Source of the DNA: an uncultured Nanoarchaeota archaeon
Lineage (GTDB): Archaea > Nanobdellota > Nanobdellia > Pacearchaeales > GW2011-AR1
Direction: 5' to 3'
Assembly (NCBI GenBank): GCA_963779925.1
Contig: CAVZZS010000002.1
Span: forward strand, 540 to 64,539
DNA length: 64,000 nt
Below are positions 1-64,000 of this stretch, piece after piece. The position numbers were made by a program, and so were the translations under genes. How positions within the stretch are numbered: position 1 is the stretch's first letter; each line of letters begins with the position of its first letter. Under the pieces are notes generated by a model, which did no database searches, was not told where the DNA came from, and was given only the letters and a program-made list of their open reading frames with translations.

Positions 1-298
1 AATTGCAACAGAACCAGAACTAGGAGAATTGCAAAAAGGCATGCCTTCAAAAGAAAAAGCCATGGAAATCACAAGAAATTTTGAAAGATTGATGGTAAAT
101 GTTCTTAAAAATTTGAAAGAAAGCGTCAAAGGAAATATTGTTTTTACTGCCCCATTCATTTTTACAGGAAAAGAAAGAGTCTCATGCAATTTCAAAGATA
201 TGGGCTTAAAGGCTGGACTGAGGATTATTCTTGAACCAATAAATGAATTCAGAACCGATTCTATTATCGGAAGAAGCATTGTGGTAATGAAAAAATAA
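1..298 (+). CDS. 3' end of a CDS entering from the left window edge (hypothetical protein)
   Basis: The frame is open from nt 2 (IATEPELGEL...) to the stop at 296-298. The track's TTG start at 29 is probably internal. I recognise no motif. Confidence 0.4.
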   Translation, partial: IATEPELGELQKGMPSKEKAMEITRNFERLMVNVLKNLKESVKGNIVFTAPFIFTGKERVSCNFKDMGLKAGLRIILEPINEFRTDSIIGRSIVVMKK

Positions 299-345
299 AC
301 AAAGAGAAGTATTGGAAATTAAGATTTTTTATTCAATTAAAAATA

Positions 346-353
346 TTTATATA
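346..353 (+). promoter_or_regulatory. TATA-box-like octamer (tttatata) 22-29 nt upstream of ATG 375
   Basis: It shows the same spacing as about 30 other genes in the window (see findings). This supports ATG 375 rather than the track start at 312. Confidence 0.55.
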
Positions 354-374
354 TCATTATTTATAGCGTATCAT

Positions 375-899
375 ATGGGAAAAACACTACTAAAGGCATT
401 GGCACTGGCAGTAGTAGTGGCAACGGCATCATTGCCAAAACTTTTTGCTGAAAACCCAGATTCTAATTCAACCTCAAATGATTCAGGATCTTCAGTGTCA
501 GTAGGATTGTCTTCTCCCTGCCATGGCTTGCTTGCATTAAGAGGGGTTTATGATTTTAATAATAACTTTGGAGTTCAAGCAGATCTGGGAGTTGGAGTCT
601 CTGGAATTGATTTAAGATACAAGAAAAGATTATTTGATTCATTAGATGTATATGGATACGCAGGAGTTATCGGAATTTCTCCTTGGATTCCGGCATATCC
701 TTATGATTTATCCCAAAGTGCAAACGGGCCTGCTTTCGGTGCGGATATAGGCGGGGGAATAGAAATTGGCGGAAGAAAAGGTTTCTTATTTGGAATAGAG
801 GGGGGATTAGTTTTACCAATACCTTCTCAACAAGATAATACACAAGCATTCCGTGTTGATCTTAATCTTATGTATAGAATTCCCTTAGAAAAGAAATAA
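375..899 (+). CDS. Secreted Gly/aromatic-rich protein with an alternating-hydrophobic pattern, candidate small beta-barrel (OMP-like)
   Basis: N-terminal signal-like segment MGKTLLKALALAVVVATASLPKLFA. It is followed by repeated amphipathic strand-like segments (FGVQADLGVGV, VYGYAGVIGI, AFGADIGGGIEI, FLFGIEGGLVL, AFRVDLNLMYRI). A TATA octamer sits at the canonical distance from ATG 375. Confidence 0.5.
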   Translation: MGKTLLKALALAVVVATASLPKLFAENPDSNSTSNDSGSSVSVGLSSPCHGLLALRGVYDFNNNFGVQADLGVGVSGIDLRYKKRLFDSLDVYGYAGVIGISPWIPAYPYDLSQSANGPAFGADIGGGIEIGGRKGFLFGIEGGLVLPIPSQQDNTQAFRVDLNLMYRIPLEKK

Positions 900-983
900 A
901 TCAATTCTATAGAATAATCTGAATTTAGTTTTCATTAAAAGTCATGAGTATTTAACACTCACAAAGCTTCAGAAACAAGAAGT

Positions 984-991
984 TTTTTAAA
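984..991 (+). promoter_or_regulatory. TATA-box-like octamer (tttttaaa) 22-29 nt upstream of the rpl35ae ATG
   Basis: Canonical spacing to ATG 1013. Confidence 0.5.
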
Positions 992-1012
992 CTATTTTTC
1001 TAACTTATTAAA

Positions 1013-1273
1013 ATGGTTAAAGGCATTGTTGTACAATTCAGACGCGGGAATCATACTGTCCATGAAAGACAGTTTCTGATAGAAGTTCACGGCGTAAAAA
1101 CAAAAGAAGAAGCTGGAAAATTCGTTGGAAAAGAAGTTGAATGGAAATCACCAGCAGGCAAAATAATCAAAGGCAAAATCTCAGCTGCACACGGGAACAA
1201 TGGAGTTGTAAGAGCAATCTTCGAAAAAGGACTTCCCGGACAGTCTATAACAACAGAGATTGAAATAAAATAG
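1013..1273 (+). CDS. rpl35ae: Ribosomal protein eL33 (L35Ae)
   Basis: 86 aa. VKGIVVQFRRG...HGNNGVVRAIFEKGLPGQ is the typical L35Ae pattern. It lies directly upstream of L10e. Confidence 0.88.
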   Translation: MVKGIVVQFRRGNHTVHERQFLIEVHGVKTKEEAGKFVGKEVEWKSPAGKIIKGKISAAHGNNGVVRAIFEKGLPGQSITTEIEIK

Positions 1274-1274
1274 A

Positions 1275-1850
1275 ATGGGATTAAGAAAAGCAGCAGCATA
1301 TTCGAAAAGGATAGTGGTTCCTTATACTAGAAAGAGCAAAAAGAAAAGCAAGTCCTATGTAAAAGTTGTTCCACCTTCAAAAGTGGTCAAATTTACCATG
1401 GGAGATGAAAAATCATTCAAAGAGGGAAAATACCCTTATTTACTTACAATTGTTTCAGCTGAAAGAGTTCAAATAAGGCATAATTCTATTGAAGCATGCA
1501 GGCAGTATATTAACAAAGAATTAGATAAAATCCTATTGGGAAAATACCTGTTCAAGATTCTTCCTTATCCTCATCATATTCAAAGAGAAAATAAGATGAT
1601 TACCGGAGCAGGTGCAGATAGAATGCAGACTGGAATGGCCCTCTCTTTCGGGAAATCTATGGGGAGATCTGCCTTATTAAAGCCCGGAACAAGACTATTC
1701 TTCTTCGCTGTTGCCAATGAAAGTGGCGTCAGGGTCATAAGAACCATTCTAAAAGAAATAAGGTCAAAAATGCCTGGGCATATAAAGGTGTTACAGTCTA
1801 TGGAGCCAAGCTATAAGCTTATGGAAGCTATAACAGAACCTGCTGCCTAA
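1275..1850 (+). CDS. rpl10e: Ribosomal protein uL16 (L10e)
   Basis: PYTRKS...PHHIQRENKMITGAGADRMQTGMALSFGK matches the conserved L10e core (PHH.RENKM..GAGADR). Confidence 0.9.
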   Translation: MGLRKAAAYSKRIVVPYTRKSKKKSKSYVKVVPPSKVVKFTMGDEKSFKEGKYPYLLTIVSAERVQIRHNSIEACRQYINKELDKILLGKYLFKILPYPHHIQRENKMITGAGADRMQTGMALSFGKSMGRSALLKPGTRLFFFAVANESGVRVIRTILKEIRSKMPGHIKVLQSMEPSYKLMEAITEPAA

Positions 1851-1884
1851 TTCTATTTACTTAATAGTAGTAACAATCATAAGA

Positions 1885-1892
1885 TTTATAAA
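1885..1892 (+). promoter_or_regulatory. TATA box (tttataaa) 22-29 nt upstream of ATG 1914
   Basis: Exact tttataaa octamer at the recurrent spacing. Confidence 0.55.
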
Positions 1893-1913
1893 TACTAAAT
1901 ACCACTATTTTAC

Positions 1914-2477
1914 ATGGCAAACGAAAAGAAAGAGCCCACAAAAGAAGAAATTGAAAAGCAAAGAGTAGCTTCAAGAGAAGCAGCTCTGAAAACTTTCAAA
2001 GGAAAAATGCTAGATTTAGCAACTGCTTTTTATGTTGATAATGATAAAGGATATGGTGAAAAAGACAATGCTGCTGTTGATGATTATATTTATGGTCCTG
2101 CAATGGGAAGCGACGAATACAAAAACCTTATGAAAGCATCGAGACAAGGCGGAAAGAGATATACTGGATCTGAATATGGAGTAATCCAAACCGCCGGAAA
2201 AATTGTCCGAGAATCACTTATGTCTTTAACTGTTCAAGATATTCTAAATTTGATGGGTTCTAAGACAAAGGTAAGAGAAGATTTTGAAAAAGGTTATATG
2301 GCTGATTACTTGCAGTCTGAAAATGAAGATGCAAAGAAATTTGCTCAACAGGCTATTGGAACTTATCTGGGATATTTAACTCAAACAAAAGTTGCAGAAG
2401 CTTTGGTAAAACAAGCTCAGGCAGGAAGAGCAAGTTTGGAAGATTTAGTAAAACAAGAAGAGCCTAAGAAAAAGTAA
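1914..2477 (+). CDS. Hypothetical protein (187 aa, K/E-rich termini)
   Basis: Long ORF with its own canonical TATA spacing. No recognisable motif. Confidence 0.55.
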   Translation: MANEKKEPTKEEIEKQRVASREAALKTFKGKMLDLATAFYVDNDKGYGEKDNAAVDDYIYGPAMGSDEYKNLMKASRQGGKRYTGSEYGVIQTAGKIVRESLMSLTVQDILNLMGSKTKVREDFEKGYMADYLQSENEDAKKFAQQAIGTYLGYLTQTKVAEALVKQAQAGRASLEDLVKQEEPKKK

Positions 2478-2489
2478 GGAGATAAAAAA

Positions 2490-2717
2490 ATGAGAAACAT
2501 AGAAAAAATATTGAAAACTGGATTTGCAGTTGGGGCTATAACTATGGCTCTTTGGGCTGGAAATATAATCAAGAATAAACCAGTCGCATATACTGGTGCT
2601 GTAACAACTGCAGTATGTTGTGCGGGAATGATTAGATTAGGCAGATCTCAGGATAGAAACTATAATTCTAATAATAGAGATTATAATTCACGCAACAATA
2701 ACCAGAATTACAATTAA
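2490..2717 (+). CDS. Small membrane protein with an Asn-rich tail
   Basis: AAGGAG Shine-Dalgarno-like motif just upstream. One or two hydrophobic helices. C-terminal NYNSNNRDYNSRNNNQNYN. Confidence 0.45.
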   Translation: MRNIEKILKTGFAVGAITMALWAGNIIKNKPVAYTGAVTTAVCCAGMIRLGRSQDRNYNSNNRDYNSRNNNQNYN

Positions 2718-2719
2718 TC

Positions 2720-3766
2720 CTATTCCTTCTGATTTTCTTCTTCGTTGTTAATCTTTAAATCGATATCTCCGCTGCTAATTGTTGAATCTACTAACTTAGC
2801 CATTACTCTTATGAATTCATCAGTCCTTTGCTGCCACATGTCAATTTCTATTCCTTTCAGGTCATGCAATTCTCCATGCGAAATTTTCTTGTATAAATAG
2901 AGCAAATCTCTGTACCAAACAACATATTTCATGTCAAGATTTTTGCTGTCAACAAAAGTCTCCCTTAAATTCAAAGGTATATGCTCTGGAGATGGAGGAA
3001 GAACATTTCTTGATATAAGGGCAGCATGAGCAGAATCAACCATCGCCCAATATAACCCTTCAATAGAATTCAGCTGCGCTGCCTTGCTTCTCAAAAAATG
3101 CTGAGGAGCCCTTTCAAGGCAACTATAAACCGCTTCAGGCGTTGATCTTATTTTACCTTTTATCAATAAGAATTTCAATGGCTCGAAAAATCCTCCAAAG
3201 TCAATCAATGATTCTCCATATCTTATGACATTTATAATCATAGGATCTCCTCTCATCAAATCATCCCACCACGTGCTGAGCTTTATTGTATTTACATGGA
3301 TGTCCCTTTTGTAAGGATTCTTTTTTACTAATTTATCCAGCTCTTCCCTATACCATGAAATTAATTCCTGATCCCAACTGATAGCAACATCATCAATTAT
3401 CATGATAATATCAATATCTGATCCCGGAACGGTAGTCTGCTTCGCAGTCGATCCGAAAAGAACAATTGACTTTATCACTTTGTTGAATCGCTCATAAACT
3501 TTCGTGGCAAAATCCATTGCAATATCCAAGTCTCTTGAAATGTTCAATGTCGGAGAATTTTTTGCATTGCTTGCATTTTTAACAACTTTTACGGAAGTGT
3601 AGCTTAATTTAGGAGCTTCTTTTTTAGCAGCTGAATGATTTTTATGATGTTTTATTTTGTGATGTATTTTATGAGGCGGCTCTTTAACAATCTCTTTTTT
3701 AATAACAGGAGACTTTTTTTCTTGCTTTTCTTCAACTTTTTTAGAAATTGCTTTTTTCTTCACCAT
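2720..3766 (-). CDS. Pol-beta-superfamily nucleotidyltransferase domain protein with a Lys/His-rich N-terminus and a helical C-terminal domain
   Basis: LFGSTAKQTTVPGSDIDIIMIIDD is the G[SG]...D.D minimal nucleotidyltransferase signature. The N-terminal 60 aa are K/H-rich and low-complexity. Confidence 0.7.
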   Translation of the reverse strand: MVKKKAISKKVEEKQEKKSPVIKKEIVKEPPHKIHHKIKHHKNHSAAKKEAPKLSYTSVKVVKNASNAKNSPTLNISRDLDIAMDFATKVYERFNKVIKSIVLFGSTAKQTTVPGSDIDIIMIIDDVAISWDQELISWYREELDKLVKKNPYKRDIHVNTIKLSTWWDDLMRGDPMIINVIRYGESLIDFGGFFEPLKFLLIKGKIRSTPEAVYSCLERAPQHFLRSKAAQLNSIEGLYWAMVDSAHAALISRNVLPPSPEHIPLNLRETFVDSKNLDMKYVVWYRDLLYLYKKISHGELHDLKGIEIDMWQQRTDEFIRVMAKLVDSTISSGDIDLKINNEEENQKE

Positions 3767-3821
3767 CTTCTTTTTAATATAAACCCTAGCCCATTTTTAA
3801 ATATTATTGAAAATATATTTT

Positions 3822-5572
3822 CTACTCCATAGGTTGGCCGCCCATCCTGCCTCTTCCAGTTTGTCTTTGTCCGCCTAATTCAGAAGGAAGCGTTGAAAAT
3901 CCAGAGCCGAATGTTTCATAATTAATCTGCGGAAGCATTTGTCCATAACCGCTGAAATATCCTTCACTGCCGACTGCTTGATTCCAGTATGGCTGCATTT
4001 TTATTCCATAAATAGGAGAGCCGAAAGCTTCCAGAGTCTGCTGGAAAGGAGAAGTTTTGAAATGCTCCCACCAATTTCCTGCCTCAATGACTTTTCTTGC
4101 TTCGAATCCTTTCTGGCCTAGCTTTTCCATAATCTGCTTGATTGGAACATTACCCATGCCCATCGGCAATTCTGTATGCTCAAATCCGAAATTATCAGAA
4201 AGATGAACATGCTTGACAAGGGGGGCGATTTTCTCAGCTTCTTTTATGACATCTTCTTCAGTATAGCCATATTTTCTAAGCATGTTAATATGCCCGACAT
4301 CCCATGTAACCCCAATTAATTTGTTCGCCTGATTTCGAGCATCTTTCTCTGAGATTCCTTCTTTTTTTGCCAAATCAACAAATTTGTTTCTTGCAGATTC
4401 AACCAAGTTCTTCAAATCTTCAGCTCTCGAAAGCCCGCCCCCTACAGGAGGGTTTTCTATGCTGATTATCGGTGCATTCTCCTTGAATTTCCTATAAGAA
4501 CTAAATGCAACATTTGCAAAAGTTGTAGCTGTTTTATCGACGGCAAAATCTTCAACAGGCTTATAAATCTCAGGTGCAGGCAAGGAATTAAGATCCCTCA
4601 TCAATAAATCCATCGCTCTTGATTGCCCTGACAAATCTTTTACATTGCCGAGAGCTTCTCTGAACTCTTTTGAGATATTGACTAATTCTTTTTGATTATT
4701 TTCATTGCTGAACTTATATGCTTTTTCGAATAATCCCGAAAGATGCTTGTGAATCTCATTTAATTCAAGGTGGGCATTATTGTATCTGTTAGCCACATCT
4801 CTCTCAGTTGGTGTTAAGCTTTCATACTTAGCTCCTTGTTCTATTTTCTTCTGGATTTCACTGAATATAGGCTCAGTCTCATTAATCATCCTGTCCGCTC
4901 TTTCTTTTATTGCAACAAGATTTGTTATTGAATCGCTCCATTCTGTCCTGTTTTTCACGCCAATCTGCGTCTCTGCGCTTACTTTCTCTCCTTTTCTTAA
5001 TTCTTCTTCATTCATTTCAGGATAATACCTCTGTTCTGTCTGGACAAGAGCTATTTGCCCGGACTCTTGATTTATTATCGGGAGTTTTATTTTTTCTTGG
5101 CCTTCTTTCAATCTTTTATATTCTGGCCCCTGCCAAGTCACAGAAGAATGGAAAGTTACAGGGATATTTCCATTAGGGCCCATTTCATGGCTCTTTTCAA
5201 CTGCAGACTGCATCTGCCTTTCTGCTTCTTCTCTTGCTATCTCACTGTATACCCCTTGCTCGAAATTCCAGACGGCTCTACTAATGGCGCGTGAACAGAA
5301 ATATCAATGCCGGTCAATTCGCTCAATCTTTTTACTTCTTTTAATTGCTGAGTTGGAATTGATTCGAAAACATTGGGCTGAATTGTCGAAACTTCGATCT
5401 GCCTTGCTCCTGACTGCAACTTTGTCGAAACTTCCTGGAGAATATTTGCGGTTCTTGGATCCGTAGCCATGCCAATTTTTCCAGCAGAAATTCTGTATCC
5501 TGTAAAGCCGGAATTTGGATCTAATGTAGAATATCCCCCCTGGTAAATATCTTCAAGATGATAGTCGTCCAT
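3822..5572 (-). pseudogene. Xylose-isomerase-like/AP-endonuclease-2-type TIM-barrel protein with a large helical insertion, split by a frame change near 5262-5285
   Basis: The upstream ORF (5237-5572) ends ...GIDISVHAPLVEPSGISSKGYTVR*. The downstream frame is open from 5303 and reads ...AVWNFEQGVYSEIAREEAERQMQSAVE..., continuing to VTWDVGHINML...HVHLSDNFGFEHTELPMGMGNVP. Together the two parts form one TIM-barrel family protein. Confidence 0.6.
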
Positions 5573-5618
5573 ATTGATGCCTCTTTATTAATATCCGAAT
5601 GGATTTTAATTTATTAAC

Positions 5619-6050
5619 TTATTGATTTGGCGGATGTTCAGATGAATCTGAAGGCAATTCTTTGTCGGCATAGTCATTAGGCGTTTTTTCCCCATATTTG
5701 TTCCCTGTATAATTAGTTTCATATTTTGTCTCGGAATAATTCTTTCCTTCCTTGTCTTTATTGTTCTTTATTCTCGGCGCAAATGCCAAACCACCCTCAA
5801 GGGAGCTGCCCATAGGAATATTCTCAAGATTACGCCTCGATGAAGGATTTAATCTGAATCCCTCTGAAAATTCAATATCTCCAAAATCATCTTCCTCGTC
5901 TGAATCATTCTTCGGCTGCTCTTTGCTCTTGATTTCTTCAAATCTCTTTTTCTTCTCGAGAATAATTAATTTTTTTGAATGAGAAACTTTAGAATTACTT
6001 CTTGGTTTTTTGCCTTTTTTAGTCAGTATCTTTTTCATATCGATAATCAA
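5619..6050 (-). CDS. Hypothetical low-complexity (K/E/D/N-rich, probably disordered) protein
   Basis: Its start overlaps the upstream gene's stop by 4 nt (6047-6050), which suggests translational coupling. Confidence 0.45.
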   Translation of the reverse strand: MIIDMKKILTKKGKKPRSNSKVSHSKKLIILEKKKRFEEIKSKEQPKNDSDEEDDFGDIEFSEGFRLNPSSRRNLENIPMGSSLEGGLAFAPRIKNNKDKEGKNYSETKYETNYTGNKYGEKTPNDYADKELPSDSSEHPPNQ

Positions 6051-7519
6051 GGATAACTCGGCATTCCATGAGCTTTCTTGTAAATGTCAAAAAGATTAAA
6101 GGCCAGTTCCTTGGCAGCTGTGTTTGCAAGAGGCCTCAAATAAGTTTTCTCAAGAAAATCTTCCGACTTAATCGTTTTAGCTTCTGATTTCGCACCAACT
6201 CGACTTTCTTTCTGATTGTATAAACCTAGAAGGGCAAAGAAGGGATTTGACGTATCTCTCGCTTTCTCAGCTTTCTTTTCAGATTTCTCTTCTTCTTTCA
6301 AAAACATGTCTATATCTTCCTGCAGCTCTTCTATGCTTCCTGTTGTTCCCTCTATCAATTTCAACGCATCTTCAACATCGGATTTCGAAAGTTCTTCATT
6401 CACTTTTTTTAATTCATCGCTGTTCAGGGAATATCCTGTAAAGACAATATCTGTTCTTCCGCCAAATACGTAATGCTGCTGATAGGCAGAAGTTTTCTGG
6501 GGAATCCCCCTGAAATTAAATTCGACAACAATGCAGCTGAAATAATCTCTTTTTATGCTTCCTTTCTTCTGCAGTTTCATGAAATCTTTCGGAAGCTTTA
6601 ATTCTTCGACATTTCCCTTGATATCCAGTTTCGATTTTCCAAGCAATGTTAATTCAAGGAGTATTGTATTGAATGTCTTTACAAGAGAAGGATTTCTTGA
6701 ATTTTCTTTCATTTCCAATTGCTGCGCTGCCCTCAAATAAGGCTTTGCCCAGCGGGAATAAAGCTTGACACTGTTAACCTGGCTCTTAAGATATTTCCTT
6801 TCAAGCTCATATCTTTTCCTCAATTCTTTTTCAGATTCAACAACCCATAAATTGAATTCATGTATTCTCTGCTTTATCACTCTCTTGACTCTATCATTCA
6901 AATCTATCTCTTTTCCTTCAGGCCCCCTTAAACTTTCATCCTGCGCGAAAAGAAAAGCATCAATCAATGTCTGATAGCCAACCTGCCCTGCAACAGCCAT
7001 GCCTTTTATGCTCGAATTCCCCTTGTTAATATCGACCCTGTCCATCCAGATTTGTTTCAGAGAAAGCCTTGCTGCTTCAGCCTTATCTTTGTTCTTGGAT
7101 TTCAGATCTATGTATGTTTCAAGCCTTATTTTGAATTCTTTCAGATCATAAATCAGGTTCAGCATGCTTCTTACAACATTGTTTATGTCTCCAAGAATTT
7201 TTGTCGCCTGCGACTGCATTACTGTTGCCCTTTGGCCCAATTCTGAAAAATGCCCGCTTCCAGGGGATGAAGTGAAATTATCCGTAATCTTTTCCGGAGA
7301 AAGCCTCATATCATTCATCAGATCAAGTATAAAAAAATAAATCGGCTCCAATGTTTCCGACGAAGAATCATAGACTATTGTATGCTGCTCGAGAGGCTTT
7401 GGCTTTATCTCATCTGCCGGAATTTTGTCAAGGCTGCGATATTTGTTAAGCAGCTCCTCTTTATTTTCTGCATAGAGATTAGGATTAACTTTTCCAATAA
7501 TTTGATGGATAGTTGCCAT
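6047..7519 (-). CDS. Hypothetical 490-aa protein (conserved-looking, coiled-coil-rich)
   Basis: Long ORF. The start is re-assigned to ATG 7519 (MATIHQIIGK...) because a TATA octamer at 7541-7548 has the canonical spacing. I recognise no catalytic motif. Confidence 0.6.
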   Translation of the reverse strand: MATIHQIIGKVNPNLYAENKEELLNKYRSLDKIPADEIKPKPLEQHTIVYDSSSETLEPIYFFILDLMNDMRLSPEKITDNFTSSPGSGHFSELGQRATVMQSQATKILGDINNVVRSMLNLIYDLKEFKIRLETYIDLKSKNKDKAEAARLSLKQIWMDRVDINKGNSSIKGMAVAGQVGYQTLIDAFLFAQDESLRGPEGKEIDLNDRVKRVIKQRIHEFNLWVVESEKELRKRYELERKYLKSQVNSVKLYSRWAKPYLRAAQQLEMKENSRNPSLVKTFNTILLELTLLGKSKLDIKGNVEELKLPKDFMKLQKKGSIKRDYFSCIVVEFNFRGIPQKTSAYQQHYVFGGRTDIVFTGYSLNSDELKKVNEELSKSDVEDALKLIEGTTGSIEELQEDIDMFLKEEEKSEKKAEKARDTSNPFFALLGLYNQKESRVGAKSEAKTIKSEDFLEKTYLRPLANTAAKELAFNLFDIYKKAHGMPSYP

Positions 7520-7540
7520 GCATAAAATAATGAATAAGAG

Positions 7541-7548
7541 TTTAAAAA
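7541..7548 (-). promoter_or_regulatory. TATA-like octamer for the 490-aa gene (start 7519)
   Basis: tttaaaaa on the plus strand, 22-29 nt from the ATG at 7519. It pairs with a divergent octamer at 7575-7582. Confidence 0.5.
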
Positions 7549-7574
7549 ATGTTTTAATCTCCACCCTCAATAAT

Positions 7575-7582
7575 TTTAAAAA
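7575..7582 (+). promoter_or_regulatory. TATA-like octamer for the divergent 113-aa gene (ATG 7604)
   Basis: tttaaaaa at the canonical spacing. Confidence 0.5.
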
Positions 7583-7603
7583 GAATATCTGCATATAGAA
7601 GTC

Positions 7604-7945
7604 ATGGGTTTATTCGGAAGAAAAGAAAAGACAATTGATTTAACCGAAAGGTATCACAGACAGAAAGAGAGGATTGATAATCTGAAAGAAAGCATGAAGC
7701 AGAATGCTGCAACTTCTTCACAAACTCCGACTCAAAATAGCTTCGGTTTTTTAAGAGAAATGGCTTCTTCATCCGCACAGTCTTCTGATTCAGACAATGA
7801 CGAGAATGTTGATGAAAGGAAAAGAAAACTTGCAAAAAGGCTTTCTGACATAACTGAAAAGCTGGAAGATATCTCGACGCAGATTTATCACTTATCACAG
7901 CGAGTTGAACTTCTTGAAAGGAAAAACAAACTGGGATTTGAATAA
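7604..7945 (+). CDS. Hypothetical small protein: MGLFGRKEK N-terminus, S/Q-rich linker, C-terminal coiled coil
   Basis: 113 aa. The C-terminal ERKRKLAKRLSDITEKLEDISTQIYHLSQRVELLERK has a heptad pattern. It has its own promoter octamer. Confidence 0.5.
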   Translation: MGLFGRKEKTIDLTERYHRQKERIDNLKESMKQNAATSSQTPTQNSFGFLREMASSSAQSSDSDNDENVDERKRKLAKRLSDITEKLEDISTQIYHLSQRVELLERKNKLGFE

Positions 7946-7961
7946 TATTCCTAAAATTAGG

Positions 7962-7969
7962 TTTATAAA
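7962..7969 (+). promoter_or_regulatory. TATA box (tttataaa) 22-29 nt upstream of ATG 7991
   Basis: Exact octamer at the canonical spacing. Confidence 0.55.
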
Positions 7970-7990
7970 TTAAATTTTCTTTAATGATTT

Positions 7991-9718
7991 ATGAAATCTA
8001 CTAACCAATTTATAATCGATATTTTCAAGAATTACAAGAAAGAAATTTATTTTATCACAATTGTTTCCCTTATAGGTGCTATAATATCGACTGCAATACC
8101 TTATGTTTATGGAAGACTCTTTGATTTGGCCATTATTCCAAATACTACAATAACGTTATTGCTGTCCCTTATCCTTATCTGGTTTGTATTAAGCATCGTC
8201 TCTAATTTCATATCCAATAAGGTTGCATTAAGAGGAGAGATCTTAGGCTTGAAAGCATCATTAAGCGCGGAAGCAGACGCTTATTCTCATTTCCTGACTC
8301 TGCCTGTCCCTTTCCATAAAAGGCAGAAAAGGGGAACGGTATTAAACAAAATTTCAAGGGGAGCAGGGAATTTGGAGCACACGACGGAGATTTTCTCAAA
8401 TGTCCTGCCGCAATTTTTGACCCTGATTTTCTCTGTAGTTGTAATGTTCATACTGAAATGGCAGCTTTCACTGATTCTAATTTTTTCTTTTATCATCTAT
8501 TCATGGATCACGATACGAATGACTAAAACTCTCATGAAAATCCAGGAAAGGGAAAACAAAGAATTTGAAAAGCAATACGGGAATGTCTATGACAGACTTT
8601 ACAATATCTTTTTGGTAAAAAATTATGCTATGGAGAATGTCGAGAGGGAGAGATTCAAGAAAGCCTTAGTCAACAAGTTGGTTCCATTATCCGAAAGAAC
8701 AAACAGGAAAGATACCAGATTATCAGATATACAAGGACTGATCTATACTCTAAGCTTTGTTCTTATCCTTGGCCTTGCCATCTATTTCCTCAGCAAGAAA
8801 ATTATTTCTCAGGGGGAATTCATAATGTTCTTCGGGTATGTCAACCTGGCATTTACCCCATTCAGGTCAATCGCAAGCGTTTACAGAAATCTGCAGAAAT
8901 CCTCCGTTGCAATAAAGAGATTTGTCAAACTTAAGAAACTCGTTCCCGAGCAGATGAAGCATGGAGACAAAACCATAGAAAATCTGAGAGGAGAAATCGA
9001 TTTCAGGAATGTAACCTTTGAATATTCCGGAAGAAGAAAAATTTTAGATAATTTGAGTCTTAAAATCAAGGGCGGAGAAACAATTGCACTTGTCGGGCAG
9101 AGCGGGGTCGGCAAATCAACTTTCTCTGAATTGGTCTTGGGATATTACAAGCCAAAAGACGGACATATATTCTTGGACGGCATTGACATATCCAAACTGG
9201 ATTTAAGCTGGCTGAGAGATAATATTGCAATTGTTCCACAAGACCTGCAGTTGTTTAATACCAGCTTGATAAATAACCTGAAATACGCAAAACCCCATGC
9301 AACTCTCGATGAGATAATTGCAGCATCAAAAGCGGCATCAGCCCATGATTTTATCTCCAAATTTCCAAAAGGATACCGATCTGTAATCGGAGAGCAGGGA
9401 TTGAAACTTTCAATGGGACAAAGGCAGAGAGTTGCAATTGCAATGGCTTTCTTGAAAAATCCAAGAATATTAATCCTTGATGAACCAACTTCTGCGCTTG
9501 ATGCAGAATCAGAAGAAAAAGTACAGCAGGGAATAAATCATCTGATAAAAGGAAGAACTACCATAATCATCGCGCATAGGTTCTCGACTGTAAGAAAAGC
9601 TGACCGGATAGTTGTATTATCCAAGGGAAAGATTGCTGAGATAGGAAGCCATGACGAACTAATGAGAAAGAAAGGACTTTATTACAAACTTTATTCTCTG
9701 CAAAGCGGTATTAACTAA
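7991..9718 (+). CDS. ABC exporter, fused permease/ATPase (MsbA/MdlB-like)
   Basis: Six-TM N-terminal half. Walker A GQSGVGKST, signature LSMGQRQR, Walker B ILILDEPTSALD, H-loop IIIAHR. Confidence 0.9.
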   Translation: MKSTNQFIIDIFKNYKKEIYFITIVSLIGAIISTAIPYVYGRLFDLAIIPNTTITLLLSLILIWFVLSIVSNFISNKVALRGEILGLKASLSAEADAYSHFLTLPVPFHKRQKRGTVLNKISRGAGNLEHTTEIFSNVLPQFLTLIFSVVVMFILKWQLSLILIFSFIIYSWITIRMTKTLMKIQERENKEFEKQYGNVYDRLYNIFLVKNYAMENVERERFKKALVNKLVPLSERTNRKDTRLSDIQGLIYTLSFVLILGLAIYFLSKKIISQGEFIMFFGYVNLAFTPFRSIASVYRNLQKSSVAIKRFVKLKKLVPEQMKHGDKTIENLRGEIDFRNVTFEYSGRRKILDNLSLKIKGGETIALVGQSGVGKSTFSELVLGYYKPKDGHIFLDGIDISKLDLSWLRDNIAIVPQDLQLFNTSLINNLKYAKPHATLDEIIAASKAASAHDFISKFPKGYRSVIGEQGLKLSMGQRQRVAIAMAFLKNPRILILDEPTSALDAESEEKVQQGINHLIKGRTTIIIAHRFSTVRKADRIVVLSKGKIAEIGSHDELMRKKGLYYKLYSLQSGIN

Positions 9719-9752
9719 AAAACTTTATTAATCTGCAAATATTTTCATTAAC

Positions 9753-10986
9753 ATGAAAGATTTTGAAGAAAAGACAAAAGCTTATGCATTGAAAAATGCT
9801 ATTTCTCATGAAGGCAAAGCAATTCAGGGTTCTGTTCTTTCATCACTTTTTCATGAAGGACTTAAAAAAGAAGATGTAAAGAAGTATATCAAAGAAATTT
9901 CTAAGATAGTCAATGAAATTAATTCCCTTTCAATTGAAGAACAAGAAAAAGAATTTGAAAAATTAAAAGACATTACAAGCGAGAGAGAATCAAGAGAAGG
10001 GCTTCCTGAACTGCCTGGTGCAAAAGAAGGAAAAGTAATCATGAGATTCAGGCCTGCACCGTCAGGACCTTTACATATAGGAAACGTAATCGGGGCCGGA
10101 CTTCCTAACTCTTTATATGTCAAGAAGTATGGGGGAAAATTCTATGTCATTGTTGATGATACAAATCCAGAAGAAACTCTTCCGGAGAGTTATGAGAACA
10201 TAAAAAAAGATTGCGACTGGATTCTGGGGAATGTCTACAAATATCTGAATTCTTCAGACCGGATGAATCTTTATTACGAATATGCGGAAAAGCTGATAAG
10301 AAAAAAAAGCTGCTTATGTTTGCATATGCGAAAAAGATGAATTTGAGAGCTATTTAAAAAAGGGTGGATGTCCCTGCCGATTTTTTGATGTTGAGGAAGA
10401 CCTTCACAGATGGAATTTAATGCTTGGAAAAAACAAGAAAGAGAGATATGAAGCAGGCGAGGCTGTTTTGAGATTTAGAACCCCTGAAAGCGAGGGAGGA
10501 ACAAGACATAAGAATCCTGCAATGAGAGATTTTCCTCTGGCAAGGATTAATGAGACTGAACATCCCCGCCAGAAAAAAAAATACAGGGTATGGCCCTTGA
10601 TGAATCTTGTTGTTGCTGTTGATGATATGGACTTGGGAATGACCCACATAATAAGAGGCAAAGACCACAGAGACAATGCAGAAAGACAGAAGATGATTTT
10701 TGATGTTTTCAAAAAGAAATCCCCTTGGACATTCTTTATTGGCAGAATCAAATTCAGCGATTTGACACTTTCAAAAAGGAGAATAACTGCAGGAATAAAG
10801 AGCGGGGAATTTTCAGGAGCAGAAGATGAAAAACTTCCCACTATTGCATCGCTGAGAAAAAGAGGATACAAGCCTGAAGCATTTGCAAAGTTCATAGAGC
10901 AGAGAGGATTAACCGAAGTGGACAAAGTAATTGATAGCAAGGAATTTTTTCAGATAATAGACAATTTTAATAAGACTACTCTGTAG
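9753..10986 (+). pseudogene. gltX: Archaeal-type glutamyl-tRNA synthetase, frame-shifted at an A8 run and lacking the C-terminal anticodon-binding domains
   Basis: ORF 1 carries the archaeal GluRS N-terminus (YALKNAISHEGKA...) and the HIGH motif (PAPSGPLHIGNV). After the A8 run at 10301-10308 the correct continuation (AAYVCICEKDEFESYLKKGGCPCRFFDVEEDLHRWNLMLGK...VLRFRT...THIIRGKDH...LSKRRI) lies in another frame. The protein ends at the catalytic-domain boundary. Confidence 0.7.
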
Positions 10987-11040
10987 AAATCTTTTTAAAT
11001 GAGACATAATTTAGATAGGTAGTTAATCAAAAGAGGACAA

Positions 11041-11499
11041 ATGAAAAACACAAGAGGAATTTCCTCAATCATTGCAACTTTAATACTTATACTTTTGACT
11101 GTAGTTCTTATAGGAATCGTATGGGTTGTTGTCAGCGGCATAGTAACCAATTCAACAAAGCAAGTTAACTCTGGATCGCAATGCTTTAATTCGGGTGTAC
11201 AAATTACAAGCGCAAGCTGCACAGTAGCAGGAACTAACTGCAATGTGACTGTTCAGAGAACATTAGGATCAGACAAACTCGGAGGAGTAAGACTTGTCTT
11301 CATGAACTCAGCAGGAAATAGCGCAATCAATGACACTATGGGAGATATTACAACTTTAGGATCTACAATGGCACAGAACTGGAATCCTGGAGTATCAAAT
11401 GTTATAGAAATCGATGCCGCTATTTATTTCAACGACAGTTCCGGAGCTAAGAGCATATGCAGCGAAGTATCCAAGTTTACAACAGTCCAATTGATTTAA
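11041..11499 (+). CDS. Archaeal type IV pilin-like protein (class III signal peptide)
   Basis: The N-terminus MKNTRGISSIIATLILILLTVVLIGIVW matches the archaeal pilin N-terminal pattern (RG[IV]S..IAT.LLI). A GAGG Shine-Dalgarno-like motif lies 6 nt upstream, and a TATA-like element sits at 10992-10999. Confidence 0.7.
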   Translation: MKNTRGISSIIATLILILLTVVLIGIVWVVVSGIVTNSTKQVNSGSQCFNSGVQITSASCTVAGTNCNVTVQRTLGSDKLGGVRLVFMNSAGNSAINDTMGDITTLGSTMAQNWNPGVSNVIEIDAAIYFNDSSGAKSICSEVSKFTTVQLI

Positions 11500-11561
11500 T
11501 TTTACTTTTTAATTTCCTTTAATAAGAATATTTTTATAGTGTTTCTTCCACAATTTTCTAT

Positions 11562-11633
11562 GGCGACTGTAGTTCAGTGGCAGAACACACGACTGTGGCT
11601 CGTGGAACGAGAGTCCGATTCTCTCCTTTCGCC
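11562..11633 (+). tRNA. tRNA-His (anticodon GTG) with encoded G-1 and C73
   Basis: Hand-folded. D stem GTTC/GAAC. Anticodon stem CACGA/TCGTG with loop CTGTGGC. T stem GAGAG/CTCTC with loop TCCGATT. The acceptor stem has 5 Watson-Crick pairs and 2 internal mismatches. Confidence 0.72.
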
Positions 11634-11685
11634 CTTCTTTCAAAAAATATAAAAGCTAATAATTCATCATTTCTAAAAGAGGAAA

Positions 11686-12114
11686 ATGATAATCAGAAAA
11701 GCTAATTCTCGGGATTCAAAAGGTATTGCCGAGATCTACAGAAGAGTATATTCTGAAGCGCCATACCATGAGAAGTGGAGTAAAAAAACAGCTCTTGAAA
11801 GAGTTCGCGATGAGCTGGAAGACGGGAAGATTTACGTAGCTGAAGTCGAAAAAAAAGTCGCCGGCTTCATTGCTTTCTCAACTTATGAATGGTTCGATGG
11901 GAAATGGGGTTACATAGATGATTTTGCGATTCTGAAAGAATACCGCGGCAGGGGAATAGGGAAGATGCTTATGAAAAAAGTTGAAGAAGATTTGCGGAAA
12001 GCAAAGGTAAAAGTGATTGATCTTCGTGTTCACAAGAAGGCAAAAGCATTTAATATGTATAAGAAATTGAAATATAAAGAGAATGGATATGTAGATATGG
12101 AGAAGAAATTATGA
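11686..12114 (+). CDS. GNAT-family N-acetyltransferase
   Basis: The acetyl-CoA binding motif YRGRGIGKMLM (R/Q-x-x-G-x-G/A). 142 aa. ATGA overlap with hisS. Confidence 0.8.
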   Translation: MIIRKANSRDSKGIAEIYRRVYSEAPYHEKWSKKTALERVRDELEDGKIYVAEVEKKVAGFIAFSTYEWFDGKWGYIDDFAILKEYRGRGIGKMLMKKVEEDLRKAKVKVIDLRVHKKAKAFNMYKKLKYKENGYVDMEKKL

Positions 12115-13262
12115 CAGACGAATTAGTAAAAGGTTTCAGGGATTTTACAGGAGAAGAGGCGGAAAAGCTGGCTGAAATAAAAAAAATAATCGCAAGGAAT
12201 TTCGAGAGATATGGATTTGAGTCTGCTGAAACACCCATAATTGAATATGAAGACTTTGTAAAGGGCGGAGACAAAAATGAAGACAAGGATGAAGTCATTT
12301 CTGATATTTTCAAATTAAAAGACAAGGGAAAAAGAAGCCTTGCCTTAAGATATGAATTTACATTCCAATTGAAGAGATTGATGAAAGGAAAAAAATTGCC
12401 TTACAAAAGGTATGAAATCGGAAATGTTTTCAGGGATGAGCCTGCTTCAACAAACAGGCTAAGGCAGTTTACTCAATGCGATGTGGACATTGTAGGCCTC
12501 TCGGAAATACCTGCAAGAGATGAGGCTGAAGTTCTTTCTGTTACATATGATATTCTTAGAGAGTTGGGGATAAAACCAATAATTCTCATCAACAATAGAA
12601 AATTGCTTAATGAAATTCTAGATGATTTGAAAATAGGAAAGAATAAAGAGCAAGTTCTCAGGGAGATTGATAAATTTGACAAAATATCCGAGAAGGAATT
12701 AAGAGGGAATTTGAAAAAATTCAAGGCCGAAAAATTAATTGATGCATTAAATCAAGGCGAAGATTATTTCAGCAAATTCGAGAGCTATAAAGAAATAGTA
12801 AGCTTAATGGACTACTGCAGAATTTACGGTATGGAAATAAAATTTTCACCTACAATAGTGAGGGGATTAAGTTATTACAATGGAAATGTATTTGAAATAA
12901 AAGCAAATGGAATAAAAGAGACAATTGCAACAGGCGGCAGCTACAAATTCAATGATGTCCAATGTACCGGAATTGCCTGCGGAGTTGAGAGGCTTTCTGC
13001 TGTTGCCAACATAAAATCCGACAGAGAAGAATATCTTATAGTCTCACTTGGGGAAGACAAGAAAGCAATAAAACTCGCACAGAAATTAAGAAAAGAGGAA
13101 AAAGAAGTTTCAGTTTATTATGGAAAGCCGACAAAAGCACTAGAATATGCAAATTCTTACAAGATTAACAAAGTTATTTTCATCGGAGAGAAAGAAGTCA
13201 AATCCGGAAAAGCGAAAATCAAAGACATGAAAAGCGGGAAAGAATCCGAGATTAAATTATAA
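12111..13262 (+). CDS. hisS: Histidyl-tRNA synthetase (compact, 383 aa)
   Basis: VKGFRDF...ETPIIEYEDF...LALRYEFTFQLKRLM...YEIGNVFRDEPASTNRLRQFTQCDVDIVG are class II HisRS motifs. The C-terminal part is an HGTP-type anticodon-binding domain (YLIVSLGED...VIFIGEKEV). Confidence 0.85.
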   Translation: MTDELVKGFRDFTGEEAEKLAEIKKIIARNFERYGFESAETPIIEYEDFVKGGDKNEDKDEVISDIFKLKDKGKRSLALRYEFTFQLKRLMKGKKLPYKRYEIGNVFRDEPASTNRLRQFTQCDVDIVGLSEIPARDEAEVLSVTYDILRELGIKPIILINNRKLLNEILDDLKIGKNKEQVLREIDKFDKISEKELRGNLKKFKAEKLIDALNQGEDYFSKFESYKEIVSLMDYCRIYGMEIKFSPTIVRGLSYYNGNVFEIKANGIKETIATGGSYKFNDVQCTGIACGVERLSAVANIKSDREEYLIVSLGEDKKAIKLAQKLRKEEKEVSVYYGKPTKALEYANSYKINKVIFIGEKEVKSGKAKIKDMKSGKESEIKL

Positions 13263-13263
13263 A

Positions 13264-13271
13264 TTTATAAA
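13264..13271 (+). promoter_or_regulatory. TATA box (tttataaa) 22-29 nt upstream of ATG 13293
   Basis: Exact octamer at the canonical spacing. Confidence 0.55.
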
Positions 13272-13292
13272 TCCGCAAAAGTTCTTTATATT

Positions 13293-13919
13293 ATGAAACA
13301 TGAAGGTTCAGCAGTATCAATAATTATCAAGAGAACTGCAGGTTTCGTGATGTTTATTATTCTGATCCTGCTGGCAAATCTTCTCGCTACCGGAATAAAC
13401 AACGGAACTTATACGAGCATTATCGGATTCTTTAATATCAACGTTGCATTATTCTTCAGCTTATTCTTCTGGGGAATGACAAGTGAACTATTCTGGAATT
13501 TCTATTTCCCATGGAATATGTTTGCTCCAATAGCTGGTGCAATACTAAGCACATCCATAATCACATTCTTTTACAGAATCTGGCTTTTCATCAATGGATA
13601 TGTCCAGTCAAATATTTCAATCCCAATGATTCCAGTTTACATAGTTGTATTCATAATTGTGCTTATATCAGGATATGCAAGACTTGCAATGAGGGGCATG
13701 ATAAATGAAAAGTACAATAACAACAAATGGGAGGAATGGAAAAAATACAGAATTGAAATGCACAAAAAGATAAAGGAATATAAAAAAGACAGGAAAAAAG
13801 TTGAATGGGATGATGTAGGTGAAGAATTCAAATATGCGCTCTATAATCTTGGAAATTCTATAAATAGGGCTTTTGAAATGCACAATAAAGAAGACAAAAG
13901 AAAGAAGAGAAGGAAATAA
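13293..13919 (+). CDS. Polytopic membrane protein with a K/E-rich cytoplasmic tail
   Basis: Four or five hydrophobic helices followed by ...KEYKKDRKKVEWDD...KEDKRKKRRK. Confidence 0.5.
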   Translation: MKHEGSAVSIIIKRTAGFVMFIILILLANLLATGINNGTYTSIIGFFNINVALFFSLFFWGMTSELFWNFYFPWNMFAPIAGAILSTSIITFFYRIWLFINGYVQSNISIPMIPVYIVVFIIVLISGYARLAMRGMINEKYNNNKWEEWKKYRIEMHKKIKEYKKDRKKVEWDDVGEEFKYALYNLGNSINRAFEMHNKEDKRKKRRK

Positions 13920-13921
13920 TT

Positions 13922-14410
13922 TCAGTTCTTGGCAAATTCTATAATCAAATTTTTATTCCTTACTTCTGGATGGAATAAAGTTGCATAAATGTTATCTTTA
14001 TGAAAGACTTCGGGAAGAACATAAAATTGGTGCAGATGATAAACCTGAAGTTTTCCTTTCATTCCCAGAAATCCATTGAGAATTAGATCTTTCAATCCAA
14101 TCTCTTCCTTTTTCTTTAATTTATATCCAAGAACCAATCCGATAACATGCGCTCCTCCGCAAATCCCAAAAATAGGCTTGTTATAATTTTTTATCCATTG
14201 GAATTTATCTAGATGTTTCAGGAATTCATTATCTTTTAGGGATGTTCCGCAGATTATTATTTTGTCCGCCTTTTCTATATCTGAACTCTTTAAATCTAAA
14301 TAATTTTTCGTGAAGAATTTTATATTTTGATTTTTCAGAATGTCTTCGATTGGCTTTACAAATTCCAATTCATGCAACTTTTCCTTGCAGATACTTATAA
14401 CCAATAGCAT
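13922..14410 (-). CDS. Class I glutamine amidotransferase-like protein
   Basis: Nucleophile elbow PIFGICGGAHVIG and C-terminal FHPE (His-Glu of the triad). 162 aa. Confidence 0.68.
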   Translation of the reverse strand: MLLVISICKEKLHELEFVKPIEDILKNQNIKFFTKNYLDLKSSDIEKADKIIICGTSLKDNEFLKHLDKFQWIKNYNKPIFGICGGAHVIGLVLGYKLKKKEEIGLKDLILNGFLGMKGKLQVYHLHQFYVLPEVFHKDNIYATLFHPEVRNKNLIIEFAKN

Positions 14411-14457
14411 AAAAAAATAAAGAAAAGGAGATTAAAAATTTAACATCTCCTTAAAAT

Positions 14458-15219
14458 TTAAGCTAACTTGTATGTTGCACTAACATCTGCTGTAACATCC
14501 TGTGTTGTCGGAACAAGATTCATTGCAGCTGCTTTTGCGCCTGCATTTTCTGATGATGGTACCGCCGCTCCGGATGAAGAATACACATTAAAGGGCATAT
14601 AGTTGAAGCTGTTTACGGATACAGATACTAATGCTCCTGTTGCTTTTCCGAAACCTGCTGCAACAGCGTCTGCCTTTGTCTTCGCATCCTGCGAAGCAAG
14701 CTGAAGAGCCTGTGCTTTATACTGGTTTTGAAGAGCTGGGCTCAATTCAAAGTTTATTGTTGAAACTCCAGCACCTGCATTTGCTCCTGCATCAATCACA
14801 GAACTTAGCTTTGCCGTATCATTTGCAGAAAACTCAAGCTTGACAATATGAATTGCAACATAACCATTGTTTGTAGATTTTCCAGTCATATCATACATGA
14901 TATTTGGGGAAATGCTATAGCTATCTGTTGCTATCTGATTTTCACTAAAACCTATAGAGGTTAATGAAACTTTTAGCTGATTATAGATTGCCGTATTTGC
15001 ATCATTTGCTGCTGAGCTTGTTGTCCCATTTGTCTGTATGTTAAAGAATACTGCTACAAGATCTGGCATTACCTTGATTGTGGAAGTTCCTTCAACAGTC
15101 ATTGTATTTGTGGCTGGTGAAAACATTGGAACAAAAACAAACAAAGTAAGCAAGGCTATCAAGATTATCGTTCCTGCAACGATTGAAGTTATCGCGATTG
15201 CGTGATTTTCTTTTTTCAT
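14458..15219 (-). CDS. SIMPL/DUF541-family secreted or membrane-anchored protein
   Basis: N-terminal TM helix, then MTVEGTSTIKVMPDLVAVFFNIQT...A.NDAN.AIYNQLKVSLTSIGFSENQIATDSYSISPN, typical of the DUF541 family. A GGAGGT Shine-Dalgarno motif lies upstream. Confidence 0.68.
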   Translation of the reverse strand: MKKENHAIAITSIVAGTIILIALLTLFVFVPMFSPATNTMTVEGTSTIKVMPDLVAVFFNIQTNGTTSSAANDANTAIYNQLKVSLTSIGFSENQIATDSYSISPNIMYDMTGKSTNNGYVAIHIVKLEFSANDTAKLSSVIDAGANAGAGVSTINFELSPALQNQYKAQALQLASQDAKTKADAVAAGFGKATGALVSVSVNSFNYMPFNVYSSSGAAVPSSENAGAKAAAMNLVPTTQDVTADVSATYKLA

Positions 15220-15228
15220 TTTACCTCC

Positions 15229-15813
15229 TTACAATTTTCTCCAATTTATAATTGAGATTATGAATATTGCAATCAATCCTCCAAGAAGGAACCATTGCCA
15301 TGTCGGCTGCGAAGTGATTATGTTCGTTGCTGAAGTCTGAACTGCTGCAGGGACAGCAAGCCCTGAAGCTCCATTTGAAGCGCCATATGCCGCTTTTTCT
15401 GCACTTCTTGGCAATGAAGAAGATATTTTATCATAAACCCATACTGCAACTGTTCCCGCGGCTGTAAGTATCAGAGCAGGGGTTATTGATTTCAATTTAT
15501 CGGCTGTTGATTTTTTGTGTGATATTACAATTGACTTGTTCGAAAGCTCGTACATTACAATTTTCTTCCCCTTTTTGCTCCAGAAGAAATTTTTCCTTTT
15601 CTGGACAAATCCTGATGAAAGAAGCTTCTTCATATTATAATCAAGAGTATTCATTGGAATCCCGAGTTTCTGAGAAATGTCTTTCTGGCTGGCTTCTTTG
15701 TTTTCAGCCAGATAATTGATTATTTTCTTGCATGTCAAACTGGAAAGAACTTCAGCTACAGACTTAGATTTCTCATCATCCAGAGATACAAGCATGAATT
15801 TATTATTGTCCAT
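15229..15813 (-). CDS. ArsR-like winged-helix regulator with C-terminal TM helices
   Basis: KKIINYLAENKEASQKDISQKLGIPMNTLDYNMKKLLSSGFV is an HTH segment. The C-terminus has two hydrophobic helices. TATA octamer at 15835-15842. Confidence 0.62.
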   Translation of the reverse strand: MDNNKFMLVSLDDEKSKSVAEVLSSLTCKKIINYLAENKEASQKDISQKLGIPMNTLDYNMKKLLSSGFVQKRKNFFWSKKGKKIVMYELSNKSIVISHKKSTADKLKSITPALILTAAGTVAVWVYDKISSSLPRSAEKAAYGASNGASGLAVPAAVQTSATNIITSQPTWQWFLLGGLIAIFIISIINWRKL

Positions 15814-15877
15814 TATACCATATAGAAATATCTATTTTATAAATAATTTGAAGGGTTCAATCCGAGTGGAAGTTATT

Positions 15878-16456
15878 TTACTTTCCAGTCGCATCTTCAA
15901 TCTTTCCTTTTAATGAAAGGAACTTTGCAACCAAGCCGAGATCATTGTAGAGCCTGAGAAGCTTATTGTTCACGTCTGTTTTTTCAGCATCAGAAAGCGT
16001 CTTCAATGTTATCATCTTTTCATATACTTCAACTGCCTTGCTTTTTCTTTTTTCTTTCTCAAAAATCATTGCCTGGGTCTTGTAAAAATCTTTTATGATA
16101 TTCAAAGTGTTTGTTTTTTCCATTGGTTTTATGTCTGCAATAATCTTGTTTGTTATTGAATCTGCCATCTCAAAATATCCCCCATGAATATAATTTCCTG
16201 TTTCCTGAATGAGGAATTTCATTTTATCCGCATAAATATTTGTCATCTCCGCCAATTTGCTGTATGTCTCCGCTGCCTGCGGAAACATCATCCTTCTTTC
16301 GTAAATCTCTGCAAGCCTGACACAGACAAATTTCTTCAAATCTGGGGAAGGATTCTCCTTCAGAAATCTCCTTATAGTATCAATTTGGACATAATCTCCT
16401 TTTCCGTTCAGCTCTTTTTCAATTTCCCCTTTGTTCATCTCCTTCTTCAATAGCAT
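15878..16456 (-). CDS. Hypothetical helical-repeat protein
   Basis: 192-aa ORF with a canonical TATA octamer at 16478-16485. No named motif. Confidence 0.45.
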   Translation of the reverse strand: MLLKKEMNKGEIEKELNGKGDYVQIDTIRRFLKENPSPDLKKFVCVRLAEIYERRMMFPQAAETYSKLAEMTNIYADKMKFLIQETGNYIHGGYFEMADSITNKIIADIKPMEKTNTLNIIKDFYKTQAMIFEKEKRKSKAVEVYEKMITLKTLSDAEKTDVNNKLLRLYNDLGLVAKFLSLKGKIEDATGK

Positions 16457-16509
16457 AGAAAATCAATCAGAGAGTGGTATTTAAGGATTAGGATAATAGA
16501 AAACTTATT

Positions 16510-17181
16510 TTAAATGATAATTTCCCTTCTCCAGCTATTCTCGCCTTCCTTGAAATCTTCAAATGATTCTACCTTCAATTCATGCCTGAATAAATCCGGA
16601 GCATAAAGCACAAAAGATTCAAATTCTCCCCCTTCGCCAGCGGGATTGATCTTGTATTTCTGGTTAAGGATTTTCATGTCTTCAACAAATTTCCTGTCAA
16701 TCTTCCTTCCGAGCCAGGTCTTATCCAGAGGATATGCAAAAACCCCGGTGATTATTATCCTGAATTTATTTTTTAACAGCTCTTCCAGAAGCTCAAACTG
16801 GTTCTTTTGCCAAAGAGGATTAAAGCATTCAATATTCAATTCACTGCAGATTTTCTGTATTCTTGAAGCCTGATAAACGCTTTCAACTGCGCCAGTAACA
16901 ATTCCTTCAATCCCGTATTCTTTTATCGCTGTTTTTATCGCTTCTTTCAGGTCTTTCAGCTCTGATTCTTTTTTTCCTTTCGTTTTCTGCAGAATTATCG
17001 GAATATTCATAGACTCCGCCTGAATTTCTGTTGAGAATATAGAAGGCGTATGGAACATGTATGAACTTTTATTCGAAGAAACAAGGGAAATCAGGCATGA
17101 AAGTTCATAGTCCTGCTTTTCTGCAAGCCATGCCGCATAAGTAGAATCTTTTCCTCCTGAAAAAAGAACTCCAAGTCTCAT
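16510..17181 (-). CDS. dph6: PP-loop ATP pyrophosphatase of the MJ0570/Dph6 (diphthine-ammonia ligase) family
   Basis: N-terminal PP-loop LFSGGKDS. C-terminal NPAGEGGEFESFVLYAP, matching the GEGGE.ET.V motif of this family. Confidence 0.78.
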   Translation of the reverse strand: MRLGVLFSGGKDSTYAAWLAEKQDYELSCLISLVSSNKSSYMFHTPSIFSTEIQAESMNIPIILQKTKGKKESELKDLKEAIKTAIKEYGIEGIVTGAVESVYQASRIQKICSELNIECFNPLWQKNQFELLEELLKNKFRIIITGVFAYPLDKTWLGRKIDRKFVEDMKILNQKYKINPAGEGGEFESFVLYAPDLFRHELKVESFEDFKEGENSWRREIII

Positions 17182-17266
17182 TTTCTAATATGAACTCTAG
17201 GATTTATATAATAAGCGATTGCAGTATAGAGACAAAACTTAAAAGCCAATAATTTCCCAGATTGTA

Positions 17267-17497
17267 ATGAATTTATTAGATAGATTAAAAATAAATGCCG
17301 AAATCAGAATGGCGGAGAAAGGCCTCCGGCATTATGAAACTGCTAGAGAAGCAGATGATAAGATTAACCTTGCATATTCGGTTCTAAAAAAATATACAGG
17401 CAGAATCTCACCTCAGCTCGCAGCACATTTTGAGAAAGAAATAAGGAATGCAGAAATCGATTTGAAAAATAATTTTATTATGGGGTATATAATATAA
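17267..17497 (+). CDS. Hypothetical small protein (76 aa)
   Basis: ORF with a TATA-like octamer (cttaaaag) at 17238-17245 at the canonical spacing. Confidence 0.4.
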   Translation: MNLLDRLKINAEIRMAEKGLRHYETAREADDKINLAYSVLKKYTGRISPQLAAHFEKEIRNAEIDLKNNFIMGYII

Positions 17498-17499
17498 TT

Positions 17500-18420
17500 T
17501 TATTCTTCATCAATATTCTCTGATTCTTCAATTTCTTCAGCTTTCTTATTTTTATCTTTTAGGACTTTCTTCGTTTCTTCCAGCTCTTCGAGCCTCTCCA
17601 GTTCCTTTGCTTCTGCAATCAAATCTGCAAAGAAATCGGGGTTCTTCTGGAAATACAAATCCCTTGGCCAGACATAGAATTCTTCAAAATGGGCGCTTTG
17701 ATCAAGCCAGACTTTTCTCTGAGAATCCAGATTCAGGAGCATAAAAAATGAGATGATCCTTTCTTCTTTATCCGTTCCGGCAAGATCCGTAAAAGTAATC
17801 TTTTCCGCAAAATTCTGCTTTATGTAATTCATCAGCTTTTCATAAATTTCTGTAGACTTATTGTTAAGATTGAACCTTCTTTTTGGAAGAGAAATTGATG
17901 TCTCCCTTAAAGCATTATTATTTATGATTTCCTTCTTTATTCTTCTGTTCTCTGTTATAATCGCCTTGTCAAGCGATTCAATCAACTCGCTTAAAGTAAC
18001 TCTCCTGAACCTAGGCAGAGGGCTTTTTGGAACCAAGTCCGGAAGATCCCCAATATCCACTTCACTCCAGTCTATCTGCCTGACCAGCTTCTCATCATCC
18101 TTCTTTCCGAACAGTATTTCATCTATGCTTTTCAGGTATTTGCTAAGCAGTAATTCTGATTTGATCCTCAAAAGAAATGCGGCAGCCAGCAGAACCTTGC
18201 TTGAAACAAAAAAATCCTCTTCTTCCAGCTTCCTGATTTTCTCAAGATATTTGTTAGTGAGAACTCCTATATCAATATCCCAAGGGTCAAGCTGCTCTGT
18301 ATTAATAAGATCGTAAATGATTTCCTGCCAGCTTATTTCCCTGCTGAATAATAGGTCATGAATCTGCTCCTGCCTCGCATTAATATCTTTTTCAGGGATA
18401 TTTTCTTCACCTTTTTCCAT
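17500..18420 (-). CDS. scpA: Segregation and condensation protein A (kleisin ScpA)
   Basis: ...EQLDPWDIDIGVLTNKYLEKIRKL...VSSKVLLAAAFLLRIKSELLL is the typical ScpA N-terminal domain. The C-terminus is acidic. Confidence 0.8.
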   Translation of the reverse strand: MEKGEENIPEKDINARQEQIHDLLFSREISWQEIIYDLINTEQLDPWDIDIGVLTNKYLEKIRKLEEEDFFVSSKVLLAAAFLLRIKSELLLSKYLKSIDEILFGKKDDEKLVRQIDWSEVDIGDLPDLVPKSPLPRFRRVTLSELIESLDKAIITENRRIKKEIINNNALRETSISLPKRRFNLNNKSTEIYEKLMNYIKQNFAEKITFTDLAGTDKEERIISFFMLLNLDSQRKVWLDQSAHFEEFYVWPRDLYFQKNPDFFADLIAEAKELERLEELEETKKVLKDKNKKAEEIEESENIDEE

Positions 18421-18441
18421 GTATTATACAGGAAAAGCCAA

Positions 18442-18449
18442 TTTATAAA
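18442..18449 (-). promoter_or_regulatory. TATA box (tttataaa, palindromic) 22-29 nt upstream of the scpA ATG
   Basis: Exact octamer at the canonical spacing to 18420. Confidence 0.55.
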
Positions 18450-18611
18450 ATAGTGTAGTCCCTAAAATATCTATTTTGTAGTGTCTAAAAAACTATAAAA
18501 GAGGAATATGAATTACTACTATACATTGACAAGCCCTTGTCATTCTTTAAGGGTAACAAAACCGAAAGGTTTATATATGAAATGGCTTTAGGAATACTAT
18601 CACCTCTTTTT

Positions 18612-18665
18612 CCCTAGGAGAGGCTTCAAGTTATCTTTTTGATCAACTTGAAGAATCTCCCTGGG
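18612..18665. other. Long imperfect hairpin in the 305-nt scpA/rps27ae intergenic region
   Basis: cccuaggagaggcuucaaguu / aacuugaagaaucucccuggg pairs as 3 bp, a 2x2 internal loop, 5 bp, a 2x2 internal loop (GG/AA), then 9 bp, with a 12-nt loop. Strand and function are unknown. Confidence 0.35.
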
Positions 18666-18725
18666 TTTGTAATAATTATTGACTGATTATATCCGATCTA
18701 AAATTCGGCACGATTATCATCCTAA

Positions 18726-18932
18726 TTATTTCTTGGCGGTAAATTCAGAATAATGGCATTTGCCGCAGTAAACTCTGTCTTTTGCCTTCATCAAGAAAAC
18801 CCCAGGACCGCATCTAGGGCAATGAGCTGATTTTACAATCTTGCTTCCCTCTATTTTATACTGAGCATATTTTTTGCTGGTTGGCTTATTCTTATGAGCT
18901 TTCTTCCCTTTTTTTGCTTCTTTTTTTGCCAT
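18726..18932 (-). CDS. rps27ae: Ribosomal protein eS31 (S27ae)
   Basis: 68 aa. Zinc ribbon CPRCGPGVFLM...YCGKCHY. Confidence 0.9.
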   Translation of the reverse strand: MAKKEAKKGKKAHKNKPTSKKYAQYKIEGSKIVKSAHCPRCGPGVFLMKAKDRVYCGKCHYSEFTAKK

Positions 18933-19207
18933 TACTTCTTAGCTTCCTTCTTTTGTTTTTTGTTTATGAGATGGAATTTTTCCCTTTCAGGAGCTGAGCC
19001 GTATATATTGGCTATGATTGTAAATCCCCTGGAACCGAATTTACCTGCAATCTTGTTGATATGAACCAATTCTTCAGCTACAGAAAATTTTTCAGATATA
19101 ATCTTCCTTGCAGCTTCCGCACTTGGAGGACTAGCCAAATCTAGAACCTTCAATTTTATTTCCCTTCTGTTAAGGAGCGGATTGTGTTTTTCTTCTAATA
19201 ATTCCAT
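18932..19207 (-). CDS. rps24e: Ribosomal protein eS24 (S24e)
   Basis: NPLLNRREIKLKV....PS..EAARKIISEKF....ELVHINKI...FG is the S24e pattern. It overlaps its neighbours. Confidence 0.88.
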   Translation of the reverse strand: MELLEEKHNPLLNRREIKLKVLDLASPPSAEAARKIISEKFSVAEELVHINKIAGKFGSRGFTIIANIYGSAPEREKFHLINKKQKKEAKK

Positions 19208-19208
19208 T

Positions 19209-19394
19209 TTATAGCTTTATCGCGAAATTTCCCTTTTCTTTAATTCCAAGTTTCGGAGCAATCTCTGATTTCTCAGGATTGGTAATGACTATTCTTCCTT
19301 TGAAGCTGTCGCTGGATTCCCTTGAACCGCAATTAGGGCATTTGTCGCCTTCATATATTCTCTTGCAAATCCTGCATGCTTTTTCTTTTGCCAT
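19209..19394 (-). CDS. spt4: Transcription elongation factor Spt4 (RpoE'')
   Basis: 61 aa. ACRICKRIYEGDKCPNCGS zinc ribbon followed by GRIVITNPEKSEIA. Confidence 0.85.
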   Translation of the reverse strand: MAKEKACRICKRIYEGDKCPNCGSRESSDSFKGRIVITNPEKSEIAPKLGIKEKGNFAIKL

Positions 19395-19672
19395 TATATT
19401 AAAAAATTGATACCTAGTTTCTTTTCTAGTCCTTCTTTCATTTTTGCTTTATCTTCTTCAGGTGCAATAACAGTCAACCTTGAATGCTCTTTAGTGCCAA
19501 TCACGATAACTGTTGAAGATAGATAATGATACAAATCGCCGCTTAATCCTTCCTGATACTGAACCTCTCCAAGATATATAAGCTCCCCTTTTCCCATTAA
19601 ATCGTCTGCTTTTCTCATAGCATCTTTAAGGTCTTCGCCGTTTGCAGAGATATAATTATGAATTCCTATCAT
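19394..19672 (-). CDS. Hypothetical 92-aa protein embedded in the rpo7-spt4 operon
   Basis: Overlaps of 1 nt and 4 nt with the flanking genes. No recognisable motif. Confidence 0.5.
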   Translation of the reverse strand: MIGIHNYISANGEDLKDAMRKADDLMGKGELIYLGEVQYQEGLSGDLYHYLSSTVIVIGTKEHSRLTVIAPEEDKAKMKEGLEKKLGINFLI

Positions 19673-20283
19673 TTTTTCTTCTCCTTTTTGCCCTTGCCTC
19701 TCTTTTCAGCTTCTTCGCCTTTGGCAGCTTTCTTCGCTTCTCTCTCTTTCTTGGTCTGCTCTTCCTTGACCCATTCAAGTTTTCCCAATCCAGGCTGCCT
19801 CATTGTCAAGCCTATCTTTGGCGCCCCGCCCTTGTGGCTTATTGCAACAACTCTTGCAAGGCACAAATCCCCGTCCTTTAAGCTTCTCTTCGACGCTTTT
19901 CCGACAAGAGTATTTGATTTGCTGAAACTTACATAGTCATTCATTGTCTGGCTGATGTGAATCATTCCCCTCATTACGCCAAGGTCAATGAAAGCCCCGA
20001 AGCTTGTGACTTCCGCGATTGAACCGCAAACAAGCTCCTGCAGTTCCGGCTTCCAGGCAAGCAATTTGAATTTTGAATTGTAATAAACAGCGCCATCCCC
20101 GGGAATGATTACTCCGTCGCCAATCTCGATCACTTCAATTACTGCGACTGCTTTCCCCATTTCCCTGTCGTAATAGTCTTTGTAAGTTTCTTTGAGCTGG
20201 TTCTCGACAGCCTCGCGAGTGGACAAGCCAAACAGCTTTGGTTCAACTCTGATGTAATCCTCAACTTCTGTTATATAGAACAT
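19669..20283 (-). CDS. rpo7: RNA polymerase subunit Rpo7 (E') with S1 domain and a K/E-rich tail
   Basis: MFYITEVEDYIRVEPKLFG...GDGAVYYNSKFKLLAWKPELQELVCGSIAEVTSFGAFIDLG..RGMIHISQ is typical of Rpo7/RpoE'. Confidence 0.9.
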   Translation of the reverse strand: MFYITEVEDYIRVEPKLFGLSTREAVENQLKETYKDYYDREMGKAVAVIEVIEIGDGVIIPGDGAVYYNSKFKLLAWKPELQELVCGSIAEVTSFGAFIDLGVMRGMIHISQTMNDYVSFSKSNTLVGKASKRSLKDGDLCLARVVAISHKGGAPKIGLTMRQPGLGKLEWVKEEQTKKEREAKKAAKGEEAEKRGKGKKEKKK

Positions 20284-20372
20284 GTTAAAAAATTTAGTGA
20301 ATTTGGTTTTTAAAGGTTATTATTGATATTTTTTACAGGATATAAATCTATTTAAATTAAAAAAATTGCAAA

Positions 20373-20702
20373 ATGGATATGGAAACAGAAAAAGATCCAA
20401 CTTTGGAAAGGAGAATTTCTGTCGGGGTTGTAGCACCGGAGTTTCTTGAAGGCAATATTGTCTATGTTCAACTAAGGCAAAAAGCAGGGGCATTTTCGGC
20501 AGAAGCCATATCTGATCTTCCATTTAATAGCCTTGTTAAATTAAGCTTGGGATATATCACTGAAAGAGGAAAGAAAGCTGACAGCGACAGATTCCAGGGA
20601 AATGGCCAGCAGTTTATAGACATGCTCGTTCAGCAGAATCACGGCCAGATAAGCTACAGATTTTACGAAGATTCTTACAGATTATCAGGAATGTTCAGAT
20701 AA
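20373..20702 (+). CDS. Hypothetical protein (109 aa)
   Basis: ORF only. Confidence 0.35.
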   Translation: MDMETEKDPTLERRISVGVVAPEFLEGNIVYVQLRQKAGAFSAEAISDLPFNSLVKLSLGYITERGKKADSDRFQGNGQQFIDMLVQQNHGQISYRFYEDSYRLSGMFR

Positions 20703-20704
20703 AA

Positions 20705-21076
20705 TCAGACTATCTCTAATGTCTTTGTCCCCCGAATTATCATCTTCTGATTCTTAATTTTATTCTGAAGCTCTTTGTCGAGGGTTGCGATAACAACATC
20801 TTCATTTTCATTTGCAAATTCTACAATTGCACGATCCACATCATTCCTTCTCAATTTTATTATCGTGAACTTATTCTTATTCATGATTTTCAGCGCCAAA
20901 TCCGCCTGCTCCCTCAGAAGCGCGCCCTTCCTAGACTTTGAAAGCTTTTCTATCTCATCAAATACCTGCCTTGGAATGATTACTTCGAACCCCATCAATG
21001 GAATCTGCTCAAAGAAATCAATTTTTTGCCTCGCGCATGAAATTATAAAATTTGTATCCAATAACACCTGTTTCAT
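20705..21076 (-). CDS. PIN-domain protein (Fcf1/VapC-like nuclease fold)
   Basis: N-terminal VLLDTNFII (first acidic residue). IVEFANENEDVVIATLDKEL (later acidic residues). 123 aa. Confidence 0.72.
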   Translation of the reverse strand: MKQVLLDTNFIISCARQKIDFFEQIPLMGFEVIIPRQVFDEIEKLSKSRKGALLREQADLALKIMNKNKFTIIKLRRNDVDRAIVEFANENEDVVIATLDKELQNKIKNQKMIIRGTKTLEIV

Positions 21077-21156
21077 TTTTTAATAAAGAAAGGAGGATAT
21101 AAAAATTTAGCGTAATACAAAAGTATTAAAAATTAATTCTATTGAGTTATTATACC

Positions 21157-21227
21157 GGGTGCGTAGGCTAATGGCAGACTCGGCGGCTCCAGACCGCCAG
21201 ATGGGGGTTCGATTCCCTCCGTGCCCA
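21157..21227 (+). tRNA. tRNA-Trp (anticodon CCA)
   Basis: Acceptor GGGTGCG/CGTGCCC with two G-U pairs. Anticodon stem GGCGG/CCGCC with loop CTCCAGA. T arm GGGGG-TTCGATT-CCCTC. Discriminator A. The D stem is weak. Confidence 0.8.
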
Positions 21228-21280
21228 TTTATATCTATAATTAAGTTAAATTTAAATATACTTTATCATAGTTAATATCA

Positions 21281-22360
21281 ATGGAAAAGAGGAAGAATAT
21301 TACGAAGTGGGTTTTAGTTGCTTTGCTAATTTTAGTGGCGCTTATAGTCGTCTATAAATTTGTGCTTACAGGATTTGCAACAAGCAGTTCTACTACTACC
21401 ACAACTGCCGCTAAGACTACAACAGGGACTTCTAGTGCCAGCACCGCAACTGCAACGACCGCAGCCAAAACAACCACTACTACAACTACACCTGCTACAA
21501 CAACAGCCACGACTACGGCTTCTAAAACTACAACAACGCCTGCTACTACAACTACAGCAGCCAAAACAACCACTACTACCATGACGACTACAACGCCAGC
21601 GGCTACAACAACTGCTGCAACCAATACTACCGGTGCAACTACTCCCTCAACAACTACCACCACAACTGCGACTAATACTACAACACCGGTGACTGCAGCA
21701 AATACAACAACAAGCACTACTACTTCAAATTCTTCTGTAACCAAGTCTACTAGCACAGGAAATACTACTGTCACAAATCAGACAACCCCTTCAAATAGCA
21801 ATTCGACTGTTGCGACAACAACCAATCCTTCTACAAGTTCAGTATCTGTATCTAATGTTACAACACAGGCAGTTACTGTTTCAGGAGGCATAACCGCCAC
21901 AGCAAAAGTAAATAAAACAACTGTGGTTGTAACTTATTCGACAAATCAGACAACTTCTCCAACTGCCTCTTCTAACACAAGTGCAGCAGCAAATCAGACC
22001 GCTGTCCCAAGCGCGAATACAACAGTATCTTCAAATACAACTACAACAAACCAGACCAGTTCCTCTTCTGTAACTGCAAATAATTCAGTAACCAATACAA
22101 CAACCATAACCGAAACCCAAATAAATTCAACCACCTCTTCAACAATTGTAACAAGCCAAAGCGGAACCACTAGCACAACTACAACAGTCACTCCAGTAAA
22201 TCCAACAACAATCATAACATATTCGACAATTACTTCAGTTACTTCCGCTGGTGTTTCAAACACAGTGAAGGTTGCAAGTTTGATAAATGTAATTTTCGGA
22301 TGCGGAAATGGATATACTCTTAATACGGTTAAGGGTGTAAGTTACTGTTCTAAATTATAG
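21281..22360 (+). CDS. Thr/Ser-rich (mucin-like) surface protein with an N-terminal TM/signal anchor
   Basis: N-terminal KWVLVALLILVALIVVYKFVL. About 300 aa are dominated by T/S/A/N with many N-x-T/S sequons. The C-terminus is GCGNGYTLNTVKGVSYCSKL. Confidence 0.6.
   Translation: MEKRKNITKWVLVALLILVALIVVYKFVLTGFATSSSTTTTTAAKTTTGTSSASTATATTAAKTTTTTTTPATTTATTTASKTTTTPATTTTAAKTTTTTMTTTTPAATTTAATNTTGATTPSTTTTTTATNTTTPVTAANTTTSTTTSNSSVTKSTSTGNTTVTNQTTPSNSNSTVATTTNPSTSSVSVSNVTTQAVTVSGGITATAKVNKTTVVVTYSTNQTTSPTASSNTSAAANQTAVPSANTTVSSNTTTTNQTSSSSVTANNSVTNTTTITETQINSTTSSTIVTSQSGTTSTTTTVTPVNPTTIITYSTITSVTSAGVSNTVKVASLINVIFGCGNGYTLNTVKGVSYCSKL
21461..21579 (+). repeat. Internal direct repeat inside the Thr-rich gene
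   Basis: The identical 23-mer gcagccaaaacaaccactactac occurs at 21461-21483 and 21557-21579, a 96-nt (32-codon) period. The AAKTTT motif occurs three times. Confidence 0.7.
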
Positions 22361-22408
22361 ATTTGATATCCAATAAGATTTTTATATTCATTATAAGTAA
22401 ATTATCCT

Positions 22409-23539
22409 ATGAAGCAGATATATTTTGATAATGCAGCGTCAACAAAAGTTGATGAAAGAGTCTTGAAAGAAATGCTCCCATACTTCACAGAAAAATACGG
22501 AAATGCATCCTCGGTCCATGAAAAAGGCATGGAAGCCAAAAGAGCCCTTGAAGAGAGCAGAAATATTATCGCAAAAGCCATAAGCGCAAATAAAGATGAA
22601 ATCTATTTTACTTCGGGCGGGACTGAGGGAAACAATTTTGCACTGAAAGGCTTGTTCTTCTCTAATTTCCCGAAAAAGAACCATATCATTACAACCAGAA
22701 TCGAGCACGATTGCGTCATTAACACATGCAAATGGCTTGAAAAGCAAGGCGCAAAGGTCACATACCTTGAAGTCGACAAAGAAGGCTTTGTAAATCCAAA
22801 GCAGATAGAAAATGCAATAACAGACAAAACAATAGTCGTTTCTGTAATTCATGCTAATAATGAAATAGGGACAATACAAAATCTTGAGGCTATAGGAAAG
22901 ATCTGCAGAGACAAGAAAGTCCTGCTCCATACGGATGCCTGCCAGAGCTTCACAAAAGTCCCTCTTGATGTAAGAAAGCAAAATGTCGATATGGTAACAT
23001 TAAATGCCCATAAAATTCACGGACCGAAGGGCGTTGGCGCATTATACATAAGAAAAGGAATTGAAATAACTCCTCTGCTTCATGGGGGCGGCCATGAAAG
23101 AGGATTAAGAAGCGGAACAGAGAATGTTTCTGGAATTGTCGGCTTTGCAAAAGCGGCAGAGGTTGCAAGCAAGAAAGACGTGGAGAAGATGACTGAATTG
23201 AGAGACAAAATGATAAATGATCTATTAAAAATTCCCGGGATAAAATTAAACGGGCCGAAAGAAAACAGATTGTGCAACAATGTCAATATCTCCTTTGAAA
23301 AAGTTGAGGGCGAAGTAATTGGAGGATATCTTGAAAATGACGGCATATTAACTTCAACAGGTAGCGCATGCATGTCTCATTCAACAGGAATCAGCCATGT
23401 CCTCAAGGCAATAGGATTATCTGACGAAAAAGCGAGCAATTCAATAAGAGTCAGCATAAGCAGATTCACAACTGAAGAAGAAGTTGATTATTTTTTAGAG
23501 AGATTCAGAAAAATTATCGGGAAATTCCAGAAAATCTAA
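22409..23539 (+). CDS. iscS: Cysteine desulfurase (NifS/IscS class V aminotransferase)
   Basis: YFDNAAST...HTDACQ...LNAHKIHGPKGVGALY (PLP lysine)...RSGTENV...TSTGSACMS (active-site Cys loop). Confidence 0.9.
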   Translation: MKQIYFDNAASTKVDERVLKEMLPYFTEKYGNASSVHEKGMEAKRALEESRNIIAKAISANKDEIYFTSGGTEGNNFALKGLFFSNFPKKNHIITTRIEHDCVINTCKWLEKQGAKVTYLEVDKEGFVNPKQIENAITDKTIVVSVIHANNEIGTIQNLEAIGKICRDKKVLLHTDACQSFTKVPLDVRKQNVDMVTLNAHKIHGPKGVGALYIRKGIEITPLLHGGGHERGLRSGTENVSGIVGFAKAAEVASKKDVEKMTELRDKMINDLLKIPGIKLNGPKENRLCNNVNISFEKVEGEVIGGYLENDGILTSTGSACMSHSTGISHVLKAIGLSDEKASNSIRVSISRFTTEEEVDYFLERFRKIIGKFQKI

Positions 23540-23625
23540 TTTAGCATAAGCCCGCGTGTGTCATTACTTCTTAGTTCGGATAAGTGTTTAAATAATACTT
23601 CTGATAAAATACTCTATCATACAAT

Positions 23626-23668
23626 CTGTAGTAATATACAGAGGTTAGATATACAAGATATTGTATAT
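23626..23668. promoter_or_regulatory. Two palindromes upstream of nrdR; the proximal one is an NrdR-box-like operator
   Basis: 23649-23668 atatacaa-gata-ttgtatat has perfect 8-nt arms. Its core CAAGATATTG resembles the NrdR-box core CwAtATaTwG. 23626-23641 ctgta-gtaata-tacag. Both lie within 55 nt of ATG 23679. Confidence 0.5.
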
Positions 23669-23678
23669 CATCAAATAC

Positions 23679-24113
23679 ATGAAGTGCCCACATTGTTCGC
23701 ATGAGGAGTCAAGGGTTACGAATAAACGAGAGTCTCCTAATGGAATTCGTAGGCGAAGAGAGTGTCTGAAGTGCAAGAAGAGATTCACAACATATGAAAA
23801 AACAGAGAAAGAGGATTTTTATGTTGTAAAAAAAGACGGGCGCCGGGAGAAATTCAGCAGAGAAAAACTCGAACACGGAATTGAAAAGGCATTTGAGAAG
23901 CGCCCTGTTTCAAAGGAGAAAATTGACAAAATGATAAACGAAATTGAAGATCAGCTGAGAAAAAGAGGAAAAGAGGTGAAGAGTTCTATTATTGGCGAAC
24001 TTACCATGAAGAAAATAAAGAAGCTTGATCATGTTGCTTACATCAGATTTGCTTCTGTATACAGAGATTTCCAGGATATAAAAGACTTTAAGGAGGAATT
24101 GAAAGAATTGTAA
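23679..24113 (+). CDS. nrdR: Transcriptional repressor NrdR (zinc ribbon + ATP-cone)
   Basis: MKCPHCSHEESRVTNKR......RRRRECLKCKKRFTTYE followed by an ATP-cone (VVKKDGRREKFSREKL...). The real start is ATG 23679, not the track's TTG at 23661. Confidence 0.85.
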   Translation: MKCPHCSHEESRVTNKRESPNGIRRRRECLKCKKRFTTYEKTEKEDFYVVKKDGRREKFSREKLEHGIEKAFEKRPVSKEKIDKMINEIEDQLRKRGKEVKSSIIGELTMKKIKKLDHVAYIRFASVYRDFQDIKDFKEELKEL

Positions 24114-24114
24114 G

Positions 24115-27100
24115 ATGCCCGCAACACTGGAAGCAAAATTTGAACCTCGATATAGGACAGTTTCATTAAGTGATGATCCCCGAAAATATTCTCCAATTGA
24201 AAGAGAGTCTTATGATAAAGATAAACATATATTAGTCGAAGATGCAAAAACTTTGGTTGAGAACCAAAAGGATTCACAACTGGAGGTCCAAAGATTAACT
24301 GATGCAATAACTTCTGGAGATATAAGAGTCTATGAATTTGATGGCCAGAAATATTTGGATAGAACAGATATTGGAAGGATTTATCATCAGACAAGAGAGA
24401 AAACAGGACTAAGTGTTGAAAGATATTTCACAACCTCGGGGGAAGATCCATTTGAATCTGTAACATATACCCCTCGGCATTTGGAAATTAAAGAGTTCAA
24501 AACAGGAAAGGTTGTCTTTGAAATGGACGGGGCAGAAATTCCCGACTGGATGAATGAAACCGAAGCTTCTATTGTTGCATCCAAATATTTTTTCCGGCCT
24601 AAAAAAGAAAAATGGAAAGAAAAATTGAAACATTCAATCGGTTCTGATCATGAATATTCTTTAAAGCAGCTCAATAAAAGGGTTGCAGATTTCTTCACAG
24701 AAGAAGGATGGAAACTTGGATATTTCAAAACAGAAGCAGACAGGGAAAATTTCAGGAATGAATTATACTTCTTGCAGATAAATGGATTTGGTGCATTTAA
24801 TTCTCCGACCCAGTTTAATGCCGGATTATTTAATTCATATGGAATTTCCGGAAACAATGGAATAAATTATTACAAGGATCCCGAAACCGGAGAGGTAAAG
24901 AAAGTAATGAATGGAGAATATATTCATCCTCAACTGCATGCTTGCTTCATTAAAGGCCCTAATGATGATCTTGAAAGCATAGCGCAAAACTTAGTTGATG
25001 AAGTCGCAATCTTTTCATCCGGGTCCGGCATAGGCCATGACATTGGAAAATTAAGAGGAGAAGGAGAATACTTATCTGGAGGCGGGAAATCTTCTGGCTC
25101 GATGAGTTTTTTAAAAGTCACCGACCGGGGAGCGGGCGCTATAAAATCAGGCGGAAAAACAAGGAGAGCAGCAAGAATGGCAACTATGAGGTATCAACAT
25201 CCAGACATTATGAGTTTCATCCGAGATAAAGTTCAGGAAGACAGAAAGGCCTTAATTTTAATGCAAAATGGTTTCAGCACAGGAATGGATGGAGAAGCAT
25301 ATACCACTGTCGCATTGCAAAATACAAATCTTTCAGTCAGATTAGATGATAAGTTTTTTGAAACATTAAAAGCAGGAGGAGAAGTCCAAACATATAATGT
25401 TAAAGATGGAAAACCCTCCAAAAAAATATCTGCAGAACGGATGCTTCAGGAAATTGCTTTTGGAAGCTGGAGAATCGGAGATCCTGCAGTTCAATATGAA
25501 GACAAGATTCAAGAGATGCATGTTGCAAAGAATTCCGGAAGAATAAACTCTTCAAATCCCTGTTCTGAATATATGTTCCTTGATGATACTTCTTGCAGCC
25601 TGTATTCTATGAGACTAACCGCTTTCATGAATGAAGATGGAACATTTAACGCAGTGGATTTCAGAAAGGCTCTAAGAGTTTTCACAATAGCACAAAATAT
25701 CGCCAATAAAAGTGCATCATATCCTGTTAGAGAAGTTGCAGTAATTAGCCCCGAATATGCAACAATCGGCGGAGGCTATGCAGATCTGGGGTCTTTGCTA
25801 ATGAGAAGCGGCATTCCTTATGACTCTGAAAAAGGGAGAGCAACTGCGGCAGCCATAACTTCTTTATTAACCGGAACTATTTATGAAACCTCTGCTGAAA
25901 TTGCAGGAGCATTAGGATCTTTCACGCATTTTGAATTTAATAAAAAACCAATGATGGAAGTCATGGAAAAGCACAGGCAAAATCTTGAAGATATCTCATG
26001 GGGAGAAATTGGTGATGATGCATTAAAAGGCGCGGCCTATCAATCATGGGAGCAGGCTATTGCACTTGGAGAACAATTTGGATATAGCAATGCACAAGCA
26101 TCGGTCATTGCTCCTACAGGAACAATATCTTTTTTAATGGGATGCAGCACTACGAGCGGAGAACCTGCAATGGCTCTTAGCATTACAAAGAATCTTGCCG
26201 GCGGAGGAAATATTACAATCGCTAATAAAGACGTGGAAATTGCCCTCAAAAAATTAGGATACAGCCATGAGCAAATTGTAGATATATCGAAATATATTGG
26301 AAAAGAAATTGCACCATATACTCCTAGAGGCACAATTATCAACGCCCCTCATGTCAGGCCAGAACATTATGCCATATTCAATACTGCATTTGGAAATTCC
26401 AAAGGAGAGGGAAGCATAGACTTTGAAGGACATGTTAAAATGTTAGGAGCAACACAGCCATTTATTTCAGGCGCAATTTCAAAAACAAATAATCTCCCTG
26501 AAAGTGCAACAGTTAAGGATATTTATGACGGTTACTTGCTTGGAAGTGAATTAGGATTGAAAGCCATCTCAATTTTCAGGAACAATAGCAAACCAATATC
26601 AGCTGTTGATTTCGGTGGCAAAAGCTATGTCAAATTGAAAAGAGGAGAAAAAGAAGATCTGCCGGGAAGAAGATCTGGTTTTGAAACAGAAGTCCGCATG
26701 GGAGAACACTCTTTCCATGTTATTTCAAGCGATTATCTTGATGGCAAACCTGGGCAAATAACTTTCTTAAGTTACAAATCGGGTTCAACTCTCGGAGCAC
26801 ACTTCTCTAGCGCGGGCGTCTCTGCTTCAAAATCCCTTAAAAGAGGAGTAAGCTTGGAAGATGTGACTGAAGGCTGGCTTGGACAACAGTTTGAGCCTCA
26901 TGGGCTTGTTCAGGGACACCCTTTCATCAAAACAGCAAGTTCCCCTCTTGACTTCGCAGCAAAAGTATTGAGGTTGGAATATCTAGGAGATTTAGATATG
27001 GTCGAACCAGAATTACGAAGCAAAGTCAATCTAAGAGACCTATGGGGTGCAAAAAATGGAGCTTTCAGAACTTATAAGAGAATGAAAATTGACGAATGGA

Positions 27101-27306
27101 GCTTTGAAGATGTAATGAAAGATGCTGAAACAGGCGGATTTGTTGAAGGTACTGAAGAATTCAATGGAAACGGAAATGGCAATGGAAGCAGAAAAAATTC
27201 CAGGGGAGTAACTTGCAATTCATGCGGGAATTTAATGAGACCAACAGGGCCAAATTGCTTTTCATGTGATAATTGCGGGGACAAGGTTGGTGGCTGCGGA
27301 GCTTAA
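24115..27306 (+). CDS. nrdJ: Class II (adenosylcobalamin-dependent) ribonucleotide reductase NrdJ with an N-terminal extension and a Cys-rich C-terminal tail
   Basis: ASKYFF...LHACFI...SSGSGIGHDIGKLRGEGE...GG.SSGSMSFLKV.D......SGGKTRRAA.M...HPDI..FI; NPCSEYMFLDDTSCSLYS (active-site Cys-Glu). C-terminal CNSCGN...CFSCDNCGDKVGGCGA. Confidence 0.9.
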   Translation: MPATLEAKFEPRYRTVSLSDDPRKYSPIERESYDKDKHILVEDAKTLVENQKDSQLEVQRLTDAITSGDIRVYEFDGQKYLDRTDIGRIYHQTREKTGLSVERYFTTSGEDPFESVTYTPRHLEIKEFKTGKVVFEMDGAEIPDWMNETEASIVASKYFFRPKKEKWKEKLKHSIGSDHEYSLKQLNKRVADFFTEEGWKLGYFKTEADRENFRNELYFLQINGFGAFNSPTQFNAGLFNSYGISGNNGINYYKDPETGEVKKVMNGEYIHPQLHACFIKGPNDDLESIAQNLVDEVAIFSSGSGIGHDIGKLRGEGEYLSGGGKSSGSMSFLKVTDRGAGAIKSGGKTRRAARMATMRYQHPDIMSFIRDKVQEDRKALILMQNGFSTGMDGEAYTTVALQNTNLSVRLDDKFFETLKAGGEVQTYNVKDGKPSKKISAERMLQEIAFGSWRIGDPAVQYEDKIQEMHVAKNSGRINSSNPCSEYMFLDDTSCSLYSMRLTAFMNEDGTFNAVDFRKALRVFTIAQNIANKSASYPVREVAVISPEYATIGGGYADLGSLLMRSGIPYDSEKGRATAAAITSLLTGTIYETSAEIAGALGSFTHFEFNKKPMMEVMEKHRQNLEDISWGEIGDDALKGAAYQSWEQAIALGEQFGYSNAQASVIAPTGTISFLMGCSTTSGEPAMALSITKNLAGGGNITIANKDVEIALKKLGYSHEQIVDISKYIGKEIAPYTPRGTIINAPHVRPEHYAIFNTAFGNSKGEGSIDFEGHVKMLGATQPFISGAISKTNNLPESATVKDIYDGYLLGSELGLKAISIFRNNSKPISAVDFGGKSYVKLKRGEKEDLPGRRSGFETEVRMGEHSFHVISSDYLDGKPGQITFLSYKSGSTLGAHFSSAGVSASKSLKRGVSLEDVTEGWLGQQFEPHGLVQGHPFIKTASSPLDFAAKVLRLEYLGDLDMVEPELRSKVNLRDLWGAKNGAFRTYKRMKIDEWSFEDVMKDAETGGFVEGTEEFNGNGNGNGSRKNSRGVTCNSCGNLMRPTGPNCFSCDNCGDKVGGCGA

Positions 27307-27359
27307 AGACTATTTTGCATCATAATCTAATTTTTAAATTAAAATCTTTTCTGAATAAC

Positions 27360-28046
27360 ATGGGCAATCCTGACCAAAAAATAGTTGTTGTAGAAAAAGA
27401 TATTCTATTTGCACGGGGGGATCATTATTTTGAAGGATTCAGCCCTGTGGAAAAAGTTGATTATGAATCAGTGGTCTTAGAATATATGAAAGTCATGAGA
27501 AGGGGCTCGACAAAGGAGCCAGTAAATCACCCATCCGGAAATGCCGAAATGAATACTTCATACAAGCAGCCAATAGGATACACGATTATTGCAAACATTC
27601 CCCAAAAGAAAGTTTTTGCTTACCAACGTTCTGTCGATGATAAAAGCTATGCGGAAAAAAGATTGCAAGGAAGATGGTCGTGGGGATTTGGCGGACATAT
27701 AGAACCCCTTGATATGGAAAATGGAAATCCAATAAGAGAAAGCATACTAAGAGAGCTTAGCGAAGAAGTAAAGATAATAGGCACAAAAAAATTGGATATT
27801 ATCGGATATGTCAATGAAGATGTTCAACTTGAAGAAGACTCAAAATTAAACAGACCAAGCATCGGAAGAGTCCATTTTGGTATTTTATACTTATTAAGCA
27901 CAGATGCGCCAATGCTGATGATCGGAGATAAAGAAATTGCAAGAGTCGAATTAAAAACTATTTCTGAACTTGAAGAGCTTTGCAAAACTGAAGAAGTCGA
28001 AGGCTGGTCAAAAATTGCCCTAGAATCTTTAAGAAAAATTTTATAA
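27360..28046 (+). CDS. Nudix-hydrolase-like protein (divergent Nudix box)
   Basis: WGFGGHIEPLDMENGNPIRESILRELSEEVKI contains G..GG..E......RE..EE with an insertion. The start is re-assigned to ATG 27360, supported by tttttaaa at 27331-27338. Confidence 0.55.
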   Translation: MGNPDQKIVVVEKDILFARGDHYFEGFSPVEKVDYESVVLEYMKVMRRGSTKEPVNHPSGNAEMNTSYKQPIGYTIIANIPQKKVFAYQRSVDDKSYAEKRLQGRWSWGFGGHIEPLDMENGNPIRESILRELSEEVKIIGTKKLDIIGYVNEDVQLEEDSKLNRPSIGRVHFGILYLLSTDAPMLMIGDKEIARVELKTISELEELCKTEEVEGWSKIALESLRKIL

Positions 28047-28068
28047 ATAGATTCTTTGTTTCTACGCA

Positions 28069-28386
28069 ATGGAAGAAGTTCCAGAACTGACAAACGGAGA
28101 ATTTGAAAGCTTCATAAAAGGTGGAACTGTCCTGATTGATTTCTTTGCGGAATGGTGCATGCCATGCCTTATGATGGCTCCCGTTATAGAAGAACTTTCT
28201 GACAAATTCAGGGGCAAGATAAAATTCGGCAAAGTCAATGTTGATGACAATGAAAAATTAGCGCAGAAGTTCCATGTCACATCGATTCCCACTTTTGTGC
28301 TGTTCAAAGAAGGGAATCCGGCACAGCAATTTATCGGCTCTATGGCCCATGAAGAATTCAGGGAAAAACTGAAGCAGTTTATCTAA
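28069..28386 (+). CDS. trx: Thioredoxin (active site WCMPC)
   Basis: 105 aa. VLIDFFAEWCMPCLMMAP...KVNVDDN..LA.KF.V.SIPT..LFK.G. TATA box tttataaa at 28040-28047. Confidence 0.9.
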   Translation: MEEVPELTNGEFESFIKGGTVLIDFFAEWCMPCLMMAPVIEELSDKFRGKIKFGKVNVDDNEKLAQKFHVTSIPTFVLFKEGNPAQQFIGSMAHEEFREKLKQFI

Positions 28387-28610
28387 TAAAATTCTTTTTC
28401 TATAACTGCCATTGTTATCTTCTTATTACAGGATGTGCAATAAAATATTGCTCCTCTTTTTTCAAAAAAATCATTGCCACAATCGCAGACTACAAGTTTC
28501 TCAGTCCCATCCTTGAGCTTAAGAAATATTTGATTGCACTGATCGATAGTATAAAAAATTCCCTTCGGTTTGGTTTTTTGTATTTCTTCAAGGGTTATAT
28601 CTTCTTCCAT
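28383..28610 (-). CDS. Small zinc-ribbon-like protein (75 aa)
   Basis: CDCGN...(14 aa)...CTSCNK. The track's longer N-terminus (to 28652) runs into tRNA-Lys, so the start is moved to ATG 28610 (MEEDITL...). Confidence 0.42.
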   Translation of the reverse strand: MEEDITLEEIQKTKPKGIFYTIDQCNQIFLKLKDGTEKLVVCDCGNDFFEKRGAIFYCTSCNKKITMAVIEKEFY

Positions 28611-28622
28611 CTTTTTTTGAAA

Positions 28623-28696
28623 TGGCCCCGATGGGATTTGGACCCACGACACCTGGATTAAAAGTCCAGTGCTCTACCAAGCTGAGCTACGGAGCC
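28623..28696 (-). tRNA. tRNA-Lys (anticodon TTT)
   Basis: The reverse complement is GGCTCCG-TA-GCTC-AGCTTGGTA-GAGC-A-CTGGA-CTTTTAA-TCCAG-GTGTC-GTGGG-TCCAAAT-CCCAT-CGGGGCC-A, a clean cloverleaf. Confidence 0.9.
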
Positions 28697-28800
28697 TTAA
28701 ACATTCTAAAAATAATTAATTTAAAAAATGTTCTATAACCCGATTTCGTCACTTGAAAAGTTCAATATATCCTTATAAATAGAAATCAAATCCATTGAAC

Positions 28801-29436
28801 ATGGATATCACTGTTATAGAGAAAATATTAGTCGTCTTCGTACTGACTTTTTTGTTCGGGATTGAGAGACAAAGAAAACATACGCCAGTCGGTTTTGCAA
28901 CATTCGTCCTTGTTGCAATCGGATCATGCGGCCTGACAATTGTCGCCCTTCAGCTTGCGATTTCAAACACCATATTTTTGCTCAGCGGAATAGTCAGCGG
29001 TGTTGGTTTCCTTGGGGCGGGAGTTCTAATGGGGGGAAGCTCTGCAGAGAGAACATCCGGCTTCATAACGGCTGCAAGCGTGTGGCTGTTTTCAATTTTT
29101 GGGATAATAATCGGACTGGGATATTATGAAATTGGAATTCTAATTTATGTGTTTACATGGGTTATTGTTGTAGTTGACAGACATTTAGAGAAGGGACTTA
29201 CCGATTCCTATAAAAGAGAAATCTCAATCAGGACAAAGGGCTTCATGGAGAAGAAAGAGATAACAGACATTCTTGCAAAATACTGCACAAGCTTCAAACT
29301 TGTAAAAGTTGAAATCGACAGGAAAAACAAAGAGGTTTTATTGAAATATCTGATAGAAGGACTGAAGAAGGACATAGACTCATTTTTGAGGGAATTTTAC
29401 AATGAAAAATGGTGCATTTCTGTAGAGTTGGGTTAA
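28801..29436 (+). CDS. mgtC: MgtC/SapB-family membrane protein
   Basis: FGIERQRKHTPVGFATFVLVAIGSCGLT...GVGFLGAGV is the MgtC N-terminal domain. ATG 28801 is supported by cttataaa at 28772-28779. Confidence 0.78.
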   Translation: MDITVIEKILVVFVLTFLFGIERQRKHTPVGFATFVLVAIGSCGLTIVALQLAISNTIFLLSGIVSGVGFLGAGVLMGGSSAERTSGFITAASVWLFSIFGIIIGLGYYEIGILIYVFTWVIVVVDRHLEKGLTDSYKREISIRTKGFMEKKEITDILAKYCTSFKLVKVEIDRKNKEVLLKYLIEGLKKDIDSFLREFYNEKWCISVELG

Positions 29437-29526
29437 AGGGCTAAAACAAAAACTTTTTAAACCAAATTTTTATATCTTGTATTATCGTATCGTAGTAAAA
29501 AACTAAACTAATGTTTTTTTAACATA

Positions 29527-29733
29527 ATGCACATCCTTCAACCCAAACACATTAAGCTTAATCAAAAAGAATCTGAAGACCTTCTCTCTAGATTAAATGT
29601 CTCAAAAGCACAGCTGCCAAAGATTTTATCGACGGATCCAATATTGCCGGAAGGATGCAATGTCGGCGACATCATAAAAATCGAAAGAAAAGACGGCGAA
29701 AAAACCGAGGCTTATTTTAGAGTTGTTGTTTAG
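29527..29733 (+). CDS. rpoH: RNA polymerase subunit H (Rpo5)
   Basis: 68 aa. HILQPKHIKLNQKESEDLLSRLNVSKAQLPKILSTDPI....G..GDIIKIER is the typical RpoH pattern. Confidence 0.9.
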   Translation: MHILQPKHIKLNQKESEDLLSRLNVSKAQLPKILSTDPILPEGCNVGDIIKIERKDGEKTEAYFRVVV

Positions 29734-29761
29734 ATTTAAAACAAATTAAGTACAAATCGAA

Positions 29762-32700
29762 ATGGAAAAAAATAACCATCTAATAGTCAAAAGATACCTG
29801 CAAGAGCACTCTCTTGTTGCATCTAACATAACTTCATTCAATGATTTTATTGAAAGAAGAATGCAGGAAATCACGGAGGAAATCTCCAAGTCAATTGAAA
29901 AAGGGGAATTTGATATTTCTTTGGGAAGAATAAAGGTCGGAAGACCTAATATTGTTGAAGCTGATGGAAGCTCTTCACTGATAATGCCTTATGAGGCAAG
30001 ACTTAGAAACTTGACTTATTCTGCCCCTGTTTTTGTCGAATTGACTGTTAGGCATGAAGACCAGGTTGATTCTGAAACGGTAGAAATCGGAAGAATTCCA
30101 GCAATGGTAAAAAGCGATATTTGCAATACAAATGGGCTATCAAAGGAAGATCTGATAAAAAATTATGAAGACCCATTGGATCCCGGAGGATATTTTATTA
30201 TCAACGGAAATGAAAGAGTCATGGTAATGGCAGAGGATCTTGCAGAGAATCAGCCATTTATTGAAACAAACAAGAGCGGAGAACTGACATTAAGACTTTT
30301 CTCTTTGAGAGGAACATACAGAATTCCTATCTTGATTTCTGAAAGCAAAGATGGAGTTTTGAACACTTCATTCAGCAGATTCAGGGATATACCCTCTGTT
30401 GTTCTGCTAAAGGCACTTGGGCTGGTAAAAGAATCTGACATTGCAAAGTACATCGGAATAGAAACTGATGATATTATCGTCAATCTCTACGAGTATGTCA
30501 ATATTGCAACAAAAGAAGATGCTATGATGTTTATCGCTGAAAAAACAAATCTTCAGGGAACAAAGAAAGAAATTTTGGACAGAGTAAAGCAAAGAATTGA
30601 TTCATTCTTATTCCCCCACATAGGGCAAGATAAGGAAGACCGATTAAAGAAAGCGGTAACACTTTGCAAGCTCATAAAACAATTCTTGATTGCCAAAGGA
30701 AACCCTAATCTCAGAACTTACAAAGACCATTATGCAAACAAGAGAGTCAGACTTTCAGGGGATTTGCTTTCAAGCCTGTTCAGGGTCAATCTTGGAATTC
30801 TTATAAGAGATATCCAGTATTCTCTGCAAAAATCCATGAAGAGAAAAAAGTTTTCTTCATTGAAGGTTATTTCCAAATCCACTTTATTTTCACACAGGGT
30901 TGAATCTGCAATCGCGACAGGAAGCTGGGTAGGCGAAAGAAGCGGAATTACCCAGAACATGGATAAAACAAATTATCTTGCAATAATTTCCCAGCTGCAA
31001 AGAGTTTCAAGCATGCTTCCAAGCGAGCAGGAAAATTTCATGGCAAGAACCTTGGATCCAACGCATTATGGAAGATTCTGCCCTATAGAAACTCCTGAAG
31101 GAACTGAAATCGGATTGAGAAAAAATCTCGCTATCTTGAGCAAAGTCTCCACAAGAGTAAATATCGATGAGGCTGCATTCATCAAAGAGCTTGAAAAAGA
31201 AGGCCTTAATGTCGAAGAAAGCGAAGGAACAGAAGTTTTCTTCAACGGCGTATTTATAGGAAACATAAAGAATCATCATGAATTTGTAAATAGTATAAGA
31301 GAAAAAAGAAGATCCGGAAAATTGCCTCTTCAGATGAACATAAGGGATTATACGGATTTCAGAGTAGTAATGATTTCTACCGAACCCGGAAGAGTTCTAA
31401 GACCACTGATAATCGCTGACAACGGAGTCTCCAGATTAACTGATTCCCATATGATCCAGTTAGAACAAGGAGAATTAAGCTGGAATGATTTGACTGCAAA
31501 AGGAATTATCGAATATCTTGATGCAGCAGAAGAAGAAAATGCTTTAGTCGCTGTCAGAAAAGAAGATCTTGACCAGCAGCACACTCATCTCGAAATTGAT
31601 TCTATGGACTTGTTCGGAGTTGTAACAAGCCTTGTACCTTATGGAAATCACAATCAAAGTTCCAGATTGAATAGGGGAAGTAAAACGCAAAAGCAGGCCC
31701 TTGGAATCTATGCCGCAAATTATCTTGCAAGAATCGATACAGACGTTTCTATCCTTCAATATCCGCAAAAGCCAATCGTGCGAAGCTTTGTTTATGATAC
31801 CCTGAACACTTATCCTGCAGGACAGAATTTGGTTGTCGCTATCATGACACATGATGGCTATAACATGGAAGATGCTCTCGTATTCAACAAGGGAAGCGTG
31901 GACAGAGGGGTTGGAAGAAGCTTTTTCTTCAGGCCATACTCCGCAGTCGAGATGAATTATTCGGGCGGATTAAAGGACGAGATTGCAATTCCTGAAAAAG
32001 ACGCTTCAGGATATAAGATGGAATCAAGCTACAGATATCTTGAGAATGACGGAGTTGTTTATCCGGAAGCTGATATTAATGAAGGAGAAGTATTGATAGG
32101 AAAGATGTCTCCTCCTAAATTCTTGTCTGAAGCTAGAGAGATTTCAGTTAAGACAAAGAAAGAATCTTCCGTAACAATGAGGCAGGAAGAGAAAGGAATA
32201 GTCGAGGCTGTTTTCGTAACCGAGGATTCCGAAGGAAATAAGATTGTCCAAGTCAAGACACGTGATCCAAGAATCCCTGAACTCGGGGATAAATTCGCAA
32301 CATCACACGGACAGAAAGGAGTTATCGGAGCAATTATTCCTGAAGAGGATATACCATTCACATCAAGAGGAATAAGGCCAGATGTCATTTTCAACCCTCA
32401 CGGACTTCCAAGCAGAATGACTGTCGGATATTTGATGGAATTGCTCGCAGGAAAAGTCGGATGCCTTAGAGGAGAAGTTGTTGACGGAACCCCATTCTCA
32501 GGAGAAAGCAAGGGTGAATTGGAAACTCAGCTTAAAAAATTAGGATTCAGATTTGACGGAAAAGAAACAATGTACAATGGAGTAACCGGAAAGAAATTTG
32601 ACATAAAGATTTTCGTCGGAGACCTATACTACTTGAAATTAAAGTACATGGTTGGAAATAAGATACATGCAAGAGCTTCCGGAAAGATAGCTTTGCTAAC

Positions 32701-33016
32701 GAGACAGCCTGTCGAGGGAAGATCAAAGGGCGGAGCTTTAAGATTGGGAGAGATGGAACAGGAAGCTTTGGTTGCGCATGGTGCAGCCCTATTATTGAAA
32801 GAAAGATATGATTCAGATAAGATTGTTTTGAACATCTGCACAAGATGCGGCTCAATTGCAATCGAAGACAATATCAGAAATAAGATTGTCTGCCCTATCT
32901 GTGGAAGTGAAGAAGCGGAGCCAGTAGAAATTTCATATGCATTCAAGCTTTTGCTGGAAGAACTTCAGGGATTACATATTCACACTAAATTCGGCTTAAA
33001 AAACAAATACGAATAA
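29762..33016 (+). CDS. rpoB: RNA polymerase subunit B (Rpo2), unsplit
   Basis: 1084 aa. [69 protein letters not shown], and the C-terminal zinc ribbon CTRCG...CPICG. Confidence 0.95.
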
Positions 33017-33017
33017 A

Positions 33018-35705
33018 ATGATACCAATAGTAAGAAAGAAAGTTGATGAAATAAAGTTTACTTTATTCAATCCGGAAGAGATCAAGAAAATTTCAGCTGC
33101 AAAGATAGTCACGCCTGAACTCTATGATATTGATGGATACCCTGTTGATGGGGGATTAATGGATTTAAGATTAGGAGCTATAGATCCTGGTGTAAGATGC
33201 AGAACCTGCGGCGGAAGATTAAAAGAATGCTTAGGGCACCCTGGAAGAATTGAATTGGCAAGATCGGTAATTCATTTGAAATATGTCCCTTTGATTGAAA
33301 TGGGATTAAGATGCTTCTGCCACAAATGCGGTAAACTATTAATTGAAGAGAAGAATATGAGCAAATATTCGCAAAGCGAGAGAGCTAAAAAAGCAAAGGA
33401 TGTAAAGAAATGCCCTTACTGCGGTGCAGACCATGAAAAAGTAAAAGTCGACAAACCTACAAATTTCTATATTGGCAAGAAAAGATTATTCCCCACAGTA
33501 GTAAGGGAAATGCTTGAGAATATTCCAAATGAAGAGCTGAAAAAAATAGGAGTCGATCCTTTAGGCGCAAGACCTGAATGGGCAATATTAACTTATCTTC
33601 TTGTTCCTCCCGTAACTGTCCGTCCAAGTATTATCCTTGAAAGCGGAGAAAGAAGCGAAGATGATTTAACACACAAACTCTCTGATATTATAAGAGCAAA
33701 CCAAAGATTATGGGAAAATCTGAATGCCGGAGCTCCTGAAGTTATTATTGAAGATTTATGGGACTTATTGCAATTCCATGTTACAACTTTCTTCGATAAT
33801 ACAGTATCAAGAATCCCACCTGCAAGGCATAGAAGCGGCCAGCCATTAAAAACAATCACTGAAAGAATCAAAGGAAAAGAAGGAAGAATAAGAAAGAACC
33901 TCGCCGGAAAGAGAGTAAATTATTCTGCAAGAACAGTAATCTCACCAGACCCATATATTGACATTAATGAAATAGGAATCCCTTTCAGCATTGCAAAAGT
34001 CATCACTGTTGCAGAAACTGTAAACGATTTGAATATTGACAATCTGAAAAAATTAATTGCAAAAGGCGAAGAATATCCAGGAGCAAATTATGTAATAAGA
34101 CCTGATGGAAAGAGAAAGAAAGTAACGCCAGAATTAAAGGATGAAATAATCAATGAAGTCATTCCAGGATATAAAGTTGAAAGACATCTTCAGGACGGAG
34201 ACGTGGTCTTATTCAACAGACATCCAAGCCTTCACAAGGGAAGCCTTATGGCCCACTTTGTAAGAGTTCTGCCCGGAAGAACGTTCAGATTGCATCCTGC
34301 TGCTGTAACCCCTTACAACGCTGATTTTGATGGGGATGAAATGAATATACACTCTCCTCAGACAGAAGAAGCAAGGGCAGAGGCAAGAATCTTGCTTGAC
34401 GTCAAGAAAAATTTAATTTCTCCAAAGAATAACACTAATTTAATCGGATGCACGGGCGACGCTGTTACTGGAAATTATCTATTAAGCCTTGGAGAATACC
34501 CAAAAGATTTCGCGGATGATTTGCTTTACAAATGCGGAATCACCAATGGGATAACAACAAAAAGAATCTCTGGCGCAGATGTTCTATCTCACGTACTGCC
34601 AAAAGGCATCAATTTCAAGAATGATTCTGTAGACATTAAAGATGGAAAAATAGTCAAGGGAGTAATTGACAGGACAATATTCAGCGATGAAGACGGGGAG
34701 CTCATAAAAGTTCTAGATAAAGAATTTGGAAGAGATGTGACTTTCAATACAATTAGGATGGCTTATGCCCTTGGAACAAAATATCTGACAAATAAGGGAA
34801 TTACAATTTCCGTCGGTGATTTGAATGTCAACAAAAAAGTTCTTGATGAGAAAGACAAGATCATAAAAGCCGCAGAGAAAAAAACAGAAGAAGTTATAGA
34901 ATCATACAATAACCGATCTCTCGAAGTCATTCCTGGAAAGACAAGGGAAGAATCAAGAGAATTGAAGATTCTTCAGATACTTAATGAAGTCAGATCAAAA
35001 ATCAGCGAAGTCGTCAAGGAAGAATTCCCTGAGGAAAATCCTATTTCATATATGATCAAATCTGGAAGCGGCGGAAACATTTTGAACATCACTCAGATGG
35101 CCTGTTCTGTAGGCCAGCAGGATCTTGAAGGAAAAAGAATTGATATAGGATACAATGACAGAACTATGTCTTTCTTCAAGAGAGGAGATTTATCTCCAAA
35201 AGCAAGAGGGTTCATCAACAGTTCATTCATGGAAGGACTAAAGCCAGAAGAATTCTTTTTCCAGGCTATGACAGGAAGATCCTCACTTATGGATACCGCA
35301 TTAAGAACTCCTAAATCCGGATATTTGTACAGAAGACTTGCAAGCGCATTGCAAGATTTAAGGCAGGAATATGACGGAACAATAAGAAACAGCAATGGAA
35401 ACATAATACAATATGAATATGGCGGAGACGGAATAGACGTTTCAAAGCTTCATCTCAACGGAAAACTTGAACCCGGAGAAGCAATAGGAATCGTAACAGC
35501 ACAATCATTCGGAGAGCCTTCAACGCAGATGGTCTTGAGAACATTCCACTTCGCAGGAGTCTCTGAAATGCAGGTCACGCAAGGGCTTCCAAGATTAATC
35601 GAAATCTTTGATGCAAGAAAAAAGCCAACATCTCCTAAGATGGAGATTTATTTGGGCAAAGATTTCAACAATGAAAAAGATGAAGAGTTCTTGCAGAGAA
35701 GATAA
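33018..35705 (+). CDS. rpoA1: RNA polymerase subunit A' (Rpo1N) extended through the canonical A'/A'' junction to include the trigger-loop segment
   Basis: [64 protein letters not shown]. The C-terminus has [48 protein letters not shown]...[13 protein letters not shown], which normally opens subunit A''. Confidence 0.9.
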
Positions 35706-35743
35706 AGGAAGTCAAAATAGAAGAAATCTCTTCAGAGGTCAAG

Positions 35744-36478
35744 TTGAACTTCAGCGACAAGGTCATAGAAATTATCCTTGACAAGGAAAGACTGAAGCAT
35801 GTCCATATTACAGCAGATAAGGTAAAGGAGAAGTTAAGAGACCTTGGACACAAGGTAAAGGAAAAGGGAGAATCAGTCATCATTGACGCTTCTGCATTAA
35901 ATTTCAGGGAAATTTACCAGATCAAAGAGAAACTCAAGAGAACAATAATTTCCGGAATAAAGAATGTCAGCCAGATTTTAATTGTCAAGAGAGGAAAAGA
36001 TTATGTAATAATCACTCTGGGAACCAATCTTAAGGAAATAATAAACCTCAAAGAAGTCGACGTCAGCAGAACAGTTTCAAATGACCCTTATGAAGTTGCA
36101 GATGTATTCGGAATTGAAGCAGCAAGACAGCTGATAATAAATGAAATCCACGAAGTCCTGAACAATCAGGGACTAGATATAGACATAAGACACTTGAAGT
36201 TGGTCTCAGACGCTATGACTAACACCGGCGTTGTTTCAGGCGTTACAAGAATGGGAATTATCTCGCAAAAATCTTCTATATTGGCAAGAGCAACTTTCGA
36301 AACTCCTGTAAAGCAATTTGTTAATGCGACAATAAAGGGGAACAAGGATAAACTGGCTAGCGTTGTGGAGAACATTATTCTAAATCAGCCTGTTCCTGTC
36401 GGTACTGGCCTTCCAGGATTGCTCGTAAAAGTTACAGGGCCTTTGACAAAAGAGGGTAAAGGTAAGGATAAGAAATAA
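35744..36478 (+). CDS. rpoA2: Remainder of RNA polymerase subunit A'' (Rpo1C), in a different frame from the upstream rpoA ORF
   Basis: The frame is open from 35684 ([20 protein letters not shown]...). The first conventional start is TTG 35744. It contains SNDPYEVADVFGIEAARQLIINEI..VL..QGLDIDIRHLKLVSDAMT.TG and GVTRMGI...SSILARATFE. Confidence 0.8.
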   Translation: MNFSDKVIEIILDKERLKHVHITADKVKEKLRDLGHKVKEKGESVIIDASALNFREIYQIKEKLKRTIISGIKNVSQILIVKRGKDYVIITLGTNLKEIINLKEVDVSRTVSNDPYEVADVFGIEAARQLIINEIHEVLNNQGLDIDIRHLKLVSDAMTNTGVVSGVTRMGIISQKSSILARATFETPVKQFVNATIKGNKDKLASVVENIILNQPVPVGTGLPGLLVKVTGPLTKEGKGKDKK

Positions 36479-36505
36479 AAAGACCCCTTAACAAATATTC
36501 ATCTA

Positions 36506-36922
36506 ATGGAAAATACGATAAGCATGCAGGATATGAGACATCTCAACTTATTCAGAAATGTTACAAGGATAAGCACGACAATCTGCTTCGAGTATAACGA
36601 TACGATATTCTTCGGCGTTCCCAGGAATCTTATTTCAACAGCAATAGGAGAAAATGGGAAGAATTCAAAGGAATTAAACAGGATTCTTGGAAAAAAGATC
36701 AAAGTCATTTTTGTTCCCAATGGGATGGGAGATTCAAGGGAATTCATCCAGGCAATAATCTATCCTGTCGAATTCAAGAACATTGAAGTCCAGGGTAATG
36801 AGATGATAATCCATGCCGGGGCGAAAAACAAGGCTGCATTAATCGGAAGAGAAAAAAGAAGGCTTCTTGAGATGAAGACAATAGTAAGAAATTTCTTCGG
36901 CAAGGAATTGAGGATTGTGTAA
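36506..36922 (+). CDS. nusA: Archaeal NusA-like protein (two KH domains)
   Basis: 138 aa. FGVPRNLISTAIGENGKNSKELNRILGKKIKVI and AALIGREKRRLLEMKTIV are GxxG KH motifs. It occupies the conserved position before S12. Confidence 0.85.
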   Translation: MENTISMQDMRHLNLFRNVTRISTTICFEYNDTIFFGVPRNLISTAIGENGKNSKELNRILGKKIKVIFVPNGMGDSREFIQAIIYPVEFKNIEVQGNEMIIHAGAKNKAALIGREKRRLLEMKTIVRNFFGKELRIV

Positions 36923-36970
36923 TCCAGAAAGTTTTAAAAACTAATTTTTGTAAAGATAAAATATAACAAG

Positions 36971-37393
36971 ATGGGACAAAAGAACGCAAGAAAATTTGTC
37001 AAAAACAGAAAAAAATTCAGATGGAATGACAAGGAATACAGAGCAAGAGCTATGAAACTTTACCAGAAATCCGATCCATTAGAAGGAGCAAGCCAGGCAA
37101 AAGGAATCGTCTTATCTAAATTCCAAAAAGAAGCAAGACAGCCAAATTCTGCTATGAGAAAATGCTGCAGAGTTCAGCTTACAAAGAACGGAATCGGTGT
37201 CGGTGCATTCATACCCGGAAACTTAGCACAAAGATTCATTGATGAACATGATGAAGTTATAATTGAAAGAATCGGCGGACGTTCAGGACGACAAAAAGGA
37301 GATATCCCAGGAATCAGATTCCAAGTAATTAAAGTAAATGACCAGCCTTTGGAAAGATTATGGCTCGGCAAGATAGAAAAGGGTAGAAGATAA
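36971..37393 (+). CDS. rps12: Ribosomal protein uS12
   Basis: [14 protein letters not shown]......[20 protein letters not shown]....AFIPG... Confidence 0.95.
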
Positions 37394-37599
37394 TGATAGT
37401 ACTAGAAAAAAAATTACCACGAGATGGAAAACGTGTTGCAATTGTCGCAGATGAAAGCGGAAGAGACAAATACAACATATTAACATATCCTTGCAATTTT
37501 GAAGACATTGGAAAGCCAATCGATTTCAGCAAAGCAGAAGCTTATTTTCCAACGATGGTAGAATTATCAAAAGTTATGGGGGTATATCAATTCTCATAA
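37393..37599 (+). CDS. Hypothetical 68-aa protein inserted between S12 and S7
   Basis: Both junctions are TAATG overlaps: the stop of S12 with its own start, and its own stop with the start of S7. No recognisable motif. Confidence 0.5.
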   Translation: MIVLEKKLPRDGKRVAIVADESGRDKYNILTYPCNFEDIGKPIDFSKAEAYFPTMVELSKVMGVYQFS

Positions 37600-38210
37600 T
37601 GGCACAAAGAAATATTCCACAATTCAAAATATTCGACAAATATGACTTAAATGGACTCCAAGTAAAAGATCCCGGATTAAAACCAGTCATTTCTCTTGAG
37701 CCAAGATTAATCCTCAAAAGCCAAGGAGCTAATTTCCAGAGATTCATGCAGACAAAAGTAAACATTGTTGAAAGATTAATGAACAGGCTTGCAGTTGCAG
37801 GACATCGAGGCAAAAAGCATAAAATACAGAAAGGGCGTTCTACTGGAAAATATTCAAAGAATATGAAAATAATTCTTGAGGCTCTTGATGCAATCGAGAA
37901 AAAGACTAGCAAGAATCCAGTTGAAGTTTTGATAAAGGCAGTAGAGAATTCTGCACCAAGAGATGAAATCACAGTTATTGAATATGGCGGAGCAAGATAT
38001 CCCCAAGCTGTTGATGTCGCTCCGATAAGAAGAGTTAATCTTGCAATAAGATGGCTTGTCCATGGCGCTTCCGATAAAGCATTCAACAAGAAAAAAACAA
38101 TTGCTCAAGGATTGACCGATGAAATTATATTAGCTTCTGAAAATAATGGCGATAGTTTCGCAGTAAGAAAGAGGAATGAATCTGAAAAGCAAGCGGATTC
38201 TGCCAGATAA
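37599..38210 (+). CDS. rps7: Ribosomal protein uS7
   Basis: IVERLMNRL.VAGHRGKKH.......GKYSKNMKI...A......KT.KNPVEVL..AVEN.APR.E........GGARYPQAVDV.P.RR is the S7 pattern. Confidence 0.95.
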   Translation: MAQRNIPQFKIFDKYDLNGLQVKDPGLKPVISLEPRLILKSQGANFQRFMQTKVNIVERLMNRLAVAGHRGKKHKIQKGRSTGKYSKNMKIILEALDAIEKKTSKNPVEVLIKAVENSAPRDEITVIEYGGARYPQAVDVAPIRRVNLAIRWLVHGASDKAFNKKKTIAQGLTDEIILASENNGDSFAVRKRNESEKQADSAR

Positions 38211-38212
38211 AA

Positions 38213-38665
38213 TTATTTTAATTTAACTACCAAAGAACTATTTCTCGAGCCTTTTTCATAAAGGTTATGCCCATAGGGATATAATTTTACAGGAGTAATA
38301 TCTTCAGGCTGTCTTTTCTTTATCTTGTTTATTCTTTCTAACTCTTCCGGCCTAAGAGTAGGAAAGTAGGATTCTTCCAGATTAGACACCAAAGATTCCA
38401 GTTTCTTTTCATTAAAGTCGAAAAAGACCAGTTGGAGAGGAAGTGGCAATCTATCAACATTTTCAACTTCCCCCATAGAATATAACAACCTCAGAATTGA
38501 AACGCATACTCCAAAATGATATTTCTGAAGATTCAAGCTGCTGTTCTTATAAATGAGTTCGTGGGGAGACGCATTTTCCAATGTCGCCCTGCTGACTAAT
38601 CCTTCAATATATTCTTTTCTAGCATCTTCATATAACTCCGAAACCGGTTCAAAAGATAATTGCAT
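38213..38665 (-). CDS. Hypothetical protein (150 aa)
   Basis: ORF with a TATA-like octamer at 38687-38694 at the canonical spacing. Confidence 0.45.
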   Translation of the reverse strand: MQLSFEPVSELYEDARKEYIEGLVSRATLENASPHELIYKNSSLNLQKYHFGVCVSILRLLYSMGEVENVDRLPLPLQLVFFDFNEKKLESLVSNLEESYFPTLRPEELERINKIKKRQPEDITPVKLYPYGHNLYEKGSRNSSLVVKLK

Positions 38666-38741
38666 TAGTAGACTATTAAAAATTGCTTTATAATATTTTA
38701 TTTATACAAAACCATATAAATCAGCTCTCGGGTTTATGATA

Positions 38742-39005
38742 ATGGAGATATTATACCGCGAAAAAAAGAGAGATTTCTATAATTTCAAAAAATATTCAGC
38801 AATTTTCTTGGATGTGGGAAGCGCTTCTATGATTGCCATGGGCATAATAACAAATAACACTGATTTGGGTGTCGTTGGCAGCTGTATTGAATTCGCATCT
38901 CTATTTTATTCAGTTGGCCTTATATTAGAGCGGACAAAAATCAAGAAAGATAAGAGAGTAAATGATATAACACGCTTCCTTGAAAATCAAGTATTATTTG
39001 AATAA
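38742..39005 (+). CDS. Hypothetical small membrane protein
   Basis: Two hydrophobic segments. The second ATG (38742) fits the catataaa octamer at 38713-38720. Confidence 0.4.
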   Translation: MEILYREKKRDFYNFKKYSAIFLDVGSASMIAMGIITNNTDLGVVGSCIEFASLFYSVGLILERTKIKKDKRVNDITRFLENQVLFE

Positions 39006-39085
39006 TTCCTTATTTCCAATAACATTTAAAAACTATTTTTACAAACTTTTATTATTCTCGATAACTAGAGTAATCGTAACAACAA

Positions 39086-41278
39086 ATGGCAGAAAAAGAA
39101 TCGCAATTTCACAAGATTGAAAGAATCAGCAGGAATCAAAAAAACATCAGAAATATAGCGACAAGCGCGCACATTCATCACGGAAAAACAGCTTTGACAG
39201 ATAATCTTCTTGCAGCTTCAGGATACATGGCTTCAAAAAATGCCGGAAATCTCGAAGAGGGAATGACCACATGGCAGCATGCAGATGAACAGGAGAGATT
39301 AATGACTGTTGATGCAGCTAATGTTTCTATGGTACATGATTTCCAAGGCGAAGAATATTTGATTAATTTAATTGATACTCCTGGGCACGTAGATTTTGGC
39401 GGAAATGTTACAAGGGCAATGCGAGCAATTGATGGAACTATCGTTCTGGTCTGTGCAGTTGAAGGAATCATGCCGCAAACTGAAACTGTTATCAAGCAGG
39501 CATTAAGAGAAAGAGTTCGTCCTGTTCTATTCATCAACAAAGTTGACAGATTAATCAAAGAGATGAAATTGACTCCTGAGGGGATGCAGCAAAGATTCGT
39601 AAAAATAATTGAAGAATTCAATGATTTGATTTACAAAATCGCAGAGCCGGAATTCAAAAACAAATGGGCTGTAAGCATCAGCGACGGAAGCGTTGCATTC
39701 GGAAGCGCAAAAGCAAACTGGGCGTTGTCTGTTCCATTTATGAAAAAGAAAGGAATCACATTCAAAGATATTTTCACCTTGGAAACATTGGGCGAAGCTG
39801 AAAAGAAAGAATGGGTTTGGAAAAATGCACCATTGTATGAAGTTCTTCTTGATATGGCTGTAAAGCATCTTCCTGATCCTCTTGAAGCTCAAAAGTACAG
39901 AATTCCAAAAATCTGGCGTGGAGATATGGACAGCCAATTTGGAAAAGATTTATTGAGCTGCAATCCCAACGGAAAAATCGGATTTGTTATTACAAGAATT
40001 GTAATTGACCAGCGTTCAGGAAAAGAAATTTCAGCAGGCAGACTGTTCTCGGGAACTTTGAAAAATGGCATGGAAGTTCATCTTAATCTTGCAAATAAAG
40101 AACAAAAAGTTCAGCAAATTCTAGTTTACAACGGAATTAAACCAGAACAAATCAGTGAAATCGGCCCGGGAAATGTTCTTGCAATCTCGGGAGTTACAGG
40201 AGAAGCTGGAGAAACAGTCACATTAGAACCTGAGACACCTTTTGAAGAATTGAAGCATATTTTTGAGCCTGTTGTTACAAAATCCATTGAAGTAAAGAAA
40301 TTGATGGACTTGCCAAAATTAATTGAAATTCTAAAACAGGTTGGAAAGGAAGATCCTTCCGTTAAAGTCGAAATCAATGAACAGACTGGCGAGTCTCTTA
40401 TTTCAGGAATGGGAGAATTGCATCTTGAAATTATTGAAAACAGAATAAGAACTGAAAAAGGATTGGATGTAAAGACTTCGCCTCCAATTGTTGTTTATAG
40501 GGAAACTGCAAATAAAGAATCTCCTGAAGTTGAAGGAAGAAGCCCAAACAAGCATAATAGCTTCTTCATTAGAGTTGAACCTCTTGAAGATGATGTTTAT
40601 GAAGCAATCAAGAGCGGTGAAATCCCTGAAGGAAGAGTCAAGAAAAAATCACAGGAACTTACGACCAGATTCGCAAGGTTTGAAAACTGGAGCAATGACG
40701 AAATCAAGCAGATAAGGGACATTTACAAAGGAAACATCCTCGTCGATGAAACGAAAGGAGAAGTTCATATCGGAGAGGTTATTGAAATGGTCCTGGATGC
40801 ATTTGAAATGGTAATGGACCAGGGTCCTCTCGCGAGGGAGCCATGTGTCAAGATGAAAATTGCACTTGAAGATATCAAGCTTCATGAAGATGCAATCCAT
40901 AGAGGTCCTGCTCAGGTTTATCCTGCGGTAAGAGAAGCAATAACCGAAGCTATGAAAAAGGCAGATGCTTCCTTGCTTGAGCCGATACAGATTCATGTTA
41001 TAGAATGCCCAGACAAATTCTTGGGAGAAATGACAAAACTTTTGGGAAGCAAAAGAGGGCAATTAATCAATGTTTCACAGGAAGATTTCGGAGTCGAAAT
41101 AAAAGCAGAGATACCTGTTTCTGAAATGATCGGGTGGAGCAATGACCTGCGTTCTGCAACTGAAGGAAGAGGAACATCTTCTTTGTCAGACCAGCTGTTC
41201 AAGAGAATACCAATGAGCATGCAAGCTGATGTCATAAGAAAAATCAGAGAAAGAAAAGGATTAGCAGAGAATCAATAA
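39086..41278 (+). CDS. fusA: Translation elongation factor 2 (aEF-2)
   Basis: G1 AHIHHGKTALTD, G3 DTPGHVDF, G4 NKVDR, and the diphthamide-site HEDAIHRGPAQ. 730 aa. Confidence 0.95.
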   Translation: MAEKESQFHKIERISRNQKNIRNIATSAHIHHGKTALTDNLLAASGYMASKNAGNLEEGMTTWQHADEQERLMTVDAANVSMVHDFQGEEYLINLIDTPGHVDFGGNVTRAMRAIDGTIVLVCAVEGIMPQTETVIKQALRERVRPVLFINKVDRLIKEMKLTPEGMQQRFVKIIEEFNDLIYKIAEPEFKNKWAVSISDGSVAFGSAKANWALSVPFMKKKGITFKDIFTLETLGEAEKKEWVWKNAPLYEVLLDMAVKHLPDPLEAQKYRIPKIWRGDMDSQFGKDLLSCNPNGKIGFVITRIVIDQRSGKEISAGRLFSGTLKNGMEVHLNLANKEQKVQQILVYNGIKPEQISEIGPGNVLAISGVTGEAGETVTLEPETPFEELKHIFEPVVTKSIEVKKLMDLPKLIEILKQVGKEDPSVKVEINEQTGESLISGMGELHLEIIENRIRTEKGLDVKTSPPIVVYRETANKESPEVEGRSPNKHNSFFIRVEPLEDDVYEAIKSGEIPEGRVKKKSQELTTRFARFENWSNDEIKQIRDIYKGNILVDETKGEVHIGEVIEMVLDAFEMVMDQGPLAREPCVKMKIALEDIKLHEDAIHRGPAQVYPAVREAITEAMKKADASLLEPIQIHVIECPDKFLGEMTKLLGSKRGQLINVSQEDFGVEIKAEIPVSEMIGWSNDLRSATEGRGTSSLSDQLFKRIPMSMQADVIRKIRERKGLAENQ

Positions 41279-41299
41279 AGAGATTTACTATTCACAACT

Positions 41300-41307
41300 T
41301 TTATAAA
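41300..41307 (+). promoter_or_regulatory. TATA box (tttataaa) 22-29 nt upstream of ATG 41329
   Basis: Exact octamer at the canonical spacing, inside the EF-2/EF-1alpha spacer. Confidence 0.55.
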
Positions 41308-41328
41308 ACAATTTTTAGGTTAATTTTT

Positions 41329-41721
41329 ATGGAACAAACAGAATTACTCGTAAAGGCGATGGATATGATTGACGTCCCTTTGCACCTTGCAGGAAATGGC
41401 CGTCGTAATTTAAAAGAAAGATTGCCAGAAATAGTAGAACATCTTGTTCTAGAAAGTCTAGGGACCCAAGGAAATTCGTGGGTTGAAGAAAGCGTTCGCT
41501 TATTAAGACCGACATGCTATGAAGATAGTCCTCTTTATCGAGATAATATGGCCCAAGTTTACGTAAATGTTGGGGAAATTTATGATTTCATTATGTCAAA
41601 AGGCGGAAAGGAAACAGAGAATACAAGAAGATTCAGAGGATATGTCTGGATGTACCAAAAGGCTACCGCACATTTGGGGACTAAAGGCATCTGCAAAGAT
41701 GATGCACCAAAACATTTTTAA
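41329..41721 (+). CDS. Hypothetical 130-aa protein between EF-2 and EF-1alpha
   Basis: ORF with its own canonical promoter octamer. No motif recognised. Confidence 0.5.
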   Translation: MEQTELLVKAMDMIDVPLHLAGNGRRNLKERLPEIVEHLVLESLGTQGNSWVEESVRLLRPTCYEDSPLYRDNMAQVYVNVGEIYDFIMSKGGKETENTRRFRGYVWMYQKATAHLGTKGICKDDAPKHF

Positions 41722-41780
41722 ACTAAATTTTTTTTAGATAATTACTCAAATTTTCTTCGTGAAAATTTAACAATACTAAC

Positions 41781-43064
41781 ATGGCAAAAGAAAAACCAAA
41801 TATGAACGTTGTGTTCGTCGGGCACGTTGATGCCGGTAAATCAACCGTAGTCGGAAGACTTTTGTTCGACTCTGGCGCTGTTTCCGAGCAGGAAATGACA
41901 AAGCTTAGACAAGAAGCAGAAAAGCACGGAAAAATTGGTTTTGAATTCGCTTATGTCATGGATCAGATCAGAGAGTCAAGAGAAAGAGGAGTTACAATAG
42001 ATCTTGCTTACAGAAAGATTCTTACAAACAAATTCCAAATCACAATCATTGATGCACCTGGGCACAAAGACTTCGTTAAGAACATGATTACCGGAGCTTC
42101 ACAGGCAGATGCAGCTTTCCTTGTTGTTGCTGCTCCTACAGGAGTAGAACCACAGACAAAGGAACATTTATGGCTTTTGAGAACAATGGGTGTTCAGAAT
42201 GTTGCAGTTATCATTAACAAGATGGATATGGTTCAATACAAAGAAGACAGATTCAACAAAGTTAAGGAAGAAGTTGGCCAGCTTTTGAAGCAAGTTGGTT
42301 ACAAGCTTGAAAAAGTTCAGTTCCTTGCTTGCGCTGGATTAAAAGGAGATAATGTTGTCAAGAAATCCGAAAATATGCCTTGGTATAGTGGACCTACAGT
42401 TATAGGACAATTTGACTTATTCCCACAGCCAGAATTACCTACTAACCTACCAATGAGAATGCCTGTTCAGGACGTTTACGAAATTACAGGAATAGGAACA
42501 GTTCCAGTTGGAAAGATTGAAACAGGAATCATGAAAATAGGACAGAAAGTCAAGGTTCTTCCAGGAAGAACAGCAAAAGGAATTGATGGCGAAATCAAGA
42601 CAATTGAAATGCACCATGAAGCAATTCCACAAGCTGATGCAGGAGATAATGTCGGAATAAACATAAGGGGAGTTGGAAAGAAAGATATCGCAAGAGGAGA
42701 TGTTATCTGCGATGCAGCTGCACCAATCACCGTTGTTGAAGAATTCGTTGCAATAATTACAATCATAAATCACCCAACAGTTTTGGCAAAGGGTTACACA
42801 CCAGTATTCCACGTCCACACAGCACAGGTTCCATGCCAATTCGTGGAATTGATTGCTAAACTTAATCCTGCTACAATGGAAGTTCTACAAGAGCATCCTG
42901 ATTTCTTGAAAAACGGAGATCTTGCTAAGGTAAGAATTAAGCCTCAGGGAAATCTTGCTTTGGAAACTCAGAAGGCAAATCCATACATGAGCAGATTTGC
43001 AGTTAGAGATGCTGGACAAACAGTCGCAGCAGGCGTTTGCGTTGAATTGAAAGCAAAAGTGTAA
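41781..43064 (+). CDS. tuf: Translation elongation factor 1-alpha (aEF-1A)
   Basis: GHVDAGKST, DAPGHKDF, NKMD. 427 aa. Confidence 0.95.
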   Translation: MAKEKPNMNVVFVGHVDAGKSTVVGRLLFDSGAVSEQEMTKLRQEAEKHGKIGFEFAYVMDQIRESRERGVTIDLAYRKILTNKFQITIIDAPGHKDFVKNMITGASQADAAFLVVAAPTGVEPQTKEHLWLLRTMGVQNVAVIINKMDMVQYKEDRFNKVKEEVGQLLKQVGYKLEKVQFLACAGLKGDNVVKKSENMPWYSGPTVIGQFDLFPQPELPTNLPMRMPVQDVYEITGIGTVPVGKIETGIMKIGQKVKVLPGRTAKGIDGEIKTIEMHHEAIPQADAGDNVGINIRGVGKKDIARGDVICDAAAPITVVEEFVAIITIINHPTVLAKGYTPVFHVHTAQVPCQFVELIAKLNPATMEVLQEHPDFLKNGDLAKVRIKPQGNLALETQKANPYMSRFAVRDAGQTVAAGVCVELKAKV

Positions 43065-43087
43065 ATTATTCTTTTTTCACATAAATC

Positions 43088-43095
43088 TTTTTAAA
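43088..43095 (+). promoter_or_regulatory. TATA-like octamer (tttttaaa) 22-29 nt upstream of ATG 43117
   Basis: Canonical spacing to a 53-codon ORF that is absent from the ORF track. Confidence 0.45.
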
Positions 43096-43116
43096 TTGTC
43101 TTTGTCAAATTAATTT

Positions 43117-43278
43117 ATGGCAAACATAAATGAGGAAACAATGAAAAGAGCTGTGATTTCCGGAGCTGCTCATGCTTTGAAGTATAAAGAGAAAAACCCA
43201 AATGAATCGGATTCTGAAATTCTTAGAGAACTTATGGGTGAGCTCAGAAATATAATAAGAGAAATTGACAGAGAATAA
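43117..43278 (+). CDS. Small ORF (53 aa) not in the supplied track: MANINEETMKRAVISGAAHALKYKEKNPNESDSEILRELMGELRNIIREIDRE
   Basis: ATG 43117 to TAA 43276-43278, translated by hand. It has a canonical promoter octamer and a helical, charged composition. Confidence 0.4.
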   Translation: MANINEETMKRAVISGAAHALKYKEKNPNESDSEILRELMGELRNIIREIDRE

Positions 43279-43282
43279 TAGG

Positions 43283-43564
43283 ATGGAAGAAGATTATAAC
43301 GATATAATGAAAATGAGCAATGAAGAAAGAATGAGGGCTAGTTATGAATATAGACTTAGGAAAGAGGATTTTATTCCGGGAATAGGTTTGTATAAACATC
43401 ATAAAAGAAGCATTAATGAAATGTTAAGAAACCACCTGGTTGGTAATGAAGATTATGCAGCTAATGCTTGGGCCAGAGATAGTCTATTAGCGATATATAA
43501 CCTTGCGATTATTGCAGCGGGAATTGGGGCTGTGACTGGTTTAGTAAGTCTACTTTCCAAATAA
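43283..43564 (+). CDS. Hypothetical protein with a C-terminal TM helix
   Basis: ATG 43283 (MEEDYNDIMKM...). C-terminal LLAIYNLAIIAAGIGAVTGLVSLL. Confidence 0.4.
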   Translation: MEEDYNDIMKMSNEERMRASYEYRLRKEDFIPGIGLYKHHKRSINEMLRNHLVGNEDYAANAWARDSLLAIYNLAIIAAGIGAVTGLVSLLSK

Positions 43565-43760
43565 AATTATGCCCGTTCAAGTAATTCACAACCTTTAAAA
43601 AACCCGTTTTCTTCACCTATTTAGAAAATATCTAACAAGATTATTCACATTCACCTTTATACTAATTTTGCTTTGCAAAGTACGAAGAGACGTGATTAGC
43701 TTAGGATACTTTTCTGTGAAATCGTAGATTTCAATCAATTAAAAACAATATAAAAACAAA

Positions 43761-44939
43761 ATGGCAAAAATAAGTCCTGTATCAATCAAATATATGATAC
43801 ATGCAAATTTCGCAGTAGAAGGTTTTTTGGAAAAACCAGATGTTATAGGCGCACTTTTCGGACAGACTGAAGGTTTGCTCGGATCTGACCTTGAAATGAG
43901 AGAGCTTCAGAAAGAAGGAAAGATAGGAAGAATCGAGGTAGAACTTGAAAAAAAAGAAAAAAGGACTATCGGGAAAATTCAAATTCCTACTGCTTTAGAT
44001 CAATCTGAAACAGCATTAATAGCAGCAGCGATAGAAACTATTGAAAGAATAGGGCCATGCGACGCACAGATTGAAGTTGAAAAGATAGAAGATGTAAGAG
44101 GAAGCAAAAGAGAATACATCGTCGACAGAGCTAAAAAACTCATGAAAGAACTTCAGGGTGAAACAAGCTCAAGAGAAATATCAACTGAAATCAGAAGCGC
44201 AACAAGGGCAGCCGATATGAATGAATACGGAGAGGACAAACTTCCTTCCGGTGATTTATCCGGCCAGGAAATAATCGTTGTTGAAGGCAGAGCAGATGTT
44301 GTTAACTTGATGAGAAACGGAGTTAATAATGTTATAGCGATGAATGGCACAAAGTTGCCTAAGAGTGTCAGCGATTTAAGTCTTGAAAAAGATTTAACCC
44401 TCTTTGTCGATGGAGACAGAGGAGGAAAGCTGATAATTCAGAATGTCATTGACAATGCAAGAGTCAAGGATATTGCCGTAGCTCCAAGCGGAAAAGAAGT
44501 TGAAGAGCTCACAGGCAAGGAAATCCTTCAAGCATTAAGAAAAAAGATGCCTGTAAAAGAATTTTTATCGATGGATAGGTCTGAAAGGACCTATTCCTCT
44601 TCTTATAATCATGAATATGACAATCATAGAAGTCCAATGCCGGTTAAAACTGAAGAAAAGAGCATAGAATTAGACGAAGGCAAATTGGAAAGCATATATA
44701 ATAAAATAAGGGGAAGCGGGAAAGCATTAACACTTGATGGTAATCTTAATGAAATGAAAGAAGTTTCAGTAAGAGGATTGAGCCTTTCTTTAAAGAGATC
44801 TAGAGACATTAGAGCAATTGTCATGGATGGAACTGCAACAAATACATTGATAAAAACAGCTGAAGAAGAAGGCTGCAAGGTTATTGTCGCAAAGAACTTC
44901 ACAACAACAGATACAAGAATAAAATTATTGAGTTTCTAA
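43761..44939 (+). CDS. dnaG: Archaeal DnaG (Toprim-domain primase-like, exosome-associated)
   Basis: KYMIHANFAVEGFLEKPDVIGALFGQTEGLLGSDLEMRELQKEGKIGRIEV is the conserved archaeal DnaG N-terminus. Toprim motifs: IIVVEGRADVVNL...FVDGDRGG. Confidence 0.9.
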   Translation: MAKISPVSIKYMIHANFAVEGFLEKPDVIGALFGQTEGLLGSDLEMRELQKEGKIGRIEVELEKKEKRTIGKIQIPTALDQSETALIAAAIETIERIGPCDAQIEVEKIEDVRGSKREYIVDRAKKLMKELQGETSSREISTEIRSATRAADMNEYGEDKLPSGDLSGQEIIVVEGRADVVNLMRNGVNNVIAMNGTKLPKSVSDLSLEKDLTLFVDGDRGGKLIIQNVIDNARVKDIAVAPSGKEVEELTGKEILQALRKKMPVKEFLSMDRSERTYSSSYNHEYDNHRSPMPVKTEEKSIELDEGKLESIYNKIRGSGKALTLDGNLNEMKEVSVRGLSLSLKRSRDIRAIVMDGTATNTLIKTAEEEGCKVIVAKNFTTTDTRIKLLSF

Positions 44940-45287
44940 TTCTACAGGGTCTTTGTTTTTATAAAAAACTCTGGAAGTATATCCATGATTTTTAAAATTT
45001 TTACAGAGATTCTTAGCTATTCTTTCATGGTCTGGCTCATATAGCATAATATCAACAGAATTAAAACTGGCTAAATCCCGATATTCTACAGTTTCACCAT
45101 TAAGAGTATACAAAGACATAACATTTCCATCTCTATCAAGAGTCAAATATCCGACAAGCAATTGCCCATCAAGCATTTTATCCCATTCTAATCTGTATCT
45201 GTTTCCTTCTTTTTTTATTGTTTGTCTAACTAGGGCAGTAAGATCTCTTCTTTTGCTCTTTGCTTCATTTCTCTTTAAGATTTTCAT
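44925..45287 (-). CDS. Hypothetical protein (120 aa from the re-assigned start)
   Basis: The internal ATG 45287 (MKILKRNEAK...) has an exact tttataaa at 45309-45316. The track start at 45326 does not have this. Confidence 0.4.
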   Translation of the reverse strand: MKILKRNEAKSKRRDLTALVRQTIKKEGNRYRLEWDKMLDGQLLVGYLTLDRDGNVMSLYTLNGETVEYRDLASFNSVDIMLYEPDHERIAKNLCKNFKNHGYTSRVFYKNKDPVELETQ

Positions 45288-45489
45288 AAGATTAATTCCA
45301 AATACTGATTTATAAATCTTGTGCATTTATAACTCTATAATAGTAACAAACCGCTTGATATTTAAATTGCTAAAATAATTCACCGTCTGTAAGCACAATC
45401 AGTGAACCGATTTAGTACTATAAAATTACTCTATTCTGTTATCACAACAAAGTTTATAAAGAAATTTTAGGTTCAAAATTTGAATTAAA

Positions 45490-46668
45490 ATGAACAAGCA
45501 AAAAACATTCTGGGTTTCATTTTTAGCTATAGCGAGTGTCTTAGTTTTGATGAGTTTTGCTTCTGCTGATGTAAATGTTACATCTGTAAAAGTCAATTCA
45601 CTCGAAACAATTGGCTCAAATGTTTCAGTTCTTGCAGGTAATAATGTCCCTATAACAATTACCTTTACAGCAAATTCTAACGAATCCAATGTAAGATTAA
45701 GAGCTGAATTTCAGGGGCCTAATGGAGACGTTCAGAATGAGATTTTTGTTGGTGACGTTGAAGCAAATCAGACATATGTAGAGTCTTTGAATTTGAATGT
45801 TCCCTCCAACATTGGGGACATACAAAGCGATAACCTTAACCTTGTTTTAACTGTCTGGAATGGAAATTTCCAGAATCAGAAAATAACAACATTAAGAGAT
45901 CAGAGACAATCTTACAATGTCGGGGTAATGTCTTTGAGTACTTTGGACAGCGCAAATGCTGGAAGTCTTCTTCCGGTAAATGTTGTTCTTAAGAATACAG
46001 GCTACAATCAGTTAAGCGACCTTTATGTAACTGTCAGTATTCCTGCATTGGGACTTCAAAGAACAGCCTATTTTGGGGACTTGACAAACCCAACAAGCAA
46101 CAATGACACAACAAGCGGAACAGTATATATCCAGTTGCCTTACAATGCAACTCAAGGCACATATACAGTTCAGGCAGAAGTAAGAAACAGCTATCTGGAC
46201 GCAACAGCTTCAGACACTTTCTTGGTTAACAATGAATTCCAAAGCAATGTTATTGCAGACAATTCTCAGCAGACATCTGGAATTGGACAGGATGTTACAT
46301 ACAGTTTGGAAGTAGTAAATCCTACAAGCAACATCCAAATCTATCAGATTGTCCCTCAGACAACCTCAGGGGTAACAATATCCACTGATTCAATAGTTAC
46401 TGTTCCTGCCGGTTCAAGCAGAACTGTATCTTTGATTGCAAAAGCAAGCTCAGCTGGAAATTACAACATGAGTGTTAATGTCTTTTCCGGAGGACAGCTT
46501 ACAGGCGATGTAACTCTTGCTTTGAATGCAGAGGGTGGAGCTTCGAATCCAGTAGTTATCTTGACAATTGTTCTGGCAATAATCTTTGTAGTTCTTTTAG
46601 TGGTTCTTCTTGTCTTGGTTACAAAAAAACCTAAGAAGCAGGAAGGATTCAACGAAAGCTACTACTAA
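45490..46668 (+). CDS. Cell-surface protein: signal peptide, Ig-like/CARDB-like repeats, C-terminal TM anchor
   Basis: N-terminal FWVSFLAIASVLVLMSFASA. N/T/S/V-rich beta-type repeats (LNLNVPSN..., VNVVLKNTGYNQLSDLYVTVSIP, YSLEVVNPTSN). C-terminal VVILTIVLAIIFVVLLVVLLVLV-KKPKK. Confidence 0.6.
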   Translation: MNKQKTFWVSFLAIASVLVLMSFASADVNVTSVKVNSLETIGSNVSVLAGNNVPITITFTANSNESNVRLRAEFQGPNGDVQNEIFVGDVEANQTYVESLNLNVPSNIGDIQSDNLNLVLTVWNGNFQNQKITTLRDQRQSYNVGVMSLSTLDSANAGSLLPVNVVLKNTGYNQLSDLYVTVSIPALGLQRTAYFGDLTNPTSNNDTTSGTVYIQLPYNATQGTYTVQAEVRNSYLDATASDTFLVNNEFQSNVIADNSQQTSGIGQDVTYSLEVVNPTSNIQIYQIVPQTTSGVTISTDSIVTVPAGSSRTVSLIAKASSAGNYNMSVNVFSGGQLTGDVTLALNAEGGASNPVVILTIVLAIIFVVLLVVLLVLVTKKPKKQEGFNESYY

Positions 46669-46749
46669 ACCTTTTTCTTTTATTTTTTATTTTTTGATTA
46701 TATACTGAGATTCATAAAAGTATAAAAAGGAATTTTTTGGTAGATAGTG

Positions 46750-47163
46750 ATGGATAATATTGAAAAAGCGACACGCTATTTGACTTTTAATTCTGTTTCT
46801 AATTTACTTGAAGCGAGACGAAATCCTGATGAAATTGATAAGTTAAAAATAGATACCGCACAGGATTGCTTCGAAGAATATGCAAAAGGATTGGAAGGTT
46901 TCTTTAGCCAGCAAGTTTCTTTTTTAGATATTAGGGAAGTTATAAGAGCTTTTGGCTGGAACTTTGAGAATACCAGTAAAAAAATTAGAAGTGACCAGAG
47001 CCAGTTATTAAGAGAATATCAGTTGCGATTAGAAAAATTAAGAAATAACCCTGCTATTTTTTATTTGGATACATGGAGTTATGGATGTTTATTAGAGACC
47101 TGCAAAAAATTAAGCAGTCTATATGATGATAAAGGCGCTTTGATGATAAAAGCGGGGTATTAA
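46750..47163 (+). CDS. Hypothetical protein (137 aa)
   Basis: ORF with a tataaaaa octamer at 46721-46728. Confidence 0.4.
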   Translation: MDNIEKATRYLTFNSVSNLLEARRNPDEIDKLKIDTAQDCFEEYAKGLEGFFSQQVSFLDIREVIRAFGWNFENTSKKIRSDQSQLLREYQLRLEKLRNNPAIFYLDTWSYGCLLETCKKLSSLYDDKGALMIKAGY

Positions 47164-50018
47164 GCCCTCAAACTAATTACCTTGCTTACTCCATCATTCA
47201 TGCTTACTCCATAAAGATTTGTCGCATTCAATATAATATCATCATTATGAGAGGTCACAATATACTGCCCCTTTTCCATGTATTTCTTCAATAGGATTGC
47301 AAGCTTCTCTGAATTCCTTTTATCAAGAGCCGCATCAATTTCATCAAGCAAATAGAAAGGATAAGGCTTCAATTCCTGTATTGCAAATATCAATGATAGG
47401 GCCACAAGAGTCTGCTCTCCTCCTGAAAGAGAAGCAACATCAAAGTATTTTCCATGCCCCGTTTTTAAGATTACATTTACCCCGCCTTCAAATGGCTCCT
47501 GCTTGTTCTCTATTTCTAGAGATACCTGCCCCTTGGAATTCAATTCTGAAAAGTTCTTTGAGAATATCTCATTTAGTGAATTGAAGGTCTTCAGGAAAGT
47601 CTTCTTTTTTCTGAAATCAATTTCTTTTATGACGTCCAGAATATTCTGCTTTTCTCCATCAATTATAATCATTTTCTCCTTTATCGAGTCATATTCTTTT
47701 TTGACAGAATCATAGACTTCAAGAGAACGCAGATTCACAGACCCTATATTCGACAAAATTTCCTGGGTCTTAAGAAGCCGCTCTACGAGCGATTCCCTAT
47801 TTGTCTTTATTTTTTCAACTCCTTCAAATCCCTGCAATTCTATCTTAAGATTCTCAAATTCAGCATTGAATTTAGCCTCTTCAATTTTCAAATTGTTTAT
47901 GTCCTGCTCTATATTGTAGGTCTTATTCTGATGCTGGGACAATTCAATCTGCTTGTCCCTTACATTCTTCTGCAGCTCATCCCTCTCAGAGATTAATTTC
48001 CTGAATCTTTCTGTAAGAATTTCTTCCTCTTTTCTCTTTCCATCAAGAACAGTATTCCTTTCTCTTATAGAATTTTTGAAACCGGAAATTTCGCCTTTCA
48101 GTTCTTCTTCATTTCCCACTAATTGCCTCAGAGAAGATTTTATTCTCTCAATTTCCCTTTGCTTGAAAGTAATTTCTGAGCCAAGATCTTCTTCATCAAT
48201 AAGAGGAATATCCTGCACCCTTAACCTTAATTCTTCGTATCTCTTTTCAATATCGGAGTCCGCATCTACCTGCTTTCCGAGGTAGGATTTCTTTTTCTCA
48301 ACTTCTGCAATTTCTTTGTTTAAGGATTCTATTTTCTCCTGCAGATTCTTTATCTGATTCTTCTTGTCTTCAATTTTGGACATTATCATAAAATCAGATT
48401 CGCGCTTTGATATTTCTGCATTCGTATCTTCAATTTCCTGCCTTAACATTTTCTTTCTATGTATAATCTCGCCAAGATTCGCATCCGCTTTTTCTATCTC
48501 CCTTTTCAAGGATTCAATTTTCTCCGAAGTTTCTTTGCTTATCGAATGGACATGCTCTTCGGTAATTTTGTTTTTGCAGACAGGGCAGATATCCATTTTA
48601 GAGATCTTAACTATCAAATTATTCTGATTGTCAATCTCATGCTCATTGGAATAAGTTATCTTTTCAAGCTTCAGCTCTTCCTTCTCGATATTTTCAAGCA
48701 ATTCTTTTTTCTCCAATAATGAGACTTTCAGATGATCAAGCAGAGATTGATCTGTTTTTTTGTCAAACAAATCTTTTGCAAGAGACTTAATCTGTTCGAG
48801 CAGAAATTTTGATTCTTGGTAGTATCCTTTTAATATCAATTGCTTGTCTTCCAATCTTTCCTGAATTGTCTTAAATTCTGATTTTATAAGATAGAATTTT
48901 CGCCTTTGAAGCTCCAGACTTTCAAGCTCGCTGTTTTTCTGCTCTATATCTTTTCTTTTTACAACCGTCTTGGGATTTTCCTTCCGCATTTTTTCGATAT
49001 CAGAATTTAATTCAGCCAGATTTTTATTCGAGGTTTCTTTTTGCCTCAAGATTTCCTTCAGCCTGTTTTCATTCCCTTCCAGCCTTGCATTCAGAGTCGC
49101 CAATTCTGCCCTCAGGTCTGTAATCTCCTGATTGAGCTTCTCCTGCTCCAATCCAGTAGAGGTCTGGATTCTGGAATTCATTGAAATGATTTTTGATTCT
49201 ATGTTGCTGATCAAATTTTGTGTATTGAGTATTTCTTTTTTTACCTTGTCTTTATCCTTATTTCTTTCAGAGATTTTGGCTTTGACTTCTTCCACTTCTT
49301 TTTCTTTTTTCATCAAATCAGAATAGATTATGCTTGCCTTGAATTTTTTGACATCTTCCTCAAGTTTTTTGAATTTCAATGCCTGCTGCCTTTCTTTCTC
49401 GAGATTATTCATGTAAGCTGTTCTCTCCCTCAGGATTGTGGAAATTTCTTTTAATCTTTCATCTGTCTTATCCAGTTCTTTCAAGGACTTCTCTTTTCTT
49501 ATCTCATAGATTGAAATTCCCGCTATTTCTTCTATGATTTTTCTTCTTTCTTCTGTATGCATTTTCACGAAATTCTGTATCTCCCCCTGGAGGATTATGT
49601 TGAATCCGTTAGGATCTATTCCCGCCTGAGCCAGCAATGAAAGAACATCTTGCCTTGTTTTTGCTTCATCATTTATCTTGTATATTCCCTGCCCATTTTT
49701 TCTTACAATCCTTGTGATAGAAATCTCGTCTTTGTCTATGCTGAAAGTCTTGTCTGAATTGTCAAATACCAGTTCCACAAAGGCTTCTCCTGCCCCGCCC
49801 ACAAATTTATTTCCCTGAAAAATAAGATTGCTTGATTTTGAGGCTCTCATTGATTTGGCATTCAATCTTCCAAAAACAAAACAAAGCGCATCAGTTATAT
49901 TGCTCTTACCAGAACCATTTGGGCCCATAATCACGTTTATTTTGGGAACAAAGGGAATTTCTGTTTTTTTTGCAAAACTCTTGAATCCTTTCATCACCAA
50001 TTTTTTTATGTAAGTCAT
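47160..50018 (-). CDS. smc: SMC-family ATPase lacking a hinge domain, with a central CPVC zinc-hook motif
   Basis: N-terminal head: KGFKSF...IMGPNGSGKSNITDALCFVFG...MRAS...LIFQG...ILQGEIQNF...ERRKIIEEIAG. C-terminal head: LSGGEQTLVALSLIFAIQELKPYPFYLLDEIDAALD. The middle is continuous coiled coil with CPVCKNKITEEH at residues 478-489 of 952 (CPVC = nt 48576-48587). Confidence 0.85.
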   Translation of the reverse strand: MTYIKKLVMKGFKSFAKKTEIPFVPKINVIMGPNGSGKSNITDALCFVFGRLNAKSMRASKSSNLIFQGNKFVGGAGEAFVELVFDNSDKTFSIDKDEISITRIVRKNGQGIYKINDEAKTRQDVLSLLAQAGIDPNGFNIILQGEIQNFVKMHTEERRKIIEEIAGISIYEIRKEKSLKELDKTDERLKEISTILRERTAYMNNLEKERQQALKFKKLEEDVKKFKASIIYSDLMKKEKEVEEVKAKISERNKDKDKVKKEILNTQNLISNIESKIISMNSRIQTSTGLEQEKLNQEITDLRAELATLNARLEGNENRLKEILRQKETSNKNLAELNSDIEKMRKENPKTVVKRKDIEQKNSELESLELQRRKFYLIKSEFKTIQERLEDKQLILKGYYQESKFLLEQIKSLAKDLFDKKTDQSLLDHLKVSLLEKKELLENIEKEELKLEKITYSNEHEIDNQNNLIVKISKMDICPVCKNKITEEHVHSISKETSEKIESLKREIEKADANLGEIIHRKKMLRQEIEDTNAEISKRESDFMIMSKIEDKKNQIKNLQEKIESLNKEIAEVEKKKSYLGKQVDADSDIEKRYEELRLRVQDIPLIDEEDLGSEITFKQREIERIKSSLRQLVGNEEELKGEISGFKNSIRERNTVLDGKRKEEEILTERFRKLISERDELQKNVRDKQIELSQHQNKTYNIEQDINNLKIEEAKFNAEFENLKIELQGFEGVEKIKTNRESLVERLLKTQEILSNIGSVNLRSLEVYDSVKKEYDSIKEKMIIIDGEKQNILDVIKEIDFRKKKTFLKTFNSLNEIFSKNFSELNSKGQVSLEIENKQEPFEGGVNVILKTGHGKYFDVASLSGGEQTLVALSLIFAIQELKPYPFYLLDEIDAALDKRNSEKLAILLKKYMEKGQYIVTSHNDDIILNATNLYGVSMNDGVSKVISLRA

Positions 50019-50056
50019 TGTAAAAACAGGGAGACAGAATTTTTAAAGATATATTA

Positions 50057-50725
50057 TCAGAACTGATCAAGCTTTTTCTGATTGGCTTTTGATACTGCAA
50101 CCTTCCAAGTCGACCAGGTTTTTCTGAAAATCCCTTCCTGCTCATATTTTTTCAGATTTTCTTCCAGAAATTTTATTGTTGTTGGATCATGACAGTACCC
50201 AGAGCCGAGATCTCCATATTTATCGTTTAATGTATCCATTTCCCTGTCGCGGACGCATTTAGCCAGAATAGAAGCAGCAGATGTCGCGATATGATTTTGA
50301 TCCGCCTTATGTTCACAGATAAGATCAATATTAGATTTGTTTTCTATTTTTGATAATACTATCTCTCTCCACTTGTTTGTGTCCGGATTTGGACAATCGA
50401 TTATTACTCTTATTTCTTTGAAGCCTTTGTTTATCTTGTTTATTATTTCTGCGGCAATAATTGCTTCCAACTCGTTCAATTTTATTCCATGCTCATTTTT
50501 ACTTTCTATTTCAACAGGGAGTATGGGGATTATCTCAAATGTCTCTGCAATCTTTTTTATCTCTACTTCCAACTCTTCCCGTTTTTTTCTTGTAAGCTGC
50601 TTGCTGTCCTTTACTCCAAGTTTTTTCAATTTTCCTTCATCTTTCTCATCGATAAGACAGCCTGCAAGAACTAAAGGACCCAATACAGGACCTCTTCCTG
50701 CTTCATCAATTCCTAATTTTAGCAT
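50057..50725 (-). CDS. rnhB: Ribonuclease HII
   Basis: LGIDEAGRGPVLGPLVLAG...SAASILAK..RD. Confidence 0.9.
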   Translation of the reverse strand: MLKLGIDEAGRGPVLGPLVLAGCLIDEKDEGKLKKLGVKDSKQLTRKKREELEVEIKKIAETFEIIPILPVEIESKNEHGIKLNELEAIIAAEIINKINKGFKEIRVIIDCPNPDTNKWREIVLSKIENKSNIDLICEHKADQNHIATSAASILAKCVRDREMDTLNDKYGDLGSGYCHDPTTIKFLEENLKKYEQEGIFRKTWSTWKVAVSKANQKKLDQF

Positions 50726-50736
50726 ACTTCAAGTTC

Positions 50737-51048
50737 TTAGAATTTGTATAAAAACATTTCCATATTTTCTATTTTGCCATCTTTTATAGGAATTCCCTCT
50801 TTTTTCAGCATCTCTATCTTCTTTCTTGTTCCATGAGCAAATCCCCCGACTTCTCCATTGCTTTTTACAACACGATGGCAAGGCACAGCAGGAGCATAGG
50901 GATTTTTATTCATGGCATTTCCAACAGCACGATATGCCTTGGTTCTCAATGCTTTTGCAATAAGTTTGTAGGTTGTGACTTTTCCTTTTGGAACTCTCTT
51001 TAGCAGTGAGTAGCATTTTTGCGAGAAGGAGTCTTCTTTAATCATCAA
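50737..51048 (-). CDS. ogt: Methylated-DNA-protein-cysteine methyltransferase, C-terminal (DNA-binding/active-site) domain only
   Basis: VPKGKVTTYKLIAKAL....YRAVGNAMNKNP....VPCHRVV..NG..GGF contains the PCHRV active site. 103 aa. Confidence 0.8.
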   Translation of the reverse strand: MMIKEDSFSQKCYSLLKRVPKGKVTTYKLIAKALRTKAYRAVGNAMNKNPYAPAVPCHRVVKSNGEVGGFAHGTRKKIEMLKKEGIPIKDGKIENMEMFLYKF

Positions 51049-51063
51049 AGTATTGAAAATAGT

Positions 51064-51270
51064 TTATTCTTTCTCCAAAAGGTCTATGATTTCAGAGAGC
51101 ATATCAATATGCCTGTCTTCATCGACTTTGATTCTGGAGATTGTATTGACTATCTGGGGATTCATGAAATTAATTACGTCTTCCTTATAGTTCTCCCTAG
51201 CTATAATTTCTACGGTTTTTATATCTCTTAACCTTTCTATGAGCTGGGCTTTAGTAGTTATTATCTCCAT
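51064..51270 (-). CDS. Small helical protein, ferritin-like half (E...ExxH)
   Basis: IARENYKED...VDEDRHIDMLSEII. It overlaps the upstream paralogous-looking ORF by 20 nt. Confidence 0.4.
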   Translation of the reverse strand: MEIITTKAQLIERLRDIKTVEIIARENYKEDVINFMNPQIVNTISRIKVDEDRHIDMLSEIIDLLEKE

Positions 51271-51493
51271 TTTCTGTAACCATTTTTATAAGAGCGCTGA
51301 ATAATTGGCTATGGCGTTCTGAATCAGTTGCGATTCTCATCAGTTTATCTCTGACTATGACTTCATCTTTGGCTTTTAGGTCAGATATTCCTTTTAGATA
51401 AGAAACGAATGAACCCATTAAACTTTTCACTAAATCGTCTTCGTATTCTTTTTCTTTTTTAAATCTGTCAAGAGTATCTATGAAGCCTACCAT
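51251..51493 (-). CDS. Small helical protein, ferritin-like half
   Basis: KEKEYEDDLVKSL...IATDSERHSQLFSALI, a helix-loop-helix with acidic/His residues. Confidence 0.4.
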   Translation of the reverse strand: MVGFIDTLDRFKKEKEYEDDLVKSLMGSFVSYLKGISDLKAKDEVIVRDKLMRIATDSERHSQLFSALIKMVTENGDNNY

Positions 51494-51552
51494 TTTCCTT
51501 CTCTTTTGATAGAAATAATTATTTATATCTTTTTCTGTCTTCTAGTATAAAA

Positions 51553-51628
51553 TAGCGGGGGCGGGATTTGAACCACGCGACCTTGAGGTTATGGGCCTCA
51601 CGAGCACTCCAGGCTGCTCCACCCCGCT
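51553..51628 (-). tRNA. tRNA-Met (anticodon CAT), initiator-like A1:U72
   Basis: The reverse complement is AGCGGGG-TG-GAGC-AGCCTGGAGT-GCTC-G-TGAGG-CCCATAA-CCTCA-AGGTC-GCG(T)GG-TTCAAAT-CCCGC-CCCCGCT-A. Confidence 0.8.
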
Positions 51629-51702
51629 GATAATCCCTATTTAAGCTTGTTTTTAAAAGTTTTTAAAGTGCTAATAATTATTTTGTATATCAAAAGAGGA
51701 AG

Positions 51703-52167
51703 ATGATTAACCTAAGACCTTTTCGACAAAGAGCGGATTATTGCGGACCTGCTTCGTTAAAGATGGTTCTGAATCATTTCGGGATTGAAAAAACTGAAAA
51801 GCAAATTGCCAATAGTGTAAAAGCAACACCTGCTCTTGGAATAGAAGCGGAAGATTTGCTGAAAGTTGCAAAAAGATGGGGATTGCAGGGAAGAATCAAA
51901 GACCATTCTGAATTAAAAGATTTAACGCACTGGGTGAAAGAGAAAAAAATACCCGTGATAGTTGAATGGTTCTCTGAAGATGATGGACATTTCTCTGTGG
52001 TTGTAGATATAGATAAAGAAAATGTTTACATACAAGACCCGGAATATGGACATATAAGAGCGATGACTCGGAGTTATTTTCTGAGAGTTTGGTTTACTTT
52101 TCCCACTAAATATTTAAGAAAAGAATCGGATTTAATTCTTAGAAGAATGCTGGTCTTACATAAATAA
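51703..52167 (+). CDS. Peptidase C39-like (papain-fold) cysteine peptidase, stand-alone
   Basis: RQRADYCGPASLKMVLNHFGI (catalytic Cys context), DDGHFSVVVDID (His), YIQDPEYG (Asp). GAGG Shine-Dalgarno motif 5 nt upstream. Confidence 0.68.
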   Translation: MINLRPFRQRADYCGPASLKMVLNHFGIEKTEKQIANSVKATPALGIEAEDLLKVAKRWGLQGRIKDHSELKDLTHWVKEKKIPVIVEWFSEDDGHFSVVVDIDKENVYIQDPEYGHIRAMTRSYFLRVWFTFPTKYLRKESDLILRRMLVLHK

Positions 52168-53028
52168 TTATTTTGCCTCTTTTACCAAAAAATCCAAGAC
52201 TAATCCAATCATTTTATCCCTCTCTTTAGGGAAGAAATCAAATGCGGGCTCTGCATTAATTTCCAGAACAATCCATTTTTCATCCCGTCTAAACAGATCG
52301 ATTCCATAAATGTCTATTTTGAAAGTCTTATTGATTCTTTTAACAATTTCCCTTAATTGCTTATCAATCTTAAATCCCTTCTTGCTATATACCGAGATTC
52401 CAGTAGCCTTCCAGCCTTTGCTTTGCTTTAATGCGGTCTGGACAATTTTTCCATCTATTACTGTTGCCCTATAACAAAGCCCCGATTTGATAAATTCCTG
52501 TGCGATGATGGGCAATCTCTCGCTTCCCTTCTTCCAAAATCTATGGATAATCTTTTCTGCCTCATGCAGATTATCCGCTTTGTCCACGTATTCCCCACAT
52601 GTCCCTTCAACCCTCTTCAGAATAACCGGCCATTGCCCAAAATTTTCAAGTTCTTTTTTTGCAGTTATAACATTACTCGATAAGAGAATAGTTTCAGGCG
52701 TCGGAATTTTATTTTTCTGGCATTTCAGGAAAAACATCCATTTGTCTTCATCATAATAAAAGCTTCTAGAAGTTTCAATTACTTTCTTTCCGAGCTCTTC
52801 AATTGTTTTTGCAATTTCCAAAGATAAATTCTCTGCACTATTGTCAAAAATGATATCACAATCTTTAATCTTATCTTTTAATTCATCTTCAGTCAGATCT
52901 TTATAAGCATTAATCATTACCAATTTTATCCCTTTCTTTTTAGAAATTTTAAGAAAAGCCTTCTCCTCTTTTTTAAGACGAGTTTCATAGAAAATATATC
53001 CGATTGTAGTTTTCTTCATCTCTTTCAT
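52168..53028 (-). CDS. ATP-grasp ligase (RimK-like)
   Basis: WPVILKRVEGTCGEYV, LPIIAQEFI, YGIDLFRRDEKWIVLEINAEPAF are ATP-grasp motifs. The start is re-assigned to ATG 53028 (MKEMKK...), supported by the octamer at 53050-53057. Confidence 0.78.
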   Translation of the reverse strand: MKEMKKTTIGYIFYETRLKKEEKAFLKISKKKGIKLVMINAYKDLTEDELKDKIKDCDIIFDNSAENLSLEIAKTIEELGKKVIETSRSFYYDEDKWMFFLKCQKNKIPTPETILLSSNVITAKKELENFGQWPVILKRVEGTCGEYVDKADNLHEAEKIIHRFWKKGSERLPIIAQEFIKSGLCYRATVIDGKIVQTALKQSKGWKATGISVYSKKGFKIDKQLREIVKRINKTFKIDIYGIDLFRRDEKWIVLEINAEPAFDFFPKERDKMIGLVLDFLVKEAK

Positions 53029-53115
53029 AGAACCCACAGAAAAATAATATATAAAGTTTTGGAAGAAAAACATAAAATAATAAACTTTAAATCCCCATTA
53101 AAACCAGTAATTTGA

Positions 53116-53197
53116 TGCCCAGTTCGCATAATGGTATTGCAGTGGATTGCTAATCCACGCCCTTCGGGGCTCGCAGGTTCGATTCCTGCACTGGGCG
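53116..53197 (+). tRNA. tRNA-Ser (anticodon GCT) with a long variable arm
   Basis: Acceptor GCCCAGT/ACTGGGC. Anticodon stem GTGGA/TCCAC with loop TTGCTAA. The variable arm is a hairpin with a TTCG loop. T arm GCAGG-TTCGATT-CCTGC. Discriminator G. Confidence 0.9.
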
Positions 53198-53218
53198 TAT
53201 TTCAAGATTTTTTTAGAA

Positions 53219-53809
53219 TTATTTCATAACTTCAAACCTATCCCTTCCGCCTTCTTTTGCCTTATACAAAGCCTTGTCTACTCTCTCTTTAAGATTCTTT
53301 CTTGGTTCTTTATCTTTATACTGAGAAATCCCGCCGCTTACATTTACATGATATTTTTTCAAAACAGAATCTGAGTGTATTGCCGCCTTAAGCCTTACTG
53401 CAAATTTTTTCGCCTTCTCTAAATTTGTTTCCGGCAGGAGTATGATAAACTCTTCCCCGCCAAAACGGCAGACAATATCGGACTTCCTAATCTGCTTTCT
53501 CATAACATCTGCAAGCCTTTTAAGAAGCTCATCCGCTTTCATATGCCCGAGCGTGTCATTTATCTGCTTGAAATGATCTATGTCTGTCATTATCATAGAA
53601 AGCTTTTGCTGCCCCCTTTTTGCTTTCTCCGCTTCCATTTCAAATACTGTTTCAAAGAATTTATTGTTATACAATCCAGTTTTTTCATCATGAATTGCTG
53701 CTTCATATAGCATAGAGACAGATTCATTCATAGAATCAAACAAGTCCTGAATCTTCTTCTTGAAACGCGGATCAAGCGCAGACAGCTTTTCCTCAATTTT
53801 TTTATCCAC
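53219..53809 (-). CDS. GGDEF-domain diguanylate cyclase (stand-alone, intact active site and I-site)
   Basis: DEKTGLYNNKFF...MIMTDIDHFKQINDTLGH..AD..L..........RKSDIVCRFGGEEFIILLPET...A..A..AK.EGRDRFE. GGEEF = nt 53447-53461. RKSD lies 5 residues upstream. Confidence 0.85.
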   Translation of the reverse strand: MDKKIEEKLSALDPRFKKKIQDLFDSMNESVSMLYEAAIHDEKTGLYNNKFFETVFEMEAEKAKRGQQKLSMIMTDIDHFKQINDTLGHMKADELLKRLADVMRKQIRKSDIVCRFGGEEFIILLPETNLEKAKKFAVRLKAAIHSDSVLKKYHVNVSGGISQYKDKEPRKNLKERVDKALYKAKEGGRDRFEVMK

Positions 53810-53830
53810 AAAGCATAATAGTCAAGATTA

Positions 53831-53838
53831 TATTTAAA
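53831..53838 (-). promoter_or_regulatory. TATA-like octamer 22-29 nt upstream of the GGDEF gene start (53809)
   Basis: tatttaaa on the plus strand (tttaaata on the minus strand) at the canonical spacing. Confidence 0.5.
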
Positions 53839-53839
53839 G

Positions 53840-54673
53840 CTATTTCTTTATCTCCCCAGTTTTCCGATATTGCAAATACCATCGGTCCAAAATTTCCAGA
53901 ATCCTTTCCCGTTCTTCAGCGCTTCCAAGCCCTTTCCAATCAAGAAGCGCAAAATCAATTTCTTCTTCTGTCTTCTGGATTGCCTCTTTTATCATTTCTT
54001 CTGTAAGGGGCAAAACATACTTCGGAATAACATGGGATATCGCAACATTTGAATTTTCCTGGATTTTATTAAAAGACGGGCAATAATGCGGCCCGCCAAT
54101 CGCTATAGCGACTTCATTGTAAGGATTTTCATGATACTCTTTTATCGCTTCTGAAATTGTTTTTGCAATAACAAAACCCGCACGCCGGTCATTCCATTCC
54201 GTGTCAGTCGAGCCAATCTCAATGAAAAGGCATGGCTTGTCAATCAATGGGCCATGATGGGTCGCTTCCATGGTTATTGCATAATCTTTTTCCAGATGAT
54301 ACTGTTCAACATTTGCCTTCAATTTTTCAAAAATCTGCTTCTGGAAAAGTGCTGAGGATCTGCAAATCTTTCCATCTTCGCCTCCAAAATCAGCCTTTCT
54401 CCAATTTCCGGGAGCATGAACAGAAAGAGTCTTTTCCTTTTTCTCTGAAGTATGCTTGGAAGCAAAAATTATGAAATCATACTTGTTTATCTTTTCCGGA
54501 TTCAAATTATTGGTATAAATTATTTCTTCATCAACAAGATAAAAATCATATCCGGCTTCCTGCTTCATTGAGGAAAGCATAGGATTTTCCCGGAACTGGG
54601 ACAATCTTGTTGTGATATTTATCCCGGCCTTGTCTTTTTTGCTTGCAACTACAAGAAATTTCTGATATTTCAT
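53840..54673 (-). CDS. dtdA: Archaeal D-aminoacyl-tRNA deacylase (DtdA/DTD2 family)
   Basis: VVASKKDKAGINI...SKHTS......LSVHAPGN....FGG......MEATHHGP....P.LFIEIGST..EW........IGGPHYCP.F.....N.AISHVIPKY. Confidence 0.8.
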   Translation of the reverse strand: MKYQKFLVVASKKDKAGINITTRLSQFRENPMLSSMKQEAGYDFYLVDEEIIYTNNLNPEKINKYDFIIFASKHTSEKKEKTLSVHAPGNWRKADFGGEDGKICRSSALFQKQIFEKLKANVEQYHLEKDYAITMEATHHGPLIDKPCLFIEIGSTDTEWNDRRAGFVIAKTISEAIKEYHENPYNEVAIAIGGPHYCPSFNKIQENSNVAISHVIPKYVLPLTEEMIKEAIQKTEEEIDFALLDWKGLGSAEERERILEILDRWYLQYRKTGEIKK

Positions 54674-54741
54674 TGCTAAATTAGGCTGTTTTACTTTTAA
54701 AATTTAGTGATATTTAAATAGGATATATCGTTTTATTCAGA

Positions 54742-57267
54742 ATGCAAGAGGTGAAGAATCTCCAGTATTATTCTTCAGGAGAAATAAGCTCCATATTAAA
54801 TGGTTTATCCACAAAACAGACCGGGCTTTCATCAGAAGAAGCCGAAAGAAGGATTAGGGAGCAGGGCCATAATATTCTAATTGAGAAAAAGCAGAACGTC
54901 TTTATTGAATTTCTTTCGCACTTCAAAAGCCCATTGATACTGCTTCTGCTTGTCGCGGCAATAATCTCCTTTTTCATACAGGAAGTTACTGAAGGAATCA
55001 TTATTTTGTCTATATTATTCCTGGGCACAACACTGGATTTCTTTCAGGAATATTCTGCAAATAAAGCCTTAGTAAAGCTCATTGAATCTGTTGAAGTAAC
55101 AGCTACAGTCATAAGAGACGGAAAGAAAAAAGAGATTTCAATAAAAAATCTGGCTGTAGGAGATATAATTTTTTTAAGCGTGGGCGATATAATTCCCGCG
55201 GATGTCAGAATAATCAGTTCAGAAAATTTTTTTATAAATCAGGCTTCAATAACAGGCGAATCTTTCCCCGTAGAAAAAAATTCTGAAGAAACAACTTCTC
55301 CGAAATCAATCCTTGACTTGAACAATATTCTATTCAGCGGGACAAATGTTGTCGGGGGAAGTGCCACGGCAGTAGTAGTAAAAACAGGAAATGCGACCGA
55401 ATTCGGCAAGATTGCAGAAAAGATTGCAAAGGCATCTGTCAAAAGCGATTTTGAAAAAGGCGTTGGAAAATTTGGCTTCTTGCTGATGAAGATCGCTTTA
55501 GCCTTGGTTGCGGTCATATTTTTGGTAAATTCCCTCCTGAAGCATGATATTTTCCAGTCCCTCATATTCGCATTGGCGATTGCAGTGGGGATTACGCCGG
55601 ACTTACTGCCCGCCATAATGGCTGTAACAATGTCCGCAGGCTCAAAGAAAATGTCAAAGAAGGGCATTATTGTAAAGAAATTGTCATCAATCCCAAATCT
55701 TGGCGGCATGAATATCCTTTGCACAGACAAAACAGGCACTCTAACAGAAAATAAAATTGTCCTAACCGATTATATAAACTTCTCAGGAAAAAAGGATGAA
55801 GGCCTTCTCAATTTGGTCTACCTTAACAGCGCTCTCCAGACCGGGATCAGGAATCCGCTGGATGATGCGGTGATAAAATATAAAAAAATCAACATAAAGG
55901 GATTCAAAAAAGTCGGGGAGATTCCATATGATTTCTTCAGGAAAAGAATGAGCGTGATTGTGAAAAAGAACAAAGAAACCACGATAATAACAAAAGGGGC
56001 TCCGGAAGAAATGCTGGATCATTGCAGCCACTATAGGCATTCGAATAAAATCTTGTCTCTGGATAAAAAAGCCAAATTAGAAGCAATGAAAAAATATAAT
56101 GAGCTGAGCAACCAAGGGCGAAGAGTATTGGCCGTTGCTACAAAAAAAATAGAGGAAAAGAAAACTTATACTATAAAGGATGAAGATGGCCTTGTTTTTG
56201 AAGGATTTGCCTCTTTTTATGATCCCCCAAAAAAAGGCGTTGGAGAAACGATAAAAGAGATGAAAGAATTGGGCATAGAAATCAAGATAATTACGGGAGA
56301 TAATGAGCTGGTTACAGAGAGAATAGCAAAAGAAGTCGGATTGAATGTTAAAGGCTTAATGCTTGGAAGTGACATAGACAAATTGTCAGATGATAATTTG
56401 AAAGACAAAGTTCAGAGCATAACTATTTTTGCAAGATGCAGCCCCGATGAAAAATCCAGGATAATAAGTGCGCTGCGCTCTGCCAACAATGTTGTCGGAT
56501 ATTTGGGAGACGGCATCAATGATGCGCCCGCCATCAGGAATTCAGATGTTGGAATCTCCGTAAATAATGCTGTGGATATTGCAAAAGAATCTGCAAGCAT
56601 AATACTTACAAGAAAGAGCCTTAGCGATCTTAAAGAAGGGATAATAGACGGAAGAAAAATCTTTGGGAATACAATGAAGTATATGATGATGGCTACCAGC
56701 TCTAATTTTGGTAATATATTTACGGTTTCAATAACTTCATTGTTCCTGCCATTCCTGCCTATACTTCCGGCGGAAATCCTATTCAGCAATTTGATTTATG
56801 ATGCATCGCAAGTCACGATTCCTTCAGACAAAGTTGACAAAGATTGGATAAACCGCCCAAAAAAATGGGATATAGCTTTTCTAAAAAAATTCATGTATAT
56901 TTTCGGCTCATTAAGCTCTGTGTTTGATTTCATTACATTCGGCATTTTATTGCTTGTAGTAAAAGTATCTGTTCCAGTATTCCAGACGACATGGTTCCTG
57001 GAATCTTTTGCTACGCAGATTCTAGTCTTTCATTTCATAAGAACAAAGGGTTCTGTATTCAAAAGCAGAGCAAGCCTACCCCTGATCATTACAACACTTG
57101 CGGGCGTCATAATCTGCTGGATAACCCCATTTACTTATTTGGGAACGCTGCTTGGGCTTGTTCCAATTCCATTATATCTTTTCCCAATAATTATATCAAT
57201 CAATGTGGTTTACTTTGCATCTGTAGAGATTGTAAAAGGGCAGTTTTACAAGAGGAATAAGTTCTGA
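54742..57267 (+). CDS. mgtA: P-type ATPase, MgtA-like (Mg2+-importing type)
   Basis: CTDKTGTLTENKIVL (phosphorylation site), LNSALQTGIRNPLDDAV (MgtA-like), TGDN, GDGINDAPA. About ten TM helices. Confidence 0.88.
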   Translation: MQEVKNLQYYSSGEISSILNGLSTKQTGLSSEEAERRIREQGHNILIEKKQNVFIEFLSHFKSPLILLLLVAAIISFFIQEVTEGIIILSILFLGTTLDFFQEYSANKALVKLIESVEVTATVIRDGKKKEISIKNLAVGDIIFLSVGDIIPADVRIISSENFFINQASITGESFPVEKNSEETTSPKSILDLNNILFSGTNVVGGSATAVVVKTGNATEFGKIAEKIAKASVKSDFEKGVGKFGFLLMKIALALVAVIFLVNSLLKHDIFQSLIFALAIAVGITPDLLPAIMAVTMSAGSKKMSKKGIIVKKLSSIPNLGGMNILCTDKTGTLTENKIVLTDYINFSGKKDEGLLNLVYLNSALQTGIRNPLDDAVIKYKKINIKGFKKVGEIPYDFFRKRMSVIVKKNKETTIITKGAPEEMLDHCSHYRHSNKILSLDKKAKLEAMKKYNELSNQGRRVLAVATKKIEEKKTYTIKDEDGLVFEGFASFYDPPKKGVGETIKEMKELGIEIKIITGDNELVTERIAKEVGLNVKGLMLGSDIDKLSDDNLKDKVQSITIFARCSPDEKSRIISALRSANNVVGYLGDGINDAPAIRNSDVGISVNNAVDIAKESASIILTRKSLSDLKEGIIDGRKIFGNTMKYMMMATSSNFGNIFTVSITSLFLPFLPILPAEILFSNLIYDASQVTIPSDKVDKDWINRPKKWDIAFLKKFMYIFGSLSSVFDFITFGILLLVVKVSVPVFQTTWFLESFATQILVFHFIRTKGSVFKSRASLPLIITTLAGVIICWITPFTYLGTLLGLVPIPLYLFPIIISINVVYFASVEIVKGQFYKRNKF

Positions 57268-57272
57268 GAGTT

Positions 57273-57545
57273 TTATTTTTCTTTATCAAATATTTTCTTT
57301 AGCTCCTCTTTTGCCAGCTCAAGAATTTTCTTCTGCGAAGCGGGGAGATTCTTTCCTGCACGGTTAATATAAAAATTCAGCATAGACATAGCCGACTGAT
57401 ATGATGATGACTTTTTTCTCCTGCTCCTTTCAGCAGAATTCTTAAGCGAAAGGGCTATTTTCCTTGGATCTTTCCATGTGAATACTCCCGATTCGAGATC
57501 AAGCGCATCGCTCTCTTCTGTAACTTCTGAAGACCACTTTTTCAT
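57273..57545 (-). CDS. DUF3175-like small protein
   Basis: ...DALDLE.GVFTW.DPRKIA.SLK.SAE.S.RRK...YQSAMSMLNFYINRAGKNL is my recollection of the DUF3175 pattern. Confidence 0.55.
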   Translation of the reverse strand: MKKWSSEVTEESDALDLESGVFTWKDPRKIALSLKNSAERSRRKKSSSYQSAMSMLNFYINRAGKNLPASQKKILELAKEELKKIFDKEK

Positions 57546-57578
57546 TAAGTATAAAAGATGGCTTTTCTTAAATAATTT

Positions 57579-57815
57579 ATGCAGGAAATCTATAAGATTT
57601 TAATCGGAATTGCCGTTTTATTTCTGGGTTTTTTTATTGGAAATCTTCTGGCAAAGGTCACCAAAGATGAATCCAAGCAAGGGCAGAAATGGTTCAAACT
57701 GATAATCCTTCTCTGCTCAATCGGGGCAGTGATTACGTTGATTATCGGGAATGATGCCTTCTTTTTCAGCTTCTCATTTTTTATGATAGTCGCAAGCAGA
57801 AGCCTGAAGAGATAA
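57579..57815 (+). CDS. Small membrane protein (78 aa, two or three TM helices)
   Basis: Hydrophobic ORF with a tataaaag octamer at 57550-57557. Confidence 0.4.
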   Translation: MQEIYKILIGIAVLFLGFFIGNLLAKVTKDESKQGQKWFKLIILLCSIGAVITLIIGNDAFFFSFSFFMIVASRSLKR

Positions 57816-57844
57816 TCTTTAAAACCACTTTTCTTTCTAATTTT

Positions 57845-58543
57845 ATGCTATACATAATCGGCCTAGGATTGGATGAAGAAAGCATTTCGCAAAAAGGATT
57901 AAAGTCAATAAAGGAATGCAAAGAAATTTATTTAGAGAACTATACCGTAGAATTTCCTTATAGTGTTGAAAAATTAGAGAAAGCAATCAAAAAAAAGGTT
58001 CTGCCTGCAAATCGCGATTTTGTTGAAAATTTCAGAATTATAGAACCCGCTAAGAAAGAGAATGTTGCTCTTTTAGTTTATGGAAATCCTTTGACTGCAA
58101 CAACCCATATTTCTCTTATTCAAGAAGCTAAAAAGCGGGGAATAAAATATCAAATCATTCAGAATGCTTCAATTTTCGATGCAATTGCTGAAACAGGACT
58201 GCAGCTGTATAAATTCGGGAAAACCACGAGCTTGCCTAATTTTGAAGCAGATAGCTTTATTGATATGGTAAAAGACAACCAGAAGATAAATGCCCATTCT
58301 CTTATACTGATCGACATTGGAATGAAGTTCAAAGATGCCTTAAGTAGGCTAGAAAAAGCAAGCAGAAATAAAATAAAAATAGATAAGATTGTTGTTTGCT
58401 CCAGGCTTGGAACAGATGATTCTAAGATTTTATATGGTGAAATAAGCAATCTTCTTAATAAAGAAGTAAACGCGCCTTTTTGCTTCATAATTCCAGGAAA
58501 ATTGCACTTTATGGAAGAAGAAGTTTTGAAGAATTTTGATTGA
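57845..58543 (+). CDS. dph5: Diphthine synthase
   Basis: MLYIIGLGLDEESISQKGLKSIKECKEIYLENYT... is the typical Dph5 (tetrapyrrole-methylase fold) N-terminus. Confidence 0.88.
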   Translation: MLYIIGLGLDEESISQKGLKSIKECKEIYLENYTVEFPYSVEKLEKAIKKKVLPANRDFVENFRIIEPAKKENVALLVYGNPLTATTHISLIQEAKKRGIKYQIIQNASIFDAIAETGLQLYKFGKTTSLPNFEADSFIDMVKDNQKINAHSLILIDIGMKFKDALSRLEKASRNKIKIDKIVVCSRLGTDDSKILYGEISNLLNKEVNAPFCFIIPGKLHFMEEEVLKNFD

Positions 58544-58593
58544 TTTTAAGCATAAGAATTATTTAAAAATGTCAGATACAGTATACAATTAAG

Positions 58594-61413
58594 ATGTATG
58601 ACTTCAAAAAGATTGAAGAAGAAGTTTTGAAATTCTGGAAAGAAAAAAAGATATTTAACAAACTTGTAGAAAAGAACAAAGGTGGAAAGACTTTTAGTTT
58701 TATTGACGGACCTATAACTGCGAATAATCCTATGGGGGTACATCATGCATGGGGAAGAACCTACAAGGATTTATTTCAAAGATTCAAGGCTATGCAAGGA
58801 TTTGAACAAAGATATCAAAATGGTTTTGATTGTCAGGGGCTTTGGATCGAAAGGGAAGAAGAAAAAGATCTGGGCTTAAAAAATAAAGCGGACATTGAAA
58901 AATTAGGAATATTAAATTTCGTCAATTCGTGCAAGAAGCGGGTTGAGAAATTTTCAAAAATACAAAGAGATCAGTCTATTCGATTAGGACAATGGATGTA
59001 TTGGGATAATTCTTATTACACTATGACTGATAATAACAATCTCCATAATTGGTTCTTGATAAAAACTTATTATGATAAAGGCTGGCTCTATAAAGGAAAA
59101 GATGCCGTGCCTTGGTGCTGGCGATGCGGAACTGCAAGCTCAAAGCATGATATTGTTACAGAGGGGTACAAAGAAGTAACTCATTCAGCATTGTTTATGA
59201 AATTTCCAGTTAAAGGAAAAAATAAAGAATATTTTCTAATTTTCACAACTACTCCTTGGACCGTCCCCGCAAATGTTGCAATAGCCGTAAACAAAGATAT
59301 TGATTATGTGAAAGTTCAGGAGGGGAATGAATTTTACTGGATTGCTGAAAAAAGATTGAATGAAATAGAGAATAATTATAAAATCATCGAAAGGAAAAAA
59401 GGAAGAGAACTGGAAGGAATGGGTTACGAAATGCCCTACAAAGATTTTCCAGAACAGAAAAAATCGCTTCATCAAGTTGTTTTGTGGGAATTGGCTTCTG
59501 AAGAAGAAGGAACAGGAATTGTTCATATCGCTCCAGGATGCGGAACAGAAGATTATGAACTGGGAAAAAAACTGCATCTTAATGCAATTTCGCCATTGGA
59601 TGAAGCTGGAATTTATTCAAAAGGATTTGGAGATTTCAGCAAGAAAAAATATTCAGAAGTCACAAAAGAAGTCTTAGATGATCTGGAAAAGAGAGGTTTT
59701 GTATACAAGATTGTCCCTTACAAGCATAGATATCCTCATTGCTGGAGATGCGGAGAAGAATTAGTTTTCAGGCTTGTAAGTGAATGGTATATAAGATGCG
59801 AGGAAATAAGAGAAAAGCTTATAGAAGAAAATAGGAAAGTAAGATGGTATCCCGAATATGGAAAGGTTAGGCAAGAAGAATGGTTCAAGAATATGGGTGA
59901 CTGGCTTATATCCAGAGAAAGGTATTGGGGATTGCCTTTGCCTATATGGGAATGCAAATGCGGAGAATTATTTGTTGCGGGAAGTTTAAAAGAATTAAGA
60001 GAAAGAGCGATAAATAAAATCAAAGTTGATAATCTCAAAGAGATACACCGACCTTGGATAGATGAAATAAAGATTAAATGCCTAAAATGCGGAGAGGAAG
60101 TCGAAAGAATTAAAGATGTCGGAGATGCCTGGCTTGATGCGGGAATTGTCCCTTTCTCGACGCTAAATTATCTGAATAATCGAAAATATTGGGAAAAATG
60201 GTTCCCTGCGGATTTGGTTTCAGAAAGCATGCCGGGACAATCCCGTGGCTGGTTCAATGCCTTAATGTGGGCGAGCGTTGCAATAACTGGACAAGCCCCC
60301 TATAAATCTTTATTTGGATATGAAACTCTGAAAGATGAAAAAGGCGAGGAAATGCACAAAAGCAAAGGCAATGCAATTTGGTTTGATGATGCTGTAGAAA
60401 AAATGGGGGCAGATACAATAAGATTATTATACTGCTTACAAGACCCCGGCCAAGAATTAAGGTTTGGTTTTAATACCGTCAAAGAACCAACGAATAATAT
60501 CAACATATTTTATAATTTAAGCAATCTCGTCGAGAATTCTAAAGAAATACCAATAAAGAAGGTAGAAGATAAATGGATTATCTCGAAACTTAATTCATTA
60601 GTCAAGAAGTTTACAGATGATTTAGAAAATTTGCACCCTCATTCTGCTACAAGGTCATTACAGGATTTCTGGGTGAATGATTTTAGCAGAAAATATATCC
60701 AGTTTACAAGAGACAGATTATCTTCAAATGACAAAGAAGTACAATTTGTTATAAAAGAAGTTTATTTGACTATCATGAAATTGCTGGCCCCGATTAATCC
60801 ATTCATAACAGAATATATCTGGCAGAATTTCAAGAAAAAGAAAATTGTAAAAGAAGAGTCCGTTCATTTATCATCATGGCCAAAATATGATGACAAGAAA
60901 ATTGATTTGAAATTAGAAGAAAACTTCACAAAAATATTTTCAATAATCGAAAAAGGTCTGGCAGAAAGGGATAAGATTCAAGTTGGCCTTAAATGGCCTC
61001 TTGCAAAAGTCACAGTTCATTCTCCTGAAAAATTGAGCAAGGATTTTGAGAAAATAATATTAAATCAATTGAATATTAAAAAGATTGAATGGAAAAAAGG
61101 AAAAGAGATTTCTACTAAACTAGACAATAAGATGACGCCTGAACTTGAAGCAGAAGGATATGCAAGAGAAATGTCAAGGCAAATCCAGGCATTCAGAAAG
61201 AAATTGGGGTTAAATAAGGACAATATGGTGATTACTTCCATAATTACTGATGAAAGCTTCAAAAAAGTGCTGGATTCACAAAAAAAGTTCATCAAAGACA
61301 GGACAAATTCCAAAGAATTGAACATAATCACGACTGACAAAGAAAAGTTTAAAAATAAAATCAGTTTTGAAATAAAGGATAAGAGGGGAGATATCGCTAT
61401 AGTCCAAAAATAA
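58594..61413 (+). CDS. ileS: Isoleucyl-tRNA synthetase (compact, divergent HIGH region)
   Basis: FIDGPITANNPMGVHHAWGR (HIGH-equivalent), FTTTPWTVPANVAIAVN (CP1 editing), YPHCWRCGEELVFRLVSEWY, DWLISRERYWGLPLPIW, EEMHKSKGNAI (KMSKS-equivalent). Confidence 0.82.
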   Translation: MYDFKKIEEEVLKFWKEKKIFNKLVEKNKGGKTFSFIDGPITANNPMGVHHAWGRTYKDLFQRFKAMQGFEQRYQNGFDCQGLWIEREEEKDLGLKNKADIEKLGILNFVNSCKKRVEKFSKIQRDQSIRLGQWMYWDNSYYTMTDNNNLHNWFLIKTYYDKGWLYKGKDAVPWCWRCGTASSKHDIVTEGYKEVTHSALFMKFPVKGKNKEYFLIFTTTPWTVPANVAIAVNKDIDYVKVQEGNEFYWIAEKRLNEIENNYKIIERKKGRELEGMGYEMPYKDFPEQKKSLHQVVLWELASEEEGTGIVHIAPGCGTEDYELGKKLHLNAISPLDEAGIYSKGFGDFSKKKYSEVTKEVLDDLEKRGFVYKIVPYKHRYPHCWRCGEELVFRLVSEWYIRCEEIREKLIEENRKVRWYPEYGKVRQEEWFKNMGDWLISRERYWGLPLPIWECKCGELFVAGSLKELRERAINKIKVDNLKEIHRPWIDEIKIKCLKCGEEVERIKDVGDAWLDAGIVPFSTLNYLNNRKYWEKWFPADLVSESMPGQSRGWFNALMWASVAITGQAPYKSLFGYETLKDEKGEEMHKSKGNAIWFDDAVEKMGADTIRLLYCLQDPGQELRFGFNTVKEPTNNINIFYNLSNLVENSKEIPIKKVEDKWIISKLNSLVKKFTDDLENLHPHSATRSLQDFWVNDFSRKYIQFTRDRLSSNDKEVQFVIKEVYLTIMKLLAPINPFITEYIWQNFKKKKIVKEESVHLSSWPKYDDKKIDLKLEENFTKIFSIIEKGLAERDKIQVGLKWPLAKVTVHSPEKLSKDFEKIILNQLNIKKIEWKKGKEISTKLDNKMTPELEAEGYAREMSRQIQAFRKKLGLNKDNMVITSIITDESFKKVLDSQKKFIKDRTNSKELNIITTDKEKFKNKISFEIKDKRGDIAIVQK

Positions 61414-61490
61414 CTACTGCTCGGTAATTCAATTATTTCACCCCTGGATTATAACAATATTTAAAAATAAAACCCGCTATCTAAAAAACA

Positions 61491-62297
61491 ATGATAGTAA
61501 AGGATGAATTTTTAGGACGATTAAGGAAGATTTTTGATTTGAATCTTTATGAGGTGAAAGTCTGGACGGCAATATTATCGAGGGGAAACAGCACTGCCGG
61601 CGAATTAAGCAATATTTCTGGAGTTCCAAGAAGCAGGACATATGATATTCTTGAAAGCCTCGAAAAAAAAGGCTTTATCGTCATGAAGCTTGGAAAGCCG
61701 ATAAAATTTGTCGCTATAAAACCTGATGAAGTTGTTGAAAGAGTAAAGAGAAATTTGACAACACATACAAAGGAGAAATTGGAAAGGCTCGAAACACTCA
61801 GGGATGATGAGGTCCTCGGAGAGCTTAATAATCTATTTACAAAGGGCGTTAAATTTGTTGAACCATCAGAATTATCCGGAAGCTTGAGGGGAAGAGAAAA
61901 TCTCTACAATCAGCTGGATATGATGGTAAGGGGAGCCGAGAAGAGCATTGTAATTGTCACAACGCATGAAGGAATCAACAGAAAAATGGAAGCATTGATG
62001 CCAAGCCTTGAAAAAGCCAAGAAAAGGGGAGTATCCATCAAAGTCGCTGCGCCTATAGACAATAATAACATTGCCGTTGCAAAAGAATTCAAGAAAGTAG
62101 CAGAAGTAAGGAGTCTGGATAAACTAAGAGCAAGATTTGTAATAATTGATTCCAATCAGCTTATGTTCATGCTTCTTGATGATGAAAAATTCCATCCAAG
62201 CTATGATATCGGAATTTGGATTAATACAGAATTTTTCGCTCAAGCACTGGAACAATTTTTTGAGCTTGCCTGGAAAGACCTAAAGCCAGTAAAGTAG
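61491..62297 (+). CDS. TrmB-family transcriptional regulator
   Basis: LNLYEVKVWTAILSRGNSTAGELSNISGVPRSRTYDILESLEKKGFIV is the TrmB winged-helix N-terminus. 268 aa. Confidence 0.8.
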   Translation: MIVKDEFLGRLRKIFDLNLYEVKVWTAILSRGNSTAGELSNISGVPRSRTYDILESLEKKGFIVMKLGKPIKFVAIKPDEVVERVKRNLTTHTKEKLERLETLRDDEVLGELNNLFTKGVKFVEPSELSGSLRGRENLYNQLDMMVRGAEKSIVIVTTHEGINRKMEALMPSLEKAKKRGVSIKVAAPIDNNNIAVAKEFKKVAEVRSLDKLRARFVIIDSNQLMFMLLDDEKFHPSYDIGIWINTEFFAQALEQFFELAWKDLKPVK

Positions 62298-62369
62298 AAG
62301 AACTATTCTAAAAAGATTTTACCCCACGACCTATTATTTTAAATTAAAAAATAAAAATAATTTCGCTTC

Positions 62370-62594
62370 TTATTTGCTGAATATCGCTATAATTATCCCT
62401 ACAAGAGTAATTACAACTATAATCCAACCAACAATCATGGAGGCCATAGCTCCACCAAGCCAGTTTGGAAGAAGCAAATTTTCTCCTATCATTGCAAAAC
62501 CAACTGCAAGGGAAACTAATATTCCTGTCAGCCATTCAGCAAAGTTTAGGAAAACTTTCATCGGATGAACTCTCGAAGATCTTGTTCTTGGCAT
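62370..62594 (-). CDS. Small membrane protein (74 aa)
   Basis: Two TM helices. GGAGGT Shine-Dalgarno motif 4-5 nt upstream of the ATG. Confidence 0.45.
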   Translation of the reverse strand: MPRTRSSRVHPMKVFLNFAEWLTGILVSLAVGFAMIGENLLLPNWLGGAMASMIVGWIIVVITLVGIIIAIFSK

Positions 62595-62646
62595 TTTTAC
62601 CTCCTTTTATTCTAATATATATAATGCAATATATTTAATAATTTTT

Positions 62647-64000
62647 CTACATCTCTTCAATTACATCTATCCCCAAAAGAGACAATGAATTTTTCAAAAC
62701 CTGCCTGAATGATTCTACCAAGGATATCCTAAAACCTTCTTTCTTTGAATGGACAACAGGACATTCATGATAGAATTCGTTGAATATCTGCGCAAGCTGG
62801 TAAGAATAGTTTGCGAGAACTGACGGGCTCAAATCATCAAAAGATTTTTTCACGACATCTTCAAACTCAGACATTTTCTTCATGAGTTCAATCTCTTTTT
62901 TATCCATATGCTTTGAATCCGGATTTGCCTTCTTCTTTGATTTTTTCATAATCGAACCTGCTCTTGCATAGCTATAAAGAATATATGGTCCGGAGTTCCC
63001 TTCAAAATTCAGCGATTCTTTTATGTCGAAGATTATATTTTTTTGTTCTCCCTGCTTAAGCATATAATATTTTATCGCAGCTATTGAAATTTTTAGCGCC
63101 CGATCTTCCAGGGCTTCTTTTTTTATTTTGGGGAATCTTTTTTTTATCTCTTTTTTTGCATGCGACGTTATTTGCTTCAGGAAATCCGAGTAGAGGATAT
63201 TCTGTCCTGTTCTTGAAGACATCTTTCCTGTCGGCAGCCTAATCGTCCCATAAGAAACATGCATTAACTGGGATGAATGTTTAGATCTCATCAGTTCAAG
63301 AGTTTTAACCAGCTGGTTAAAATGCAAGTCCTGCTCATTTGCAATTACATAAATTGACTTTTCCAAATTCAGATAATCCGTGAATTTTTTTTCAGCCAAT
63401 GCCAAATCTTTTGCCGAATAGAGGATTGTCCCGTCTTTTCTGAGCAAGACCCAGACGCCAAGATTATATTTGTTCAAATCCATTATTATTGCACCTTCAC
63501 TTTTTTCTGCAATCTTATGCTTCAGCAGTGATTGAACAATCTCCTGCCCGCTCTTTTCCATGTCCTTCTCAAAATATTTTACATCAAAATGTGTATTAAG
63601 CTGGGAATAAATTCTTTCAAAAGATTTTAAGCTTAGTTCTCTGGTTTTTTTCCAGAGCTCGGTCAGCTCTTTATCGCCCGATTCTAATTTTTGGTTTATA
63701 ATATCAACTTCTCCCTGAAATTTCTTATTTTCTTCCAAGTGATTTACGGCATCTACATATATTGATGCAATCCATGATTCATCATCCCTCAATTTTTCTT
63801 TGAAATGGAATTTGCTATAACACCATATCCATTTTGCAACGTGCATTCCGCTATCGCCCTGATAATCTGCCCTTATTACATTATTCCCGCAAAATTCCAG
63901 AATTCTTGAGATGCTTTCTCCGATCGAAGTTCCCCTTATATGGCCGACATGAAATGCCTTATGTGTATTTGCCTGTGAGAATTCTACCATTACTTTCTTC
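62647..64000 (-). CDS. argS: Arginyl-tRNA synthetase, 5'-truncated by the window edge
   Basis: VEFSQANTHKAFHVGHIRGTSIGESI (HIGH region, eukaryote/archaeal-like ArgRS). DALR-type C-terminal domain ending in ...IEEM. The frame stays open to nt 64000. Confidence 0.85.
   Translation of the reverse strand, partial: KKVMVEFSQANTHKAFHVGHIRGTSIGESISRILEFCGNNVIRADYQGDSGMHVAKWIWCYSKFHFKEKLRDDESWIASIYVDAVNHLEENKKFQGEVDIINQKLESGDKELTELWKKTRELSLKSFERIYSQLNTHFDVKYFEKDMEKSGQEIVQSLLKHKIAEKSEGAIIMDLNKYNLGVWVLLRKDGTILYSAKDLALAEKKFTDYLNLEKSIYVIANEQDLHFNQLVKTLELMRSKHSSQLMHVSYGTIRLPTGKMSSRTGQNILYSDFLKQITSHAKKEIKKRFPKIKKEALEDRALKISIAAIKYYMLKQGEQKNIIFDIKESLNFEGNSGPYILYSYARAGSIMKKSKKKANPDSKHMDKKEIELMKKMSEFEDVVKKSFDDLSPSVLANYSYQLAQIFNEFYHECPVVHSKKEGFRISLVESFRQVLKNSLSLLGIDVIEEM

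Follow-up and report, generated by a model that had tools for sequence, protein, structure and literature searches.

Da Cunha et al. (2017, PLoS Genet; PMC5484517) distinguish, in their passages on rpoA, the A′A″-type polymerases of Euryarchaeota and Crenarchaeota from the A-type polymerases of Thaumarchaeota and Korarchaeota, and for the same gene they report “a secondary fusion in Pacearchaeota.” The thaumarchaeal gene is likewise described as unsplit in a second source (PMC4084955). In those passages of Da Cunha et al., the split or fused state of rpoA is a rare-event character by which the archaeal tree has been rooted, and a truly new split position would therefore matter. The original prediction for rpoA in the window, by which we mean the whole 64,000-nt stretch of DNA analyzed here, raised the prospect of such a position. 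It described an ORF that reads through the canonical A′/A″ junction and breaks off downstream, with the homologous continuation in the −1 frame, and it left two readings, both of which it considered unusual: a single missing nucleotide that conceals an RpoA of roughly 1150 aa without any split, or a split relocated to a new site. The unsplit gene is in fact the norm for the clade, was published in 2017, and has counterparts in Thaumarchaeota and Korarchaeota; because Da Cunha et al. report the Pacearchaeota fusion in their treatment of rpoA, the fused state seen here is already known. We favor, at a probability of roughly 0.8, a fused Pacearchaeota-type rpoA of about 1150 aa with a 1-nt deletion confined to this contig, involving neither an evolved relocation of the split nor recoding.

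The two reading frames together encode RNA polymerase's largest subunit (the Rpo1/RpoA/Rpb1 family), as domain content and operon context both indicate. Pfam assigns Rpb1 domains 1 to 4 and positions 1–139 of the 267 in domain 5 to ORF1, and positions 150–266 of domain 5 to the −1-frame ORF; domains 1 to 5 thus occur in order across both frames, and all scores are far above the gathering scores. Against solved structures, the C-terminal 200 residues of ORF1 align with Sulfolobus Rpo1N/A′ at 745–855 of 880 and also with Rpo1C/A″ at 57–136 of 395, while the −1-frame ORF matches Rpo1C 140–389. The break falls at about residue 137–139 of Rpo1C, 82 codons downstream of the canonical junction, close to the 80 or so originally estimated. 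The gene keeps its place in the archaeal operon order rpoH-rpoB-rpoA-nusA-S12 (rpsL)-S7 (rpsG)-EF2 (fusA) (Table 1).

Table 1. Coordinates of rpoA, its internal features, and its operon neighbors in the window
Feature	Position	Strand	Description
rpoH	29527-29733	+	Upstream, intact
rpoB, unsplit	29762-33016	+	1084 aa; upstream, intact
rpoA ORF1	33018-35705	+	895 aa; Rpb1 domains 1-4, then domain 5 in its first half
Linker LNGK	35454-35465	+	4 residues, between ...DVSKLH (A′-like) and LEPGEAIG (A″-like)
Trigger-loop segment EPGEA...TFHFAG...GLPRLIEI	35466-35650	+	Wholly in ORF1; aligned to yeast Rpb1 1053-1123 and Rpo1C 57-130
TGA	35681-35683	+	Product of the deletion itself (GAT GCA to GATGA)
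1-nt deletion site	35682-35683	+	GATG-AAGAG in the window, GATGC(A/G)A(G/A)A in the six closest aligned relatives
Out-of-frame ORF1 tail EEFLQRR		+	7 codons, then TAA at 35703-35705
rpoA continuation, −1 frame	35684-36478	+	264 codons and stop; jaw region and C-terminal part
GAGGT-CAAG-TTG	35735-35746	+	Shine-Dalgarno-like match of 5 nt, with a 4-nt spacer to the initial NTG of the −1 frame
Downstream operon genes	36506-38210	+	NusA-like KH protein, ribosomal protein S12, 68-aa ORF, S7; all intact

Within ORF1, the reading frame is continuous through the canonical A′/A″ junction. The window lacks the stop of A′ and the start of A″ that canonically lie some 55 residues upstream of EPGEA, and relative to Sulfolobus there is no counterpart here for the C-terminal ∼25 aa of A′ (about 856–880) or the N-terminal ∼55 aa of A″ (1 to about 56). 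The linker at this point is short and variable in relatives as well, reading LNGK, LGGK, TEGK, LKDGK, and others, with a length of 4 to 5 residues. The ORF list and the sequence agree with the original prediction on the 895-aa ORF, its 4-residue linker, and its stop at 35703–35705, and the canonical split had been placed correctly, since the EPGEA...TFHFAG segment belongs to A″/Rpo1C in solved archaeal RNA polymerases. Two details need correction. The peptide IIQYE at the end of A′, which had been placed from position 35418, starts at 35403, with 35418 being the Y of YGGDG; and the segment described as the first half of the trigger loop spans, by its alignment to yeast Rpb1, the whole loop, which comprises residues of about 1070 to 1100, including His1085, in Rpb1 numbering.

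In the window sequence as given, rpoA is not a single uninterrupted ORF, being broken by a 1-nt deletion. The DNA alignment contains a single gap, where the window lacks 1 nt that all six of the closest aligned relatives have; it falls inside a conserved Ala codon (GCA or GCG), and the missing base is a C, the second base of that codon, between 35682 and 35683. In protein alignments, close relatives read NNEKD-A-R[VI]LAEKIKEV, and the window reads NNEKD followed by EEFLQRR and a stop. The TGA at 35681–35683 closes the −1 frame, whose positions are congruent to 2 mod 3, on its upstream side; the deletion itself creates this codon, which is why the −1 frame had seemed open only from 35684. Translation confirms both this limit and TTG 35744 as the first ATG, GTG, or TTG of the frame. 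The missing base had been sought in 35684–35702, the 19 nt over which ORF1 and the −1 frame overlap, and lies instead at the boundary just given. Insertion of one C yields a protein of 1153 aa with no internal stop, which is 94.3% identical to, and colinear with, that of the nearest relative (L007), with one gap, and which aligns in a single stretch to Sulfolobus Rpo1C 57–389. Over the 60 nt from 35684 to 35743, every difference between the window and L007 falls at a first or third codon position in the −1 frame, and all changes are synonymous or exchange I for V or S for A, a substitution pattern indicating that the segment evolved as coding sequence.

Relatives of the window share the fusion and lack the break. 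When proteins were searched with a conceptual query spanning the junction, the search retrieved DPANN proteins labelled Nanoarchaeota or Pacearchaeota, which align uninterrupted over 98 to 100% of the query. Scans of species-representative genomes and metagenome contigs gave 51 loci, to which we compared a conceptual 1154-aa protein by tblastn with a check for in-frame stops; removal of duplicates left 42 distinct relatives, labelled Pacearchaeota or Woesearchaeota and 61 to 94% identical in amino acid sequence. Each relative gave one high-scoring pair in a single frame with no in-frame stop, apart from the lesions in L009 and L022. A complete single ORF of about 1140 to 1170 aa is present in 26 of the 42, another 14 are cut by a contig end only and are otherwise uninterrupted, and the remaining 2 (L009 and L022) carry private lesions elsewhere in the gene. 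The nearest relatives, MAGs labelled Pacearchaeota, Woesearchaeota, or Nanoarchaeota, share a single-ORF architecture of about 1150 aa, that of a fused, A-type rpoA, and the clade with this architecture is broad, with 42 or more distinct lineages here. Wherever a relative extends over the canonical junction, its frame continues through, apart from L022, which has a frameshift of its own there, and an ordinary stop and start at the junction was found in none. Among the 40 relatives that cover the break site of the window, none is interrupted at that site. Thus, alignment to Rpo1N/Rpo1C and to relatives of the lineage, by which the original prediction was to be judged, finds the fusion across the junction conserved and the break not conserved. 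Of its two readings, the missing nucleotide is the one that the single-ORF relatives, the 1-nt gap, and the restored 1153 aa bear out, and relocation of the split is left without support from conservation.

Several other candidates for split genes proved to be of a different nature. L022 has the appearance of a canonical split in a close relative, with products of 813 aa and 352 aa and an ATGA overlap, and the cause is its own 1-nt deletion 25 nt upstream; the Met at which its A″ would start is an in-frame residue common to the intact relatives L005 and L006. One-base deletions can therefore mimic canonical splits, in this case with the ATGA overlap exactly at the canonical junction. In L009, a deletion of ∼70 nt removes the conserved PPVTVRP motif, and the gap is clearly an assembly or deletion artefact. 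Proteins of 460 to 800 aa annotated as A″, the longest among the matches listed in the first protein search, could be taken for the products of splits farther upstream and are fragments or cluster representatives; the fragments begin at internal Met codons on short contigs, and the cluster representatives hide full-length members. Short frameshifted rpoA fragments also occur on long ENA contigs at positions scattered along the gene. Sporadic rpoA lesions are therefore common in such assemblies, which counts in favor of the reading preferred here.

The deletion in the window is most likely a consensus or assembly (sequencing) error, or else a minority or very recent strain variant, and what the organism makes is most likely a normal RpoA in a single chain. 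We found the deletion in one contig only, which is 67,931 nt long and present in NCBI and ENA, and neither the 895-aa nor the 244-aa product occurs on any other. Exact-protein look-ups with ORF1, ORF2, the NusA-like protein, and rpoB found no other assembly of the same strain in the contig index; a DNA pattern in which the base at the deletion site was optional had no match in metagenomes, and no same-strain fragment emerged from a third protein search, which focused on the break. Look-ups with S12 and S7 led to short contigs only, all ending before rpoA. One of these, the Logan contig L054 of run ERR11571142, matches the window at 100% identity over 4307 nt (37243–41549) and ends 1.5 kb downstream of the site; this run contains the same strain as the window. 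ERZ19039273, with an identical S12 protein encoded on DNA that is 94% identical, appears to represent this species or a near relative. Homopolymers are where indel errors are most common. The deletion lies outside any homopolymer, and none of the other large genes checked in the window is disrupted, suspicious pairs of adjacent ORFs all being distinct genes by Pfam; with these genes intact, the assembly is not generally indel-prone. Both observations count against an artefact.

The favored reading may be put as a sequence of steps. In the Pacearchaeota-type DPANN clade from which the window comes, one fused rpoA gene encodes the largest RNA polymerase subunit as a chain of about 1150 aa, in which a linker of 4 to 5 residues has replaced the canonical A′/A″ junction with the loss of about 80 flanking residues. 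In this contig, the C is missing from the conserved Ala codon, and the resulting frame shift gives ORF1 its nonsense tail of 7 codons and its TAA, whereas the other 264 codons stay intact in the −1 frame. The intact gene would give the junction peptide DFNNEKDARVLAEK.

An unlikely but not negligible alternative is that the deletion is fixed in the strain and that a secondarily fused Pacearchaeota rpoA has recently been split de novo after the trigger loop. Two chains would then be made, one of 895 aa ending in EEFLQRR and one of 244 aa starting at TTG 35744, with the N-terminus MNFSDKVIEI, (M)NFSDKVIEIILDK, and the two would assemble in the manner of A′ and A″. Translation from TTG might be aided by the GAGGT motif or occur by reinitiation 38 nt after the stop, at the cost of 20 residues of the jaw region. 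The position of the deletion outside a homopolymer and the integrity of the other genes checked are both in keeping with such an event, as are the natural splits that other lineages have in the largest subunit, at several positions, according to the passages on splits in Da Cunha et al. (PMC5484517). Where the downstream frame has its first NTG, the GAGGT-CAAG-TTG arrangement is also suggestive, in that the combination of GAGGT and TTG recurs at none of about 49 related loci, with the codon being Ile in nearly all, and in that a Shine-Dalgarno match of at least 5 nt precedes just 1.9% of internal NTG codons in the genes of the window. However, matches of at least 4 nt precede 13 to 15% of annotated starts in this window against a background of 14%, and this lack of enrichment means that the GAGGT motif carries little weight; moreover, ATG accounts for 52 of the 56 listed gene starts in the window, and many of these genes look leaderless. 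GAGGT and TTG arose through an Ile-to-Val replacement and through TTA to TTG, which is synonymous for Leu; both changes amount to ordinary drift of coding sequence, and the analysis of start motifs was post hoc. Conservation in relatives extends to the 20 codons that a re-split would forfeit, and these codons retain the coding substitution pattern described above. Weighed with the uninterrupted state of all 40 relatives at the site, these points argue against two functional chains. If the re-split were true, the locus would be a snapshot of how splits of RNA polymerase subunits arise by frameshift and start-site capture.

More improbable still is a true pseudogene, in which rpoA would be inactive because another copy exists elsewhere in the genome or because the DNA derives from a dying variant. 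A frameshift in an essential gene would be in line with this reading, and the 64 kb of the window is the portion of the genome that can be seen. However, the 264 codons downstream of the lesion contain no further stop or indel and are 94% identical to L007, and the gene sits in its normal rpoH-rpoB-rpoA-nusA-S12-S7-EF2 operon. Duplicate rpoA genes are not known from genomes so reduced. Finally, programmed −1 ribosomal frameshifting or another form of recoding that joins the two frames, for which the sole support is their 19-nt overlap with both halves intact, is rejected with near certainty: inspection of 35684–35702 finds no X XXY YYZ heptamer, as the original prediction also noted, the only run of A (35674–35678) lies upstream of the TGA in the −1 frame such that a slip there would end translation immediately, no relative has the frameshift although programmed frameshift sites are conserved, and one missing base of a conserved codon explains the lesion exactly.

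With a fused Pacearchaeota-type gene and a single-base lesion as the preferred reading, no new split position arises here; what the locus presents is the published Pacearchaeota fusion plus a lesion in one contig, and its novelty is nil, save for the small residual chance of a real strain-level re-split. For annotation, rpoA in this contig should be treated as frameshifted or pseudo, and its 895-aa and 244-aa products are unsuitable as A′ and A″. Compared with canonical Rpo1N/Rpo1C (Sulfolobus 2WAQ and Thermococcus 4QIW), the protein belongs to the same family, the operon context is the same, and all domains align; unlike the canonical pair, which has a stop and start at the junction, the window has none there, and its protein lacks about 80 of the junction-flanking residues of Sulfolobus A′ plus A″. 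The alternative split sites of cyanobacterial rpoC1/rpoC2 and of Mimiviridae, as treated in the passages on splits in PMC5484517, indicate that the subunit tolerates cuts elsewhere, as a relocated split would require. Those splits are conserved within their clades and have proper starts, whereas the break in the window is present in one contig only. The rpoA of Thaumarchaeota and Korarchaeota, and also of Bathyarchaeota and some Asgard archaea, is likewise a single gene for the largest subunit in archaea. These genes are regarded as primarily unsplit, in contrast to the Pacearchaeota form, which the rpoA passages of PMC5484517 treat as a secondary fusion. It is this last form that the window most closely resembles: like the fused rpoA of Pacearchaeota described there, the gene runs as one ORF across the A′/A″ junction in a small-genome DPANN archaeon, and the copy in the window differs from it by an extra 1-nt deletion 82 codons past that junction.

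Scoring the largest RNA polymerase subunit gene (rpoA) as split or fused is open to a trap of the kind seen in the related operon locus L022. One nucleotide is deleted there (within 5960-6004), and 25 nt further downstream lies an in-frame Met codon; the deletion creates an ATGA stop/start overlap located exactly at the canonical A′/A″ junction. Gene callers therefore give an A′ of 813 aa and an A″ of 352 aa, a pair that looks plausible. A second relative, L009, lacks about 70 nt of rpoA (4540-4570), encoding ...[25 protein letters not shown]..., and its frame shifts; this loss probably reflects mis-assembly of the groundwater metagenome-assembled genome (MAG).

No match in the first protein search exceeded 804 aa, despite the existence of full-length fused RpoA proteins, and in at least one case the full-length protein was masked by its cluster representative: the 1154-aa database protein P0223 is concealed in a 90% cluster represented by the truncated 895-aa product of the window. 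The “A″” matches in the protein searches were mostly fragments beginning at internal Met codons. Several contigs (L001, L021) and database proteins (P0008, P0085, P0246) with this archaeal rpoA bear the names of bacterial MAGs (Omnitrophota, Proteobacteria, Bacteroidetes), and such labels suggest mis-binning. L021, labeled Patescibacteria, is a distant match only, at 25-43% identity.

Features of the window outside rpoA
Feature	Position	Strand	Context
68-aa ORF	37393-37599	+	Exactly between S12 and S7; both genes abut its start/stop
NrdR-like gene and class II ribonucleotide reductase	23661-27306	+	NrdR-like gene directly upstream

Elsewhere in the operon, the 68-aa ORF has no Pfam match on record. 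In the locus comparison, its identity was 66% in both L007, the nearest relative, and L024, 77% in L053, and 100% in L054, a short contig identical to the window; L022 lacks the ORF and has S12 next to S7. Across the window, many genes have a TAAAT/TTAAT-like box some 20-25 nt before their ATG, suggesting leaderless mRNAs. Annotated starts window-wide were no richer in Shine-Dalgarno matches than internal NTG codons.

The NrdR-like protein, with a predicted TTG start, combines a Zn-ribbon with an ATP-cone, and the adjoining reductase is 1063 aa long; NrdR is a regulator found mostly in bacteria. Gene order after rpoA also departs from that of many archaea, in which rpl30e lies between rpoA and the NusA-like gene: in the window (36478-36506), as in L022, the gene for the NusA-like KH protein follows rpoA directly, with no intervening rpl30e.
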